From contig JBIPSI010000001.1 in assembly GCA_044070495.1 (NCBI GenBank), positions 96,001-160,000 of the forward strand: a stretch of 64,000 nucleotides of DNA, written 5' to 3'. Positions within the stretch are counted from its first letter, which is position 1. Each line of letters begins with the position of its first letter. Positions 1-64,000 of this stretch are shown one piece after another. The position numbers were made by a program, and so were the translations under genes. Below the pieces are notes generated by a model. That model did no database searches and had not been told where the DNA came from. It saw nothing but the letters and a program-made list of their open reading frames with translations. This DNA is from Spirulina sp. (lineage in GTDB: Bacteria > Cyanobacteriota > Cyanobacteriia > Phormidesmidales > Phormidesmidaceae).

Positions 1-324
1 GCTACCTGTGAGAGCACCCTCCGCCGCCGCCAATTGCTGCATGGCCTGGGGGTCGCCCGGTGCCTGGGAGGCCGCCCGACTAGCGGTGAGGGCTGAGTTG
101 CGAGCGTTGATCACCGCCGTGAGGGTGCCCTGTTCGTGGGCCATATAGCCTTTGACGCTTTCTACTAGGTTAGGAATCAGGTCGTAGCGCCGCTGCAACT
201 GCACATCAATTTGGGCGTAGGCGTTTTTGTAGCGGTTGCGTTTGGTCACGAGCTGGTTGTAAAGGTTGGCGATCATAAACCCACCCGCCAACAGCAACAC
301 CAGCACAATAATTGTCAATCCCAT
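1..324 (-). CDS. lemA: LemA family protein (3' part runs off the window)
   Basis: Manual translation MGLTIIVLVLLLAGGFMIANLYNQLVTKRNRYKNAYAQIDVQLQRRYDLIPNLVESVKGYMAHE: N-terminal TM helix plus the LemA signature IDVQLQRRYDLIPNLV. Confidence 0.9.
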   Translation of the reverse strand, partial: MGLTIIVLVLLLAGGFMIANLYNQLVTKRNRYKNAYAQIDVQLQRRYDLIPNLVESVKGYMAHEQGTLTAVINARNSALTASRAASQAPGDPQAMQQLAAAEGALTGS

Positions 325-544
325 GGCGTTGTCCTCTGGTTTGCCTTTAAACTTCCCGCCCAGCTATCTCCAGCCCATATCCCCGCAATAAAGTGTTACG
401 CAACATCCTGGGCAACACCCTCTGTGGGAGCAACGACGTTCAGCTCTTGATACAGTGCTTTTGATCAGGTCTTAATTGATCCGTCCGTCTAAATTAAGCC
501 GTCCTTATAAATTGCCATCACGTACTGTTGAGGAGAATGGGGCC

Positions 545-1603
545 ATGCGTCGTCGTCAGGTGTTAGCGGGTTTAGGCATGACGGCGGGAATGGTGGCTTT
601 GGGCCTTCAGAATCCTAGGCAGGGCCTAGCCCAGACGCCACAGACACCCGCGCCCCTGTATCCGCCTCGGTTGGGGCCGGGGGCCACGGTGGGCATTGTC
701 AGTCCGGCGGGGGCCACCTTTGAGCCAGATCGACTGGACTTGGTGGTGGATGCCGTCACCGCCCTGGGCTGGCGACCCAAACTGGCCCCCCACGTCCTAG
801 AACGCTACGGCTATCTGGCTGGCCCCGATCAGGTTCGTGCCGCCGATATTAACGCGATGTTTGCCGACCCCAGCGTGGATGCCCTGCTGCCGGTGCGGGG
901 AGACTGGGGCAGCGCCCGCCTGTTGCCCTACCTGGACTACGACCAAATTCGGGCCAACCCCAAGGTGATCATCGGCTTCAGCGACATCACCGCCCTGCTG
1001 CTGGGCATCACCGCCAAAACGGGGCTGATCACCTTCCATGGCCCCCACGGGCTAACGGCTTGGCGAGGCGATCAGGTGGATTTTCTGCGTCGGGTGGTGG
1101 TGCAGGGAGAAGCCCTCACCTTTACCAATCCGCTGCTAGGGGCCGATCAAGATCGCCTCATGCGCGACCAGGGCCGCATCCAAACCATCACCCCCGGTCG
1201 AGCTACGGGACGGCTGATGGGCGGCAATCTATCGGTGTTGACGGGCCTAGTCGGTTCCCCCTACCTGCCCGATCTGCGGGGGGCGATTTTGTTTTTAGAG
1301 GACATTGGTGAACCGCCCTACCGGGTAGACCGCATGATCACCCAACTGAAACTGGCTGGAGCGCTGGACGGGCTGGCGGGGTTTATCTTTGGCCAATGCC
1401 GCGCCTGTGGGCCAGGGGAGGGCTATGGGTCGTTGACGCTGGCGGAAATTTTGCGCGACCACATTCAACCCCTAGGTATTCCCGCCTGGAGTGGGGCCTG
1501 GATTGGCCATGTGGAACCGATGTGGACGCTGCCCATGGGCGGACGGGTGGCGGTAGATGCGGATCGGGGTGAAATTCGTATGCTGGAGGCAGCGGTGATT
1601 TAG
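545..1603 (+). CDS. LD-carboxypeptidase (peptidase S66) with Tat-like signal
   Basis: Motifs RGDWGSARLL, IGFSDIT (catalytic Ser), LFLED, GH; likely start MRRRQVL at 545 (ORF track begins 476). Confidence 0.9.
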   Translation: MRRRQVLAGLGMTAGMVALGLQNPRQGLAQTPQTPAPLYPPRLGPGATVGIVSPAGATFEPDRLDLVVDAVTALGWRPKLAPHVLERYGYLAGPDQVRAADINAMFADPSVDALLPVRGDWGSARLLPYLDYDQIRANPKVIIGFSDITALLLGITAKTGLITFHGPHGLTAWRGDQVDFLRRVVVQGEALTFTNPLLGADQDRLMRDQGRIQTITPGRATGRLMGGNLSVLTGLVGSPYLPDLRGAILFLEDIGEPPYRVDRMITQLKLAGALDGLAGFIFGQCRACGPGEGYGSLTLAEILRDHIQPLGIPAWSGAWIGHVEPMWTLPMGGRVAVDADRGEIRMLEAAVI

Positions 1604-1694
1604 CGGCAGTGATTTAAACGATAGAAACCCCAGGGATTGGGCACCTTGAGAGAGAGGCTCAACCAGGGGCCTGTCCTGCGTTGGCCAAGGGGGC

Positions 1695-2681
1695 ATGATG
1701 AAAATTTCGGTGGTGATTCCCGCCTACAATTCAGAGGCTTGGCTAGAGCAAGCCCTCGCTAGTGTGGCTGCCCAAACCTATGCCGCCTACGAGGTGATCG
1801 GCGTAGACGATGGTTCCACCGATGCCACCCTGGCCCAGTTGCAGGCCCATCCCGTGGTGACGCGGGTGCTGCAAACCGAGCACAGTGGGCCAGCGGTGGC
1901 GCGGAATGCCGGAATTGCTGCCGCCACCGGGGACTGGGTCGCCTTTTTAGACGCCGACGACTGGTGGCACCCCACCCATTTAGACCAAGCCCGTCACCTG
2001 TTAGAGAGCGGCACCGACGTGGTGTATCTAGGGGCCGCCGAGCACTTTTCCATCAACGTGAATCGGGTGGTGTCTCGGTCGGATGTAGGGCCGTTTCAGC
2101 AGCCCACGGCGGGGCTAAACCATGGCACCTACTTTCAGCTTTACCTCAAGCATGGCCTGTTGGAGCTATCGTCCCTGGTGGCCCAGCGAGAACGACTCCA
2201 GGCCATCGGCGGCTTTGTGCCAGGGCTGCGGGGGGCCGAAGATCTCGACCTAATGCTGCGCCTGGTGCTGGATCACACCTGGGCCTACGATCCCATCCCG
2301 GCGACGGTGTATCGTTGCAACAACCCCCAAAGCTACTCTCGCACCGCCCAGGCCAGCGCCGATAGACTTACGGCCAAGCTGCGCACCTTTATCAACCATC
2401 AGCAGAGCTACGCCATCTCGCCCACCATCCTCCAGTCCCTGGCCCGCACTACTATGAGCAAGGTAGTGATGGGGTGCCCCAGGGCCGAACGTCGCCGCAT
2501 CCAAGCCCTCACCCGCCCCTACCTCTCCACCCAAGAGCACTGGATTTTTGCCCTCGCCACCGAGGTCCCCTGGGCCTACCGCTGGCTCAACGAGCTTCGC
2601 AACCGCCAGCGCCCCCCTAGCTATCGCCCCCGCCAGGTCGTCGCCCCCAGCGATTCCCGCAGTTCCCAGCCCTCACCCTAA
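1695..2681 (+). CDS. Glycosyltransferase family 2
   Basis: ISVVIPAYN, DDGSTD, ARNAG, FLDADD, ED motifs. Confidence 0.9.
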   Translation: MMKISVVIPAYNSEAWLEQALASVAAQTYAAYEVIGVDDGSTDATLAQLQAHPVVTRVLQTEHSGPAVARNAGIAAATGDWVAFLDADDWWHPTHLDQARHLLESGTDVVYLGAAEHFSINVNRVVSRSDVGPFQQPTAGLNHGTYFQLYLKHGLLELSSLVAQRERLQAIGGFVPGLRGAEDLDLMLRLVLDHTWAYDPIPATVYRCNNPQSYSRTAQASADRLTAKLRTFINHQQSYAISPTILQSLARTTMSKVVMGCPRAERRRIQALTRPYLSTQEHWIFALATEVPWAYRWLNELRNRQRPPSYRPRQVVAPSDSRSSQPSP

Positions 2682-2938
2682 ATCCCTCTCCCCAAGGGAG
2701 AGGGACTTTGAAGTGCTTCCGACTCCCCTCTCCTCCCTGGGCTACTAAGTACACACATCTTGCTTTCATGCCGCAAGTCCTAGGAGATCCCCCTAAATCC
2801 CCCTTAAAAAGGGGGACTTTGAATCCGGTTCCCCCCTTTTTAAGGGGGGCTAGGGGGGATCGATTCCCTATATCGTCTATGTCAAGGACTTATGTGTACA
2901 CGGTAGCCCTGTGGGAGAGGGATTTAGGGTGAGGGCTG
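2667..2938. repeat. Nested cyanobacterial palindromic dispersed repeat / MITE-like composite
   Basis: Perfect 26-bp outer IR 2667-2692/2913-2938; inner imperfect IR GGGCTACTAAGTACAC (2739) / GTGTACACGGTAGCCC (to 2909); innermost double hairpin 2786-2861. Confidence 0.8.
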
Positions 2939-2967
2939 CGGAGACTTGGCGATCTGCTGAGGATGGG

Positions 2968-4428
2968 TTATCGTTCATCCTTCTGTATGACGGATGACAG
3001 CGGAGAATCCAGGGATTCTGAGCGTGGCCCCCCCAGCACCGCGCCGATCAGATAGCCCGCCGTGCAGAGCAGTAGACCATACACATTCAGCCCCAAATCC
3101 ACCGCATAGCGACCGCTGCCTAGATGTACCCAGGCCGGAAAAATGGGGCTACCGATGACGTTTTCCGCCACCCGTAGCACGCCAAAGATCAGCCCTGGCC
3201 AAAAGGCGAGGTGAAAGCTGAGGGTTCCGGCCCTGGGCAGAAACGCCAGCAGAAAAATGGGAGCCAACCCCATCACCATGGTGCCGCTGATGGTGGTGGC
3301 CAAAATAATCGCAGGGCCAACCCGATCCCCCAGGTAAATGCTCAGCAGCGGCAAGTTGCCCAGCAGCGCAATGGCCAAAATCCACCAGCGCCCGATGCGG
3401 GCTTGGCCTTCGGTGGGGGCACCCTTGCGGTGGAACCAGTCTCGCGCCCCCAGTTTGGCCACGCTGGAAAAGGTGGAATCCAACGTTGACCCCGCACTGG
3501 TGAGCATGATGGCGTTGAACACCAGCAGCATCGGCAACCCAAACAAGGCCGGAACCGTGAGGCTGGGCACGCCCTCCACCCCAAAGGCCCGCGCATAGAG
3601 GCCAACGCTACTAAACAGAAAAATGAACCCGCCGCTGAGCACCCCGGCCCAGATAAAGCCCTTGACCATGGTGCGCGGCCCCGTAATAAAGGCGCGATCC
3701 GTCATCACAGGGTCGTGGAAAGGGTAGCTGAGCACCTGCACCAGGGCCAATCCGCAAAAGGTGAGGCCCGCACTGCGGGTATCGGCATCCACCACGGGTA
3801 AGCCCTGTTCCGCCAGCCCCGGCCCCAGGGTCACCAAAATCACCACCAGCAACACAGCGGCCAACACCATCTGCGCCCCATCGGTTAGCAAGCTGCTGCG
3901 CAAGCCGCCCAGCAGAGTGTAATACACCGTAAACAGCGTCACCAGCGCCGCCGCCAGCCAGTAGGCCGCACTGCCCTCTGGGCCAAAGTACAGGGAAAAA
4001 ACCTTGGTGTTTGACCACACCTCATTAATTAGGCGAATGGCGATGGCCAGCAGAAACAACCGAGCGCACACCTTGCCATATTTGCTCACCAAAAATTCGG
4101 GAATCGACCGAAAGCCGCCGCGAGTCCGCAGAAAATACAGGGCAATCGCCGCCGTGACAAAGCTGAGATAGTACAAGGCATAGCCCACCCCGCCTAGCAC
4201 CCCAAAGGCTTGACCTAGGCTGGCCGCATTGTCGATGGACTTAGCAAAAATCCAGGAAATGGCGGCACTGGCAATCAGCAACCAAACCCCAGGCGGCTGG
4301 CCTGTGGTGGATTGGCCCTCAAAAAACTCCGGCGGGCTTACCCGATTGGGCGTGGTTTGGCGCACTAAGTACAGCAAAAATCCGCAATAAGCCGCCAGTA
4401 AGCTCCAGGTTAGGGTCGTTTCAACCAT
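2968..4428 (-). CDS. Sodium:solute symporter (SSS) family membrane protein
   Basis: Many TM helices, YTLLGGLRSSLLTD and SAGSTLDS motifs; likely start MVETT at 4428 (track 4476). Confidence 0.8.
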   Translation of the reverse strand: MVETTLTWSLLAAYCGFLLYLVRQTTPNRVSPPEFFEGQSTTGQPPGVWLLIASAAISWIFAKSIDNAASLGQAFGVLGGVGYALYYLSFVTAAIALYFLRTRGGFRSIPEFLVSKYGKVCARLFLLAIAIRLINEVWSNTKVFSLYFGPEGSAAYWLAAALVTLFTVYYTLLGGLRSSLLTDGAQMVLAAVLLVVILVTLGPGLAEQGLPVVDADTRSAGLTFCGLALVQVLSYPFHDPVMTDRAFITGPRTMVKGFIWAGVLSGGFIFLFSSVGLYARAFGVEGVPSLTVPALFGLPMLLVFNAIMLTSAGSTLDSTFSSVAKLGARDWFHRKGAPTEGQARIGRWWILAIALLGNLPLLSIYLGDRVGPAIILATTISGTMVMGLAPIFLLAFLPRAGTLSFHLAFWPGLIFGVLRVAENVIGSPIFPAWVHLGSGRYAVDLGLNVYGLLLCTAGYLIGAVLGGPRSESLDSPLSSVIQKDER

Positions 4429-4908
4429 AGATGCTCTCTCAATTTCTCGCGAACACAACACAACGCCTTCCAGCATCCATCAAGATGGCAATCCAAGGCC
4501 AGAAAAACGCTGGGTTAAGCGTACGCCTCTTTGCTGAGGAGTTGCTGAGAAGGATAGATACGGCTGACCGATGATCGACCGGGTTGCGGTGCAAGAACCT
4601 AGCCCGTAGGGTAAGGGGCGGACACTGGATACCCCCAACAGGAGGGGGATTATGCGTCAAAGGTACTGGATAACACCCTCTACCATCATGTTTAACTCTC
4701 AAATCTGCAAGATAATACCCCGAAGTGGTGGCCTTATCTTGCAAAAATGATGATTAATTTCTTGAAATCTGGCTATTAAGCTGATGGGCATTGTAGAACC
4801 CACGCAGGACACTGAAAAAACTATCGCCAGTGCTCCTGCTGATAAAATCAACAATGCGCTTCTTGTTAAACGCTGTAGAGGATGTCGGCTTGCTTCATAG
4901 TTTTATTT

Positions 4909-5173
4909 TTATTGTTGTAATTGTTGCATCAGCCAAGTAACTGGATTTTCAACTAGCATAAAAATGCTTTCAGGGTTTCGCTTCACTGCTTTAAGCAAAC
5001 GATCATCGGTCGTTAGAAAAACATTCACAGAGGCCGCATGGGCAAATGCCAGGTGTAGCGCATCATATAATTTTAAGCCCAATTTCATAAAATGTTGAGC
5101 TTGTGCCTCAATACTACGTGTGAATTTGACTTCTCTGGTTGCTAGAGAGAGAATGGCTTGCAGTTGCTCTAAT
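4909..5173 (-). pseudogene. 5'-truncated PIN-domain (VapC-like) toxin remnant
   Basis: C-terminal PIN motifs DALHLA and FLTTDDRLLK; the N-terminal LD motif is missing and the frame runs directly into the DUF4926-like gene end. Confidence 0.65.
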
Positions 5174-5383
5174 CTAGGCCGTTTGAGGCAAGGGCACATG
5201 GTAAAGCTGCATCAGTTGACTAGCCTCAAGGGTTTCAACAGCGTAGGTTTTACCCTTGAGATCAACAAACTCTACTTCAAAGACCGTTGGCTCATAGACT
5301 TCGATAATGGTGCCAACTTGGCCCTTATATAAACCTAGGTCAGGTAGGTTTTTAGTCAGAGCTACTACATCTAATAATCTCAT
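5174..5383 (-). CDS. DUF4926-like small protein (copy 1)
   Basis: LLDVVAL...GQVGTIIEV...FEVEFVD..GKTYA. Confidence 0.8.
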   Translation of the reverse strand: MRLLDVVALTKNLPDLGLYKGQVGTIIEVYEPTVFEVEFVDLKGKTYAVETLEASQLMQLYHVPLPQTA

Positions 5384-5440
5384 TTGTAAACTTATCAGCC
5401 TGGTGGTTGAGGTGTTCTAATAGATCTTGCGAGTCAAGCG

Positions 5441-5647
5441 CTAAGCCGTCATGAGTTCAATTTTAGGGCTTTCACCTTCGGCTAGTTCATAATTCAGGCG
5501 TTCAAAGCCAATCACAGTACCCGCCTGATTTTTGATCAATAGCACCTCCTCCCCAGTTTCTTCGGCGATAAACTCTTCGGATGGATCGCTAAACCAGACG
5601 GTTAGGGTTTTACCAAGCTCGTCGTAGCAAATTTTCAGAGTTTCCAT
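5441..5647 (-). CDS. DUF2283-like small protein
   Basis: KICYD...TLTVWF...EEVLLIKN..G.VIGFE pattern. Confidence 0.65.
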   Translation of the reverse strand: METLKICYDELGKTLTVWFSDPSEEFIAEETGEEVLLIKNQAGTVIGFERLNYELAEGESPKIELMTA

Positions 5648-5653
5648 GATCGA

Positions 5654-6286
5654 TTACCAGGCTCTAGGCTGAAAGCTCTCATCATTGGCTAGTTCTACAG
5701 AGTCGCCGCACTGACGAATGACAAATAGACCTTTGCGGTAGGCATAGCGGTCTACGTCTTGCACAAATTCAATGGCGGCAACGGCCCCATAGATCCGATG
5801 GGAAGCGTGTTCTGGAAAGGCAATTTTCAATTTCTGAAGCTTTTCACATAGGTCATCTACATCTTGCTGGGTGAGCCGAGATTTGACTTCAATAGCCACC
5901 GCCACATCGCCATCAACGGCCAGAATATCAATTTCCATTCGGGCGGCGGGACGGGTGGATTTGGCTCGGCGATAGGTGGTTTGAATGTCTATGCCTCGTG
6001 CTTGAAATAACCGCAAGACGGCTGGTTCAACCAAGTTCTCGACGAAGGTGCCCCAGCGATCACCCAAGCGTCCGACTTCCCGGCTGGTGTTGGCGGCGAT
6101 GTTCTCCAACTTGGCCATGCGCTGCTCAAATTCTTCCCGCGAGGCTTGGGACTCGGCCATGCGGCGATCTGCTTCGGCTTTAGATTCTGCCATGCGGCGA
6201 TCAAATTCTTCTCGCGAGGCTTGGAGGTCGGCCTGGGAGGCTTTGAAGAGGTCGTAGATGTCCTGAAGGGTAACGGGATCTGCCAT
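5654..6286 (-). CDS. Coiled-coil + PD-(D/E)XK-like protein (DUF3782-type)
   Basis: Repetitive N-terminal coiled coil, WGTFVE, EIDIL...IEVKS nuclease-fold motif. Confidence 0.75.
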   Translation of the reverse strand: MADPVTLQDIYDLFKASQADLQASREEFDRRMAESKAEADRRMAESQASREEFEQRMAKLENIAANTSREVGRLGDRWGTFVENLVEPAVLRLFQARGIDIQTTYRRAKSTRPAARMEIDILAVDGDVAVAIEVKSRLTQQDVDDLCEKLQKLKIAFPEHASHRIYGAVAAIEFVQDVDRYAYRKGLFVIRQCGDSVELANDESFQPRAW

Positions 6287-6435
6287 GGATGCTTGGGAGG
6301 ATGACGATGATGCGCTTACCTTCTATTATGCCTAACCCAGATGGGATAGCGTTATGTCCTATGGCGTTAAGCTGTCCATACAATGATGATGCGCTAGGCT
6401 AGAGACGCATCCTGTTAGCTATAAGTGAGGGGACT

Positions 6436-6651
6436 GTGAAAGCCTATGAGTTTGCCGGGGAAATTTTGGCTGATGGGCAACTGAAGCTGCCGGAATCGGC
6501 TTTGGTGCAGTTAGCGGGGCATTATGCGAGGGTGATTGTGCTGGTGCCGGAGGAATTTGAAAAAGAGGAATCGGTTGAGTGGCGGGCTATGGCGGCTGAT
6601 CAGTTTTTGGCGGGTTATAGTGAAGCCGATGCCATCTATGATGCGCTTTAG
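6436..6651 (+). CDS. Putative antitoxin of the downstream PemK/MazF
   Basis: Small acidic ORF abutting the toxin; C-terminal FLAGYSEADAIYD. Confidence 0.6.
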   Translation: MKAYEFAGEILADGQLKLPESALVQLAGHYARVIVLVPEEFEKEESVEWRAMAADQFLAGYSEADAIYDAL

Positions 6652-6986
6652 TGATGACGACTTATCGACCAGGTGATGTTGTTTTGCTGGCTTTTCCTTT
6701 TACGGATGGAGTGCGACAAAAACAGCGTCCAGCCTTGGTTTTGTTAGATGCAGATGACCCAGATATTGTGGTAGCTAGAATTACCAGTCAACCCTACACT
6801 ACAGCTTTTGATGTGGCCCTTTTAGATCATGCTAAAGCGGGTTTGCTGTTGCCTTCGGTGGTGCGCTTGCATAAGCTAGCGACGCTGGAGAAAACGATAG
6901 TTAGTCGCTGTTTGGGTCATCTTTCAGCGTCAGATTGGGCCAGGGTCAAAAGTGTTCTCGATGGGCTATGGAGCCTCAGCTTGTAG
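6651..6986 (+). CDS. PemK/MazF family toxin
   Basis: GDVVLLAFPFTD...KQRPALV...ITSQ...SVVR. Confidence 0.85.
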   Translation: MMTTYRPGDVVLLAFPFTDGVRQKQRPALVLLDADDPDIVVARITSQPYTTAFDVALLDHAKAGLLLPSVVRLHKLATLEKTIVSRCLGHLSASDWARVKSVLDGLWSLSL

Positions 6987-7033
6987 ATGACTGACGGAGC
7001 AGTTAGTATGGTTACATTGTCCTGTGAGGTTCT

Positions 7034-7258
7034 GTGGTGAGTGACCATCCGTTGCTGAAAATGGAGATTTCTCAGCTTAGTGTGACTGAGCGTATTCAGT
7101 TGGCTGAGGATCTTTGGGATAGTATTCTAGCTGAGCCAGATGAATTGCCGTTGACCGATGCACAAACCCAGGAACTTGATCGACGGTTAGAGCAATATCA
7201 GGCAGATCCCAAAATAGGCGCTTCCTGGGAAGTGGTGAAAGGTAGATTAGAATTATAA
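7034..7258 (+). CDS. Addiction-module antitoxin (TIGR02574-like), no adjacent RelE/ParE
   Basis: LSVTERIQLAEDLWDSI...ELDRRL...SWEVVK. Confidence 0.8.
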   Translation: MVSDHPLLKMEISQLSVTERIQLAEDLWDSILAEPDELPLTDAQTQELDRRLEQYQADPKIGASWEVVKGRLEL

Positions 7259-7350
7259 AAATTTTATCCAGGGGTAATGATCTGATATTAAGATCAAGGC
7301 CAAGTCTAAGCCCACAAAGAAAACTCTGGTTCTTTCTAGGGAGAACGTCG

Positions 7351-7569
7351 ATGCTATCGAGTCAGTTAATTGAAACGATTGAGAAACTCTCTCCAGATTT
7401 GCAAACAAAAATCCTTCATTATGCTGAATATCTAGCGGCTAAATATGCAAAAAATCTATCCTCTGAGGCATCGCCTAGGCAATATCGCCAAGCTGGAACG
7501 ATGAAAGGAATGTTCACCATGGCTGATGACTTTGACGCGCCTTTAGAAGATCTCAAAGACTACATGTAG
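7351..7569 (+). CDS. DUF2281-type antitoxin
   Basis: AGTMKG.FTMADDFDAPLEDLKDYM C-terminus. Confidence 0.8.
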   Translation: MLSSQLIETIEKLSPDLQTKILHYAEYLAAKYAKNLSSEASPRQYRQAGTMKGMFTMADDFDAPLEDLKDYM

Positions 7570-7571
7570 CC

Positions 7572-7961
7572 ATGACTCTTCTGCTTGATACTCACGCCCT
7601 GATCTGGTTTCTCGATAACGATACCCGACTCCCTGCTCTTACCCGCACCCAAATTGAAACCACACCCACTGTTTTTGTCAGCATTGCTTCTCTTTGGGAA
7701 ATTGCTATCAAGGCCAACATTGGTAAACTCGCTCTCTCTGCCCCGTTTAGCACTCTTGAGCCTAACTTGGTAGCCTTGGGTATTACGTCATTGCCTATCA
7801 CGTTCAAAGACTTGGAGGTTTATCTATCGTTGCCTCTGCACCACCGTGATCCTTTTGACAGAGTCCTTATTGCCCAGGCTATCAATCATAATCTGTTCCT
7901 TGTCAGCCAGGATAGCCAGATGGATGCCTACCCGATCCAGCGCCTCTGGGAACCTCAGTAA
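7572..7961 (+). CDS. vapC: VapC family PIN toxin
   Basis: LLDTHALIW, SLWEIAIK, HRDPFDRVLIAQA. Confidence 0.9.
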   Translation: MTLLLDTHALIWFLDNDTRLPALTRTQIETTPTVFVSIASLWEIAIKANIGKLALSAPFSTLEPNLVALGITSLPITFKDLEVYLSLPLHHRDPFDRVLIAQAINHNLFLVSQDSQMDAYPIQRLWEPQ

Positions 7962-8041
7962 GGTTGACAGTGAAAACCAAGTGGTTATTTTGGGCAGATG
8001 CCAGCACCGCAAAAGCGTTTACGGCTAACCCCAGAACTACC

Positions 8042-8138
8042 GTAGGATGGATGATTGAAGTGTAGTCCATGCAATGAGTTTCTTAAGGAAAGAATTTCAT
8101 GAATGTTGATGCGTTACGCTGTCGCTAACGTATCCTAA
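8042..8138. repeat. Degenerate GTAG-type REP-like inverted pair
   Basis: GTAGGATG at 8042 and reverse-strand hairpin GATGCGTTACGCTGTCGCTAACGTATCCTAA at 8108-8138. Confidence 0.5.
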
Positions 8139-8303
8139 GAACTAGGGACGGCTATCCCGACTGAACCATGCTAGAAAACCGACCTTATAAATAGCCTCTA
8201 ATACGTTACATTATTACCAATATATTCTACAAGTCTTTGTCATTCGATCAAAACAGTTTCTCATGATGAATCATCCACCTATTCAGTACTGATATTAGTC
8301 TAT

Positions 8304-9083
8304 TTGAGGAAAATAAAAACTATGGAAGACAATTTCAAGAAGAGACAAGACTTAGTCAAAATAATTGAAAGACCAGCCTTAATTTTAGGCTTCATCTTAG
8401 ATTCTGCTGCTATTATTAAATGGCTCTTTAGCATAAGTTATACTGATAGCAACTTATCGAGCTTCACTAGTCCAGGAGTTGGATTTATACTATGGATTAT
8501 ACTAACCTATATATACTTCTGTTATTTAAACCTTCATTGGAAGAATAAAAGGAATAATAAAAAATACAAGAAAAAATATTCTGATGATTTTATTTCTTTT
8601 TTAACAGATGATTTGTTGTTAGATTTTTGCGAACCGCTTCTCTTACTACCTGGATTAATCACGATCATCTTTTTAGTTCTGATCGTAATTTCCGCTGATT
8701 TATTACTGCTTCTTATCTGGGCACTACCAGTTATCTTAAGCCTATATGTAAAATTATCTATTCGAGGAAAAGAGAGAATCGGCTTTGTTGCTAGAGAGAA
8801 AATAGATAATAAATGGGATAATCTGAAATATCAGATATTAATGCTTTTCGACGCAAAAAATGTTCGTTGGCTGTGCAAGGATGACATCAAATTAATTTTA
8901 ATCAGGCAAAATATACCTTTCAAAGAAGGTGTATTCTGGTATATTTTTCAACGCCTTTCAAGTGAAGAAAAAGACCTCAAATACGGGTATATACGCAACA
9001 CGCAGAATAAATCATTAGTCACTTTTGAAAAAGTCCTTGCATCCAAAAGTCGATTGCAGGAAAACTATATGTGCATAGGATAA
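8304..9083 (+). CDS. Hypothetical AT-rich membrane protein (about 4 TM helices)
   Basis: 259-codon ORF with hydrophobic segments in visibly AT-rich DNA; family not recognised. Confidence 0.6.
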   Translation: MRKIKTMEDNFKKRQDLVKIIERPALILGFILDSAAIIKWLFSISYTDSNLSSFTSPGVGFILWIILTYIYFCYLNLHWKNKRNNKKYKKKYSDDFISFLTDDLLLDFCEPLLLLPGLITIIFLVLIVISADLLLLLIWALPVILSLYVKLSIRGKERIGFVAREKIDNKWDNLKYQILMLFDAKNVRWLCKDDIKLILIRQNIPFKEGVFWYIFQRLSSEEKDLKYGYIRNTQNKSLVTFEKVLASKSRLQENYMCIG

Positions 9084-9142
9084 TTTGTTACTAACATACC
9101 ATTCATATCTGAAGTGTACATCGTTCTCTTGCACTCCACAAA

Positions 9143-9721
9143 CTATTTTCGGCTTTCCAGAGCAGAGGTGGAATTCTCTGTCATTATTCCCATTAGCTCC
9201 TTTCTTACCCTGAAGTTGTTCTCTGTAGCAATACACGCATTTAGTTTATTAAGAATATGCTCCCTAATATTGTAGTGAATAGAAAACTCTCTCTTGTAAT
9301 GTTTAAAGACTGAGATTTTGTTGTTGAAGATTGTAATAACTGCATAGGCAAATTTAAAATCATGAAGTGAGTCTGCATGAGTGATTTGAATTGCTAGAAG
9401 CTTAAGTTGTTCTGACATCTCATAAGCTTGCTCCTGATTTAGTCCATGATCTTTATAGTGAAAAAGGATTATTTCGGATAGCCATTGAGCATGTTTGGCA
9501 GCATTTTGGATTTCATGTTGAGCCTTCTCAACTGGATATAAGAGTCGGTCAAGAAGTAATTGCTTGACGTATTCGTTCTTGAGACTAGAGTTCTCAATGA
9601 TTTGAAGATCCTTCATTCTACGTTCATGTTCACGTCTATCCTTTGCACCTATCTCCTCAATGATTGAATCTAGAAGTCCTGCAATCATTGAGGCTGGCAT
9701 ATCAATACCTGAAATCATCAT
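9143..9721 (-). CDS. Hypothetical helical protein
   Basis: 192-codon ORF with AAGGA upstream; family not recognised. Confidence 0.65.
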   Translation of the reverse strand: MMISGIDMPASMIAGLLDSIIEEIGAKDRREHERRMKDLQIIENSSLKNEYVKQLLLDRLLYPVEKAQHEIQNAAKHAQWLSEIILFHYKDHGLNQEQAYEMSEQLKLLAIQITHADSLHDFKFAYAVITIFNNKISVFKHYKREFSIHYNIREHILNKLNACIATENNFRVRKELMGIMTENSTSALESRK

Positions 9722-9754
9722 GGATCAATTCCTTAAGACACGAGTAATAAGTTG

Positions 9755-10111
9755 TTAGTCGATGAAATCTACAGAAGGTGCGACTCGATAGGTAGTGACT
9801 CGTGTTCTTGAGTCATAACTGGCAGGCCACACCAGAACATAGATTTTGGTTTGGCTATTTCGATATATCCATTCTGCAGAACAAACTCGATTGCCACATA
9901 AAAGTTCGGGAAACTCAGGAGCAGGGAATTCTGCCCGGATAGGTTGCCATCCCTTGTTTAGCAACTCACTTCGATATGTCGAGTAGCTAGGCATACTATC
10001 GTAAGGAATTGAGGGGCCATCATAAGGGGATGATAGCTGAGCCTGTATTGGCTGACCAAATACCAACACTACTAAAGAGGTTACTAGTAAACCAAAAATA
10101 AATCTTTTCAA
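9755..10111 (-). CDS. Hypothetical secreted protein
   Basis: Signal peptide MKRFIFGLLV...IQA and a Cys pair. Confidence 0.6.
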   Translation of the reverse strand: MKRFIFGLLVTSLVVLVFGQPIQAQLSSPYDGPSIPYDSMPSYSTYRSELLNKGWQPIRAEFPAPEFPELLCGNRVCSAEWIYRNSQTKIYVLVWPASYDSRTRVTTYRVAPSVDFID

Positions 10112-10363
10112 GGCCAGTTCCTATTCTATGGTTAATCAGATGTTCACAGATAGAATCAGGTATCAGGATAAGGAGCGAATATAATTTACCCTACACCCAA
10201 CCCACACTCGTGGTTTAGCTATTCAACCTAGCCAAAGCTAACGGCCTGTGCCATAGGTTTGGCTAGGAGAACTACTCCTATGTTACCCATATCCACATCT
10301 AGACCATCGAGAGGGTTGAGTAACTTTGCTTTAGAAACTTAAAGTTTTGTCTCGCCCTGTAAT

Positions 10364-10573
10364 CTAGGCTGTTTGGGGCAAGGGCGCATAGTAAAGCTGC
10401 ATCAGTTGACTAGCCTCAAGAGTTTCAACGGCGTAGGTTTTACCCTTGAGATCAACAAACTCCACTTCAAAGACCGTTGGCTCGTAGACTTCGATGATGG
10501 TGCCTACCTGACCTTTAGATAAACCTAAATCGGGTAGATTTTGAGTCAGTGCGACTACATCTAACACTTTCAT
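10364..10573 (-). CDS. DUF4926-like small protein (copy 2)
   Basis: Near-identical to 5174-5383; GGAGG RBS upstream of the ATG at 10573. Confidence 0.85.
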   Translation of the reverse strand: MKVLDVVALTQNLPDLGLSKGQVGTIIEVYEPTVFEVEFVDLKGKTYAVETLEASQLMQLYYAPLPQTA

Positions 10574-10590
10574 GTCGCTCAACCTCCATT

Positions 10591-10923
10591 TTAAGGAATA
10601 TAACAAGTCACCAATCGAGGAAAGTCCTCATCAAATCTCACTATCCAAACACTCCTAACCAAGGCCGTTTTACCCCTGCGAGTCATTTCAAAATCGATTT
10701 GATACTTCTGTCCATAGGCATTGCGTCTGGTTGGAATGGCTTCATAGGTTCTGATTACCTCATTCAAAGCATCTCTCAACTCTTGAGCATTACTTAGACT
10801 GATTCCTAGGGCAGATTGAAAAACCAACGCCTTATGCCGACCCTCAGAATGATTGGGGTTCAGTGAGTAGCCTTCCAGTTTATCTGTAGGGAGAATCGCC
10901 CTATCAGGATTAGGTAGTTTCAC
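10591..10923 (-). CDS. DUF6883-like protein (partner of DUF4926)
   Basis: KLPN...KL.GY.LNPNH.EGRHKA.VF...YGQKY...WI...PRLVTCY; GTG start at 10923 inferred. Confidence 0.75.
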   Translation of the reverse strand: MKLPNPDRAILPTDKLEGYSLNPNHSEGRHKALVFQSALGISLSNAQELRDALNEVIRTYEAIPTRRNAYGQKYQIDFEMTRRGKTALVRSVWIVRFDEDFPRLVTCYIP

Positions 10924-11077
10924 AAGTGGGCCATAGACTGTTCTGAAAAAAATGACGGGTCTGAGGGAAAGATTGGTCAAGCACCCGAATCTATCTTAGC
11001 CAGAAAAAATAAGGGATGAGCATGGCCTAAACCACACCCACCCCAGAAGTTAGCTATTCAGCTTAGCCAGCGTAACC

Positions 11078-13603
11078 CTAGCCCACGCGGTCTTCGGTTT
11101 TGGCGATTTCCAGCATGGTTTTCAGCACCGTGTCGGGGTTGAGGCTAATGGAATCGATGCCCAGTTCCACCAGGAAGGCGGCGAATTCTGGGTAATCGCT
11201 GGGGGCCTGTCCGCAGATGCCGATCTTGCGTCCGGTGGCCTTGGCGCGGGTGATGACCTGGCGCACCAGTTCCTTCACCCCGGCGTTGCGTTCGTCAAAG
11301 ATGTGGGCCACCAGGGCAGAATCGCGATCCAGACCCAGGGTGAGCTGGGTGAGGTCGTTGGAGCCGATGGAGAAGCCATCGAAGACTTCGGCAAATTGGT
11401 CGGCCAGGATGACGTTGCTGGGAATCTCGCACATGACGTAGACTTCCAGGCCATTTTCGCCGCGCTTGAGGCCGTATTTTTCCATGGTTTCTAGCACGCG
11501 CTTGCCCTCTTCGGGGGTGCGGCAGAAGGGAATCATGGGGATGACGTTGGTGAGGCCCATGTCATCGCGGACGCGCTTGATCGCCTTACACTCTAGGCCG
11601 TAGGCTTCGGTGTACTTGGGATCGTAGTAGCGAGATGCGCCGCGCCAGCCGATCATTGGGTTTTCTTCGTGGGGTTCAAACTCACGACCGCCGATCAGGT
11701 TGGCGTACTCGTTGCTCTTGAAGTCCGACATGCGGACAACAACGGGGTTGGGATAGAAGGCGGCGGCGATCATCCCCACGCCCGTGGCCAGTTTGTCTAC
11801 AAAGAACTCTGGCTTGTTGTCGTAGTTGGCGGTGAGCTGGGAGATTTCCCACTTGGCGGCCTTGTCTTCGAGCTGGTCGAAGTTCATCAGGGCCAGGGGA
11901 TGAGCCTTGATATGGTTGGCGATGATGAATTCCAACCGGGCGAGGCCAACGCCATCGCAGGGAATGGCGGATAGGCCAAAGGCTTCTTCCGGGTTGCCCA
12001 CGTTCATCAGGATCTTGGTGCGGGTGCGGGGCAGGTTATCCAGGGGCGTTTCGATCACCTCGAAGGGCACCATCCCGGCGTAGACCCGACCTTCTTCACC
12101 CTCGGCACAGGAGACCGTTACTTCCTGTCCCGGCTTGATTACCTCCGTGGCATCGCCGCAGCCGACGATCGCAGGGATGCCCATTTCCCGCGCAATGATA
12201 GCGGCGTGGCAGGTGCGCCCACCCTGGTTGGTGATGATGGCGCTGGATTTTTTCATGATCGGTTCCCAGTCGGGGTCGGTCTTGTTGGTGACCAGCACTT
12301 CCCCGTCTTGGAACTCGGCGATGCGGTGCACATCCATGATCACGCGGGCCTTGCCTGCGCCGATCATTTCGCCCACGGCCCGTCCGGTGGTGATCACATC
12401 GCTGGTGCCTTGCAGCTTGTAGTTTTTGATCACATTACCGGATTTTTGGGACTGCACCGTTTCAGGCCGCGCCTGCACAATGTAAAGTTCCCCGGTCATG
12501 CCGTCCTTGGCCCACTCAATATCCATCGGGGTTTCTTTGCCCCGGTGAGCGCTGTAGTGATCTTCAATAATGCAGGCCCACTTGGCTAGGGTGAGGGCTT
12601 CATCGTCGCTGATGCAGAACTTCTTGCGGTCGGGGTCGGCTACGGGCACGTTCTTGGTTTCCTTGCCGCCACCGATGTCGTAGATCATTTTGATCTCTTT
12701 GCTGCCCAGACGCTTGTTCAGGATGGGGCGCTTGCCATCCTTGAGGGTGGGCTTAAACACAAAGTATTCATCGGGGTTGACGGCCCCCTGCACCACGTTT
12801 TCGCCCAAGCCGTAGGCAGCGGTGATCAACGCAGCATTCTTAAACCCGGTTTCTGTATCAATAGAGAACATCACCCCGGAGGTAGCCATGTCGGAGCGCA
12901 CCATCTTCTGCACACCCACCGACAGGGCAACGGAAAATTCGTCGAAGCCGTCGATCCGTTCGGCGTACTGGTGGCGGTAGGAGATGGCCCGGTCGGTGAA
13001 TAGCGACGCAAAGCACTTGTGGCAGGCTTCTACCACGCCCTTGACGCCGTGGACGTTCAGGTAGGTTTCCTGCTGTCCGGCAAAGCTGGCATCGGGCAGG
13101 TCTTCCGCCGTGGCGCTAGACCGCACCGCCACATCCAGATCGCTGGAAAACTTGCGGCACTCGTCGGCATACTCGCCTTCAAACCGCTCGCAGAATTCCT
13201 GATCCTGACCGTAGCGTTCGCACAGCCGTAGGTAGGCGCTACTAATCGCCGCTTCCAGTTCGGGAGGGAAGGGGGTGTTCATCACCATGGAGCGAGCCTG
13301 CTTGCCCCGCGCCCGCAGATCCAGCACATCATCGAGATCCAGTTCGGCAAACAGTTCGCGGAGCTGCGATTCCAGCCCGGCTTTTTCAATAAAGTAGCGG
13401 TAGGCAAAGGCGGTGGTGGCAAAGCCCGTGGGCACATTCACGCCCTTAGAGCCAAGCTGCTGAATCATTTCTCCTAGGGAGGCGTTTTTGCCGCCCACCA
13501 GAGGAATATCATCAATGCCGACTTCCTCAAACCAGAGGATAAAGGAATTTTCCTTCGATTGTTGACTGGAGAGGTTGCCTTCTGGACGATGGGATAGCAC
13601 CAT
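11078..13603 (-). CDS. ppsA: Phosphoenolpyruvate synthase
   Basis: VGGKNASLGE, VAVRSSATAEDLP, GGRTCHAAI phospho-His, FSIGSNDLTQ. Confidence 0.97.
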   Translation of the reverse strand: MVLSHRPEGNLSSQQSKENSFILWFEEVGIDDIPLVGGKNASLGEMIQQLGSKGVNVPTGFATTAFAYRYFIEKAGLESQLRELFAELDLDDVLDLRARGKQARSMVMNTPFPPELEAAISSAYLRLCERYGQDQEFCERFEGEYADECRKFSSDLDVAVRSSATAEDLPDASFAGQQETYLNVHGVKGVVEACHKCFASLFTDRAISYRHQYAERIDGFDEFSVALSVGVQKMVRSDMATSGVMFSIDTETGFKNAALITAAYGLGENVVQGAVNPDEYFVFKPTLKDGKRPILNKRLGSKEIKMIYDIGGGKETKNVPVADPDRKKFCISDDEALTLAKWACIIEDHYSAHRGKETPMDIEWAKDGMTGELYIVQARPETVQSQKSGNVIKNYKLQGTSDVITTGRAVGEMIGAGKARVIMDVHRIAEFQDGEVLVTNKTDPDWEPIMKKSSAIITNQGGRTCHAAIIAREMGIPAIVGCGDATEVIKPGQEVTVSCAEGEEGRVYAGMVPFEVIETPLDNLPRTRTKILMNVGNPEEAFGLSAIPCDGVGLARLEFIIANHIKAHPLALMNFDQLEDKAAKWEISQLTANYDNKPEFFVDKLATGVGMIAAAFYPNPVVVRMSDFKSNEYANLIGGREFEPHEENPMIGWRGASRYYDPKYTEAYGLECKAIKRVRDDMGLTNVIPMIPFCRTPEEGKRVLETMEKYGLKRGENGLEVYVMCEIPSNVILADQFAEVFDGFSIGSNDLTQLTLGLDRDSALVAHIFDERNAGVKELVRQVITRAKATGRKIGICGQAPSDYPEFAAFLVELGIDSISLNPDTVLKTMLEIAKTEDRVG

Positions 13604-13841
13604 AATAAGTCTCCAAACGCAATAGGATCTGATCTGCGATGCCTAGGCACCACAAATTCACAAAAACAGAGTCAAAACGTAGCGGCTAAAGGCTGAAAAG
13701 TGTTGAGACAGCCTGGGCAACGTACTAAACTAACGACACAAAAAACTAGCCCAAAAGCTGTTTTCAATAGCTCTCAAGCGCTTTCGCTGGAAGGTAAAGC
13801 CATCAAATTTGCTTTACCTTCCTATCGTAGAATTTGCTTTG

Positions 13842-13855
13842 GTAAATGTCGCTAC
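13842..13855 (-). promoter_or_regulatory. NtcA box upstream of ppsA
   Basis: Exact GTA-N8-TAC (GTAAATGTCGCTAC); candidate -10 TACGAT on the minus strand at 13824-13829. Confidence 0.55.
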
Positions 13856-13939
13856 AATGACACGGTTTTTTAAGGTCTGCGTTTCAACTCTTAATCTTTT
13901 AGGAAAGCAAATGTTTTTAGCAAAAAGTAGTGATTAACC

Positions 13940-14887
13940 TCACTCTTCTTTACCCAAGGCTCCCGGTGCGCCGACCAGGGTCTGCTTGGGGGAACAAGTG
14001 AGGATCATAATCACCAAGGTCAAGATGTAGGGAGCGGCGTTGAACAGGTAGTAGTAGGCATTGATTCCCACAGACTGGAAGGCAGGGCCGAGGGCTTGGG
14101 TGCCCCCAAACAGCAGCGATGCCCACAGACATTGCCAGGGCTGCCAACGGGCAAAAATCACCAGGGCCACCGCCATCAAACCCTGGCCGCTGGAGATGCG
14201 CTCCGTCCACACGCCGGGGTAGTACAGAGACAGGGAAGCGCCGCCAATGCCCGCCAAAAAGCTGCCCATCACAATGCTGGCCATACGCACGTTAAAGATG
14301 GAAATCCCCATGGCCCGCGCCGCATCAGGGCTATCTCCCACCGCCCGCACATACAGCCCCCAGCGGGTGGATTTGAAAAACCAACTCATCAGCGGCACCC
14401 CCGCCACCCCCAGCAGAAAGAGCGGGCTAATTTGTAGGGCCGACTGCACCTGGGGAACACTGCTCCAGGCTCCAGCATTGAGGGTGGGCAACTGGGGGGC
14501 CTGGGGCTGAATGAAGGGCTTGCCCAGGAAGTTAGCGAGGCCACCGCCAAAGATGATCATGGCAATACCCACCGCCACATCGTTCACCCTCGGCTGTTGG
14601 GAAAGCCAGCCGTGGATGGCCCCCAACCCCATGCCCGCCACCCCCGCCGCCAGCACCCCCAGCCAAGGGGCTAAGGTAGGGCCAACAGTACCCGACGTCA
14701 GGTAGGAAATGGCATAGGCACTCATCGCCCCCATCAGCAGAGTGCCCTCCAGGCCCAGGTTAATTTTGCCGCTTTTTTCCGTCAGGCATTCCCCCAAACT
14801 CACGAACAAAAAGGGAACGCTACCCCGCAGGGTGCCTGCCAAAATACCGAGGGGAACCCCCCACCAGCCCAGTGCTTCTGCCGCCAT
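13940..14887 (-). CDS. ABC transporter permease (CUT2/nucleoside type)
   Basis: EKSGKINLGLEG, RAVGDSPDAARAMG, GQGLMAVALVIF; start MAAEA at 14887. Confidence 0.9.
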   Translation of the reverse strand: MAAEALGWWGVPLGILAGTLRGSVPFLFVSLGECLTEKSGKINLGLEGTLLMGAMSAYAISYLTSGTVGPTLAPWLGVLAAGVAGMGLGAIHGWLSQQPRVNDVAVGIAMIIFGGGLANFLGKPFIQPQAPQLPTLNAGAWSSVPQVQSALQISPLFLLGVAGVPLMSWFFKSTRWGLYVRAVGDSPDAARAMGISIFNVRMASIVMGSFLAGIGGASLSLYYPGVWTERISSGQGLMAVALVIFARWQPWQCLWASLLFGGTQALGPAFQSVGINAYYYLFNAAPYILTLVIMILTCSPKQTLVGAPGALGKEE

Positions 14888-14934
14888 GGATAAACCTCTT
14901 GAGGATGGAAAATAAGACGCTTTGTAGATGAGTG

Positions 14935-15042
14935 GATCCCCCCTAGCCCCCCTTAATAAGGGGGGAACCGGATTCAAAGCTCCCGTTGGTCAGGAAGGAT
15001 TGGATTCAAAGTCCCCCTTTCCAAGGGGGATTTAGGGGGATC
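14935..15042. repeat. Double-hairpin dispersed repeat, inverted homolog of 2786-2861
   Basis: GATCCCCCCTAGCCCCCCTTAATAAGGGGGGAACCGGATTCAAAG...CAAAGTCCCCCTTTCCAAGGGGGATTTAGGGGGATC. Confidence 0.85.
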
Positions 15043-15071
15043 CCCAGGCTGGGGGTGAGGGCGATTAGACC

Positions 15072-15096
15072 GTAGGGTGGGCAATGCCAACCTAAC
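15072..15096. repeat. GTAG-type REP-like palindrome
   Basis: GTAGGGTGGGCAATGCCAACCTAAC. Confidence 0.5.
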
Positions 15097-15114
15097 GCCT
15101 ACGCCAAAACAGAC

Positions 15115-16203
15115 CTACGCCGAAACGCTGTTGCTGGGGGCAATCCGAGCCGGACGATCTTGGAAAATGGGAAACCGCCCGTAGAGGGAGTCGCTGAACA
15201 ACACACAGAGAAAAACAATGCCCTGGAAGACAAGCACCGTGGCATCGGGCAAATCGTGGGAACGTTGCAAAATGCCGCCGCTGGCCAAAATGCCCCCCAG
15301 CAGCACCGACACGACCACCATAGCCAATGGGTTATGGCGCGACACAAAGGCCACCAAAATCCCGGCATAGCCATAGTTCGAGACGATGGACTCGTTGAGC
15401 CGTCGCTGCACCGCCGCAATTTCCACCATGCCCGCCAGCCCTGCACAGGAACCGCCCAAAAAGCAGATGGCTAGGGTGAGTTTGCCCACGGGCAACCCCG
15501 CCATGCGGGCGGCGCGTACATTCCCCCCGGCGGTGCGGGCCGCAAAGCCAAAGGTGGTGCGCTGTATCAGCACGTAGGCCAGAATACAGGCGACGACGCC
15601 ATAGATCAGGCCGTAGTGGATGCGGGTGGTGGGCAGATTGCCCAGCCAGGCCGCCTGAACGATCTCGAAACTGGAGGGCTTGGTGACAAAGCTGGGATCC
15701 CTTAGGGGGCCTTGCACTAGGTGGTTCAGCAGGGCGATGGCGATGTAGTTCATCAACAAACTGCTGATGGTTTCGTTGACACCGCGATAGTGACGCAGGG
15801 CACCTACGGCCATAATCCACAGCCCCCCAGCCCCCAGCGCCGCTAGGGCCATGGCTATCAAGACTAGAAATCCCGGCAGGGCTGACCCCAAGCCGAGTCC
15901 GGTCAGGGTGGCGGCGAGGGCACCGATTACCAACGCACCTTCGTTACCAATCACCACCAGCCCCAAACGGGCAGGCAGGGCGGTACAGAGGGCGGTGAGC
16001 ATGAGGGGCGAGGCCCGTAACAGGGTATTCTGCCAAGCGCTCCAACTGCCGAAGGCGGCTTTGTAGATGGAGCCATAGACCGCAAAGGGGTTGGCCCCCG
16101 CTAGGGCGCAGAAAACCCCAAAAATCAGCAGGGCTGCCAGCACCGCCCCCGCTGGAATCACGACGGCTTCGAGGGAACGCCGCCAGGGTTGGGTTGAAAT
16201 CAT
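15115..16203 (-). CDS. ABC transporter permease (CUT2/nucleoside type)
   Basis: IGNEG, VNETISSLLMNYIA, GYAGILVA. Confidence 0.9.
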   Translation of the reverse strand: MISTQPWRRSLEAVVIPAGAVLAALLIFGVFCALAGANPFAVYGSIYKAAFGSWSAWQNTLLRASPLMLTALCTALPARLGLVVIGNEGALVIGALAATLTGLGLGSALPGFLVLIAMALAALGAGGLWIMAVGALRHYRGVNETISSLLMNYIAIALLNHLVQGPLRDPSFVTKPSSFEIVQAAWLGNLPTTRIHYGLIYGVVACILAYVLIQRTTFGFAARTAGGNVRAARMAGLPVGKLTLAICFLGGSCAGLAGMVEIAAVQRRLNESIVSNYGYAGILVAFVSRHNPLAMVVVSVLLGGILASGGILQRSHDLPDATVLVFQGIVFLCVLFSDSLYGRFPIFQDRPARIAPSNSVSA

Positions 16204-16219
16204 AGGTTGGATGCCTCGC

Positions 16220-17428
16220 CTAGCTGACGGAACCGTTGACGCCTTCGATCAGGTAATCCATTTTTTCCAGTTCGATGTCTTCGATGGGGAGTCCTTTGCC
16301 AGCGGGCAGAATTTCCTTGCCATCGTTGGTGCTGAGGGGGCCGTTATAAATCACGAGCTGTCCCCCTTCAATGGCGGCTATGGCGGCATCGCCAGCGGCC
16401 TTTGCCTCATCGGTCACTGGAGCACCATAGGGGGAGAGCTTACAGAATTTATCCTTAAGGCCGCCCCGTAGAATGTGGGGAATGTCCCCAGCCATGAGGG
16501 TTTTGCCTGCCATGAACTGCTCGCCCAGGGAGGTGTAAATGCTCGACCAATCCCACTCTGCCCCGGTGAGGTAGCCCTTGGGAGCTAAGGGCCCTTGGTT
16601 AGCATGGTAACCAGAGGAGAAAATGCCCCGTCGCTCGGCGGTTTCCATCACCACCTTGGGGCTGTCTACGTGGCAGGTCACCACATCGACGCCCTGGTCG
16701 GCCATGCTGTTGGTGGCTTCGGCTTCTTTCACCGGAGCGGCCCAATCCCCCGTGAAAATGACTTGGGTGGTGGCATCGGGGTTAATGGAACGTGCCCCTA
16801 GGGTGAAGCTGTTGATGTTGCGGAGCACCTGGGGAATGGGCTTGGCCGCCACAAAGCCTAGCTTGCCCGACTTGGACATATGACCGGCAACGACACCAGC
16901 CACGTACTGGGCTTCATCGATATAGCCAAAGTAGCTGCCGACGTTGTTGGGATGGACACCCTCCTGGTACAGCCCACCGGCGTGGAAAAACTGCACATCA
17001 GGGAACTCCGCCGCCAGTTCCAAAATGTAGGGGTCGAAATAGCCAAAGGAGGTAGGGAAGAGCACCTTAGCCCCGTCAATTTCAATCATGCTACGCATGG
17101 CCTCGGCCACGGCGGTAGTTTCGGGCACGCTGGCCTCTTCCACCAGGCGAATACCGGGCACATTGGCCGCCATGGCGGCGGCCCCTTCAGCGTGGGCTTG
17201 GTTATAGCCAAAGTCATCCTTGGGGCCAACGTAGAGGAAGCCCACCACCAGATCCTCAACGGGGGCACTTCCGCCCCCCGCCTCTCCGGTTTCTCCGGTG
17301 CTAGGAGACTGGGCACAACTGGTACCAAACTTAGCCGTGAGACCAAAGGCAGAGGTGGCCAGCAGACCACGCATAACCTGACGACGAGATAGGGGCAGGG
17401 GACGACGGCGATCACTCATAGGGGGCAT
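16220..17428 (-). CDS. BMP family ABC substrate-binding protein (Tat/lipoprotein-like)
   Basis: SRRQVM Tat motif, VGFLYVGPKDDFGYNQAH, NINSFTLGA. Confidence 0.9.
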   Translation of the reverse strand: MPPMSDRRRPLPLSRRQVMRGLLATSAFGLTAKFGTSCAQSPSTGETGEAGGGSAPVEDLVVGFLYVGPKDDFGYNQAHAEGAAAMAANVPGIRLVEEASVPETTAVAEAMRSMIEIDGAKVLFPTSFGYFDPYILELAAEFPDVQFFHAGGLYQEGVHPNNVGSYFGYIDEAQYVAGVVAGHMSKSGKLGFVAAKPIPQVLRNINSFTLGARSINPDATTQVIFTGDWAAPVKEAEATNSMADQGVDVVTCHVDSPKVVMETAERRGIFSSGYHANQGPLAPKGYLTGAEWDWSSIYTSLGEQFMAGKTLMAGDIPHILRGGLKDKFCKLSPYGAPVTDEAKAAGDAAIAAIEGGQLVIYNGPLSTNDGKEILPAGKGLPIEDIELEKMDYLIEGVNGSVS

Positions 17429-17577
17429 CTCTCAGGGATGGAACGATTGCAAGGGATGTGGCTTAAAACGCAATGACCTGGAACTCATGGAGTGAGAAAC
17501 TTCAAACGGGGCTAGACCCAGCCGAATATTTCCCATCGCTTTTCCCTTAAGAATTGGTAAAAGTTCTGGCTATAGTT

Positions 17578-17591
17578 GTATCAAGGACAAC
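17578..17591 (-). promoter_or_regulatory. NtcA-like box upstream of the BMP ABC operon
   Basis: GTATCAAGGACAAC (one mismatch to GTA-N8-TAC) inside the palindrome ATAGTTGT...ACAACTAT. Confidence 0.5.
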
Positions 17592-17658
17592 TATTTAGCG
17601 GTTTGGCGGCCATTTTCCCTGTTTCCTTGCCCCCGCTGCCCATGCCCCAAGGCTTGCC

Positions 17659-18195
17659 CTAGCGAGGCTTAGCAAAGACCTGAACCCAGTAGGGCCGACC
17701 ACCGCCCTCGGCATAGCCCACTCCCAGTTCTTGGAAGTTGGGATTGAGAATGTTGCGGCGATGGCCAGCGCTGTTCATCCAGGATCGCATCACCGCTTCG
17801 GGGTTGGGTTGGCCCATAGCCACGTTTTCGCCAATGGCTGTCCAGCCGTAGCCGGTGTCATCAATGCGGGTGCGCATGGTAGACCCATCGGAACCCTGGT
17901 GGCTGAGGTTGCGGTTTGCGGCCATGTCGTCGGCTTGGCGCTGGGCGGCGGCGGCCAGTTTGTCATTCAGGCGCAGGGGCGCGACCCCAGCCCGCTGACG
18001 TTCGGCATTCACCAAGGTCAGCAGGGCATCGGGAATGGAAGCCTCGGCCTGGGTCAGCATGGGGCTGGGCGGATTGTCCATGGGTGTGTTTGCTGTGGCC
18101 GGACTGACCCCAGCAAGGCCAACTAAACTACCCGAAAGCAGCACCAAAATAAACCGATTCAGCCGTCCTGGCCGCTTCGATGGATGAGTCAGCAT
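17659..18195 (-). CDS. CAP/SCP domain secreted protein
   Basis: LVNAER, LSHQG, GENVA, WMNSAGHRRNIL, YWVQVF. Confidence 0.92.
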   Translation of the reverse strand: MLTHPSKRPGRLNRFILVLLSGSLVGLAGVSPATANTPMDNPPSPMLTQAEASIPDALLTLVNAERQRAGVAPLRLNDKLAAAAQRQADDMAANRNLSHQGSDGSTMRTRIDDTGYGWTAIGENVAMGQPNPEAVMRSWMNSAGHRRNILNPNFQELGVGYAEGGGRPYWVQVFAKPR

Positions 18196-18316
18196 GGATT
18201 GTCTTCTCCGTCCTAGAACGCATCAACGAAACCGATACCTGGGGGCCACCGATCAGCGGGTCGAAACCCATACCCCGAAACCAATCTCCCCCCGGTTCTC
18301 CCTAGTTTAACGAAGC

Positions 18317-19186
18317 CTAGCGGGGATACTTAACCATCAGCCGCTGCACTTCCTCGGCATGGTAGGAACTGCGGGTGAGGGGCGAAGACACCACCTGCAA
18401 GAAGCCCTTGGCCTCGCCCACCTCGCGCCAGGTGTTGAACTGCTTTGGGGTGATGAAATCGACCACGGGCAGGTGCTTGGGGCCAGGTTGCAGGTACTGC
18501 CCCAGGGTGAGAATGTCGCAGTCCACCGCCCGCAGGTCGTCCATCACCTGCTGTACTTCGGCGTCGGTTTCCCCCAAGCCCGCCATCAGGCCAGATTTGG
18601 TATACACCGAGGGGGCCATTTCACGGGTGCGGCGCAGCAGTTCCAAAGACCGTTCATAATTGCCCTGGGGCCGTACGCGACGGTAGAGCCGGGGTACGGT
18701 TTCGGTGTTGTGGTTCAGCACTTCAGGCTTAGCATCCAGAATGGTTGCCAGGGCGTCCCAGTTGCTGCAGAGATCGGGAATCAGTACCTCAATGGTGGTT
18801 TTGGGCGACTCCCGCCGCACCGCTTCGATGCAGGCGACAAACTGGCTGGCCCCACCATCGGCTAAGTCGTCCCGGTTGACGGAGGTAATCACCACATGGC
18901 TGAGGCCCATGCGCCTCACCGATTCCGCCAGCCGCAGGGGTTCTGTGGGGTCGAGGGCCTGGGGTTTCTTTTCAAAATCAATGTCGCAGTAGGGGCAGGC
19001 ACGGGTGCAGGCTGGCCCCATAATCAAAAAAGTGGCTGTTCCGGCCTTGAAGCATTCGCCAATGTTGGGGCAGGAGGCCTCTTCACACACGGTATTGAGG
19101 CCCAGATCTTGCAGAATCGCCTTCACCGCGCCCACCCGCTCCCACTGGGGAGCCTTTACCCGTAACCAGTCTGGTTTTACCGCCAC
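18317..19186 (-). CDS. lipA: Lipoyl synthase
   Basis: [26 protein letters not shown]. Confidence 0.97.
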
Positions 19187-19348
19187 AGTCTTACCCTACA
19201 CATACTCGGAAATTTATCATAGCAAGCCGTCGATGCCTGTGCTGAGGGATCGGGCGATGGGGATTGAATACTGAGAATTGAGGATGATTAAGGGTTAGGC
19301 AATCAAGCGCTGGAAGTTGGTGACCTGATTGTCTGACAGGTTTCTAAA

Positions 19349-19433
19349 GTAGGTTGGGTGCAGCAGAGCGGAACCCAACACCCGCCGAGGATTTTGGGAT
19401 TGTTGGGTTCTGCTATCGCGCCGCCCAACCTAC
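19349..19433. repeat. GTAG-type REP inverted pair
   Basis: GTAGGTTGGG...GAACCCAACA and inverted TGTTGGGTTC...CCCAACCTAC. Confidence 0.7.
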
Positions 19434-19567
19434 GAGAGATCCGTTGTTTGGAATATCTCCGGGTGGGCTGGTGGCCGCGAATGCAGCCTACAGGGGAGGA
19501 TGGGGGGATCGGGCTTTGAGGGATCGGGGTATCCTAGAATCAAGCGCTGGTGTGGGTTTAGGGCAGG

Positions 19568-20146
19568 ATGGAGAAGCCATCTCCAGTACGGCGATGTTTG
19601 GTGTTGATCTGCTATGCGGCGGCGGGGCTGCTGGCGGCGGGGGCTTGGCGCGACCATCAATATCCCAACGGCTGGCACTTGGACGCAGCCTTTCGGCCCA
19701 TGCGGCTGCACCGGATGATGCCGCCCCTGCTCCAGGCTCCAGAGGGTTTGCTAACGGCCAATACCCGCATCGAGATATCCCTCCAGGCCCGCGAAATTCG
19801 GCTGTATCAAAACGATCAGGTGATCATGCAGGCTCCGGTGGCGGTGGGCCAAGACGATTGGCAGACCCCCATCGGTGAGTTTGCGGTGCGGGATATGCGG
19901 GTCAACCCCGTGTGGCGGCATCCCATCACCCAAGAACCCGTTGGCCCAGGGCCAAGCAACCCCCTCGGCTCCCGCTGGATTGGCTTTTTGGTGGAGGGGG
20001 AATACCACATCGGCATCCACGGCACCAACCAGGAAAACCTGATTGGTGCAGCGGTGTCCCATGGCTGTGTGCGCATGATGGAGCGAGATATTCAGTCGCT
20101 CTACAGCCACATCCAACTGGGCACCCCCGTGGTCGTCAAACCCTAG
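19568..20146 (+). CDS. L,D-transpeptidase (YkuD)
   Basis: TPIGEF, NPLGSRWIGF, IGIHGT...SHGCVRM. Confidence 0.92.
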   Translation: MEKPSPVRRCLVLICYAAAGLLAAGAWRDHQYPNGWHLDAAFRPMRLHRMMPPLLQAPEGLLTANTRIEISLQAREIRLYQNDQVIMQAPVAVGQDDWQTPIGEFAVRDMRVNPVWRHPITQEPVGPGPSNPLGSRWIGFLVEGEYHIGIHGTNQENLIGAAVSHGCVRMMERDIQSLYSHIQLGTPVVVKP

Positions 20147-20167
20147 GGTTTCAGGGGCTAGGCCACC

Positions 20168-21226
20168 CTAGGCCGATACCCCCACCTCAACCTCGGTGTT
20201 GGCATTGGCGACAGACGCGCCATTCATGGCCTGCCAGGGTTTGCCATCGAGGGCCATCTGTTCAATCATGCTGGCTAGGCGCAGGGCTTTGAGGGCCTGT
20301 TCGCCCCCTACCGAGGGCTGTTCGCCACCGCGCACACAGTTAATAAAGTGCTCTAGCTCGGCGTGGAGCGGCTCAATGTTGCTGGTGTAGACCTTTTCAA
20401 TTAGGCCATCCTGGCGGTAGAGCACCTGCCCGTAGTCGCTGGAGCAATCGGCGATGGTTTGGCGGTGGATCAGTATCTCGTTGTTGAGGAAATCGGCCTC
20501 GGTTAGCGAGTTTTTGCAGTGGGCCATGATGGTGCGAATTTTGCGGTGGGTCACCTTGCTGGCGGTGAGGGTAGCCACAATGCCGTTGCTAAAGCCCAGG
20601 GTGGCGGTCACATAGTCGAGGTAGTCGGAGTGGGTGATGCGGCCCCCGCTGGCGGTGAGGGTAGACACCTCGGCCCCCGCCAGTTCTAGCAGCAGATCAA
20701 TGTCGTGGATCATCAGATCCAGCACCACCGACACATCGTTGGCCCGCTGGGAGTAGGGGCTCATGCGACGGGCCTCTAGGGCCAGCAGTTCCTCGGTTTT
20801 GAGCACCTTATGGAGTTCTTGGAAAGCGGGATTAAACCGCTCGATGTGGCCCACCTGCAAAATGCAATTCGTGGCGGCGGCGGCGTTGACTAGGGATTCG
20901 GCCTCGGCAATGCTGGCGGCGATGGGTTTTTCAATTAGCACATGCACCCCCGCCTGGAGGCAGGCCATCCCCACCGCATGGTGCAGCCGAGTGGGCACCG
21001 CCACACACACCGCATCCACATGCTGAATCAGGTCTTGGTAATCCTCAAAAAACCGCACCCGATATTTCCCGGCGGTATCTAGGCCCCGCTCCACATTCAC
21101 ATCGGAAATCCCGACCAGCTCTACATCCTTGAAACGACTAAGCACACGGGTATGATGTTGGCCCATGTTGCCCACACCAATAACACCAACACGAAGCGGA
21201 TCGGGTAGATTGCGGGGTAAAGTCAT
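20168..21226 (-). CDS. Gfo/Idh/MocA family oxidoreductase
   Basis: VGVIGVGNMG, VLIEKP, GHIERFNP, DLMIHDID. Confidence 0.92.
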   Translation of the reverse strand: MTLPRNLPDPLRVGVIGVGNMGQHHTRVLSRFKDVELVGISDVNVERGLDTAGKYRVRFFEDYQDLIQHVDAVCVAVPTRLHHAVGMACLQAGVHVLIEKPIAASIAEAESLVNAAAATNCILQVGHIERFNPAFQELHKVLKTEELLALEARRMSPYSQRANDVSVVLDLMIHDIDLLLELAGAEVSTLTASGGRITHSDYLDYVTATLGFSNGIVATLTASKVTHRKIRTIMAHCKNSLTEADFLNNEILIHRQTIADCSSDYGQVLYRQDGLIEKVYTSNIEPLHAELEHFINCVRGGEQPSVGGEQALKALRLASMIEQMALDGKPWQAMNGASVANANTEVEVGVSA

Positions 21227-21630
21227 AGCTAGGGCAAGGGTGAAGTTAGGGTAAATCGTCCTGAGTTGTTTAGCTAGGTGGCTAAACCAGTTGTCCCTAC
21301 GGCAGAGGGGCCAAACATCTGGAGGGAATGGGACTAGGCAGAAATCATCCAGATACTATCACAATGCTTCAACTCGTGAAGATTCATAACGAAAGTTGAA
21401 AATCTCCGGTCAAGGGAATTTGCAACCCCTAGCAAGCTGAAGGATTACCCCCCTGTCCCGGGGGCAGGCCTTGGGGCAACGCCATTGGCCCAAGGTCACC
21501 GGAAAACGGCGATGAACAACACCCCCAGCGTAGGGAAAGGGGGCGTCAGCGGTGCTTAATCTGTGTCAGTTTATGAGGTGGCCCTAGTTATGAGGTGACC
21601 CTAGGCCCCCATCCGTCCATCGGCAGCGGC

Positions 21631-23016
21631 TTAGGTCAGGGGGTCGAGGGTGCGGACGAGGATTTCCTCTAGCCGTGGCCCCTGGGTGGAGAGAATGCGC
21701 CATTCCCGTCCGGCGTAGATCAGGCTTTCCCCTTCGTGGGGGATCTTCTGCATTCGATAGATCAAAAAACCGCCCAGGGTTTGGTAATCGTCGCTGTAGG
21801 GAAGCTCCAACCCCAGCAGTTGATTGACATCGTAGAGATCGGCCTGGGCCTTGACCCGGTAGGACTGGGCATCTAGGCGCTGCACCAGGGCATCGTCTCC
21901 CCCATCGGGGGGATGCACATCGCCAATGATTTCCGTGGTCAGATCTCGCAGGGTGAGCAGTCCGGCGGTGCCGCCAAATTCGTCCACCACCATCACCAGT
22001 TCGTGGCCCGTGCGCTGCATGGTGGCCAAAATTTCGTGGAGGGGGGTGTATTCCGGCACGAAGCGGGCGGGTTTGATCCATGGCTGAAGCGGGGTTTCGG
22101 GGGTAAGCGCCTGCTGGGCAAGGGGCTGGAGCAAATGCTTGAGATCGACCATGCCCTGAATGTCGTCGAGGGAGTCGCCCATGATGGGGTAACGGGAATG
22201 CTCGGTGGTCGCCATGGCCTCCAGCAGGTCGCCAAAGCAGGCGGACAGGGGCAGGGCGTGAATTTGGGTGCGGGGCACCATAATTTCCCCGGCGGTGACA
22301 TCCCGAAATTCAAACACATTGTTCAGCAATTCCCGCTCCTCCGCATCCAGGCCAGGGGTTTCGGTGGTGGTACGGATGATGAGCTGCAATTCCTCCGGCG
22401 TCAGGCGGCTATAGCCAAACTGATCGCTATATTCAATGCGTACCAGCCGCAGCAGCAGGCGGGTGGATTGGTTCAAAATCCAAATGAAGGGATTGAACAG
22501 GCGGGCAATGGTGAGGCTGGGCGGCCCTAGGAAGCGAGCAAGCTGTTCTGGGTAGAGCATCGCCACCGATTTGGGACAGAGTTCCCCCAGCACAATTTGC
22601 AGGTAGGCCACCCCAAAAAACGCCACCGGAATCGCCAGGGTGTGGGCCAGGGCTTCCCCCTGTCCGTGGGTGAGGGGGGTTTGGGCCAAGCCGTAGGCCA
22701 CGATTACCGCCATGGTGCCTTCCCCAATCCAGCCGAGGGCTAAGCTGGACAGGGTGATGCCGAGTTGGGTGGTCGAAAGCAGGCGATCCAGGCTGCGCTG
22801 GAGTTGCTGCACCGTTTTGGCCTGGACATCTCCCTGGGCCACCAGTTGGCTAATCCGCGACCGCCGCACCGACACAATGGAAAACTCAGCGGCCACAAAA
22901 AAGGCATTGATACCAATCAGTAGAAACACCGCCATCAGCCGAGAGATCACCGCCGCAACGGGCAGGGTGTCGGGAATGACTAGGCTGAGAATAAGGATGG
23001 AGAAAGAAAGGTGCAT
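21631..23016 (-). CDS. Hemolysin-family CNNM/CBS/CorC protein
   Basis: FFVAAEFS, QLGIT, GELCPK, MVPR, VVDEFGGTAG, TLGG. Confidence 0.92.
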   Translation of the reverse strand: MHLSFSILILSLVIPDTLPVAAVISRLMAVFLLIGINAFFVAAEFSIVSVRRSRISQLVAQGDVQAKTVQQLQRSLDRLLSTTQLGITLSSLALGWIGEGTMAVIVAYGLAQTPLTHGQGEALAHTLAIPVAFFGVAYLQIVLGELCPKSVAMLYPEQLARFLGPPSLTIARLFNPFIWILNQSTRLLLRLVRIEYSDQFGYSRLTPEELQLIIRTTTETPGLDAEERELLNNVFEFRDVTAGEIMVPRTQIHALPLSACFGDLLEAMATTEHSRYPIMGDSLDDIQGMVDLKHLLQPLAQQALTPETPLQPWIKPARFVPEYTPLHEILATMQRTGHELVMVVDEFGGTAGLLTLRDLTTEIIGDVHPPDGGDDALVQRLDAQSYRVKAQADLYDVNQLLGLELPYSDDYQTLGGFLIYRMQKIPHEGESLIYAGREWRILSTQGPRLEEILVRTLDPLT

Positions 23017-23067
23017 AGGGTAACAGAGCCCTAGGGTGCTCCTCCAGGGGAGCCGTCGCCCACGGGC

Positions 23068-23319
23068 CTACTGAACTCCACCATTAATACGGGCCTTCAC
23101 CTGATCCAGAATCTCTGCCTCGCTGGCAAACACGGCTTCCCCAGAGTTGTTAGCGTTGGCCTCGCGGCTGATGGGCGTACCGCTGGTGGGTCGGGCGTCG
23201 GGTTGTCGAATACCAGTTAGCGCCTGACGCCCCAGCGTAAACCCCCAGGAGGCACTGACGACACCAGCCCCCATCATGAGCGACAGTAAAATCAGCGTAA
23301 ACGCAACGGCGGGGTTCAT
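23068..23319 (-). CDS. Small hypothetical membrane protein
   Basis: N-terminal TM helix, GRQALTGI.QPD.RP. Confidence 0.65.
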   Translation of the reverse strand: MNPAVAFTLILLSLMMGAGVVSASWGFTLGRQALTGIRQPDARPTSGTPISREANANNSGEAVFASEAEILDQVKARINGGVQ

Positions 23320-23583
23320 AGGATTGTCTGGTTAGGAGAACAGCTACAACAACTGGGATGCCCCAAAGGTTTTGGTCTCATGCCTTGCAACTAACCAATC
23401 CTATGGGGTAATGGCTCGGTTAGGATGCTTATTTTAGCAACATCTCCCTGAGCCGGAACGACAATTCTGCAACCGGCCTACACCGAGGATCCATGTTCAG
23501 GAACGATAAAATTTAAAAAACCTAAAAAGCTCCCTCAAAAATCGAGCGCTTCCCTGAACAACGCCCTACAATAGGGTCAACTC

Positions 23584-23656
23584 CCAGGGTTGGCCGAGCG
23601 GATGAGGCAGCGAACTCATAATTCGCCTTAGGCAGGTTCAACTCCTGCACCCTGGA
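23584..23656 (+). tRNA. tRNA with CAT anticodon, probably tRNA-Ile2 (lysidine) rather than Met
   Basis: Acceptor stem CCAGGGT/ACCCTGG, anticodon arm GCGAA-CTCATAA-TTCGC, T-loop GGTTCAACTCC; resembles the plastid/cyanobacterial trnI-CAU type. Confidence 0.9.
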
Positions 23657-24035
23657 TTACCGCCACCAAATCACCGCCACCTCCCTTAGAGAACGTGTGA
23701 AAAGCTGAAGCATGTCCCAAGTTGTACCGATGAGGTCAGCCTCAGTCGTCAAAAATCCCGTAGATTTGCACCGATCTAGCGACCAACCGCACCTGAAGCA
23801 AGCCTTTTCAAACGCCCTCTTAAGGAAATCCTATAAAGAAATCCTACTCAGCTCCGTAGCTGACTGACCTCAGTTTGGGATTAGCCAAGCATTGCAATCA
23901 AACACGGCAATGAGGTTATGTAAAAACCACCCTTCCCATGACACTGGGGACGGGTGGCTAAGGTGACGGTGAACCCCAAGCAACAAAAACATCGCACTCG
24001 GTTTTCTCACCAGCGATGAACAGCAGCAAACAAAC

Positions 24036-24446
24036 CTAGAAGCGCTCGAAGATGAACTCCGTACCCACCAGGGGAAGCTGGCTGCTGGGAGTCGTGAGCA
24101 GAGAAGAGGTGTAGGGAGTGGCCAAGTCGGGAACCCGCAGGGTGGGGTCAACGGTGTTTTGCAGACGCATGAGTTCTCGGAATGCGGTGGTGGTGGCGTT
24201 GGCATCCCACTCTAGCTCGCGTTCGGGGAACCCAAACCCGACAATCCGTGCGCCCTGGCGGCTAATGGTGCGGTTGCTAAAAAAGTCGCCCGAATAGGTG
24301 GACATCAGATCGTTGAAGGCATCGGGGATGGTGGGTAAATCAGTGGTTGGCCCGTCTTGGGCCATTGCGGCGGGCGCAAGCGTCAGCGTTGCAGCGAACA
24401 AACCTAGTAGACCAGAAATTTGCGCTAGTCGAATGGTCATGGCCAC
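24036..24446 (-). CDS. Hypothetical secreted protein
   Basis: Signal peptide ending AMA; GAGGAGG RBS; LRVPDLATPYTSSL. Confidence 0.7.
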   Translation of the reverse strand: MAMTIRLAQISGLLGLFAATLTLAPAAMAQDGPTTDLPTIPDAFNDLMSTYSGDFFSNRTISRQGARIVGFGFPERELEWDANATTTAFRELMRLQNTVDPTLRVPDLATPYTSSLLTTPSSQLPLVGTEFIFERF

Positions 24447-24542
24447 GCCTCCTCAAAACCCTACAAACAGTCCTTCATCCCCTTTATATCGCACAGGCTG
24501 AAAAGCGGCACAGATTTTCCGCCCAATTCGGATGTCGTATTG

Positions 24543-24606
24543 TTACGGTAAATGCCTGATTACGGTAAATGCCTGGTTATGGTGAATAACGGGTTCACGG
24601 TAATAA
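24543..24606. repeat. 17-bp tandem repeat in a divergent promoter region
   Basis: TTACGGTAAATGCCTGA, TTACGGTAAATGCCTGG and two decayed copies. Confidence 0.7.
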
Positions 24607-24688
24607 TCCTTGCGCTCCACAGGTCACAGGGCACGAACCCGTCCTATGCTTAATCTTGCTTAGCTAAATTATTGAACTGTCCGACGGC

Positions 24689-25303
24689 ATGACTGAGTTT
24701 TCCTCCCAATACAACGGCCCAGATCTCGTTCAGATGGACGAAGTGGCCCTGCGCCTCGCCTTGCTTGACCTGATTTGCCAGGGAGCCTACCAGGAGGGGG
24801 ATTTTGTCCTCACCTCTGGGCAGCGCAGCACCTACTACATCAACGGCAAGTTAGTCACCCTCCATCCCCAGGGGGCGCTGATGCTGGGGCGGCTGATGCT
24901 GGCGCAGGTTGGCCCAGCGGTGACGGGGGTGGCGGGGCTAACCCTGGGGGCCGATCCCATGGTGTCCGCCGTGAGCCTAGTGGCGATGTATGGCGGGCGG
25001 CAACTGTTTCCGTTGATTATCCGCAAGGAGGCCAAGGGCCACGGCACCAAAGCCTACATTGAAGGGGTGAGCCTGCAGGCAGGCAGTGTGATCACCGTGC
25101 TGGAGGACGTGGTCACCACCGGGCAATCGGCCCTGAAGGCGGTGGATCGGCTCCAGGCGGCGGGTTATCAGGTGGATCAAATCCTGGCCCTGGTGGATCG
25201 GCAGCAGGGTGGGGCAGAACTCTATGCCGAACGGGGGCTTGCCTTTACGGCCTTGTTTAGCCTGCCCGAAATCCAAGCCCACTGGGCCAGCCGGAACGCC
25301 TAG
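24689..25303 (+). CDS. pyrE: Orotate phosphoribosyltransferase
   Basis: FVLTSGQRS.YY, IRKEAKGHG, VLEDVVTTGQS. Confidence 0.95.
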   Translation: MTEFSSQYNGPDLVQMDEVALRLALLDLICQGAYQEGDFVLTSGQRSTYYINGKLVTLHPQGALMLGRLMLAQVGPAVTGVAGLTLGADPMVSAVSLVAMYGGRQLFPLIIRKEAKGHGTKAYIEGVSLQAGSVITVLEDVVTTGQSALKAVDRLQAAGYQVDQILALVDRQQGGAELYAERGLAFTALFSLPEIQAHWASRNA

Positions 25304-25306
25304 GCC

Positions 25307-25780
25307 ATGGCTCACCCCCGTCCTGACATTGCCTTTATCCCCACCCCGCCCGATGCCGTGGCGGCGATGCTGGCTCTGGCCGAACTTACCCCAGCGGATC
25401 GGGTCTACGATCTGGGCTGTGGCGATGGTCGGCTGCTGATTCAGGCGGCCTCGGTCTACGGCGTTAGCGGCGTGGGTATGGATATCAACCCCGACCTCTT
25501 GGCCCAGGCGCGACTCGATGCCCAGGCGGCGGGGGTGGGGGATCGGCTCACCTTCCTCCAGGGCAACCTGTTTGAGTGCGATGTGCGGCAGGCAACGGTG
25601 GTGTTGATCTATCTTCTCCCCCACCTCAATCTGAGGTTGCGCCCCCACCTACTCAGCCAGCTTCAGCCCGCTGCCCGGATCATCTCCCACCAGTTTGATA
25701 TGGGCGACTGGCTACCGGAGGCCGTGGTCAAACTAGAACCCTCCGAAGAGGACTCGGTGCTTTACCGCTGGCGGATCTAG
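25307..25780 (+). CDS. Class I SAM-dependent methyltransferase
   Basis: FIPTP, VYDLGCGDGR. Confidence 0.9.
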   Translation: MAHPRPDIAFIPTPPDAVAAMLALAELTPADRVYDLGCGDGRLLIQAASVYGVSGVGMDINPDLLAQARLDAQAAGVGDRLTFLQGNLFECDVRQATVVLIYLLPHLNLRLRPHLLSQLQPAARIISHQFDMGDWLPEAVVKLEPSEEDSVLYRWRI

Positions 25781-26817
25781 GCCGCAGACTTTTGGGCCAC
25801 CCAGTACTTGCTCATAAAGTGGATTTGGTTGCTGACAGAGGCAAATCCGGCCTCGGTGAGTCGTTGATTGAGGTCGTCGGTGGTGTAGTGGCGGTAGTAG
25901 GGTTCGTGGAACATGGCCGGGAAGTTGTCCATCATCACCTCAAATTCGGGGGAATCGAGCCGCTGAATGGAGTCGCAGATGATGAAGGTGCCCCCCGGTT
26001 TAACCACCCGATAGGCTTCGTTGATCACGTTCTGGCGGGCCTCGGCGGGTAGCTCGTGGAACAGAAAGACGCTGACCACGGCATCAAAATACTCACCCAC
26101 AAAGGGTAGGTCTTCGCCGTTGGCCTGCACCAGTTGGGGCAGCACCCCCGGTTTAGCAGACAGCAGGCCGTTGGCCTTTCGCAGGTAAGCCGGGGACAAA
26201 TCCACCCCGTACAGCGATGCCTGGGGCAGGGTGTCGCGGATCATGCTGAGGGTGCGCCCGGTACCGCAGGCAATGTCGAGGATCTTGGCCTTGGGGTTGG
26301 CCAAGCTGGCCTTGAGGGGCGGCAGGATGCGTCGCCGCATGGGGTCGGCGGTGCCATTGAAGAGCAGTTCCACCTGGAGGTCGTAGAGGTTGGCCGACAT
26401 ATCACTGAGATAGCCGTTGGTTTGGTGGTGGAAGTTTTGCAGGTAGTACTTGGGGTAGCCGGAGGTGTCGATGTCGGCATCGAAGCTGTGGTAGTTGCGG
26501 CGATTCACCCGTTCCCAGATGCCGGGTAGGTCTAGGCACACCAGGGGATAAAACCGGAAAAACTCGTCCCAGGGGTTATCAAACAACAGTTCCTTGGGGT
26601 AAACCCCGGCCTCCGCATCGGCCCAATCCTGCTCTAACAGATCATTAATCCGCCGCTGAAGCAATTGAAGGGTGTCAAGGCCAGGATCCTGCACCTTCAC
26701 CTGGGGCGGGTTGATGGCTCGCATCAGTCGTCCGCTGAGGGATTTGTGGGTGACTCCAAAAACGCTTTTTCCCTGCTGGAAGGTTTGGTAGGCCAGCTTC
26801 GTGATTGTGTCGGGCAT
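25777..26817 (-). CDS. Class I SAM-dependent methyltransferase
   Basis: YYLQNFHHQTNGYLS, ILDIACGTG, FLFHELP; likely start MPDTITK at 26817, not 27237. Confidence 0.9.
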   Translation of the reverse strand: MPDTITKLAYQTFQQGKSVFGVTHKSLSGRLMRAINPPQVKVQDPGLDTLQLLQRRINDLLEQDWADAEAGVYPKELLFDNPWDEFFRFYPLVCLDLPGIWERVNRRNYHSFDADIDTSGYPKYYLQNFHHQTNGYLSDMSANLYDLQVELLFNGTADPMRRRILPPLKASLANPKAKILDIACGTGRTLSMIRDTLPQASLYGVDLSPAYLRKANGLLSAKPGVLPQLVQANGEDLPFVGEYFDAVVSVFLFHELPAEARQNVINEAYRVVKPGGTFIICDSIQRLDSPEFEVMMDNFPAMFHEPYYRHYTTDDLNQRLTEAGFASVSNQIHFMSKYWVAQKSAA

Positions 26818-26853
26818 GGGTGGCGATTTATTTTTTTCAAAAAAATATACGTT

Positions 26854-26871
26854 GGCGTAAACAATTGTAAC
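26854..26871 (-). promoter_or_regulatory. HLR1-like (RpaB) direct repeat
   Basis: Minus strand GTTACAAT-TG-TTTACGCC just upstream of a TATATT -10 candidate; second half-site imperfect. Confidence 0.4.
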
Positions 26872-27219
26872 GACTTTTTCTAGCCAAGGCATCCCAGGAT
26901 CACCCTGCCAAGACTGACCCACCGACGGATACTGCGCGGCACAATCTTGATGTCTCGTACTTGATATCTCACAGGTTGGGAGGCGCGATGGTCGATGCGG
27001 TTGGCGAATGGCTCCCATGCCTTGCTTCCCGTGGGGTAAGGGCAAAGCTAAGTTGGGAATGGTGATGAGTCCGATAAGCAAATCCTGTCGCCAGGGCATC
27101 CTCGGATGTGGGATAACAGTAGGGTGGGCGATAACTGGGGTCGTCGTGCTTTGGCGCGAGGAAATCCTTGGGGAAATCGCGGCCAGGAGATTATTTTTAG
27201 GGGATGACGGGGAACGCCA

Positions 27220-28008
27220 ATGGAAAAGCTGCTGCAAGGGTTACGGGAATTCCAGGAGCACTACATCCCCGCCCACCAAGAATTGATTCAGGAACTCGCC
27301 AAGGGGCAGCATCCTAGGGTGCTGTTCATCGGCTGTTCCGATTCGCGGGTCGATCCCACCATCATTACCCAGTCTGAAATTGGGGATCTGTTCATTATCC
27401 GCAACGCTGGCAATATTGTTCCTCCCTACCAAGCTACCAACGGCGGCGAAGGGGCCACCATTGAATACGCCCTAGAGGCTCTCAACATTAAGCAAATTAT
27501 CGTCTGTGGCCACACCCAATGCGGAGCCATGAAGGGGCTGCTGCAACTGGGGGAACTGGAGGAGAAGATGCCGCTGGTCTACGACTGGCTGAACCATACG
27601 CAGGCCACCCGTAAGCTAGTGTTCGACCACTACAGCGACCGCAGCAAGAAGGAAAAGCTCGATCTGTTGGTGGCCCAAAACGTGCTTACCCAGATGGACA
27701 ACCTACGTACCTATCCCTCCATCCACTCGCGTCTGCACACGGGCGACCTCTCCATCCACGGCTGGCTTTATCACATTGAAAACGGGCAACTATTGGCCTA
27801 CGACGAAGATTACAACGACTTTTTGCCGCCCCACAGCAAAATTGATGCCCATGCCAACGCGGCCAAGGTGGTGAAGGCGGGGGGATTGTCTAAGGATCCT
27901 GCCGACATCAAGCCCCCCTTCAACGAACCCGTGCAGCCCTACTGGCCAGGGGCAAACCGGCTCAGCCCAGAACAGGCAGCGCGTCTCTACCGGGGGGCCG
28001 CCGTTTAG
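27220..28008 (+). CDS. ccaA: Beta-carbonic anhydrase, carboxysomal type
   Basis: CSDSR, RNAGN, CGHTQCG; C-terminal LSPEQAARLYRG tail typical of CcaA. Confidence 0.9.
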   Translation: MEKLLQGLREFQEHYIPAHQELIQELAKGQHPRVLFIGCSDSRVDPTIITQSEIGDLFIIRNAGNIVPPYQATNGGEGATIEYALEALNIKQIIVCGHTQCGAMKGLLQLGELEEKMPLVYDWLNHTQATRKLVFDHYSDRSKKEKLDLLVAQNVLTQMDNLRTYPSIHSRLHTGDLSIHGWLYHIENGQLLAYDEDYNDFLPPHSKIDAHANAAKVVKAGGLSKDPADIKPPFNEPVQPYWPGANRLSPEQAARLYRGAAV

Positions 28009-28011
28009 GGT

Positions 28012-28428
28012 ATGGTCTATTCTGCCAAGGGGCCAGGGTTGCCATGCTCCAGGGCCTACGTTGCCCTTGCTAGCCCTCACTTAGAACGGTTGGTGACGTT
28101 CTACGCCGGACTTCTAAGTCAAGCACCCCAACCCCACTGGCCCCAGCGCTACGCCGAATTCAACCATGGCGGGCTTAAATTAGGCATTTTTCAGCCCCAA
28201 GTGACCCACCGAGACGAATTTCAAGCGGATCGGGCCGGAGCCTTGAGCCTATGCCTTGAGGTGACGGATTTAGAACGGGCCATCGCCCACCTAACGCGCC
28301 TCGGCTATCCGCCCCCTGGCCCCATCCTCACGGCCTCCCACGGGCGGGAAATCTACGCCTACGACCCCGATGGCAACCGCCTGATTCTGCACCAGTCGCC
28401 CCCCAGATCGGCGGATTCGGTGGGCTAA
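28012..28428 (+). CDS. VOC/glyoxalase family protein
   Basis: FYAGLL, LSLCLEVTDL, YAYDPDGNRLILH. Confidence 0.85.
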   Translation: MVYSAKGPGLPCSRAYVALASPHLERLVTFYAGLLSQAPQPHWPQRYAEFNHGGLKLGIFQPQVTHRDEFQADRAGALSLCLEVTDLERAIAHLTRLGYPPPGPILTASHGREIYAYDPDGNRLILHQSPPRSADSVG

Positions 28429-28458
28429 CCTAGCTGGCTGCATCAACCTACCGATAGC

Positions 28459-28863
28459 CTAGGAGGCGTTTTTATTCAGCAGCTTGCCCATCACGGCCTT
28501 GAGGCGTTCCGGCTCACAGGGTTTGGTGAGATAGCCCGTGGCCCCAGCGAGGCGAGCCTCTTCGCGGTCGCGCTGGGTGTCGCGGGAGGTGACCATAACA
28601 ATGGGGATATTTTTGAAGCGGGGTAGGCTGCGCACGGTGCGGCAAAGCTCGAAGCCATCGATACCGGGCATGGAGATATCCAGTAGGAGGGCTTTGATGG
28701 AATTTTCTTGATAGATGACCGAGAGCGCATCCACGGCGTTGTCGGCCAGCAGCACCCGATAGCTGGAGTCTAGGGCACGTTTAATCATTTGCTGGCTGAT
28801 CAAGCTGTCGTCTACCGATAAAACGGTTTCTCTCGTCGCAGCATCGGTGGACATAGCGGGCAA
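28459..28863 (-). CDS. Single-domain response regulator (CheY-like)
   Basis: VDDS, LLDISMPGIDG, VTS, YLTKP. Confidence 0.92.
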   Translation of the reverse strand: MPAMSTDAATRETVLSVDDSLISQQMIKRALDSSYRVLLADNAVDALSVIYQENSIKALLLDISMPGIDGFELCRTVRSLPRFKNIPIVMVTSRDTQRDREEARLAGATGYLTKPCEPERLKAVMGKLLNKNAS

Positions 28864-29236
28864 CCTCTTGGGGCTAACAGACAGACCTGGAAACGCTCAA
28901 GGCTAGAAAAACTCGCTGATCAAGCCTTGATGACCAACTAGGGAAATGGTGCACCTCCTCCCACCTAGATCATTCCCCATTCTATTTTGGGGGGCTGCAA
29001 ATGTTATGGTTTTTAACTCATTTCGATTCAACTTTCGATTCGACTATGGTAAGAGGGCGTTTGAAAAGGGTTGCCTCAGGTGCGATTGGTCGCTAGATCG
29101 GTGCAAATCTACGGGATTTTTGACGCTTGAGGCTGACCTCATCGGTATAACTTGGGACAAGCTTCGGCTTTTCAAACGTCCTCTAAGGGCAGCAAATTGA
29201 GGGCGCTTTCGTCGCTAGCTTGAGAACAGATCAGGC

Positions 29237-30337
29237 GTGGTGGTGGCGTCCATAGCTAAGGATAGGGTGGGGAACGTGGTCAAAATAGCCCTCTGGGCGC
29301 TAGGGATAATGGTGGTCTTAGGCATCGCCCTGGAGGTATACCTAAGGGTGCGCTACGGTTTAGGCCATCCGCCCCTGTACGTTGCCGATGTGCGAACGGG
29401 GTATCGCCTAGCCCCCAACCAGCGCCTGCGGCGACGGGGAAACCACATTCTCATCAACGAATACTCCATGCGGGGGCCTGCCGTTACGCCCCAACGCCCC
29501 GCCCAAACGCTACGGGTGCTGCTGCTGGGGGATTCCATTGTCAATGGTGGCTGGTGGACGGATCAGTCGGAACTGATCTCTTTACAGGTGCAGAATCACC
29601 TAGACGACCATCTCAAACCATCCAGTGCAGCCTTTCCGGGCTTAACCCAGGCCGAGGTGCTGAATGCCTCAGCCAATTCCTGGGGGCCACGCAATGAACT
29701 GGGCTATGTGCTGCGCTTTGGTACCTTCGAGGCCCAGGTGGTGCTGCTGGTGATCAACACCGACGATTTGTTCGCCATTGCCCCCCACAGCTACGAACTG
29801 GGTCGCCACCCCGCCTACCCCACCCGCCGCCCGCCCCTGGCCCTGTGGGAGGTCATCCGCCGCCGCCAGCCCTACCAGATCAGTCCAGAACTTCAGGCCC
29901 TCCACGACCAGCCTGGGGATCGGGTGGGGGTAAACCTAGAGGCGATTCGCCAGCTTAACCAGCAAGTGCAGGCGACCCAAGGACGGTTGCTGTTGGCCAT
30001 GACCCCCCTGCGGCGAGAACTGGAAGCCGATGGCCCCCGCGACTATGAACAGGTTGCCCGTCAGCGACTAACGGACTTTGCGGTCAGCGAGGGCATCCCC
30101 TACCTCGACTTTTTGCCCCTCTTCCAAAGCCAGGATCACGAACCTCTCTATTTCGACCACATTCACCTCAGTGCCCAGGGCAACCAGGGAGTGGGCCAAG
30201 CCCTCGCCCAGTGGGTCATCGACCATGGTGCAGATCGTGCGATCTCGACCTATCCCATCCAGGGGCAAGGCCCCGATCTCCGTCTGGGCAACCCTGACAG
30301 CCCCCCAGAACTCCAAGATCTAGACGATCCTTGGTGA
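29237..30337 (+). CDS. SGNH/GDSL hydrolase family protein
   Basis: LLLGDS, INTDD, DHIHLS. Confidence 0.85.
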   Translation: MVVASIAKDRVGNVVKIALWALGIMVVLGIALEVYLRVRYGLGHPPLYVADVRTGYRLAPNQRLRRRGNHILINEYSMRGPAVTPQRPAQTLRVLLLGDSIVNGGWWTDQSELISLQVQNHLDDHLKPSSAAFPGLTQAEVLNASANSWGPRNELGYVLRFGTFEAQVVLLVINTDDLFAIAPHSYELGRHPAYPTRRPPLALWEVIRRRQPYQISPELQALHDQPGDRVGVNLEAIRQLNQQVQATQGRLLLAMTPLRRELEADGPRDYEQVARQRLTDFAVSEGIPYLDFLPLFQSQDHEPLYFDHIHLSAQGNQGVGQALAQWVIDHGADRAISTYPIQGQGPDLRLGNPDSPPELQDLDDPW

Positions 30338-30680
30338 TCTCAGCCCTCGAAACCCGGAGGGAACAGGGGTGCCGATGGCGACGGCGTCCTAAAGCTGTAA
30401 AACCTTTGCCGTTCAGGGGTTTTAGCCGTTTAGCCACGATTTTGCTCAGGGCTTAGACCGGCGAAAAAGCCGTTAACTTTCTTAAAAATGCCCGAAATCT
30501 ACATAAATTAAAGGTTTGAGCGATCCACTTTGGGAAAGTTGCCCTTAGAATGAGTCAGTGAAATTCTGTGTTTACAGGGGTTTCAGCCATTCTGCCGGGT
30601 AGAACCCTGGGGCATTGGCTGCCTTGGGTAAGCCCCTTAGGTGATATCCCCCCACTATTCCCTTTCCCATAGGAGACAAC

Positions 30681-30974
30681 ATGAATAAAGGCGAACTCAT
30701 TGATAAGGTTGCTGAGAAGGCATCTGCCAGCCTAGACAAGGCCATCACCAAGAAAGACGTGGACTCTGTGATTACGGCGACCATCGACGCCATTATGGAA
30801 GCGGTGGCCGAGGGCAAGAAAGTCACCCTAGTGGGTTTTGGCTCCTTCGAGCCCCGCGAGCGCAAGGAACGGGAGGGTCGCAACCCCAAGACGGGCGATA
30901 CCATGGTGATTCCCGCCACCACCGTTCCAGCCTTCTCCGCCGGTAAACTGTTCAAGGAAAAGGTGGCAAAGTAA
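30681..30974 (+). CDS. hup: DNA-binding protein HU
   Basis: MNKGELI, GFGSFE, GRNPKTG, PAFSAGK; AGGAG RBS. Confidence 0.96.
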   Translation: MNKGELIDKVAEKASASLDKAITKKDVDSVITATIDAIMEAVAEGKKVTLVGFGSFEPRERKEREGRNPKTGDTMVIPATTVPAFSAGKLFKEKVAK

Positions 30975-30998
30975 GGCCTCCTAACGTTTTTCAGCGAT

Positions 30999-31073
30999 AA
31001 ACGACCAGTACAAAGGGAACCTTCGCCGAAGCAGCGAACACTTGGCGATTCCCTAGGGTGCTGGTCGTTTTTT
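30999..31073 (+). terminator. Long stem-loop with T tract after hup
   Basis: AAACGACCAGTAC...GTGCTGGTCGTTTTTT. Confidence 0.55.
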
Positions 31074-31241
31074 GTGCTGGTTCCTTGGACTAAGGCCAAC
31101 GGTTTACCCCGCGAACACAGCAACCCCAAGGATGAAACGCCCTCGCCTAAAACGCCCTCGCCGGATCGCGTCCGCCGCCCGTGGACAGGAAACCAATCCT
31201 TTCGGCGCGTCTTTTGGCTATCTTTTTGCTAAAAATGAGCA

Positions 31242-32858
31242 TTGGCTAACAGTTTGAACAAGGAAAGGGGATCTATGATGCCATATTCTCTGTTTCAACC
31301 CTGGCGTTCCATGACCCCTGCCACCACCCTTGAACCCACCCTCAAGACCGCACCCCCTGAGCTTCAGGTCATCCAAATGACAAAGCATTTTGGATCCCTA
31401 GTGGCGCTCCAGGATGTTAGTTTAACCCTCACCCCCGGGACATTTCACGGCCTGCTGGGGGAAAACGGGGCTGGTAAAAGTACCCTGGTCAAATGCATTA
31501 TGGGTTTCTACACCCCCACCGCCGGGGAAATTTTGGTGGATCGTCAGCCCCACGCGATTAAAAGCCCCAAGGATGCCCACACCTACGGCATTGGCATGGT
31601 CTATCAGCATTTCACCTCCGTTCCGGCCATGACCGTGGCCGAAAATCTGGTGCTTTCTCGCTACGACCACCGCCAGGTGATTAATTGGAAAACCGAGTAC
31701 GAGGCTCTCCATGCCTTTATGGAGGCTTCCCCCTTCCGGGTCGATTTAGATTTGCCGGTGGCGCAACTGGCGGCGGGGCAAAAGCAAAAGCTGGAAATTC
31801 TCAAGCAGCTCTACCTGCAAAGCCGGATTCTAATCCTCGACGAACCCACCTCGGTACTCACCCCCGACGAAGCCGACGAGGTACTGGGGCTGCTGCGGGA
31901 GGAAGTGCAGGCGGGCCACCTGAGCGTCCTGTTGATCACCCACAAGTTTCGGGAGGTGATGGCCTTTACCGACGAGGTCACGGTGCTGCGCAAGGGGCAT
32001 CTGGCGGGCCACGGATCGGTGCAGGATCTCACGGTGGCCGATATGGCCCACATGATGCTTGGGGAAGAGCGCCAAACCAAGGATATGACCAAGGTGTCCC
32101 ACAGCGACGCCACTCCGATGTTGGAGGTTCACGGGCTGGCAGCCCACCGAGACAACGGCCTCGATGCCTTTGGCCCCCTCGATCTGGCGGTCTACAGCGG
32201 CGAGATCGTCGGTATTGCCGGGGTTTCGGGCAACGGCCAGCGGGAACTGGTGGAGGTATTAGCAGGGCAACGTCCGGCCACCCAGGGCGAGATCCACGTC
32301 AACGGCCAAGTCTACGGGGCCACCCGCCCCGAAATGACCCAGCTTGGGGTCTTCGCCCTGCCGGAGGAGCCCCTACGCAACGCCTGCGTACCAGGGATGA
32401 GCGTGGCGGAAAACCTGGCCCTGCGCAACTTCGACCGTCCCCCCCATGCCAAGTGGAACCTGTGGCTAGTGCTCAAGGCCATGCGCCAAACGGCCCAAGA
32501 ATTGATCGATATCTTCTCCGTCAAAACCCCCTCCCCCGATACCCCCATTCAAAACCTGTCGGGGGGCAATGTGCAGCGCACCGTCCTAGCCCGCGAACTG
32601 TCCTCCCCCGACATCAAGCTGTTGATTGCGGCTAATCCTTGCTTTGGCCTCGATTTTTCAGCGGTAGACTTCATCCATAGCGCCATTGTCGAGGCCCGCA
32701 ACCGAGGGGTGGCGGTGCTGCTGGTGAGCGAGGATTTGGACGAACTGCTAGCCCTCAGTGATCGCATTTTGGTGATCAGTGAAGGGCGCTTTGTGTACGA
32801 TAGCCCGATTGAAGCCGCCGATGTGAAGGAAATCGGCCATCGGATGGCGGGACATTAA
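31242..32858 (+). CDS. ABC transporter ATP-binding protein (duplicated ABC, CUT2 type)
   Basis: GENGAGKST, LILDEPT, LSGGNVQR, VSEDLDEL; true start probably one of the downstream Mets. Confidence 0.92.
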   Translation: MANSLNKERGSMMPYSLFQPWRSMTPATTLEPTLKTAPPELQVIQMTKHFGSLVALQDVSLTLTPGTFHGLLGENGAGKSTLVKCIMGFYTPTAGEILVDRQPHAIKSPKDAHTYGIGMVYQHFTSVPAMTVAENLVLSRYDHRQVINWKTEYEALHAFMEASPFRVDLDLPVAQLAAGQKQKLEILKQLYLQSRILILDEPTSVLTPDEADEVLGLLREEVQAGHLSVLLITHKFREVMAFTDEVTVLRKGHLAGHGSVQDLTVADMAHMMLGEERQTKDMTKVSHSDATPMLEVHGLAAHRDNGLDAFGPLDLAVYSGEIVGIAGVSGNGQRELVEVLAGQRPATQGEIHVNGQVYGATRPEMTQLGVFALPEEPLRNACVPGMSVAENLALRNFDRPPHAKWNLWLVLKAMRQTAQELIDIFSVKTPSPDTPIQNLSGGNVQRTVLARELSSPDIKLLIAANPCFGLDFSAVDFIHSAIVEARNRGVAVLLVSEDLDELLALSDRILVISEGRFVYDSPIEAADVKEIGHRMAGH

Positions 32859-32883
32859 CGCGACGGCAAGCACTGGGATGAGG

Positions 32884-33027
32884 CTAGGCCTTTTGGCGCT
32901 TTTGGAGGGCATTCAGCATCTGCTGACGAACCGCCTCCGCCCAGAGGGCAAAGTCCTCCCGATTGTGCAGGGCGTTGCGGGACGCTGGCGATGGGGACTG
33001 GCTAGCCGAACGGGGCGTGGAAGACAT
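32884..33027 (-). CDS. 47-aa small protein missing from the ORF track
   Basis: MSSTPRSASQSPSPASRNALHNREDFALWAEAVRQQMLNALQKRQKA; AGGAG about 10 nt upstream of the ATG. Confidence 0.65.
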   Translation of the reverse strand: MSSTPRSASQSPSPASRNALHNREDFALWAEAVRQQMLNALQKRQKA

Positions 33028-33227
33028 GGCGAAGGATCTCCTGAGGCATAGAGCAGCGGCAATTAGGGCAGTCAGCGGGAAAAAGACAAGCAGCTATCCC
33101 GCCAGAGTTGCCCTACCTCTGATCTAACAAATTTCCCCGTGCCTTGGGCCTCGGACTATGCAGGATCTGCATGATCCAGAAATTAGCCTACATAATCAAT
33201 CCTCCGAATCCCGATACCAGGATGATT

Positions 33228-35525
33228 CTAGAGCTTTGGCAATACCCGACCCAGCAGTTCCGGCGGCAGCTTCGATAAAACCGTCTGCTGTCCCGTCAGC
33301 CCCAGGATCTCGAAGTGCAGACGCACGGAATACACCAGGGCCTCAGCCAGCACATCGAGTTGGTCGGGCTGATCCTGCCAGCCCTGGTGGGCTAATAAAT
33401 AGTGGCCTAGGGCGGCCTGAAGGTGCTGCTCCCGCTGGGCTTGCTGGTCGGCGGGTAGGGCTAGGGCAATTTGGTCGTGAACAATGCCCGCACTGTGGCA
33501 GGTCGCCCATACATCAAATCCCGGAGGCTCTGGTGGCAATTGCTGAAGCGCCTGTTCCACCGCATCAAGGGCCGCTTCGTAGGCATCCACCGCCTGGCGC
33601 AGGCTTAGCAGACGTTCTTCGGGCTGCTGCATCTGCTGCTGGGCTAGGTTCCAGTAGGCGGTGCCCAGGTTGTTTTGGGTGGCGGCACAGCCCGCCGGAG
33701 TAGTCGCCAGGGTGCGATAAACCAGCGCCGTTTGGTAGGCATCAATGGCCTGTTCTAACCAGGGAATCGGGTGTTCCTGCTGGGCTAAACTCCAGTAGGC
33801 AATGCCCAGGTTGTTTTGCAGCATGGCGTATTCCTGGGGTTCGGCCTGGGGAATGCGATGGCGCAGCGCTTCTTGATAGGCGGCAATGGCTCGACGGAGA
33901 TGGTGTCGAGGCTGGTCGAGCTGGGATAGCCGCCAATGGATCGCGCCTAGGCTGTTTTGGCCATCGGCATAACCGATGGGATCCGCAGCGGCGGGGGTGT
34001 ATTGCAGGGCTTGGGTGTAGGCTTCCACCGCCCGTTCGAGGTTGGCTTGGGAGTCGCCTAGGTTGGCTAAAAGCCCATACACGCTGCCCAGGTTGCTATA
34101 CAGCCGACCCAGGGTGCCGGGGGCGACACTCGTCTGGCCGTCAATGGCCCGTTGGTAGGCGGCCACACTGCGCTGGAGCCACTGGCCCATCCCCTCCGGT
34201 TGGGTTTCCAACTGCGCCCGCATCCAGTACAGGCTGGCTACGTCATTGAGGGCATCACACCAGTCATTCTCCCCCTCTAGCAAGCCGTCAATGGCCCGCT
34301 GGTAAACCTCTAGGGTAAACTCCAGCACGGGCAAGCCCTCTGCCCCCGGCGCAATGTGCTCGCGACAGAGTTGGCCGAGGGCCAAGTGTGCCCTAGCGAG
34401 GGTTAGCGGCCCAGCCTGCTGTTGGTAGAGCAGTTGGATGTATTGCCCCAGGGGATGAATTTGGTCGTGGTGGGCTAGGGAGGGGGGAAACACTAACGCA
34501 GGTTGCGGCAAGGCCAGAAACCGAGGGGAGGGGGCAGGGGAGGGGTCTGGCACCTCGGCCTGGAAAAACGACGACGGCAAGGCTGGCTCAAGGGCTGGCT
34601 CAAGGCCTAGGGATGGCGCTTGGGCCTCTGGGGCTATCCCCAGAGAACCCAGGTCCTCGGTTACCGGGAGTCCTGACGCAGGCAAATCCACCCAGGCCAA
34701 ATGGGTCATGGGCGAGGCGGGCGGCGCTAGATCGGTCAGCGGCCAATCCATGCTCCAATCCGTCGGCCAATCCGCCGAGGGCATACCCTCCCCCTGGTGA
34801 CCTGCGATGTCTCGCCCCGCCTCCAGCCCCATGGCTGAATCATGTTTCAATCGACGTTCATCGTCCAAACCTATCCCAGGGCGACATGGGGCATGGGCCG
34901 ATGGGGTTGGCTCTCCCTCAAACTCGTATAGCCCGTTGCGAGATCGCCAAAACCCAGGCACCACCTGTTGAATTTTGCCCAGCCAAGGCCGGGGCACCCA
35001 CACCAACAATCGACAATCCAACTGGGTCAGGAGGGCGTCCACCCGAATTAGCGAGGCCAAAAAGCGGTTTTGCACCGTGGGCGACTGCCGCGTGAGGGTG
35101 GCCACCCCCAAAATTTGAAAGGCCGGAATCATGCCCGGATTTCCCCCCAGCCGTCGCTGCTGCTTCAACCACAACAGCACCTCCCGTACCAAATCTGGGC
35201 GATCCGCATCCAGCCGCAGCGTTGCCAGGGGCGATTGATCGGCCCGCACCTGAGGATTGTGTCCGCCCGATGGCAGGTAAGGATTGAGGTCAGCCTCCAG
35301 TCGATCCGCGAGCTGATCCTGCAACTCGCCATCATCACAGACCGCAATTAAGAGTTGTCGTCGCAACGGCAGTTGTAGCGCCGCCCGCAACTCTTGGTAG
35401 GCGGCCTGGTTATGCCCCAAAAACGTCTGTGAATTCAACGAAATAGCAGCAATCACGGTGTAGGGAGGTGAGGAGTAGATAATCAACCTTGCCCAAGCCC
35501 AGCTCAAGCAGATTGCCAAAACCAA
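33228..35525 (-). CDS. Tetratricopeptide repeat protein
   Basis: Repeated QNNLG.AYW.L / AI.AYQ.AL units; start position uncertain. Confidence 0.85.
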   Translation of the reverse strand: MVLAICLSWAWARLIIYSSPPYTVIAAISLNSQTFLGHNQAAYQELRAALQLPLRRQLLIAVCDDGELQDQLADRLEADLNPYLPSGGHNPQVRADQSPLATLRLDADRPDLVREVLLWLKQQRRLGGNPGMIPAFQILGVATLTRQSPTVQNRFLASLIRVDALLTQLDCRLLVWVPRPWLGKIQQVVPGFWRSRNGLYEFEGEPTPSAHAPCRPGIGLDDERRLKHDSAMGLEAGRDIAGHQGEGMPSADWPTDWSMDWPLTDLAPPASPMTHLAWVDLPASGLPVTEDLGSLGIAPEAQAPSLGLEPALEPALPSSFFQAEVPDPSPAPSPRFLALPQPALVFPPSLAHHDQIHPLGQYIQLLYQQQAGPLTLARAHLALGQLCREHIAPGAEGLPVLEFTLEVYQRAIDGLLEGENDWCDALNDVASLYWMRAQLETQPEGMGQWLQRSVAAYQRAIDGQTSVAPGTLGRLYSNLGSVYGLLANLGDSQANLERAVEAYTQALQYTPAAADPIGYADGQNSLGAIHWRLSQLDQPRHHLRRAIAAYQEALRHRIPQAEPQEYAMLQNNLGIAYWSLAQQEHPIPWLEQAIDAYQTALVYRTLATTPAGCAATQNNLGTAYWNLAQQQMQQPEERLLSLRQAVDAYEAALDAVEQALQQLPPEPPGFDVWATCHSAGIVHDQIALALPADQQAQREQHLQAALGHYLLAHQGWQDQPDQLDVLAEALVYSVRLHFEILGLTGQQTVLSKLPPELLGRVLPKL

Positions 35526-35769
35526 GCAATCGACCCCAAGCTAGACGTGGAAGACGTGCAACCCAATATCCAAAAGTTTCGCTGATGCCCTTAAAAACCC
35601 GGAGGATTGGGCCGTCCCTTAACTAAAGTTTCATCACTGTCACACCCATTCAGGACAGAACCTGTGCCACTTCCCCCGCCGGGTGCCGCCCCGCCGTTTC
35701 TAGGTTCGGCACTGTGGCACACCCCCCTGCCCAAAGCACGGCTAGACCGCTATACTTAAGAGTGCTTTT

Positions 35770-35842
35770 GCTGGTGTAGCTCAGTTGGTAGAGCAGCTGA
35801 TTTGTAATCAGCCGGTCGCAAGTTCGAGTCTTGTCACCAGCT
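35770..35842 (+). tRNA. trnT: tRNA-Thr(TGT)
   Basis: GCTGGTG/CACCAGC acceptor stem, CTGAT-TTGTAA-TCAG anticodon arm, GTTCGAG T-loop. Confidence 0.95.
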
Positions 35843-35849
35843 TTTCTTT

Positions 35850-35886
35850 AAAACCCCCTGAAGCCTTTTGGTTTCAGGGGGTTTTT
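35850..35886 (+). terminator. Intrinsic terminator after tRNA-Thr
   Basis: AAAACCCCCTGAAGCC-TTTT-GGTTTCAGGGGGTTTTT. Confidence 0.85.
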
Positions 35887-36431
35887 GTTGTCCGTAAACC
35901 CGCAGGATCCACAGGGCGGCCACGGTAGAGGTAGACGGTGAGGCTCTAGCGGCTTACCGATCAAGGCGTCTCGATAAAAACGTCAGAATTATGGGCCAGT
36001 ATCTCGCCGTGGAGGAGCTGACGACCAGGATAGAAGCCAGGGAACTCCGACCAGGATGTCCTTCACGCCCTATTGTTTTGATCATATTTTGCTGTTTTCT
36101 CTAGGGAAACCATTGAGAACCCTAAAAAACTTTCTGGAATAATAAATATAGTTGAACTTATGTTTAGGGTTGTTGAATGAAATTGCTACGGGTAACAGAT
36201 GAAATCTAGTCTTTTAGGGACAGATACTTTAGCTGTCTGGCCTACTCAGGGCTATCTGATTGAGTAGATAAGGCATCAGTCGCTCTGGTTTTTGTTACTT
36301 CTTTCATCGCGTTTGACTACGGGGTTGGTCGGCTCATTTTGTGCGGCCTATCGAGTCTAGTCAATCGTAGCGATTGAGGTTTTTTGACCATTGACTGTAG
36401 ATTTCAGTTGTTTTAGGAAACTTAATTCATC

Positions 36432-36905
36432 ATGAGTATTGTCGCTAAGGTCATTGCCCAATCCGACGAAGCGAATCGCTTCCTTAGCAGTGCTGAACTG
36501 GCTAAGCTCCAGGAGTTTTTCAGCAGCAGCACGGCCCGGGTTAGTGGGGCCAAAAAGCTGGCAGCTAACCAGCAGAAAATTGTGGATGAGGGCAGCAAGC
36601 GTTTTTGGGCCTCCTGCCCTAATACCCCTAGCAATAGCGGAAATCCTCAAAAAACCGCCCTCTGTCAGCGGGATCAGGGGTGGTACATTCGCTTGGTTAG
36701 CTACTGTTTGCTGGCGGGTAATTCCAAACCCCTAGAGGATATTGGCCTCGATGGTATGCGCGATATGTATGTGTCTTTGGGGGTTCCCCTCGCCAACCTA
36801 AAGCTGGCCATGAAGTGCATCAAAGAGGTGGCCCTGGGTGGCTTAACCTCTGAGGAAGCCGCTTTGGCGGCTCCTTATTTTGATCAGCTGATCCGCGCTT
36901 TTTAG
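36432..36905 (+). CDS. apcD4: Far-red-type allophycocyanin alpha subunit (ApcD4-like)
   Basis: MSIVAKVIAQSD, CPNTPSNSG, ALCQRDQGWYIRL; synteny with apcB-like and isiA-like genes. Confidence 0.85.
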   Translation: MSIVAKVIAQSDEANRFLSSAELAKLQEFFSSSTARVSGAKKLAANQQKIVDEGSKRFWASCPNTPSNSGNPQKTALCQRDQGWYIRLVSYCLLAGNSKPLEDIGLDGMRDMYVSLGVPLANLKLAMKCIKEVALGGLTSEEAALAAPYFDQLIRAF

Positions 36906-36959
36906 CCCATTTATTATCCATTGTGTTGAATTCACGCTATCCATTTTAAGAGGACAATC

Positions 36960-37445
36960 ATGCAAGATACCATTACGGCTGCTATCAACCCTGCTGACGA
37001 AAAAGGTAGCTATCTAGAGGGGGCTGAACTAGAGGCCCTAGAAAAGTACTTCCGCACCGGCGAAATGCGCGTGAAGGCGGCCAGCAAAATTAGCGAAAGT
37101 GCAGCTAGTATCATCAGCGAAACCGTGGCAAAAAGCTTGCTCTACGGTGACATTACCCTGCCTGGGGGCAATATGTATCCCACTCGTCGCTATGCCGCCT
37201 GCCTGCGGGATTTGAGCTATTTTCTGCGCTATGCAACCTATGCCATGCTGGCCGCCGATGCCTCGATCCTAGACGAACGAGTCCTCAATGGGCTGACGGA
37301 AACCTATGGGTCTTTGGGGGTTCCCATTGAGCCCACGATTCAGGCGATTCAAGCGATGAAAGACGTGGTTACCAGCCGCGTAGGGGCTGATGCTGGACAG
37401 GAAATGGGCGTGTATTTGGATCACCTCATTGCTGGTTTGGGCTAG
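36960..37445 (+). CDS. apcB3: Allophycocyanin beta subunit variant (ApcB3-like)
   Basis: [33 protein letters not shown]. Confidence 0.85.
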
Positions 37446-37483
37446 TCGTCCACGGTCTCTGTCGTTGCAGTCAAGTCATTACC

Positions 37484-38953
37484 ATGTACGCTAAGCAACA
37501 AAACCAGGAACAGTATCCCTGGTGGGCGGGCAATGCCCGATTCATTGATCTGTCGAATACGTTTATTGTGGCCCATGTCGCCCAGGCGGCGCTGATTATG
37601 CTGTGGGCCGGTCTGTTTACCCTGTTTGAACTGGCGGTGTATTCCCCCGATACCCCCCTGTATGGTCAAGGGCTGATTCTATTGCCCCACCTGGCTACCC
37701 AGGGCTGGGGCGTGGGGGCGGGTGGGGCCATCGCCGATACCTTTCCCCTGTTTGCCATTGGGGTGATCCATATTGTGGCGGCGGGGGTACTGGCGGGGGG
37801 GGCTTGGTTCCATCGCCAGCGCCTCCCCGCGAGCTTAGCCGCTGCCCAGGGCAACGCCAGCGCCTTTCACTTCGAGTGGGGCGATGCCAAAAAGCTAGGC
37901 TTCATTTTGGGCCATCACCTGATCGTCCTGGGGCTGGGAGCGCTGTTGCTGGTGCTCAAAGCCACTCGCTTCGGCGGGCTGTACGATGCGGCCCTGGGTG
38001 AGGTTCGTCTGGTCACCGATCCGACCCTCGGTTTGGCTACCCTCTGGAGCTATCGCACCCATCTGTTCGATGTCAATAACCTGGAGGATTTGGTCGGTGG
38101 CCATGTCTACGTGGCGGTGCTGCTGATCGCCGGTGGGGCTTGGCATATCTTAGTGCCTCCGTTTAACTGGGTGCGGCAGCGGTTTCTGTTTTCTGGCGAT
38201 GGCATTTTGGCCTATTCGCTGTTTGGCATTGCCCTAGCGGGTTTTGCGGCCTCCTACTACTGCGGGTTTAACACGCTGGCCTACCCCACCGAGTTCTATG
38301 GGCCAGCCCTCCAGCTTAAGTCGGCCTTTTTGCCCAGCTACTTCGATCCCAATCGACTGCCCGGTGCGGGCTATTCCTCGCGCACTTGGTTAGCCAATGC
38401 CCACTTTTATCTGGCCTTTTTCTTCCTCCAAGGGGGGCTATGGCACTATCAGCGGGCCATGGGCTTTGATCTGGCTGGCTTGTTTGCCACCTGGCGACAG
38501 GCCAAACTGGAGGCCAGTGAAAACCCCACCCTGACTTACCAAAAGCCGGTGCAAAATGCCCCCTCGCCCCAGCTTCAGGTGCAATACGGAGCTCCCGACC
38601 TGGAGCCCCAGCCCCTGCTGGCCATGGAGCAGTCCTTTGGGGAGTTTCTCTATCGGCCCTCCCAGGGTATTGCCACCCCTGACCTGACTCAGGTCAACGG
38701 GGTACGCACCACGCTCTACCAAACGGCGTTTCGTTCTCGCCACTACCGGTTCTATCAACGGGCGACCCAAACGGCAAAGGCAGAATTTGGCTACGGCGGT
38801 GGGCGATCCTCCGGGCGTTTGTACGAGCCAGCCAAGGCCCCTGCAAGCCCCAGTGCTTACCCCACGCCTCTGCCCTCGGTGATGTATGAGCCGAGCCACA
38901 GCCATGATCAGGCCGCCACGGTTGCCCTTGAGGTAGGTGCTCCAGCCCTTTGA
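37484..38953 (+). CDS. isiX: IsiA/CP43-family chlorophyll-binding protein with C-terminal extension (IsiX-like)
   Basis: [44 protein letters not shown], plus a ~150-aa soluble tail. Confidence 0.85.
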
Positions 38954-38996
38954 TAGGCTAGGTTCGATCAACCCACACTAAATCCATTCTGGTGTG

Positions 38997-39030
38997 CCCG
39001 GTTTCTTCACGGAACCGGGTTTCTTTTCTT
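38997..39030 (+). terminator. Intrinsic terminator after isiX
   Basis: CCCGGTTTC-TTCAC-GGAACCGGG followed by TTTCTTTTCTT. Confidence 0.7.
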
Positions 39031-39133
39031 GGGGTAGAGCACCCACAGAAGGCGGCGGCGACTAGCCAGTTGACCAGTAGGGAACGGACAGAAAAGGCTA
39101 AGAACTGGTGGAAGAAGGCTTAGCTTTTCCAAA

Positions 39134-40093
39134 TTAAGTATCAGGGTGTTTTTCACATGTCTTTAACGCCCGTTTGTATTCCTCTTGGATTTGGTCTGCC
39201 ATCCACTCAGGTTCAAGGATTCTGACATTGCTGCCGTACTGCAAAATCCGCTGCCGAAACCAAAACCAGTGATCTTCAGTAGTTTCGATATCCACAAACT
39301 GGCCATCAGAATCTCGATGCAGCTCAACTTCGTTAGCTCGACGGGGTTGGTAGCTCGCCAAGGGGCCACTCATGCGATAGCGAATTTTTTCGGTGGGGAA
39401 GTAGAGCCGAGACCAAGGGGTAGTAGAGGCTGGGTAAACCTTGAGAATCCGATCTACTCGAAGAATCTGATTTTGCTCGATACTGGGACGTTTATCGCTG
39501 TAGCGCGGTGAGAAGTCGGGAACATGGGCAAATAGGTAGAGCAAACCATTGTGGAATCGGAGTTCTGAAAGATCGCAATCCCAATTTCTGGCATTCCCTG
39601 CACTACTGCGATAGCGAATCACATAGCGGCACCGTTGCTGGAAACGGTCTTGTAGCTGCTTCACGGTTTCTTCGAGCTTGGCCTCGCCATAGTCTACCGG
39701 AGGGCTAAAGGCGACCTTGACCTGAGATGGTTCAACTGGTGCCCTGAGCTTGCCAAGGTTGAGCAGATCGCTGGCTTGGGCTGAAAATCCCATATCGCTG
39801 AGGATATAGGCTGCCAGTGCTATGGATTCTCGCTGCTTGGGAGAGAGCAGCACTGGGAAGCATGACTCCACCAACTCATAGGGGCGATTGGGCGCACTGT
39901 TAATCTTGAAGCCACAATCCCTGAGTTTCCGGATCGCTCGGCTGACCTTCTGATCGATGTCATCAGAGGACTGACCATGCTCATCCAAGAAATCGGTCAT
40001 CAGGAGGCTTAGCGCCTCACGGGTCAAAGGCTTCTCGGATAGGCACCGCAGGATTTCGAGGGAAAACGCTAGCGGACTATAGGTAGATGTCAT
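39134..40093 (-). CDS. WYL-domain (HTH-WYL-WCX) transcriptional regulator, divergent from cas3
   Basis: N-terminal wHTH, LLYLFA, RVDRI, RILQYGSNVRILEP. Confidence 0.88.
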   Translation of the reverse strand: MTSTYSPLAFSLEILRCLSEKPLTREALSLLMTDFLDEHGQSSDDIDQKVSRAIRKLRDCGFKINSAPNRPYELVESCFPVLLSPKQRESIALAAYILSDMGFSAQASDLLNLGKLRAPVEPSQVKVAFSPPVDYGEAKLEETVKQLQDRFQQRCRYVIRYRSSAGNARNWDCDLSELRFHNGLLYLFAHVPDFSPRYSDKRPSIEQNQILRVDRILKVYPASTTPWSRLYFPTEKIRYRMSGPLASYQPRRANEVELHRDSDGQFVDIETTEDHWFWFRQRILQYGSNVRILEPEWMADQIQEEYKRALKTCEKHPDT

Positions 40094-40162
40094 TTTTTGA
40101 CGACAACTCTCTAGAAAGGGGTAATAACTTTATCTTAGTTGAATCACTCGGCCTAAACTGCT

Positions 40163-42286
40163 GTGAAAGTCTCCCTTGAACCTCTATATTCCAAGCTCAA
40201 TGACGGGCCAGGGCATTGCCCCCTTGGGTGTCAGGAGCGTTGTCGAGTGGCTCAAAACTCTGGACTCAAGCCCCCTGAAGGCCAGCCGTGCCCCTTGTCG
40301 GTGCACCAAGCCCGTACTTGGGAATCCGTAGTAAACGGAGATGCTGACGTTATCTTCAACACAGCGGCAACGGGGGATGGCAAGTCCTTGGCGGCTTACT
40401 TAGCAGGGCTTCTCGATAAAAACTTCAGAATCATGGGGTTGTACCCCACCATTGAGTTGGTGGACGACCAAGATAGAAGCCATCGAGATAGTGATGATCG
40501 GCAAGGTTGGCACTCTCTTTTTGGGTTAAATGCCGATAAGCGCATTGATCGCCTGTACGGTGAAGAACTCAGTCGCCGCGTTCGTGATGGGGAGAGTAAT
40601 CGGTTTCAAGAACTCCGCAAGGTGCTCGAAAATAAGCCATTAATCCTGACCAATCCAGATATCTTTCACCTAATCACGCATTTCCAATACCGCGATCCCG
40701 CCTATGGTGATACAGAATTGCCACTGTTAATGGCTGAGTTTCCCAATGTGTGGGTATTTGATGAGTTCCATATCTTTGGGCCACACCAGGAAGCGGCAGT
40801 GATTAACAGTCTTAGCTTTATCCGGCGAGCATCGCAAGGAAATCGTCGTTTCCTGTTTACCTCAGCTACTCCAAAGGAGTCTTTTATCAAGCAGCTTAGG
40901 GCAGCCGGGTTTAAGACAGAGGAAATTTCTGGCACCTACTCTGATCATGACCAGCCTGGATATCGCAAGATTCTTGAAGCGGTTGATCTAGAATTTGTGC
41001 AACTCAAAAAGCAAGATGCTAAGGGCTGGCTAATAGATCACCATGCCGATATCGCAGCAGCCCTAACCGCAGAAGACAAAGGCCGAGGGCTGATCATCCT
41101 CAACTCAGTTGCACAGGCGGGTCGAGTCGTCGAGCTTCTACGGGATCTTTTTCAAGACTCAATAGAGGTTGAAGAAATTAGTGGACGCATGGATCGCGTT
41201 TCTCGTCAGCAAACCCAGGATAAGCTGAAACATTCCGCTAAACCTGTCCTGATTGTTGGCACCTCTGCTGTGGATGTTGGGGTCGATTTTAGAATTAATC
41301 TGCTGATTTTTGAAAGTAGCAATTCCGCAACTGTTATCCAGAGATTAGGTCGCTTAGGCCGTCATGAGGGATTTAAGTGTTATCAAGCCATGGCTCTGCT
41401 ACCAGAACACACACCCTGGATTCTGTCGCGATTAAAACAAACCTTATCTGAGGACGTAGGCATTGACCGAGAAGCCCTGAGAGATGCCGTGTTGGAAGCT
41501 TTTGATGCTCCTAAGGAATTTCAGGAATATCAACGAGAATGGGGTGTAGTACAGGCCCATGGAATGCTAGCAAAATTACAAGTTAAGGAGTATGCCAAGG
41601 TGATGCAGCCCGTGTATGATCGCATCACCCAAGACTTGCAGCCTCTTTATGGAAATAATATTGCAGGCACGGCAAAATGGAAACTCCGGGACTTTGATGA
41701 AGCGCCAGATGTAGTAAAAGCCATTCAGTCCGAGCTAATTCGCTTTCGGGGTGGCACCAGCCTCCAGGCGGCTGTATGGGATGATAATCGCTTCTATACC
41801 TACGACCTACTCAGAATTCTGCCCTATACCCAGGTTGAAGTACTAGAGGAATCTGATTTCCTAGATGCGGCCCGTAGCCAAGGCTATCCAGACTATACCT
41901 TTCAATACGCCCAGGTTTTTCTAAAAGTACAGCGATGGGTTGATGAGCGGATTGATATTCAACTGCGTTCTGGGCGCGACAGTAGCGAACTACAAGGGTG
42001 CACCTTGATTTTGCTTGACAAGCTACGCCTGACTCACCATCCACAGGCTGAAGTCATCAACTGCCTGAGCCGCAAAAAGCTTCTCAGTTTTCTAGTACCG
42101 AGTGACTACTGGAAAGTGCGAGATGACCTTCGAGTTGGCCCTTTGTTTGGGCTATACCCACTGACTGACAGCTCTGAGAAGAACTATGCCTGTGCTTTTA
42201 GCCAAGATGCCTTGATACTTAAGGCACTAAAAAATAGTCGATTAACTAAACTATGTCGTCAAAATTCTGATTCATTCTTTTTCTAG
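40163..42286 (+). CDS. cas3: Type I-D CRISPR helicase Cas3'
   Basis: ATGDGKS, DEFH, SAT, DVGVDF, QRLGRLGR; no HD domain. Confidence 0.95.
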   Translation: MKVSLEPLYSKLNDGPGHCPLGCQERCRVAQNSGLKPPEGQPCPLSVHQARTWESVVNGDADVIFNTAATGDGKSLAAYLAGLLDKNFRIMGLYPTIELVDDQDRSHRDSDDRQGWHSLFGLNADKRIDRLYGEELSRRVRDGESNRFQELRKVLENKPLILTNPDIFHLITHFQYRDPAYGDTELPLLMAEFPNVWVFDEFHIFGPHQEAAVINSLSFIRRASQGNRRFLFTSATPKESFIKQLRAAGFKTEEISGTYSDHDQPGYRKILEAVDLEFVQLKKQDAKGWLIDHHADIAAALTAEDKGRGLIILNSVAQAGRVVELLRDLFQDSIEVEEISGRMDRVSRQQTQDKLKHSAKPVLIVGTSAVDVGVDFRINLLIFESSNSATVIQRLGRLGRHEGFKCYQAMALLPEHTPWILSRLKQTLSEDVGIDREALRDAVLEAFDAPKEFQEYQREWGVVQAHGMLAKLQVKEYAKVMQPVYDRITQDLQPLYGNNIAGTAKWKLRDFDEAPDVVKAIQSELIRFRGGTSLQAAVWDDNRFYTYDLLRILPYTQVEVLEESDFLDAARSQGYPDYTFQYAQVFLKVQRWVDERIDIQLRSGRDSSELQGCTLILLDKLRLTHHPQAEVINCLSRKKLLSFLVPSDYWKVRDDLRVGPLFGLYPLTDSSEKNYACAFSQDALILKALKNSRLTKLCRQNSDSFFF

Positions 42287-42299
42287 GACAGCGATCTCC

Positions 42300-45287
42300 A
42301 TGACTCTCCTACAAGACTTACTGACGATCACATTGCGAGAAGACCCCGATCCGGTTCTTCAAAAGTTTGTTGAAACTGTTGTGCCAGCCATGGAACGGGA
42401 ATTTGCGCTAATTTCTGCCCTCGGAGGATCTGAAAATGTACATCACCATCGCCTCAGAGACGATCCTTACAGGGAAGAGAAAAGCGAACGATGGAGCCAG
42501 AGTGCTGACCAAAGTTTACTTGTTCACGTTCTTAACGCCATTTTGACGGCATGGAACCTGCAAAATTTCTTAGATGAGGATAAACAGCTTACCGAAGAAG
42601 AAAAGAATCTTCTATGTTTAGGACTAACCCTCCATGATTACAACAAGTATTGCCAAGGGGAAGAAGAAGACTCTCCGAAAGCCCATGAGGTTGACGAGAT
42701 TTTGAAACTTTGCCAAGACCTTGGAGAAAAGCTAAACTTCTCAGCATTTTGGTCAGAGTGGCAAGACCATCTCAGCGAGATTGGCTTTCTAGCTCAGAAT
42801 ACACAATATAAAGCAAGGACAAATATAGCTTCGGTTAATTGGCCCACCTTCAAAAGTGACAGCCGTCGCTTGAGAAATCCTTTGCGGCCTCTGTTAGCTT
42901 TTGGTGATATTGCAGTTCATATGAGCAACCCGTCAGACATATTGACCACCACTAGAGGTAATCGACTAAAAGAACACCTAGGTTCTCTTCAAATAGACCG
43001 CAAGCTAGTCTACCATCGCCTTCGCGACTGTACTGGGCTACTCAGCAGTGGTATCCATAATGCTGTTCTGCACTTTACTAAAGAACTCGATTGGCAACCC
43101 ATCTTGTTTTTTGCCCAGGGCGTTGTCTATCTTTCACCCCAAGACGCAGAAACCCCAGATCGAGATATCGTTCAGAGCGCCCTTTGGGAGCAAATTCAGA
43201 CTTTGCTAGCGGGCAAGATGCTCAGTGGTGAGATTGGCTTTAAGCGTGATGGCAAGGGTCTAAAGGTTGCGCCGCAAACTCTGGAGCTATTCAGCCCGTC
43301 CCAGCTCATTCGTGGCTTACCTGATGTTATCAAGGCAAAGGTTGGTAATGCTAAGAACCCAGCTACACCAAAGCGTCTAGAATCACTTGGTCTTAGTGAA
43401 GAAGAACTCAAACAATTAGAGCCAGCAGCAGATTTACGGAGTGATCGTTTAGCTGAACTCATCTTTCTAGCCCAGAAAGAGTTTTTTGCAAACGTTCCTG
43501 AGTTTGCCCCGTGGGTACTCAAGTATCTAGGCATTGATCAATCCATAACGCAAGAACAAACACAGGTTCAATCCGGGGGAGTTAACTATGGCTGGTATCA
43601 TGCGGCAGCCCATTATATCGCTGTGGCTGGGGGCAACACACTAGATGACGATCAAACGCAGGAAGTCTTAGAGTCTTTCTCTAATGCCCTTGCAGACTGG
43701 GCGGAAGAGCATGATTTGCTAGGAAGTCATAAAAGCCCAACCCAGGATATTTTTCTAGACTATTTGAACCAAAACCTCGAAGTCTCAGGCTGGCATCAAG
43801 AGACAACTCCTTTTGAAGATGAGTTATCAAGCTATGTCGCTGCCAAAACAAAAGCAGCACGACAACCGATCTGCTCGTTAAGCTCTGGCCAGTTTGCCTC
43901 TGAGGATCAGATGGATTCTGTTGTACTATTCAAGCCGCAGCAATACAGCAACAAAAATCCACTAGGTGGCAGACAGATTAAACGTGGCATCTCTAAAATT
44001 TGGTCGCTAGAAATGTTGATCAGACAAGCTATGTGGGCAGTTCCCGCAGGAAAGCTAGAAGACCAAAGACCTGTTTTCCTCTATATCTTTCCAGCCTATG
44101 TCTATTCACCTCAGATGGCAAAAGCCATTAGGGTTTTAGTCAATGAACTCAAAGACCGCATCAACTTTTGGGATATTCGTAAATTCTGGCAAGAGAATGC
44201 TATGGATATCCAGTCCTTGAGAACGTACCCATGGCTAGACGAGGAAGAAAAATTTGGTCGTTTTTCAGATCTGACGTATGGAGGTAGTAAGCGGAAAGAC
44301 GCTGAAGAAATTGAAAAACGAGATATTCCGTTTGTTGCCGTTACCTACACAACCACACGGGGTAAAACTGTCACCGATGCTTGGATTGAGCCTGCTTTCT
44401 TAGCACTTCTCCTTCCTATACTTTTAGGAGTTAAGGTAGTAGCCTCAACCAGTCCGGCTCCACTCTACAGTAGTGACAGCGAGTTTCGAGAGTCTGTGAA
44501 GCTAGATGGGCCAGCCGGATTTTGGAATTCCTTAGGCTTGCCAGACTCGCTACATCTTGAAGCGTGGATGCAGGGAAGGGTTCAACGATTAGATGAAATC
44601 TTGAATCGGTTATTAATCGCCTATGCCCTTCATCTTGACTGTGAAGGTGATCCACCCGATCCACGCTGGCGGGCCTTTGCGAATACGGTTCGAGACATCA
44701 TGACAGATGTGCTAAATATTTTCTCGCTTGCAGCATCACATTTTTGTGATCTGAAACGAGAACCCTACGCGGAGGAAGTAAGACGTTACTGGAGCTATGC
44801 AAAAATCTGGTCAGAAGGAAATGTTGAGATGCAAGAAAAGTTGAAGATTACCAAGCGTCTTGTGGCTGAATATCGCAGCTTCTATCGAGTCAACCTGAGT
44901 GAGTCTAGCCATGCTATTCTTTTGCCTCTTTCCAAGGCACTAGAATTGATCTTATCTGTTCCAGAAGATTGGGATGATGAAGAACTGATTTTACAAGGTT
45001 CTGGCCAACTTCAAGATGCACTAGATCGACAAAAAGTATATCGGCCTATCTTGTCCGATAAAACTCTTCCTTATCAAGAGCGTAAGATGCAAGAGTTTGA
45101 AGCTATCCAAGCTTTCATGACTACTTGCGTTAATGACTTGTTTGGTGAAATGTGCAAAGGTGATCGTGCTTTGCTCCAAGAAAACCGAAATCGAATCAAA
45201 TCTGGTGCTGAATTTGCCTATCGTTGGCTAGCCCTGCAAGAAAATAAAGCCCAATCTGAAAATCAAAAATCTGAAGGAGAAGAGTAA
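42300..45287 (+). CDS. cas10d: Type I-D large subunit Cas10d/Csc3 with N-terminal HD nuclease
   Basis: DQSLLVHVLN, LHDYNK, FKPQQYSNKNPL. Confidence 0.95.
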   Translation: MTLLQDLLTITLREDPDPVLQKFVETVVPAMEREFALISALGGSENVHHHRLRDDPYREEKSERWSQSADQSLLVHVLNAILTAWNLQNFLDEDKQLTEEEKNLLCLGLTLHDYNKYCQGEEEDSPKAHEVDEILKLCQDLGEKLNFSAFWSEWQDHLSEIGFLAQNTQYKARTNIASVNWPTFKSDSRRLRNPLRPLLAFGDIAVHMSNPSDILTTTRGNRLKEHLGSLQIDRKLVYHRLRDCTGLLSSGIHNAVLHFTKELDWQPILFFAQGVVYLSPQDAETPDRDIVQSALWEQIQTLLAGKMLSGEIGFKRDGKGLKVAPQTLELFSPSQLIRGLPDVIKAKVGNAKNPATPKRLESLGLSEEELKQLEPAADLRSDRLAELIFLAQKEFFANVPEFAPWVLKYLGIDQSITQEQTQVQSGGVNYGWYHAAAHYIAVAGGNTLDDDQTQEVLESFSNALADWAEEHDLLGSHKSPTQDIFLDYLNQNLEVSGWHQETTPFEDELSSYVAAKTKAARQPICSLSSGQFASEDQMDSVVLFKPQQYSNKNPLGGRQIKRGISKIWSLEMLIRQAMWAVPAGKLEDQRPVFLYIFPAYVYSPQMAKAIRVLVNELKDRINFWDIRKFWQENAMDIQSLRTYPWLDEEEKFGRFSDLTYGGSKRKDAEEIEKRDIPFVAVTYTTTRGKTVTDAWIEPAFLALLLPILLGVKVVASTSPAPLYSSDSEFRESVKLDGPAGFWNSLGLPDSLHLEAWMQGRVQRLDEILNRLLIAYALHLDCEGDPPDPRWRAFANTVRDIMTDVLNIFSLAASHFCDLKREPYAEEVRRYWSYAKIWSEGNVEMQEKLKITKRLVAEYRSFYRVNLSESSHAILLPLSKALELILSVPEDWDDEELILQGSGQLQDALDRQKVYRPILSDKTLPYQERKMQEFEAIQAFMTTCVNDLFGEMCKGDRALLQENRNRIKSGAEFAYRWLALQENKAQSENQKSEGEE
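44829..45287 (+). CDS. cas11d: Cas11d small subunit from an internal in-frame start
   Basis: GAAGGA upstream of an in-frame ATG; MQEKLKITKRLVAEYRSFY matches the known Cas11d N-terminus pattern. Confidence 0.8.
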   Translation: MQEKLKITKRLVAEYRSFYRVNLSESSHAILLPLSKALELILSVPEDWDDEELILQGSGQLQDALDRQKVYRPILSDKTLPYQERKMQEFEAIQAFMTTCVNDLFGEMCKGDRALLQENRNRIKSGAEFAYRWLALQENKAQSENQKSEGEE

Positions 45288-45289
45288 TC

Positions 45290-46282
45290 ATGTCTGTCCT
45301 CAAAAACCTAAAGCCTGAGTTCCATACAGCTTTCCCTCGTCTTGCTTCTGGCAAGTATGTGCACTTCTTGATGGTGCGTCACAGTCAGTCCTTCCCGGTT
45401 TTTCAGACTGATGGAGTTTTGAACGTAGCCCGTACCCAGGCTGGGTTAGAAACCACGGATAAATTTAGTCGGTTGGTCATGTTTAAGCGCAAGCAAACTA
45501 CTCCAGAGCGCTTGGCTGGGCGCGAACTTTTGCGATCTCTCGGTCTAACCACAGCGAACAAGGAAGATAAGGCCAAATTTTGCGAGTACAATGGCGAGGG
45601 ATCCTGTAAGAAATGCCCCGACTGTATTATCTACGGCTTTGCCATTGGCGATAGTGGTTCTGAACGGTCAAAGGTCTATTCAGATTCGGCCTTCTCACTC
45701 AGTCCCTATGAGCAGTCCCATAAGAGCTTTACCTTCAATGCTCCCTTTGAAGGGGGAACGATGAGCGAAGCGGGTACTATGCGAAGCTCCATTAATGAGC
45801 TTGACCATATTTTGCCTGAGGTTAATTTTCCCACAGTCGAGACTCTAAGAGATCCCACTTATGAAGGCTTTATCTATGTCTTAGGTAATCTGCTCCGCAC
45901 CCGTCGCTATGGGGCACAAGAGTCTCGCACTGGCACTATGACTAATCATCTAGTGGGTGTCGTCTTTACGGATGGAGAAATCTTCAGCAACCTATACTTT
46001 ACCCAAGCACTCTACGATGCCCTCAAAGATGATTTGAGTGCTCCAATTGACATAGTACTTACCAAGGCTCAAGAAGTGGCAGAAATCTTATTGGCCAAAG
46101 AACCTTTGAGAAAGAGTCAGCAAGTCTTTGGAGAGCAGTTGAACCAACTTCTCTCAGAGGTGACAGCAATTTACCAAAATGAAGCTGAGTTGCAGACTAT
46201 TATTGGCAGTTTATACCAGCAAACTCAGACCTATGCTGAAACCTTTGGGGCCAGCTCAGGTAAAAAGGGCAAAGGTAAGTAG
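45290..46282 (+). CDS. cas7: Type I-D Cas7/Csc2
   Basis: FKRKQTTPERLAGRE, CxxCPDCIIYGFA, YGAQESRTG. Confidence 0.95.
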   Translation: MSVLKNLKPEFHTAFPRLASGKYVHFLMVRHSQSFPVFQTDGVLNVARTQAGLETTDKFSRLVMFKRKQTTPERLAGRELLRSLGLTTANKEDKAKFCEYNGEGSCKKCPDCIIYGFAIGDSGSERSKVYSDSAFSLSPYEQSHKSFTFNAPFEGGTMSEAGTMRSSINELDHILPEVNFPTVETLRDPTYEGFIYVLGNLLRTRRYGAQESRTGTMTNHLVGVVFTDGEIFSNLYFTQALYDALKDDLSAPIDIVLTKAQEVAEILLAKEPLRKSQQVFGEQLNQLLSEVTAIYQNEAELQTIIGSLYQQTQTYAETFGASSGKKGKGK

Positions 46283-46302
46283 GCATCTGGGGAAATAATG
46301 AG

Positions 46303-47061
46303 ATGCTTTATCAATGTGATTTAACCCTCCATGACAACGTTTTCTTCGCCACCCGCGAAATGGGAACGCTGTTTGAAACTGAGAAATATCTGCACAACTG
46401 GGCACTTAGCTATGCCTTATTCGAGGGGCAATACTTGAACCGCCCCTACCGATTGCAAGGAGCACACGCCCAAAAGCCTAGCTACCTCGATAGTGGCCAC
46501 GAACAGAGCCTACACCCCTTAAATGAGGCAGGGATTTATGTTTTTCCTGCTCGGCCCTTGCAGTGGTCTTACCAGGTGAATACCTTTAAGGCGGCCCAAG
46601 TTCACTACTACGGCAAATCCAAGCAGTTTGGTGATAAGGGAGCTGACCGCAACTACCCGATTAACTTTGGTCGTGCTAAGGAGTTAGCTGTGGGTAGCAC
46701 TTATCGAACGTATATTGCTGCAACGGATCGATCAGTCTTGCCCACCTGGATGCGGCAGCAGGACGATGACAAACGTCAGACCTGGATTCGTTTAGGAAAG
46801 TGGGCTGCCAAGATCCATATTCGGGCTACTCCTGTAACAGGATTGGAGGAAAGAAAAGGCAAGTTTATTTGTCGTCACCCTCTCAATCCTTTAGATCTGT
46901 TACCTTCTACCGTGTTACTGATTTACAACCGGATTGTAATGCCTCCCGTGAGTTTAGTCAGCCAAGCTCAGTTAGAAGGAGATTATTGGAGACTGCCTGA
47001 TGACACCGACTTACCCATTGGTTCTTACTATGGAGCAAGATACGTTGCCAATGCCTCCTAA
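46303..47061 (+). CDS. cas5: Type I-D Cas5/Csc1
   Basis: LHDNVFFATRE, LHNWALSYAL, WIRLGKW. Confidence 0.93.
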   Translation: MLYQCDLTLHDNVFFATREMGTLFETEKYLHNWALSYALFEGQYLNRPYRLQGAHAQKPSYLDSGHEQSLHPLNEAGIYVFPARPLQWSYQVNTFKAAQVHYYGKSKQFGDKGADRNYPINFGRAKELAVGSTYRTYIAATDRSVLPTWMRQQDDDKRQTWIRLGKWAAKIHIRATPVTGLEERKGKFICRHPLNPLDLLPSTVLLIYNRIVMPPVSLVSQAQLEGDYWRLPDDTDLPIGSYYGARYVANAS

Positions 47062-47839
47062 ATCGACATCCATCTATTCCTTGGTGGTGCTGCTAGGATC
47101 TGCGGGGCAAGGGCAACTACCTAAAACCCTAGGCCGAGCGATTCATGCTCAGGTTTTAGACTGGATGCAAGCTGGGAATCCTGTGATTGCCCAGGTGATC
47201 CACAGTACCCAAACATCCCCCATCAGTCTTTCGGGATTGATTGGAAAACGACGCAAGCATGGTACCCAACCAGATGATGAATTTTACTTCCGAATTAGCC
47301 TGCTAGATGGCGATTTGCTACAGCCTTTGCTAACAGGGATAGATGCGTGGGGAACTAAGCCTATTTCCCTTGGCAAGTTCCCCTTTGTTTGTCGAGGTTT
47401 TGAAGCATTACCTGGTGGACACAAACAAGTTCAAATGGGAGATTATCGTTTGTTAGGAACTACCAGCCCAATCCGTGATGACATTTCGCTAGAATTTCAA
47501 TCACCTACTGCCTTCAAACAGGGCAAAAAAACAATCCAGCCCTTCCCTCTACCGGAACTTGTCTTTGGTAGCCTGCTCCGCCGCTGGAATGCCTTTGCCC
47601 CAGAGGATCTACACTTTCCCCAAATTGAATGGCAGGGCATGGTTTCGGCCTTTGACCTCAAAACCCAGGTGCTGCGGCTGGAAGGTGGCCCTCAAATTGG
47701 CTCTGTAGGCTGGGTGCGCTATCGTTTTCCTGATGCCGAACAAGCCCGCATCGCGTCTATTTTGGCCCAATACGCCTTCTTTGCCGGAGTTGGGTACAAA
47801 ACTACGATGGGAATGGGGCAGGTGCAGCCCTTAACGTGA
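47051..47839 (+). CDS. cas6: Cas6 endoribonuclease
   Basis: GRAIHA, FQSPTAF, Gly-rich loop GVGYKTTMGMG; start inferred at 47051 (track 47000). Confidence 0.95.
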   Translation: MPPKSTSIYSLVVLLGSAGQGQLPKTLGRAIHAQVLDWMQAGNPVIAQVIHSTQTSPISLSGLIGKRRKHGTQPDDEFYFRISLLDGDLLQPLLTGIDAWGTKPISLGKFPFVCRGFEALPGGHKQVQMGDYRLLGTTSPIRDDISLEFQSPTAFKQGKKTIQPFPLPELVFGSLLRRWNAFAPEDLHFPQIEWQGMVSAFDLKTQVLRLEGGPQIGSVGWVRYRFPDAEQARIASILAQYAFFAGVGYKTTMGMGQVQPLT

Positions 47840-47875
47840 GCATGGAACTACGATTTACCTACGAGGCTATCCACC

Positions 47876-48136
47876 ATGACTATCCAAGACTTAATTGCGG
47901 CTCTTGCCACCTTTGATCCCCAAACGCCCGTTGTCGTCAGTGGGTATGAAGGGGGCTACAACGACGTTAGCTTTGTTCGTCCTCTATCTATCCAGCTTAA
48001 TGTCAATGACAAGTCTTACTACGGTGCTCACGATTGTGTTAAAGGTACTACGGTACCCGATATCCCTTTCACGTCAGTTGTTTATTTAGGTGGGTTTAAC
48101 CCAAACTGCGATAACCCCGAAGACTCTTACCACTAA
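47876..48136 (+). CDS. Small hypothetical protein inside the cas operon
   Basis: GAGG RBS; MTIQDLIAAL...VVVSGYEGGYND...YYGAH; family not recognised. Confidence 0.7.
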   Translation: MTIQDLIAALATFDPQTPVVVSGYEGGYNDVSFVRPLSIQLNVNDKSYYGAHDCVKGTTVPDIPFTSVVYLGGFNPNCDNPEDSYH

Positions 48137-48190
48137 GGCTAACTAAAGCTAACTATTGCCTGAAAGTTTATTACCTTAAGCTTCAAGATT

Positions 48191-48634
48191 ATGCAATCCC
48201 CTTCTCTGACAGAAATTCAATCTAAAATTCCTAGGGTAGTGGAACAAACTCCCTACCTAAAATTGCTTGTGTTGTTTGGGTCTAGAGCAACAGCTAACGA
48301 CACCGAAAACAGTGATTGGGACTTTGCTGTTCTATACGATGAAGAACTGCGCCATCTCTACGAGACAGAAGCATTAGATTGGCTAAGAATTTGGTCTATC
48401 CTCCAAGCAGAGTTTAAACTTTCTGAGCAGCAGATTGACGTAGTCATTCTTAACCAATGTTCAAAAATCTCGGCCCACAATGTGGCTGAGACTGGATTGC
48501 TGTTATATGAAAGCTGCCCAGGCGAGTTTCAGAAATTTCGAGCCAGTCACTTAATGAGTTTATCCGAAAAAGCAGCCTATATCGATGATAAACGAATGGA
48601 AGTTAGGGCAGCTCTAGCCAGGTGGAAAAGATGA
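48191..48634 (+). CDS. mntA: MNT (minimal nucleotidyltransferase) antitoxin
   Basis: LFGSRA...SDWDFAV...IDVV. Confidence 0.88.
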   Translation: MQSPSLTEIQSKIPRVVEQTPYLKLLVLFGSRATANDTENSDWDFAVLYDEELRHLYETEALDWLRIWSILQAEFKLSEQQIDVVILNQCSKISAHNVAETGLLLYESCPGEFQKFRASHLMSLSEKAAYIDDKRMEVRAALARWKR

Positions 48635-49104
48635 GCAATTTGGATGTTCCGGGTGTTCTCAAAAAATTATCCGGCATGGCCAGACGATTTGACACCCTGA
48701 AGCGATACGAGAATATTTCTCTGGAAGACTATCTGCTCAACGAGGATGTTCAAATTATCACTGAGCGGCTACTTGAACTCATTATTCAGGCTGCTATTGA
48801 TATCAATAAAATGTTTCTGAAGCAGCTTGTCAATGTCAGGTTTGTGCCAGATAGTGGACAGCCGCTTACTAATGCAGAAACATTTCGTCTTATGGCCGCT
48901 CACGAATTTATCCCATCCAATCTAGCCGAAGTCCTAGCTAGATCCGGCCAGTTTCGCAATGTTCTAGCTCATTTCTATGACGATATTGATTCTAGGCAGG
49001 TCTATGATGCATTACAAATCACCCTAGATTACTATCCAGACTACATCGAAGCGATTCAAGATCATATCGATAGTCTATTTCATGATTTGGAGGTTAACCC
49101 ATGA
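48631..49104 (+). CDS. hepT: HEPN (DUF86) RNase toxin
   Basis: ERLLELIIQAAIDI and the R-X4-H-x-Y motif RNVLAHFY; ATGA overlap with MNT. Confidence 0.88.
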   Translation: MSNLDVPGVLKKLSGMARRFDTLKRYENISLEDYLLNEDVQIITERLLELIIQAAIDINKMFLKQLVNVRFVPDSGQPLTNAETFRLMAAHEFIPSNLAEVLARSGQFRNVLAHFYDDIDSRQVYDALQITLDYYPDYIEAIQDHIDSLFHDLEVNP

Positions 49105-49373
49105 CCCAAGCCAAAGTCGTCAGCGTTAACGACCAGCGACAGATCGATCTTCCCGAAGACATTCTCCAGACCCTCAATCCAGGGGATGAATATTTGGTCT
49201 GGCAAACCGGAGATAGCATTTTGCTGCAAAAAATCCAAAAACCCTCTGCCTTTGAGGCCTTGCTGGCAAAGGTGGACGCCCTAGGCCCCGACCCCGACCA
49301 ACTCAGCATGGACGCCCTTACGGCCTTGGTTAAGGACGTGCGCCGCCAACTACCCCAAACAACCAATAACTAA
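49101..49373 (+). CDS. AbrB/MazE-like small DNA-binding protein (orphan antitoxin-like)
   Basis: QIDLPEDI...LNPGDEYLV...SILLQKI swapped-hairpin pattern. Confidence 0.6.
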   Translation: MTQAKVVSVNDQRQIDLPEDILQTLNPGDEYLVWQTGDSILLQKIQKPSAFEALLAKVDALGPDPDQLSMDALTALVKDVRRQLPQTTNN

Positions 49374-49408
49374 TAACCAATAACCACCCCCCAATAACCA
49401 ATAACCAA
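49360..49408 (+). repeat. Heptamer array (YAACCAA) directly before the cas4 ATG
   Basis: CAACCAA TAACTAA TAACCAA TAACCA CCCCCCAA TAACCAA TAACCAA. Confidence 0.9.
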
Positions 49409-49409
49409 A

Positions 49410-49985
49410 ATGCCCGACGACTACCTTCCCCTGGCCTACCTCAATGCTTGGGAATATTGCCCGCGCCGATTTTACTTGGAATACCAGCTCGGTGAAATGG
49501 CCGACAACGAACACATCATCCTCGGTCGTCACCTGCACCGAGTGGTAGACGACGAAGGCCAACAATACGAGGGCGATACCCTCATGCGCCGCCATCAGTG
49601 GGTGTGGAGTGATCGCCTTCAGATCAAAGGCATCATCGACCTAGTTGAGCAACGGGACGATCAACTCGTGCCCGTAGAATTCAAAAAAGGCACGATGGGC
49701 CGCCACCTCAGCGATCACTTTCAGCTTTGTGCCGCTGGGCTTTGCCTAGAAGAACGCACGGGCCAAGCCATCTCCCACGGCGAAATTTTTTACCATAGCA
49801 ATCGGCGACGGCAGCAGGTACCCTTTACCCCGGAACTGAGAACGGCGACGGAGCAAGCCATTGCGGCAGCCCATGCAGCTCTAGAGACATCAATTCCCAA
49901 GCCAATCACCCATAAACGCAAGTGTCAGGCATGCAGTTTACAGAATATTTGTTTGCCGTTTGAGGTGGATTTTTTGGGGGGATAG
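49410..49985 (+). CDS. cas4: Cas4
   Basis: YCPRRF, GIIDLVE, VEFKKG, QLCA, CQACSLQNIC. Confidence 0.96.
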   Translation: MPDDYLPLAYLNAWEYCPRRFYLEYQLGEMADNEHIILGRHLHRVVDDEGQQYEGDTLMRRHQWVWSDRLQIKGIIDLVEQRDDQLVPVEFKKGTMGRHLSDHFQLCAAGLCLEERTGQAISHGEIFYHSNRRRQQVPFTPELRTATEQAIAAAHAALETSIPKPITHKRKCQACSLQNICLPFEVDFLGG

Positions 49986-50238
49986 TTATTTGTTATTTGT
50001 TATTCGTTGTTTGTTATTCGTTATTCGTTATTTGTTATTCGTTATTTGTTATTCGTTATTTGTTATTCGTTATTTGTTATTCGTTATTCGTTATTCGTTA
50101 TTCGTTATTCGTTATTCGTTATTCGTTATTCGTTATTCGTTATTCGTTCCTAGCAACCAACAACCAGTAACCAACAACCAGTAACCAACAACCAGTAACC
50201 AACAACCAGTAACCAACAACCAGTAACCAACAACCAAC
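49985..50238 (+). repeat. Bipartite heptamer array between cas4 and cas1
   Basis: (GTTRTTY)x23, core GTTCCTAGCAAC, (YAACCAR)x12 ending at the cas1 ATG. Confidence 0.95.
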
Positions 50239-51216
50239 ATGCCTACTCTTTATGTCACTCAACCCGACGCTGTTTTAAGTAAGAAGTACGAAGCTTTTTC
50301 CGTTGCTCTGCGCCAGGAGGATGGTTCTTGGCAGAAGCGATCTGTTCCGGCCCAGACGGTGGAGCAGGTGGTGCTGATGGGCAATCCCCAAATCACAGGC
50401 GATGCGCTGACCTATGCACTGGAGTTAGGGTTGCCCGTCCACTACCTAACCAGTTTTGGTAAATATTTGGGTTCGGCGTTGCCGGGGCATTCTCGTAATG
50501 GGCAGTTGCGGCTGGCTCAGTATGCGCTTTATTTGGATGCTGAGAAGCGGCTGGCTCTGGTGAAGAACATTGTGGAGGCCAAAATTCATAACCAATTTGG
50601 CGTTCTCTATCGCCATGGGCAGCGGGATAACCCTCTTAAGGCTCGCAAGAAGGCAGCCCAGCAGCAATCGACGCTGGACAAGGTGCGCGGCATGGAAGGG
50701 CTGGCGGCACGGGAATACTTTGCCTGCTGGCCCGCCATGCTGAAGCACGACTGGGGCTTTTCAGGCCGCAACCGTCGTCCGCCCAAGGATCCGGTGAATG
50801 CCCTGCTGAGCTTTGCCTATGCCCTGCTGCGGGTGCAGGTGACGGCGGCGGTGCATGTGGCAGGGCTGGATCCCTACGTGGGTTATCTCCATGAGGTTCA
50901 CCACGGTCAACCCGCCCTGGTGCTCGATTTGATGGAAGAATTTCGTCCGCTGATTGCCGATAACCTGGTGCTGGCAGTACTCAACAACCGCGAGATTCAG
51001 CCCAAAGACTTTACCGAAAGCCTGGGAGCCTACAATCTCTCTGACGCTGGCCGTAAAGCTTTTCTCCAAGCCTTTGAACGCAAAATGACCGATGAATTCA
51101 AGCATCCGGTCTTTGACTACCGCTGTTCTTACCGTCGTGCGATCGAACTTCAGGCTCGTCTGCTTAGTCGTCATTTACAAGAAGATATTCCTTATAAACC
51201 TCTGATGTTGCGGTGA
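50239..51216 (+). CDS. cas1: Type I-D Cas1
   Basis: GMEGLAAREYF, RNRRPPKDPVNALLS, GYLH, DLMEEFRP. Confidence 0.97.
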   Translation: MPTLYVTQPDAVLSKKYEAFSVALRQEDGSWQKRSVPAQTVEQVVLMGNPQITGDALTYALELGLPVHYLTSFGKYLGSALPGHSRNGQLRLAQYALYLDAEKRLALVKNIVEAKIHNQFGVLYRHGQRDNPLKARKKAAQQQSTLDKVRGMEGLAAREYFACWPAMLKHDWGFSGRNRRPPKDPVNALLSFAYALLRVQVTAAVHVAGLDPYVGYLHEVHHGQPALVLDLMEEFRPLIADNLVLAVLNNREIQPKDFTESLGAYNLSDAGRKAFLQAFERKMTDEFKHPVFDYRCSYRRAIELQARLLSRHLQEDIPYKPLMLR

Positions 51217-51220
51217 GGGG

Positions 51221-51257
51221 TGTTGGTTATTGGTTATTGGTTATTGGTTATTAGTTA
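51221..51257 (+). repeat. Heptamer array (TTGGTTA)x4 + TTAGTTA after cas1
   Basis: Read directly from the sequence. Confidence 0.9.
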
Positions 51258-51272
51258 GGGGGGGTGTGGGGT

Positions 51273-51638
51273 ATGGGTAGGGGGTTTAAGGAGTTGGAGG
51301 TTTATCAATTGTCGGAGCAGTTGGCTGACGCAATTTGGGAGATTGTTTTGACCTGGGATTTTTTCGCTAAAGACACTGTAGGCAAACAATTGGTCAGAGC
51401 TGCCGACAGCATTGGAGCCAATATTGCCGAGGGCACTGGCCGAGGCAGCTACCAAGATAATGCCCGTTTTATAACCATTGCCCGTGGCTCCCTCACCGAA
51501 ACCCAGCACTGGCTCCGCCGTGCCCATAACCGCCAACTTCTCACCACCGACCAAGTCGCCACCCTCAAACCCCTTATCGATACCCTAGCCCCCAAACTCA
51601 ATGCTTATCGCAATGCCATTCTTAATGCGAGGCGTTAA
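51273..51638 (+). CDS. Four-helix-bundle protein (23S rRNA IVS protein / TIGR02436 family, Avd-like fold)
   Basis: FKELEVYQ, QLVRAADSIGANIAEG.GR, F..IARGSL.ET..WL. Confidence 0.92.
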   Translation: MGRGFKELEVYQLSEQLADAIWEIVLTWDFFAKDTVGKQLVRAADSIGANIAEGTGRGSYQDNARFITIARGSLTETQHWLRRAHNRQLLTTDQVATLKPLIDTLAPKLNAYRNAILNARR

Positions 51639-51640
51639 TT

Positions 51641-51786
51641 GTTATTCGTTGTTTGTTATTCGTTGTTTGTTATTCGTTATTCGTTATTCGTTTCTAGTAA
51701 CCAACAACCAATAACCAATAACCAATAACCAATAACCAACAACCAACAACCAACAACCAATAACCAACAACCAATAACCAACAACC
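51641..51786 (+). repeat. Bipartite heptamer array between the four-helix-bundle gene and cas2
   Basis: (GTTRTTY)x7, core GTTTCTAGTAAC, (YAACCAA)x~12 ending at the cas2 ATG. Confidence 0.95.
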
Positions 51787-52080
51787 ATGACAAAACTCCT
51801 CTATCTAATCATTTACGATCTCCCTGACGACAAGGCCGCTAACAAACGCCGCAACCGTCTCCACAAGCTACTGTCGGGCTATGGTCAGTGGACTCAGTAC
51901 AGCGTGTTTGAGTGTTTTTTGACGGCGACTCAGTTTGCGCGGCTACAGGTGCAGCTAGAACGCCTGATTAAGCCAGAGACAGACTCGGTACGACTTTATG
52001 TTTTGGATGCTGGGGCGGTGAAGCGAACGCTGACCTACGGCTCTGAGAAGCCCCGCCAAACTGAGGCGATCATCCTATGA
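51787..52080 (+). CDS. cas2: Cas2
   Basis: YLIIYDL, YGQWTQYSVFEC, DSVRLY. Confidence 0.96.
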   Translation: MTKLLYLIIYDLPDDKAANKRRNRLHKLLSGYGQWTQYSVFECFLTATQFARLQVQLERLIKPETDSVRLYVLDAGAVKRTLTYGSEKPRQTEAIIL

Positions 52081-52289
52081 TGGAGGGGTGGCAATTTTCT
52101 GGCAAACCTCAGCAAGCCCAATTTCCCTGGGGGGTTCGCCAAAACCTTGGAACCTTGAAAATTCAATACTTTTTGATGATCCACCTAGGGGTAGGAGGTA
52201 TCCTAGAGGGGCGAGAGGCAACCGTTCTTAGGAGGTTCGCCAAAACAAGGGCCAAAACCCTTGCCAGACAAGGCTTCCAGGGCGCGGCC
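52081..52289 (+). promoter_or_regulatory. CRISPR leader
   Basis: Lies between cas2 and the first repeat; two direct GGTTCGCCAAAAC copies and one inverted variant. Confidence 0.8.
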
Positions 52290-55200
52290 CTCGCCAACCA
52301 CCCAATCTCGGCAACGAGACTGAAACAGGGCTGGTTTGATCCATCCTGAGGATGGATCACTCTCGCCAACCACCCAATCTCGGCAACGAGACTGAAACGT
52401 TTCGGTCTTTGGCGAGCGCCTGCGCCTGGAAAAACTCGCCAACCACCCAATCTCGGCAACGAGACTGAAACATATCTCTGCTGAAATCTCTAGGCTTAAT
52501 CGACATACTCGCCAACCACCCAATCTCGGCAACGAGACTGAAACAGGGCTGGGTCTAGGGCTTCATCAATGGCTCGTTCTGCTCGCCAACCACCCAATCT
52601 CGGCAACGAGACTGAAACCGGTCTCCGTTCTCCTGATCAATAATCTCCGTCCCGCTCGCCAACCACCCAATCTCGGCAACGAGACTGAAACAACGGCCTA
52701 TGGCGACATACGAACAACAACTGAAGCTCGCCAACCACCCAATCTCGGCAACGAGACTGAAACGCGCTGGCACGGCGGGGGGATCGACGCCGCCGTCGAC
52801 TCGCCAACCACCCAATCTCGGCAACGAGACTGAAACACCCACGAAGGCAAATCTAGCTACGCCCCTAGCCTAACTCGCCAACCACCCAATCTCGGCAACG
52901 AGACTGAAACAGTTGTTTGGCCTCCAGCCCTTCGATCCGCTCTTTCTCGCCAACCACCCAATCTCGGCAACGAGACTGAAACTAGTCTGGGGCGCGGTCC
53001 AGTAGTTCGTCGTTGCTGACTCGCCAACCACCCAATCTCGGCAACGAGACTGAAACAAAAACACCTTGACCCGAAACTGGGTCTTAGGAACGCTCGCCAA
53101 CCACCCAATCTCGGCAACGAGACTGAAACATCAAAATTCTGATCACCTTTCCCAAAAAACACCCCCTCGCCAACCACCCAATCTCGGCAACGAGACTGAA
53201 ACATATGCTGATCATGCCAAAGCTGTTGAGCCATCCAACTCGCCAACCACCCAATCTCGGCAACGAGACTGAAACATCGCTGCGCCGCGCCACTGCCGCC
53301 GAAAGCCCTCTCGCCAACCACCCAATCTCGGCAACGAGACTGAAACCAGCTTGTTTTATCGGGGCCAAATCTGCTTTTCTACTCGCCAACCACCCAATCT
53401 CGGCAACGAGACTGAAACGAGGATTTATGGGAGCTGCTGAGATGCCAAAAAGAAGCTCGCCAACCACCCAATCTCGGCAACGAGACTGAAACGAGCCGTC
53501 GATCCATCACATCGACCTGGCCCATCCCCTCGCCAACCACCCAATCTCGGCAACGAGACTGAAACGAGACCTCCCCGATTGAGGCGCAGGCGCAGATCGA
53601 CTCGCCAACCACCCAATCTCGGCAACGAGACTGAAACACTTCGTAGTTGAGGCAGAATCGGGCACCGCCAGGGCATCCCCTCGCCAACCACCCAATCTCG
53701 GCAACGAGACTGAAACCTTTAGCATCCAGCGCCGCTTGTAGGTCGGTCTGGTCTCGCCAACCACCCAATCTCGGCAACGAGACTGAAACCCAACCTCTTT
53801 GTCTGGGATGATCCGAGCCATCAAGTCTCGCCAACCACCCAATCTCGGCAACGAGACTGAAACCGTCAAAACTTGTGAGCTTCTTCGCTAACTCATCACT
53901 CGCCAACCACCCAATCTCGGCAACGAGACTGAAACTAGGCTCTGAAACTACCGCTGGGGACGGCGTTGGGGGCTCGCCAACCACCCAATCTCGGCAACGA
54001 GACTGAAACTAAACTTCCCATGGGTCGTTGCTGTTGCTAGCAGGCTCGCCAACCACCCAATCTCGGCAACGAGACTGAAACAGGTAAAGCTCATCGTCAG
54101 GCGTGGCCACATCAGGGGCTCGCCAACCACCCAATCTCGGCAACGAGACTGAAACATATCGGGTAACCATTGCCGATCAAAGTCGCTGTTAACTCGCCAA
54201 CCACCCAATCTCGGCAACGAGACTGAAACTGACCGATGGCTCTTGAAGACCTTTACGGAAAGATTCTGGCTCGCCAACCACCCAATCTCGGCAACGAGAC
54301 TGAAACCGCTCCCTGCCACCGTCTAGGAACTTTGAGAACGGCTCGCCAACCACCCAATCTCGGCAACGAGACTGAAACTTTGCCCACGGGGGTCGGCGAT
54401 CCAAACTTGTCGGCCTCGCCAACCACCCAATCTCGGCAACGAGACTGAAACAGGGATGGCCCTCCCCGTCTCGATCTAAGTACGGGCTCGCCAACCACCC
54501 AATCTCGGCAACGAGACTGAAACCCCCGAATCAACGGCTCGGCGAAATCGTTAAATCCACTCGCCAACCACCCAATCTCGGCAACGAGACTGAAACAGCT
54601 CCTAGCAGCGTGATTGCCTGTTTCGAGCCTACTCGCCAACCACCCAATCTCGGCAACGAGACTGAAACGTGCCGTTCTTGCTGAACAGGTTTGCGAATAG
54701 GGCTCGCCAACCACCCAATCTCGGCAACGAGACTGAAACTTGTTGAATTGAACTTTGATTCGCTGAATGGGCGGAGCTCGCCAACCACCCAATCTCGGCA
54801 ACGAGACTGAAACGACATTCTTTGTCTAGAGCGGCATTGATTCTTTTTGCTCGCCAACCACCCAATCTCGGCAACGAGACTGAAACAAAACAAACGTACA
54901 AAGGAGGACGTATGTTAAAATCCAGCTCGCCAACCACCCAATCTCGGCAACGAGACTGAAACGAGGAATTGCACCTCCGGCAGTAGTCGCCACTGCCCCT
55001 CGCCAACCACCCAATCTCGGCAACGAGACTGAAACCCCTCGGTGCTTCGAATTCCCCTGGGGGTATACGTTCTCGCCAACCACCCAATCTCGGCAACGAG
55101 ACTGAAACTCCTCGCGGACGTTGGCCCAGTAGTGGGCGGAGTCCTCGCCAACCACCCAATCTCGGCAACGAGACTGAAACACTGCCCTCAGATACTAGTC

Positions 55201-56269
55201 CCACAATTCGGGTTTCTCGCCAACCACCCAATCTCGGCAACGAGACTGAAACCCATCCATCAGTTGCAGATAATCAATAAACACCATCTCGCCAACCACC
55301 CAATCTCGGCAACGAGACTGAAACGCTCTCGCATCCCCGCTACCCCTGCCATTACCCGCAACTCGCCAACCACCCAATCTCGGCAACGAGACTGAAACTT
55401 GCTGGGCTATTTCTAACACCATCTGCCACATTATCTCGCCAACCACCCAATCTCGGCAACGAGACTGAAACTGGACTCATCAACACCGTGCCAATGTGCC
55501 AATCCGAACTCGCCAACCACCCAATCTCGGCAACGAGACTGAAACCCTGCCCTCGCTCGCATGGCCCAACAAGAGTTACCTCGCCAACCACCCAATCTCG
55601 GCAACGAGACTGAAACAAAGAGGCGCGGGAATATCACCGCAATGAGAAACACCACTCGCCAACCACCCAATCTCGGCAACGAGACTGAAACGGGGCACGG
55701 CATTTCCTTCGGATGGCGATGGAGAAGCTCGCCAACCACCCAATCTCGGCAACGAGACTGAAACGACTGGCTACGCAGCACCTATGACGCCAACAAGGTC
55801 TCGCCAACCACCCAATCTCGGCAACGAGACTGAAACGGGACGGGCGGGGATGGTGGCGCTGCTGGCACCCACCTCGCCAACCACCCAATCTCGGCAACGA
55901 GACTGAAACCTTACTCCGGTAAGGTTGGCGCGGTCATATCCGCATACTCGCCAACCACCCAATCTCGGCAACGAGACTGAAACGGCGCTTCTCCCCTGGC
56001 GGCGGCGTAGGCTTTGGCTCGCCAACCACCCAATCTCGGCAACGAGACTGAAACTGTTTCCTCCATCGCCTTCTTGATGGCCCCAGACCAGGCTCGCCAA
56101 CCACCCAATCTCGGCAACGAGACTGAAACCGGAAATCGTCGTTGTAGCGGTACAACCGTTTCACCCTCGCCAACCACCCAATCTCGGCAACGAGACTGAA
56201 ACTGGGAGAATGGGAATCACCGGATACGGAAAAAAGATCTCGCCAACCACCCAATCTCGGCAACGAGAC
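52290..56269 (+). CRISPR. Type I-D CRISPR array: 55 repeats (37 bp, CTCGCCAACCACCCAATCTCGGCAACGAGACTGAAAC), 54 spacers of ~34-42 bp
   Basis: Manual count; stem TCTCG-GCAA-CGAGA and 3' GAAAC handle; last repeat (56239) diverges after ...CGAGAC, which fixes orientation as +. Confidence 0.98.
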
Positions 56270-56463
56270 GGTCTGCCTTTTGTCTTCAGTCCTCTACCTG
56301 CTAGCCCTAGGTTAAAGACTGCACAGCAGGGAGACCGGAGGCAAAATGTTTTGCCGTATAGTTTAAGGTCTGATTAAAGGCGGGCTTGGCCTTAGCATAG
56401 TGGTGTGTGCGGCCTTGTCTAGGGCCGTTAGATTGGCCGTCTCTCAACCCGTTGAGCGTTCCT

Positions 56464-59400
56464 ATGTCTCCAGTTCATCTTCAAGCGCAGTTAGACCGTT
56501 ACTACCAGCAGGTGAAGCGGGTGATTCTGTCACGGCAGCACCCCGTTAGTGGTCTGATGCCTGCCAGCACGGCGGTGAACAGCCACGGCAACTACACGGA
56601 TGCCTGGGTGCGGGATAACGTCTACAGCATTTTGGCGGTGTGGGGCTTGGCCCTGGCCTACCGGCAACTGGACGACGACCAGGGGCGCACCGTGGAGCTA
56701 GAGCAGAGCGTCGTTAAGCTGATGCGGGGGCTGCTGGTGGCCAAACTGCGGCAGGCCCACAAGGTCGAGCGGTTTAAGGAACGACAGCACCCCCTGGAAG
56801 CACTCCATGCCAAGTACGATACCGCCACCGGAAATCCTGTGGTGGGGGATGACGAGTGGGGCCATTTGCAGATTGACGCCACCTCGGTCTTTTTGTTGAT
56901 GTTGGCCCAGATGACGGCCTCCGGGTTGCAGATCGTCTACACCCTAGACGAAGTGAACTTTGTGCAAAACCTGGTCTACTACATTGGCCGCGCCTACCGC
57001 ACCCCCGACTACGGCATTTGGGAGCGGGGCAACAAAATCAACCACGGTAAGCCAGAACTCAACGTTAGCTCCGTGGGGATGGCCAAGGCGGCACTAGAGG
57101 CCATGCGCGGCATTAACCTATTTGGGATGCGGGGGGGGCAGGCGTCGATTATCCATGTGCTGACCGACGAGATCGCCCGTGCCCGGATTACCCTAGAATC
57201 GCTGCTGCCGAGGGAATCCGGTTCCAAGGAAGTAGATGCCGCCCTGCTGAGCGTGATTGGCTTTCCGGCCTTTGCGGTGGAGGATGCGGATTTGGTTCGC
57301 AAAACTCGCCAAAAGATCGTCGATAAGCTGCAAGGCAACTACGGCTGCAAGCGCTTTTTGCGGGACGGCCACCAAACCGTGATCGAAGACACCACCCGCC
57401 TCCACTACGAACCGGAGGAACTGCGCCAGTTTGAGCATATTGAGTGCGAGTGGCCGCTGTTTTTTACCTACCTCTGGCTAGATAGCCTGTTTGCGGGGGA
57501 TCAGGCCCAGATTTGCTTCTACCAAGAACGGCTGGCGGCCTTGGAAATCCAGCGCGACGGGGTGGGACTGCTGCCGGAACTTTATTATGTGCCGGAAGAT
57601 AAGCTGGAACTGGAGCGGGAAAAACCCGGTAGCCAAATCCGCGAACCCAACGACAACTTGCCTTTGGTATGGGCACAAAGTCTCTATATTTTGGGCCAAC
57701 TGGTGCGGGATGGGCTGCTGAAACCGGGGGATCTCGACCCCCTGGGACGGCATTTGAAGGTGGGCGAACAGCGCTATCCCCTGGTGCAGATTGCCCTGGT
57801 GGCAGAGGATAAGGCCCTCCAGGCGGAACTGAGCAACTGCGGTCTGCCTACCCAAACCCTGGAGGAAGTCGATCCTGTCCAGGTGTTCCCGGCCTCGGAA
57901 CTATCCGCTATCTATGCCGAAATTGGCAAAAACGAGACCCTGGGCATTAGCGGGCGTCCGGTGCGGCGGCTGCGGAGTTTAACCACCTCCCGCCTGTTTC
58001 GCATCCAGGGCCAGCCAGCGGTGTTTCTGCCCTCGTTTTTAGACCAGCAGCGGTTTTACCTGACCTTGGACTACCACTTTTTGGTGGCCCAAATTCGCAG
58101 CGAACTGGCCTATATTTACGACCACTGGCGCGAACCAGGCCGCCCCACGGTGACGCTGCTCCTCACCCACGCCATGTTCCAACTGGGGCACAAGCCCATC
58201 CACCAATCGCCCCTACTGGCCCTGATGCAGGAACTCAGCACCGGACGCTGTAACCATGTGCCCGTGCGGGTTGGCCCTTTGCACCAGTTGATCATGACCG
58301 CCAGCCAGGAGCGGGTAGACAACGTCAACAACTACCAGTTGGGCAGCCATTCCGTGGGCTACAACCCTCTATGGACAGGCTACCTAGGCTTCGAGCCGGG
58401 ACGGGATGGCCCGCTTTCGCTGCTGGAGGAATTTGATCTGGAGCAGGAAACCGACCTGGAGCGCATCCTCAGCCACCTGCGAGAGTCGAGCAATGTCTAT
58501 GAACAAATTGAACTGCTCAGCACCCTCAAACACCTGAAGGGGCTGGGGTTTGATACGGGGTTGGGTGGCCCTAATCGCGCCGTAACGGTGGAAAACCTGC
58601 TAGACGAAATCTACGCCAAGGCCAGCCAGCTCGAACAGTGGGACATTCTACGGCGGGCGGCGGGCCTGCTGGAAAAGGCCGACATCACCCTCTCGGATGC
58701 CGTGACCGAACTGCTGGTGCGCCAAAAGCAAATCTCCGTGGGCAAAGCCTACAGCGAAGCCTCTCTGATCACCGATCCCATGGCCCATGGGGAAATTGTC
58801 GAAAAAATCCGCACCTTCTGCGGCGACGATGTGCGCGACCACGTCCTCACCCAGGAGGTGTTGATCGATCTCAGTTTGTTGATCAAAGCCGAACCGACCC
58901 TCTTTGACGGCCTGTTGACCCTGCGGGTGGGCTACCTGCTGCTGCTGCTAACTAGCGAACTGGCCCGCGAGGATAACCTCCCCCAGGACGAAGCCTACGG
59001 CCAGTTGTTGGCCCTCAGCCCCCATGAGCTAAAAAAACGCCTGCGTCAAGTCCTGGCCGGGTTCAGCGGCCTCAACCAGTCCATCTTCCAGCGGGAATCG
59101 CTGCACGTTAAACCCCATAGCGCCATCAACTGGCAGGTCATCCCCGACCAACTGGAGGAAATTCCTGCAACCGAAGCCCCCACCCCCCAAGACTGGTGGC
59201 GAATGCGCGTCATCGACGGCGAAATTGCCCGCATTCCCCCAGAATTTTACCGCCAGGTGTGGGAGGTGCTGCGCCATTCCAAGGGCATCGTCATCGGCAA
59301 CAAGCTAGATCGCAAAAATCGACTGGATAGCGACCGCATCCTCTCGGAAATGACTCCGGGCGAGCAAAACTTCGAGCGGCGCATCATCCACCTGCTCAGC

Positions 59401-59706
59401 AAAATCCAGGCTCCAGAATATCGCCACGTCAACCTCGAAGCCCTGCGGGAAATGGGGCAAATTTTCAAAGTAAACCCCGACCTGTACTTCGAGGACTATA
59501 TTTACCTAGACGTGCTAATCGGCCACGCCGTCCGCCTCGGCTGGCTGGATCAACAGCCCGAACGTCTGGAGACCTACGAATCCGACAAAGCCCAGGCATG
59601 GCATTCCTTCTACCAACTGCCCCCGGCCCAGTGCGCCACCTACATCGCCATGGCCCTCCAGTTCCTCACCGTCCTCGGCGAAGCAGAACCAGAACCCGTC
59701 GCCTAG
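56464..59706 (+). CDS. Glycoside hydrolase family 15 / phosphorylase kinase alpha-beta-like protein
   Basis: DAWVRDNVY, WGHLQID, DYGIWERG, GCKRFLRDG, PLVWAQS; start inferred at 56464 (track 56407). Confidence 0.88.
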   Translation: MSPVHLQAQLDRYYQQVKRVILSRQHPVSGLMPASTAVNSHGNYTDAWVRDNVYSILAVWGLALAYRQLDDDQGRTVELEQSVVKLMRGLLVAKLRQAHKVERFKERQHPLEALHAKYDTATGNPVVGDDEWGHLQIDATSVFLLMLAQMTASGLQIVYTLDEVNFVQNLVYYIGRAYRTPDYGIWERGNKINHGKPELNVSSVGMAKAALEAMRGINLFGMRGGQASIIHVLTDEIARARITLESLLPRESGSKEVDAALLSVIGFPAFAVEDADLVRKTRQKIVDKLQGNYGCKRFLRDGHQTVIEDTTRLHYEPEELRQFEHIECEWPLFFTYLWLDSLFAGDQAQICFYQERLAALEIQRDGVGLLPELYYVPEDKLELEREKPGSQIREPNDNLPLVWAQSLYILGQLVRDGLLKPGDLDPLGRHLKVGEQRYPLVQIALVAEDKALQAELSNCGLPTQTLEEVDPVQVFPASELSAIYAEIGKNETLGISGRPVRRLRSLTTSRLFRIQGQPAVFLPSFLDQQRFYLTLDYHFLVAQIRSELAYIYDHWREPGRPTVTLLLTHAMFQLGHKPIHQSPLLALMQELSTGRCNHVPVRVGPLHQLIMTASQERVDNVNNYQLGSHSVGYNPLWTGYLGFEPGRDGPLSLLEEFDLEQETDLERILSHLRESSNVYEQIELLSTLKHLKGLGFDTGLGGPNRAVTVENLLDEIYAKASQLEQWDILRRAAGLLEKADITLSDAVTELLVRQKQISVGKAYSEASLITDPMAHGEIVEKIRTFCGDDVRDHVLTQEVLIDLSLLIKAEPTLFDGLLTLRVGYLLLLLTSELAREDNLPQDEAYGQLLALSPHELKKRLRQVLAGFSGLNQSIFQRESLHVKPHSAINWQVIPDQLEEIPATEAPTPQDWWRMRVIDGEIARIPPEFYRQVWEVLRHSKGIVIGNKLDRKNRLDSDRILSEMTPGEQNFERRIIHLLSKIQAPEYRHVNLEALREMGQIFKVNPDLYFEDYIYLDVLIGHAVRLGWLDQQPERLETYESDKAQAWHSFYQLPPAQCATYIAMALQFLTVLGEAEPEPVA

Positions 59707-59851
59707 ACCAAGGGGTAGGGCGAGGGCGTTTGGCCTACCGCTGCCCGTTGTCATACCCCTTTGGCAAGAGATGTTGCGGAGGGATATGTTTTAAACCACT
59801 GATAATATAGAGTAAAGTATATCTAATCCAACAAACCCATAGACTTAAACG

Positions 59852-60133
59852 ATGGTCGATCTGCTGAGCTATAGCTGCATCACCCTGGGGGTGGTGTTTT
59901 GGTTTTGGGGCACCTGGCCGCTGCTGGGGTCGAGGTCGGTGCTCTTTAAGCTGCACGGGCTTTCCGTAGCCGACACCCTTGGTTCCATGGCCATTGTGGC
60001 GGGGCTGCTGCTCAAAATTCCCAGCGAATGGCCGCTGCTGGTGTTGGGACTGATCACCCTGGCGCTGTGGAATACGGTGCTGGGCTACGTGCTGGCCTAC
60101 TGTTCCATTCCGGAGACTAGCGATGATCGATAG
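59852..60133 (+). CDS. mnhG: Mrp/Mnh Na+/H+ antiporter subunit G
   Basis: KLHGLSVADTLG, three TM helices. Confidence 0.82.
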   Translation: MVDLLSYSCITLGVVFWFWGTWPLLGSRSVLFKLHGLSVADTLGSMAIVAGLLLKIPSEWPLLVLGLITLALWNTVLGYVLAYCSIPETSDDR

Positions 60134-60737
60134 CTATGTCTACGCCATTGTGGCCCTGCTGCCCCTCTCGGCCCTGATGCTGATGATTCAAACCAATCCC
60201 TACCAGGCCTTGGTGATTCGCGGCATTTTAGGGGCCGTCGCGGCCTTGGTCTATGCGGTGTTGGGCGGTGCCGATGTGGCCCTCACGGAAGCGCTGGTGG
60301 GCACCATGCTGGCGGTCACGCTCTTTGCCGTGGCGGTGCGATCTTCCTTGGTCATGCGCCTGGGTGTCCTCGAAGCGGACATGGCCGAGGCCAAAGTCCC
60401 CCTCCATGGCTCGGTTCCGGCTTTGCGTACGGTGCTGAAACAGCATTATCTGCGCCTGGAAATGGTGCCCTATGCCCATGCCGATAGCCTCAGCCAAGCC
60501 CTCACCAGCAAGGACGTGCACGGTATCTACCAGGCTCCATCGGGGCCGAGGGCCACGGCCGCAGAATCGTCTCAGACGGCGGATGGCCTCACCCTGCGCG
60601 TCCCTCGCCTCTACGAAATCCTCAGCGCCGAGTTACCCTCCGGCTCGGTTCCGGTTCACCTGCTATCTCCCGGCGAGTTGCCCCCCGCGACCGCCCCATC
60701 CGTCCCTCCTACCCTCACGGAGACCCCCTATCCATGA
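60123..60737 (+). CDS. Mrp-associated DUF4040-type protein
   Basis: GADVALTEALVG motif. Confidence 0.8.
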   Translation: MIDSYVYAIVALLPLSALMLMIQTNPYQALVIRGILGAVAALVYAVLGGADVALTEALVGTMLAVTLFAVAVRSSLVMRLGVLEADMAEAKVPLHGSVPALRTVLKQHYLRLEMVPYAHADSLSQALTSKDVHGIYQAPSGPRATAAESSQTADGLTLRVPRLYEILSAELPSGSVPVHLLSPGELPPATAPSVPPTLTETPYP

Positions 60738-61399
60738 AGTGGATTTATCTCGCGGCTGGCGTGCTGATGTTCCTTAAAATTTTGGTGCTGCCCGATCCTT
60801 CCACCGTTGCGGCAGAGGAGGGGATTGTTTCCGCCATTGTGGCGGATAGCGGGGTGCCCAATGCCGTATCGGGCATTATTTTCCGCAACCGCCTCTACGA
60901 CACCATTTTTGAAGTGGTCGTGTTCACCATCGCCATCATGGGGGCCAAATACCTCCTGGCAGACGAAGTGCCCAACGCCCCCTTCTATCGCTTCACCGAC
61001 GAGCCTTCCATTGTGCTAGCCCGCCTGGGGGCCACCATCGCCGCCCTGGTCAGCATCGAACTGGCGATTCGGGGGCACCTCAGCCCTGGGGGTGGGTTTG
61101 CGGCGGGGGTGGCTGGGGGCACCGCCATTGGCCTCGTTGCCATTACCGCCCCCTCGGCGGAATGGATGCAGACCCTCTACGAACGTTGGCAGGCGTCCGT
61201 CTGGGAAAAGGTATCGGTGCTCATCTTCATTGTGCTGGCGGTGATCACCCTCATCGGGCTAGAACTGCCCCAGGGCGAAGTGGGCACCCTGCTGAGCGGC
61301 GGCATGATTCCCCTGCTGAACATTCTGGTCGCCCTCAAAGTAGCCCTGGGTTCCTGGGCCGCTATCTTAATCTTCATTCGCTATCGGGGGCTGCTATGA
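60734..61399 (+). CDS. mnhB: Mrp/Mnh Na+/H+ antiporter subunit B
   Basis: NAVSGI..RNRLYDTIFE, GHLSPGGGFAAG. Confidence 0.88.
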   Translation: MKWIYLAAGVLMFLKILVLPDPSTVAAEEGIVSAIVADSGVPNAVSGIIFRNRLYDTIFEVVVFTIAIMGAKYLLADEVPNAPFYRFTDEPSIVLARLGATIAALVSIELAIRGHLSPGGGFAAGVAGGTAIGLVAITAPSAEWMQTLYERWQASVWEKVSVLIFIVLAVITLIGLELPQGEVGTLLSGGMIPLLNILVALKVALGSWAAILIFIRYRGLL

Positions 61400-61641
61400 G
61401 TGAGGTCGATGAGTGAGGTGGCTGGAGTCCTCGCGGCATGGGGTTTCGCCGTAGTGCCCCAACGCTATGGCCTGCTTGGGTTATGGGGTTTTCACCCAGG
61501 ATTGTATGAAGAGTCCGGGGGGAAGCGGTCGTTTTGGGAGGTTTGCGGTTAAATAAGTAGGGGGCGCTCTATCGACATTTGTATCGATATGTGTCGTTTG
61601 TTGTCGCAGATATTTTCCTCAAATTTTTCAAACTTTAGGAC

Positions 61642-62931
61642 GTGAGCATGAAGCGTTTTTGGATGACTTGGCCCTCCCAGGCCCGCCAGCAACCCCTTCG
61701 GCGACCCTCCCTAAGGCCCGTGCGCTTCAAACGCCTGAAGTCGATTCCCTTACCCTCGTTGTATCCAGGCACCTGGCGACAAAACACCACCACCCAGCGG
61801 CTACAGATGGCGGGGGGGATGGCCCTGGTTGGGCTGGTGTTAACTCAATTGCCCGTTGCCCCCACCTCCCTGTGGCGAACTCCGGTAGAACCCATGGCGG
61901 TGCAGTCTTCCCTGTGGGAGAGTACGGGGTTGGTGCGGCAGTCGGTGGTGGATCTCTACCGGGCGCGGCGGCTGTTTATGCAGGCGGCCCCGCCTTCGGA
62001 CTCCACACCCTCGGCCCAGGCCCCAGGGCAATCCGGTGCTGAGGCTTCTCTAACGGCCAGCACGGCTTCAACCGCCACCGCCGTCAGTGCGCCCCCCTCG
62101 GCTTCCGCGTCCGCCAGCGTAGCCCCTGGGGCAAATCGATCTCTGCCCCAGCCGCCAACGCCCCCTAGCCCCGCCGCCAACGCCGCCTTCGACCCCGCCA
62201 AAACCATCGACACCAATTTGGAAATGCGGGTAGCGGTGGCCAAGGGCGTGAGTTCCCTAGAGGTGGCCACCTCCAACGATGGTTATCTGATGGATCTCAA
62301 CGGCCAGGGATTTTGTAACCTCCCGGCCCAAAAGAGTATGGTGCTGCGTCCCCAGGGGGGTGGCCTAGGCTATGGCGGTTGCCAGCTTACCAACACCGCT
62401 TGGCTAGAGCCAGGGGAAGGTGGTTATGTCTATGTGGGGGATAAGTGGTTCAAGGGCCGAGTGCTGCTGATGGGCAATGGTTCCACCCTCACCGCCGTCA
62501 ACTTTGTGCTGATGCACGACTATCTCAGCAGTGTGGTGGGCAGCGAAATGTATGTGACTTGGCCCCTCGAAGCCCTCAAGGCCCAGGCCGTAGCGGCGCG
62601 TTCCTACGCCCTGGTGCACCACGTCCGCCATGCTAACCGTCCCTACGACCTGGATAACACCCAGCGTTACCAGGCCTACCTCGGTATTGCCAAGGAAACC
62701 AACACCACCCAGGCCGCTGTGGCCGCCACCACGGGGGAATTCATCAGCTACAACGGCGGCATTGTCGAGTCCCTCTATGCCGCCTCCGATGCCATTGTAC
62801 AAGCGGCCCATGGCGGCAAAGGCATGAGCCAAACTGGAGCCATGGAACTGGCCCGCCAGGGCTATGGCTACACCGAAATCCTCGGCAACTACTACCCAAA
62901 CACCAGCCTCTCTCGCCTTGTGGTGCAATGA
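61642..62931 (+). CDS. SpoIID/LytB domain protein
   Basis: YLSSVVGSEM...EALKAQAVAARSYA, Q.Y.G, GMSQ.GA...IL..YYP. Confidence 0.9.
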   Translation: MSMKRFWMTWPSQARQQPLRRPSLRPVRFKRLKSIPLPSLYPGTWRQNTTTQRLQMAGGMALVGLVLTQLPVAPTSLWRTPVEPMAVQSSLWESTGLVRQSVVDLYRARRLFMQAAPPSDSTPSAQAPGQSGAEASLTASTASTATAVSAPPSASASASVAPGANRSLPQPPTPPSPAANAAFDPAKTIDTNLEMRVAVAKGVSSLEVATSNDGYLMDLNGQGFCNLPAQKSMVLRPQGGGLGYGGCQLTNTAWLEPGEGGYVYVGDKWFKGRVLLMGNGSTLTAVNFVLMHDYLSSVVGSEMYVTWPLEALKAQAVAARSYALVHHVRHANRPYDLDNTQRYQAYLGIAKETNTTQAAVAATTGEFISYNGGIVESLYAASDAIVQAAHGGKGMSQTGAMELARQGYGYTEILGNYYPNTSLSRLVVQ

Positions 62932-62944
62932 GGCCAGCGGTACC

Positions 62945-63023
62945 CTCGGACTCAACGAGATTCTCGGAGTCACTAAGGCTCTCGGAGTCACTAAGGCTCT
63001 CGGACTCCATGAGGCTCTCGGAG
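62945..63023. repeat. 18-bp tandem repeat between convergent genes
   Basis: CTCGGAGTCACTAAGGCT x2 plus two variants and a partial copy. Confidence 0.85.
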
Positions 63024-63044
63024 CGGAGAGAGTCAAGGATAGAA

Positions 63045-63476
63045 CTAATCTCCGCCAATGCTGATGGGGGTGCCGACGATTTCGGTGCCCGTGAGGTTGG
63101 CATTGATCCAGGAGGATCCGGCCACCTCGGCAAAGTAGATCTGGGCATCCGTGAGGTTGGCCTCATCTAAGATGGCATTGTTGAGCAAGGCGTTAGTTAA
63201 AAAGGCCTGACTAAGGTTGGCCCCCTCTAGGTTAGCCCCCGACAAATCCGCCCCCTCTAGGTTGGCCTCCGTGAGGTTAGCCCCCTCTAGGTTGGCTCCC
63301 GACAAATCCGCCCCGATCAGGTGAGCCTGGGTGAGGTCGGCCCCCGACAAATCGCAGCCAGCACAGAGGTTGGTGGTGAGAAGCTGCTGCACCTGGGCAG
63401 GGTTTTCGGCCTGGGTGGGCAACGCAACGATCAATGGCAGCACCAGGGCGGTTCCCAGCGCAAGGGCAAGTTTCAT
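63045..63476 (-). CDS. Pentapeptide repeat protein with signal peptide
   Basis: C.GCDLSGADL and repeated A(N/D)L.. units. Confidence 0.92.
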   Translation of the reverse strand: MKLALALGTALVLPLIVALPTQAENPAQVQQLLTTNLCAGCDLSGADLTQAHLIGADLSGANLEGANLTEANLEGADLSGANLEGANLSQAFLTNALLNNAILDEANLTDAQIYFAEVAGSSWINANLTGTEIVGTPISIGGD

Positions 63477-63866
63477 GGCATTCCTCCAGGGTGGGGTGCA
63501 GCGCCTCCTGGCAAGGTCAGGCTACCTGAGGATAGGATGCAAACGGGGCAATAACGGGTTTCCCTGGGCTGAGTCTTGCCTAGGCCGAGTTTTGCCTAGA
63601 TCTGCATAAGCGAGATCTAAATCAATCTGAAGCGCTATACCATGATCGTCGCATATTCCCAAGGTCGCTGTCAGGATAAGGGCAACCACCGTAAAGAAAC
63701 GAAAGAAACGCGCCCATTAAAATACCCAAGCGCCCTAGAAACGCCTGGGTATGCTCAGGGTGTATGGGGTCAAATTATGGCCTGACGCCCCTAAACCAAT
63801 CGCCTGAACTGCAACACCCATCGACATGGGGGGCGTAGGGGTTCATGCTGCGGTAGGGGATTGGGC

Positions 63867-64000
63867 TTAGCTGTTGGGTTGAGCGTTTACAGCGGTGGCC
63901 CCATCCACACCCATGGCCACTTGTTTGGCACGCTCCAGCACACTCTCAGCATCGGGGTTGTACTTGAGGACGACGGTGGAACCCGTTTGGGCCACCCACA
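63867..64000 (-). CDS. 3' end of a BON-like domain protein (partial)
   Basis: Manual translation WVAQTGSTVVLKYNPDAESVLERAKQVAMGVDGATAVNAQPNS*. Confidence 0.5.
   Translation of the reverse strand, partial: WVAQTGSTVVLKYNPDAESVLERAKQVAMGVDGATAVNAQPNS

Follow-up and report, generated by a model that had tools for sequence, protein, structure and literature searches.

Introduction

Tandem repeats with a 7-base unit are named STRR in cyanobacteria. They have been used for decades in strain fingerprinting, and we know of no origin or role for these heptamer satellites. To our knowledge, the intervening sequences (IVS) of rRNA genes and the four-helix ORF that goes with them are equally unexplained.

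According to the sections of PMC4990558 devoted to it, the 23S rRNA IVS of Coxiella contains an S23p ORF and a 28-bp terminal inverted-repeat stem that is cut by RNase III, and tandem heptamers in variable number precede the ORF; Leptospira is also named there for an ORF-bearing 23S IVS. The heptamer sections of PMC4692102 describe 70-75 convergent heptamer-repeat pairs able to form stem-loops in Xanthomonas and, in Nostoc, a heptamer repeat inside the pec operon and few inverted pairs. In Beggiatoaceae and some cyanobacteria, TAACTGA heptamers lie in forward orientation a few nucleotides from the start codon, often without a ribosome-binding site (relevant sections of PMC4679880). In the literature outside subscription journals, we found no published link of PF05635 genes to inverted heptamer arrays outside rRNA.

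Here, two heptamer arrays of a cas4-cas1-cas2 operon were analyzed in a 64-kb window, which is the whole stretch of DNA under study. Their link to a PF05635 gene, absent from the original prediction made on this DNA, is the key to their nature.

Results

Anatomy of the two spacers

The spacer between cas4 and cas1 and the spacer preceding cas2 both read stop, (GTTRTTY)n, GTTYCTAGYAAC, (YAACCAR)m, ATG, a tripartite grammar that had been predicted and was confirmed from the sequence and with Tandem Repeats Finder. The copy number n is about 23 in the first spacer and about 8 in the second (7 in the prediction), and m is about 12 in both. As also predicted, the arms are quasi-complementary with a mismatch in each heptamer: each unit of array 2 is complementary at 6 of its 7 bases, the exception being a C.C mismatch, and array 1 reaches about 10-11 bases in 14. 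A unit-by-unit listing showed that the 7-base register is continuous across the core in both spacers. The TAG stop of cas4 (49983-49985) is the first triplet of array 1 and array 2 begins directly after the TAA of the four-helix gene (51636-51638), both arrays occupying the stop-to-start gap exactly.

All 6 period-7 arrays of at least 3 copies that Tandem Repeats Finder reported in the window fall within 49361-51787, with 5 to 23.4 copies per array (Table 1). Two of them, (AACCAAT)7 before cas4 and (TTGGTTA)5 between cas1 and the four-helix gene, are absent from the original prediction. No period-7 array of the assembly is longer than the left arm of hairpin 1, and the right arm of this hairpin is composed of (CAACCAG TAACCAA) x5 plus CAACCAA. 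Genes were identified by matches to the Pfam profiles Cas_Cas4, Cas_Cas1, 23S_rRNA_IVP and CRISPR_Cas2. The ATG at 51273 was used as the start of the four-helix gene; the ORF list has a GTG at 51264, and the Pfam match was obtained on 51264-51638. The ORFs at 49960-50184 and 49997-50170 were rejected as genes because they only translate the heptamer repeat itself.

Table 1. Features of the cas4-cas1-cas2 region, in coordinates of the window.
Feature	Position	Strand	Remarks
A/C-rich leader array, (AACCAAT) x6.9	49361..49408	+	ends 1 nt before cas4 ATG (49410); without left arm
cas4, 191 aa	49410..49985	+	PF01930 (Cas_Cas4), E 8e-23
Left arm, hairpin 1, (GTTATTC) x23.4	49985..50148	+	units: GTTATTC x16, GTTATTT x6, GTTGTTT x1
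Core 1, GTTCCTAGCAAC	50146..50157	.	hairpin turn, within 7-base register
Right arm, hairpin 1, CAACCAA/CAACCAG/TAACCAA x12.3	50154 to ~50238	+	abuts cas1 ATG (50239)
cas1, 325 aa	50239..51216	+	PF01867 (Cas_Cas1), E 3.5e-93
Outer arm U, (TTGGTTA) x5	51223..51257	+	exact complement of pre-cas2 TAACCAA units
Four-helix-bundle gene, PF05635 (23S_rRNA_IVP), 121 aa from ATG	51273..51638	+	Pfam E 2.4e-29
Inner left arm U', hairpin 2, (GTTRTTY) x8.6	51633/51639..51692	+	TTGTTAT, TCGTTGT, TCGTTAT units
Core 2, GTTTCTAGTAAC	51690..51701	.	identical core present in L002
Right arm, hairpin 2, (YAACCAA) x12.7	51699 to ~51786	+	TAACCAA x7, CAACCAA x5; abuts cas2 ATG (51787)
cas2, 97 aa	51787..52080	+	Pfam CRISPR_Cas2; then leader and CRISPR array from 52290

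Predicted folding

As RNA of the + strand, array 1 folds at -51 kcal/mol (z -3.15) and array 2 at -36.5 kcal/mol (z -7.7). Because the minus strand gives still lower energies (-67.9 and -61.7 kcal/mol), the mRNA is not distinguished by its folding. When the arrays are folded as single-stranded DNA, array 1 does less well than its shuffled versions (z +2.8), and array 2 has z -4.0. With 23 units against 12, the left arm of array 1 has roughly double the length of the right arm, so that about half of it has no partner. The outer arm U and the distal right arm of hairpin 2 give a duplex of -58.5 kcal/mol; in the minimum-energy fold of 600 nt, the proximal half of right arm 2 pairs with U' and the distal half with U, which is predicted to place the cas1 stop beside the cas2 ATG.

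A search of positions 48900-52400 with Rfam 15 gave no match at the gathering score and no rRNA match; array 2 had only sub-threshold resemblances to long miRNA-precursor hairpin models, at 50 bits against a 144-bit cut-off or weaker. Neither array contains a terminator-like site (short G+C-rich stem plus T run), the region having 4 such sites against 4.2 expected from shuffles, and a promoter consensus scan of the region stayed at chance level. Three genes with an RNase III domain are present in this genome.

PF05635 genes and inverted arrays

Four PF05635 genes were found in this genome. All 4 are flanked by inverted short-repeat arrays, each locus having its own unit, and at 3 of the 4 the order is outer arm, gene, inner arm, loop, complementary arm. 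The genus has 79 PF05635 matches in 32 of 53 genomes. Thirty of these loci were taken; they come from related genomes and are not independent, amounting to about 17 distinct sites as judged from the flanks, and 4 of them are cut by contig ends. Complementarity between upstream and downstream flanks reached z>=3 in 17 of the 26 scorable, partly related loci against 10 of 300 control ORFs of the genome, and remained below this value in the other 9. At least 8 7-mers were shared in inverted orientation at 20 of the 26 loci, a figure that stands without a control set. An architecture of G/T-rich arm, gene, inner arm, loop and A/C-rich arm is thus common to the 4 PF05635 loci of this genome and to the majority of the genus loci that were sampled. 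Where both the PF05635 and the cas1 search covered a genome (25 genomes), 7 of 38 PF05635 matches lie at most 3 kb from a cas1 match.

Compared with the relative L002, the four-helix gene has 16 synonymous and 3 non-synonymous differences, and the resulting dN/dS of 0.05 indicates that it is under selection. We take its product to be a relative of Avd, the accessory protein of diversity-generating retroelements. Two further pairs of inverted arrays in this genome, C7 and C51, were searched by tblastn for PF05635 remnants, and nothing below E 1 was obtained; between the C7 arrays lies a small, unrelated ORF on the minus strand. A Y1 transposase gene on contig C16 of the same genome has had 63 codons replaced by a cassette.

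Full, empty and recurring copies in relatives

The cas1-cas2 gap of the window holds a full cassette, made of the (TTGGTTA)5 outer arm, the gene, the inner arm, CTAG and the right arm; the cas4-cas1 gap holds a gene-less hairpin without room for a gene. The corresponding gaps were inspected in relatives, the cas2 starts being located by the cas2 N-terminal motif. L002, whose Cas1 is 97% identical, keeps the copy between the IVP gene and cas2 with the GTTTCTAGTAAC core. The unit numbers differ, and changes in the right arm (ACCCAAC, AGCCAAT and AACTAGT units) have no matching changes in the left arm. In L003 (Cas1 94% identical), an arm, the PF05635 gene and a complementary arm lie between cas4 and cas1. 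This gene is frameshifted, its two open pieces matching the window protein at 81/92 and 28/33 residues, and no repeats were found in the cas1-cas2 gap.

The same order of stop, G-rich arm, loop, C-rich arm and ATG was observed in both the cas4-cas1 and the cas1-cas2 gaps of L009 (Cas1 40% identical). The RNA folds of the two L009 hairpins have z -6.3 and -5.6, respectively, their loops are alike (TTAGGCATTGAAC and TTAGGCCATGAAC, a TTAGGC..GAAC pair), and a PF05635 cassette precedes cas4. The cas1-cas2 gaps of L005 and L011 fold too (z -4.8 and -4.7); L010 has the uninterrupted 3-nt junction.

The CTAG core

The 12-mer GTTNCTAGNAAC is not enriched in the 5.31-Mb genome, where it occurs 2 times against 3.5 expected from base composition. 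Each of the two sits precisely where its array changes polarity, the repeat phase is identical, and the left-arm unit variants TTGTTAT, TCGTTGT and TCGTTAT are common to both hairpins. From this shared position, phase and set of variants, we infer that the two modules are paralogous copies of one imperfect hairpin, related by common descent and not the product of two independent slippage events. The duplicated module that had been proposed is also supported by the core kept in L002 and by L009, a non-orthologous cas operon in which two hairpins share one, different loop. We likewise agree with the earlier claim that slippage alone does not explain the arrays.

A pattern made of the core plus arms gave 4 matches among species-representative genomes, of which 1 is real: a Nodosilinea record in which IVP, core and cas2 are arranged as in L002. 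The 3 others, in Bacteroidota and Vagococcus, were rejected as chance matches without arrays. In metagenome contigs, 0 of 8 matches are real, all being AT-rich chance matches without arrays. The original prediction had also offered CTAG as a defined recombination, cleavage or binding site and had named lack of conservation at other heptamer junctions as counting against it. As a general site it is not supported: since the loops of other cassettes in the genome and the genus differ and the core-plus-arms pattern has no further real match in the species-representative genomes and metagenome contigs, the core is not conserved at other junctions and is kept at the orthologous one only. Judged from these sequences, the CTAG core is the inherited loop of this lineage and no general site. 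A further suggestion was that recombination between the two cores could remove cas1 together with the four-helix gene. This is possible on paper; no deleted form was seen, and both L002 and L003 keep cas1.

A/C-rich leader arrays

The genome has 46 YAACCAN arrays. Read in the forward direction, 21 of the 46 have the start of an ORF of at least 100 aa within -6..+30 nt, and read in reverse 1 of the 46 does; for random positions the figure is 334 of 2000. Both right arms end at an ATG, that of cas1 or cas2, in forward orientation and are start-codon-proximal leader repeats, a placement that they share with many other A/C-rich arrays of the genome. Altogether, 159 period-7 arrays with at least 3 copies were counted in the 5.31-Mb genome. 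With 30 of 155 runs, the AACCAAT family outnumbers every other; an intergenic position was established for the YAACCAN family only. In their 7-base tandem units and many dispersed arrays, these repeats match STRR-type satellites.

Discussion

This work establishes the anatomy of the modules, their paralogy, their association with the PF05635 gene, the presence of such hairpins in further cas operons, and the orientation rule of the A/C-rich arrays. We consider it moderately probable that the two arrays are copies of the gene-less form, or of the inner part, of a PF05635 cassette, inserted at stop/start junctions and pairing in the mRNA. The module consists of a G/T-rich 5' arm (GTTRTTY, a one-base variant of TTGGTTA), a 4-6-nt CTAG turn and an A/C-rich 3' arm (YAACCAR), and would have entered stop/start junctions of the cas4-cas1-cas2 operon. 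One module may have been copied from the other, or left behind as the gene shifted between neighbouring junctions, and the arms would later have grown and diverged by slippage. Its most likely action would be that of an RNA stem: in the polycistronic transcript, the arms would pair and loop out the whole insertion, bringing the upstream stop codon to the stem base beside the downstream start codon. The A/C-rich arm may double as the G-poor leader carried by many genes of this genome directly before the ATG. If rRNA intervening sequences are a guide, RNase III would be likely to act on this long and imperfect stem. Pairing in vivo, and processing if it takes place, could affect the expression of cas1 and cas2.

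Several points speak against this explanation. Each unit contains one mismatch, which makes the pairing imperfect, and about half of the left arm of array 1 has no partner. The minus strand folds better than the sense strand. The right-arm changes relative to L002 have no left-arm matches, contrary to what would be expected if pairing were under strict selection. Among the genus loci, 9 of the 26 scorable stay below z 3, and loci from related genomes are not independent. Processes acting on DNA may likewise create and maintain inverted symmetry. For the cas4-cas1 spacer, loss of the gene through recombination of the outer with the inner arm was considered and set aside; this simple deletion is not specifically supported because the 23-unit left arm of the empty hairpin contains no pure TTGGTTA-type units.

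It is doubtful that the arrays are neutral debris. In this view, ordinary STRR-type satellites expand by replication slippage in any intergenic gap that tolerates them, unequal recombination or gene conversion involving the two similar A/C-rich leader arrays of the operon produced the second hairpin, and hairpin and core are functionless. The large number of period-7 arrays in the genome, the variation of unit numbers and variants between close relatives, the surplus of the array 1 left arm that has no partner, the lack of compensatory changes between the window and L002 and the decay of the L003 PF05635 gene by frameshift would all fit such an origin. However, units vary by locus and yet the arms stay complementary (17/26 against 10/300 controls), the same grammar recurs at like junctions in non-orthologous cas operons, the A/C-rich arrays obey a strong orientation rule (21/46 against 1/46), and the arrays fill the interval from stop to start exactly.

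We think it unlikely that a self-spreading element with a marked preference for CRISPR adaptation operons is at work, in which the hairpin, alone or together with the four-helix gene, would be what propagates. Such an element would colonise operon stop/start junctions and copy itself into neighbouring junctions of the same operon; paired hairpins within one operon were seen twice, here with CTAG and in L009 with TTAGGC..GAAC. The four-helix protein would be its factor and would make, maintain or read the arrays, and solo A/C-rich leader arrays before start codons would be its footprints.

A DNA-level element seems quite unlikely. In that case the hairpin would form the end of a mobile cassette or serve as a recombination site, and a recombinase or an HUH-type enzyme would recognise it in single-stranded or cruciform form and cleave or join at the CTAG turn. 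Both the copying between junctions and the relocation of the four-helix gene would then be accounted for. Such an element would agree with the presence of the gene in different junctions in close relatives, with the C16 cassette inside a Y1 transposase gene, with the two operons that each have two hairpins sharing a loop, and with the situation in L002, where neither cas4 nor csc2 was found and the neighbour of the pre-cas1 array, across a 100-N gap, is an unrelated gene. But the core is not common to other cassettes, with 2 copies in the genome and 1 in one relative only, array 1 makes a poor hairpin as single-stranded DNA, and no target-site duplication or conserved terminal sequence was seen; moreover, no candidate enzyme is linked to the module, and cassettes occupy orthologous sites in several species, so that movement is rare. 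Two separate slippage expansions with a coincidental core are very improbable, because, even if the 12-mer alone is not rare, both occurrences lie exactly at polarity switches in the same phase and with the same three left-arm variants, the ortholog L002 keeps the core, and scans of genomes and metagenomes found no unrelated TTGGTTA/TAACCAA junctions with the same core.

The locus ties heptamer satellites to an IVS-type four-helix gene within a protein-coding operon. It offers a natural series, in which full and empty copies are adjacent and a relative has the gene one junction over, and other CRISPR adaptation operons have been colonised in like manner. If, in line with the mRNA stem that we prefer, the stems are processed or couple translation, they would set the expression of cas4, cas1 and cas2 and, through it, how fast spacers are acquired. 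Even with inert stems, the locus would remain a clean series for the co-evolution of repeat arrays and their inverted partners. Should the element be self-spreading, it would explain where the cyanobacterial heptamer satellites come from and would give them a function in translation that is SD-independent or coupled.

Comparison with known systems

Like REP/REPIN and MITE, the modules include short gene-less intergenic hairpins that can be copied. Unlike them, their arms are tandem arrays with locus-specific units and no conserved family sequence, and the core occurs only twice in the genome, both times in this operon, and elsewhere in one related genome. No target-site duplication is visible at the stop/start boundaries, where the arrays would hide a short one.

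The right arms and the 21/46 forward bias fit the pattern of the TAACTGA repeats as described in the relevant sections of PMC4679880. The unit is different here and a single inverted repeat was found there; those sections describe neither a complementary upstream arm nor a link to a four-helix gene. With STRR and the Xanthomonas and Nostoc repeats, as presented in the heptamer sections of PMC4692102, our arrays share intergenic, numerous and copy-number-variable tandem 7-base units; unlike the Xanthomonas and Nostoc heptamers of these sections, the units here are no G-quadruplex formers. The words 'intervening' and 'S23' have 0 occurrences in the text of PMC4692102.

The 23S rRNA IVS, as far as the sections of PMC4990558 on it go, resembles the present locus in having a PF05635/S23p gene inside an insertion with inverted-repeat ends that form a long stem, variable tandem heptamers before the ORF, and a position in a transcribed region that must keep working. 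Unlike the IVS, the insertions here have a cas4-cas1-cas2 protein-coding operon as host and none lies inside a 23S rRNA gene, their arms are long arrays (up to 23 units) with an extra inner hairpin after the gene, and one copy is gene-less; RNase III excision, known for Coxiella from the same sections, would apply here by analogy. Between the two modules, it is the cas1-cas2 cassette alone that is IVS-like in both respects, with its PF05635 ORF and an enclosing inverted-repeat stem predicted in the 600-nt fold.

Two inverted heptamer modules in the type I-D adaptation operon

Pfam searches identified a type I-D CRISPR-Cas locus in the window, with matches to Csc2, Cas6, an MNT/HepT pair, Cas4, Cas1, a four-helix-bundle gene of the 23S rRNA intervening sequence (IVS) family PF05635, and Cas2. 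The original prediction described both the cas4-cas1 spacer and the spacer before cas2 as stop codon, left arm, CTAG-centred core, right arm and ATG, and this organisation was confirmed by the sequence, a unit-by-unit listing and repeat detection. The counts of 23 left units and about 12 right units held, but the seven left units counted before cas2 proved to be about eight. The left-arm unit variants of this second gap are the same three as in the first, and in both gaps the 7-base register crosses the core without a break. A single base separates the left unit TTATTCG from TTATTGG, the exact complement of CCAATAA. Each unit of array 2 thereby forms 6 pairs and leaves one C.C mismatch; in array 1, about 10-11 of every 14 bases pair. 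Two additional arrays, before cas4 and after cas1, were absent from the original prediction; the window contains six period-7 arrays of at least 3 copies, all within one 2.4-kb stretch. A 90-aa ORF without Pfam match follows the nucleotidyltransferase/HepT pair and its end enters the AACCAAT array.

Positions and composition of the repeat modules and associated features (C, contig; G, genome, G000 being that of the window; L, fetched locus of a related genome unless stated otherwise)
Feature	Position	Composition or remark
Nucleotidyltransferase/HepT pair	48191-49104	Between cas6 and cas4; Polbeta/NTP_transf_2 and HepT-like RNase, toxin-antitoxin-type module
(AACCAAT) x6.9 array	Directly before cas4 ATG
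cas4-cas1 gap (array 1)	49985-50238	TAG stop, 23 units GTTATTC/GTTATTT/GTTGTTT, GTTCCTAGCAAC, 12 units CAACCAG/TAACCAA/CAACCAA, ATG
(TTGGTTA) x5 array	Between cas1 stop and four-helix gene
Gap before cas2 (array 2)	51639-51786	TAA stop, ~8 left units, GTTTCTAGTAAC, 12.7 units TAACCAA/CAACCAA, ATG
CRISPR array	From 52290	After cas2
Arms of the four PF05635 genes of the genome		TTGGTTA/TAACCAA, GAAGGTT/AACCTTC, TTCAAAG/TTTTGAA, GGTGAGG/CCTCACC
Array before second cas1 of the genome	C20:29598-29641	(CAACAAC) x6; cas1 (39% identical) starts 1 nt past it
Arrays at contig ends	C11:155727-155855; C43:4-146	Pure CCAATAA/CAATAAC, 18-20 units; closes C11, opens C43
Inverted pair on C7	C7:63491-63799	TTGGTTR / YAACCAA-type arrays around a ~70-aa minus-strand ORF
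Cassette in Y1_Tnp (IS200-like) gene	C16:82450-83600 (L049 1151-2295)	PF05635 cassette, TTCAAAG/TTTTGAA arms
Upstream end of L002	L002 1-1500	Unrelated gene, separated by a 100-N scaffold gap from the long YAACCAA array that precedes cas1
cas4-cas1 gap of L004 (G032; 75%-identical locus)	L004 2490-2700	No heptamers; other G-rich/C-rich palindromic elements, 232 nt, MFE -81, z -2.1
cas4-cas1 gap of L009	201 nt, z -6.3	Stop, G-rich arm, TTAGGCATTGAACATT, long C-rich arm, ATG
cas1-cas2 gap of L009	108 nt, z -5.6	Stop, G-rich arm, TTAGGCCATGAAC, C-rich arm, ATG
Genus loci of the PF05635/cas1 tables	G000:C1, G019:C65, G010:C391, G004:C114, G004:C1, G024:C2

The genome comprises 5.31 Mb in 74 contigs (56.7% G+C). 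Of its 159 period-7 arrays, five are found no more than 150 nt from a contig end, a zone that makes up only 0.4% of the genome. The terminal arrays of C11 and C43 probably represent a single array that broke the assembly; an ORF starts 10 nt downstream of the latter. This enrichment and these two ends show that long pure arrays break the assembly. Both arrays studied here were assembled through, with a longest uniform run of 10 units (70 nt), and their unit counts are probably correct.

PF05635 genes lie in repeat-armed cassettes

The four PF05635 genes of the genome each lie between inverted short-repeat arrays with their own unit, and three show the order outer arm, gene, inner arm, loop, complementary arm. 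In the window, the CRISPR adaptation operon contains an IVS-like repeat-armed cassette together with an empty copy. In the genus, 79 PF05635 matches were found in 32 of 53 genomes. The flanks of 30 of these loci were examined, which from a reading of the flanks correspond to about 17 distinct sites; since several are orthologous sites shared among species, the following counts overstate independence. Four loci were cut by contig ends. Upstream and downstream flanks of the remaining 26 were complementary (z>=3 vs shuffles) in 17 and below this threshold in nine, compared with 10 of 300 random ORFs of at least 250 aa from the window genome; the downstream flank was self-complementary (z>=2.4) in 7 of 26. 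At orthologous sites, for example L021 and L023, the repeat units differ and the arms are still complementary; L027 is no such case, having direct repeats only.

A consensus-based search of the genome returned 7 inverted pairs among 257 period-7/8 arrays. Five have hairpin orientation, three of which enclose a PF05635 gene while those on C7 and C51 do not. A tblastn comparison detected no resemblance of the C7 ORF to PF05635 proteins (E above 1), so inverted arms are not exclusive to this family. At L013 (G048:C535) and L015 (G005:C52), a (CCCGACT)n array is present only downstream of the PF05635 gene, which, judging from the translated flanks, apparently sits between two open frames resembling pieces of a single large methyltransferase-type defence gene. 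A search of the literature outside subscription journals found no paper connecting PF05635 genes with inverted heptamer arrays in places other than rRNA.

The modules are duplicated but the CTAG core is not a shared site

The 12-mer GTTNCTAGNAAC is not over-represented in the genome (2 occurrences, 3.5 expected). Both occurrences lie where the arrays switch polarity, at an identical phase of both arms and with the same left-arm variants adjoining. Because chance does not give such a shared position, phase and set of variants, the two hairpin modules are taken from their sequences to be paralogues, in agreement with the duplicated module originally proposed. At L002, whose Cas1 is 97% identical to that of the window, cas2 is preceded by (TTGGTTR)n, the PF05635 gene, 5-6 left units, GTTTCTAGTAAC and ~14 right units; this hairpin copy predates the split of the two lineages.

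The alternative proposal of a defined CTAG site was not borne out. Scanning for the core with its arm edges gave one real case among 4 matches in species-representative genomes, a Nodosilinea sp. record (L046) that is the only named record with the same module, and none among 8 matches in metagenome contigs. L009 (Cas1 40% identical), which carries a PF05635 cassette upstream of cas4, provides a second case of the same pattern. Because its grammar uses other units and another shared loop, the CTAG core is the loop of one lineage.

Among other cas operons, the cas1-cas2 spacers of L005 (z -4.8) and L011 (z -4.7) are folded; those of L006, L007 and L008 fell short of significance, and L010 has a native 3-nt junction. 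In L024, an opposite-strand PF05635 gene flanked by G-rich and C-rich arms separates a long cas1 frame from cas2. The PF05635 and cas1 searches overlap in 25 genomes; there, 7 of 38 PF05635 matches have a cas1 match no more than 3 kb away, representing four distinct locus types. By this hand count from two tables, the proximity is far above the share of the genome near cas1.

Full and empty copies

In L003 (Cas1 94% and Cas4 88% identical), a PF05635 gene lies in the cas4-cas1 gap, preceded by a short G/T-rich arm and followed by a short CCAATAA-type arm. This gene is frameshifted, and its two open pieces agree with the window protein at 81/92 and 28/33 residues. The cas1-cas2 spacer of L003 has no repeats. 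The window shows the opposite, with a gene-less hairpin in cas4-cas1 and the gene in cas1-cas2. This reversal implies either that the gene shifted by one junction or that two ancestral copies were lost differentially. Between the window and L002, the PF05635 gene differs by 16 synonymous and 3 non-synonymous changes (dN/dS 0.05, one pair only), which indicates purifying selection. Cas4 and Csc2 were not found in the L002 genome (G019, 98% complete) with the window proteins as queries; the upstream change at this locus could reflect either rearrangement at the array or a join made in scaffolding.

Folding of the modules

The sense RNA folds at -51 kcal/mol for array 1 (z -3.15) and -36.5 for array 2 (z -7.7). 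The antisense strands fold better (-67.9 and -61.7) because of G.U pairs. As ssDNA, array 2 folds at -20 (z -4.0) and array 1 at -9.7, poorer than all 200 shuffles. The outer arm (51217-51263) forms a stronger duplex with the right arm before cas2 than the inner arm (-58.5 vs -35.7 kcal/mol). When 51201-51800 is folded, the right arm is shared: its proximal half pairs with the inner arm and its distal half with the outer arm. The cas1 stop and the cas2 ATG then come together at the foot of a single large structure with the gene inside it; the unit counts (5 + ~8 vs 12.7) are consistent with this two-arm fold. In array 1, about half of the 23 left-arm units are unpaired.

Most likely, the modules are insertions in stop/start junctions that arm pairing would loop out of the transcript, bringing the stop codon back near the start codon, so that they would be tolerated and perhaps used. 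The imperfect pairing, the lack of compensatory changes between the window and L002, the better folding of the antisense strand and the unpaired left-arm surplus keep alive the reading of the arrays as neutral debris, which we regard as possible though rather unlikely. A DNA-level mobile element could be suggested by the moved PF05635 gene and by the C16 cassette, which replaces residues 77-139 of a Y1 transposase (265 aa in the intact homologue, L054) between its N- and C-terminal parts, but we consider it improbable.

The right arm as leader array

The genome holds 46 YAACCAN arrays of at least 3 units. An ORF of at least 100 aa starts within -6 to +30 nt past the array in 21 of them read in the YAACCAN direction and in one on the other strand, vs 334 of 2000 random positions; distances are mostly 1-12 nt. 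The right arm is a leader array, and this bias agrees with the published start-proximal picture of TAACTGA repeats (PMC4679880). An inverted pair with its G/T-rich arm first reads identically on both strands; hence a gene starting beside the cassette receives the A/C-rich arm as leader, and the G/T-rich arm comes after any gene ending beside it.

Comparison with ribosomal intervening sequences

The genome encodes three RNase III-domain genes. Among published systems, the nearest is the ORF-bearing 23S rRNA intervening sequence. The Coxiella example (PMC4990558) has an S23p ORF flanked by terminal inverted repeats; these form a 28-bp stem that RNase III cuts, and the ORF is preceded by a variable number of tandem heptamers.
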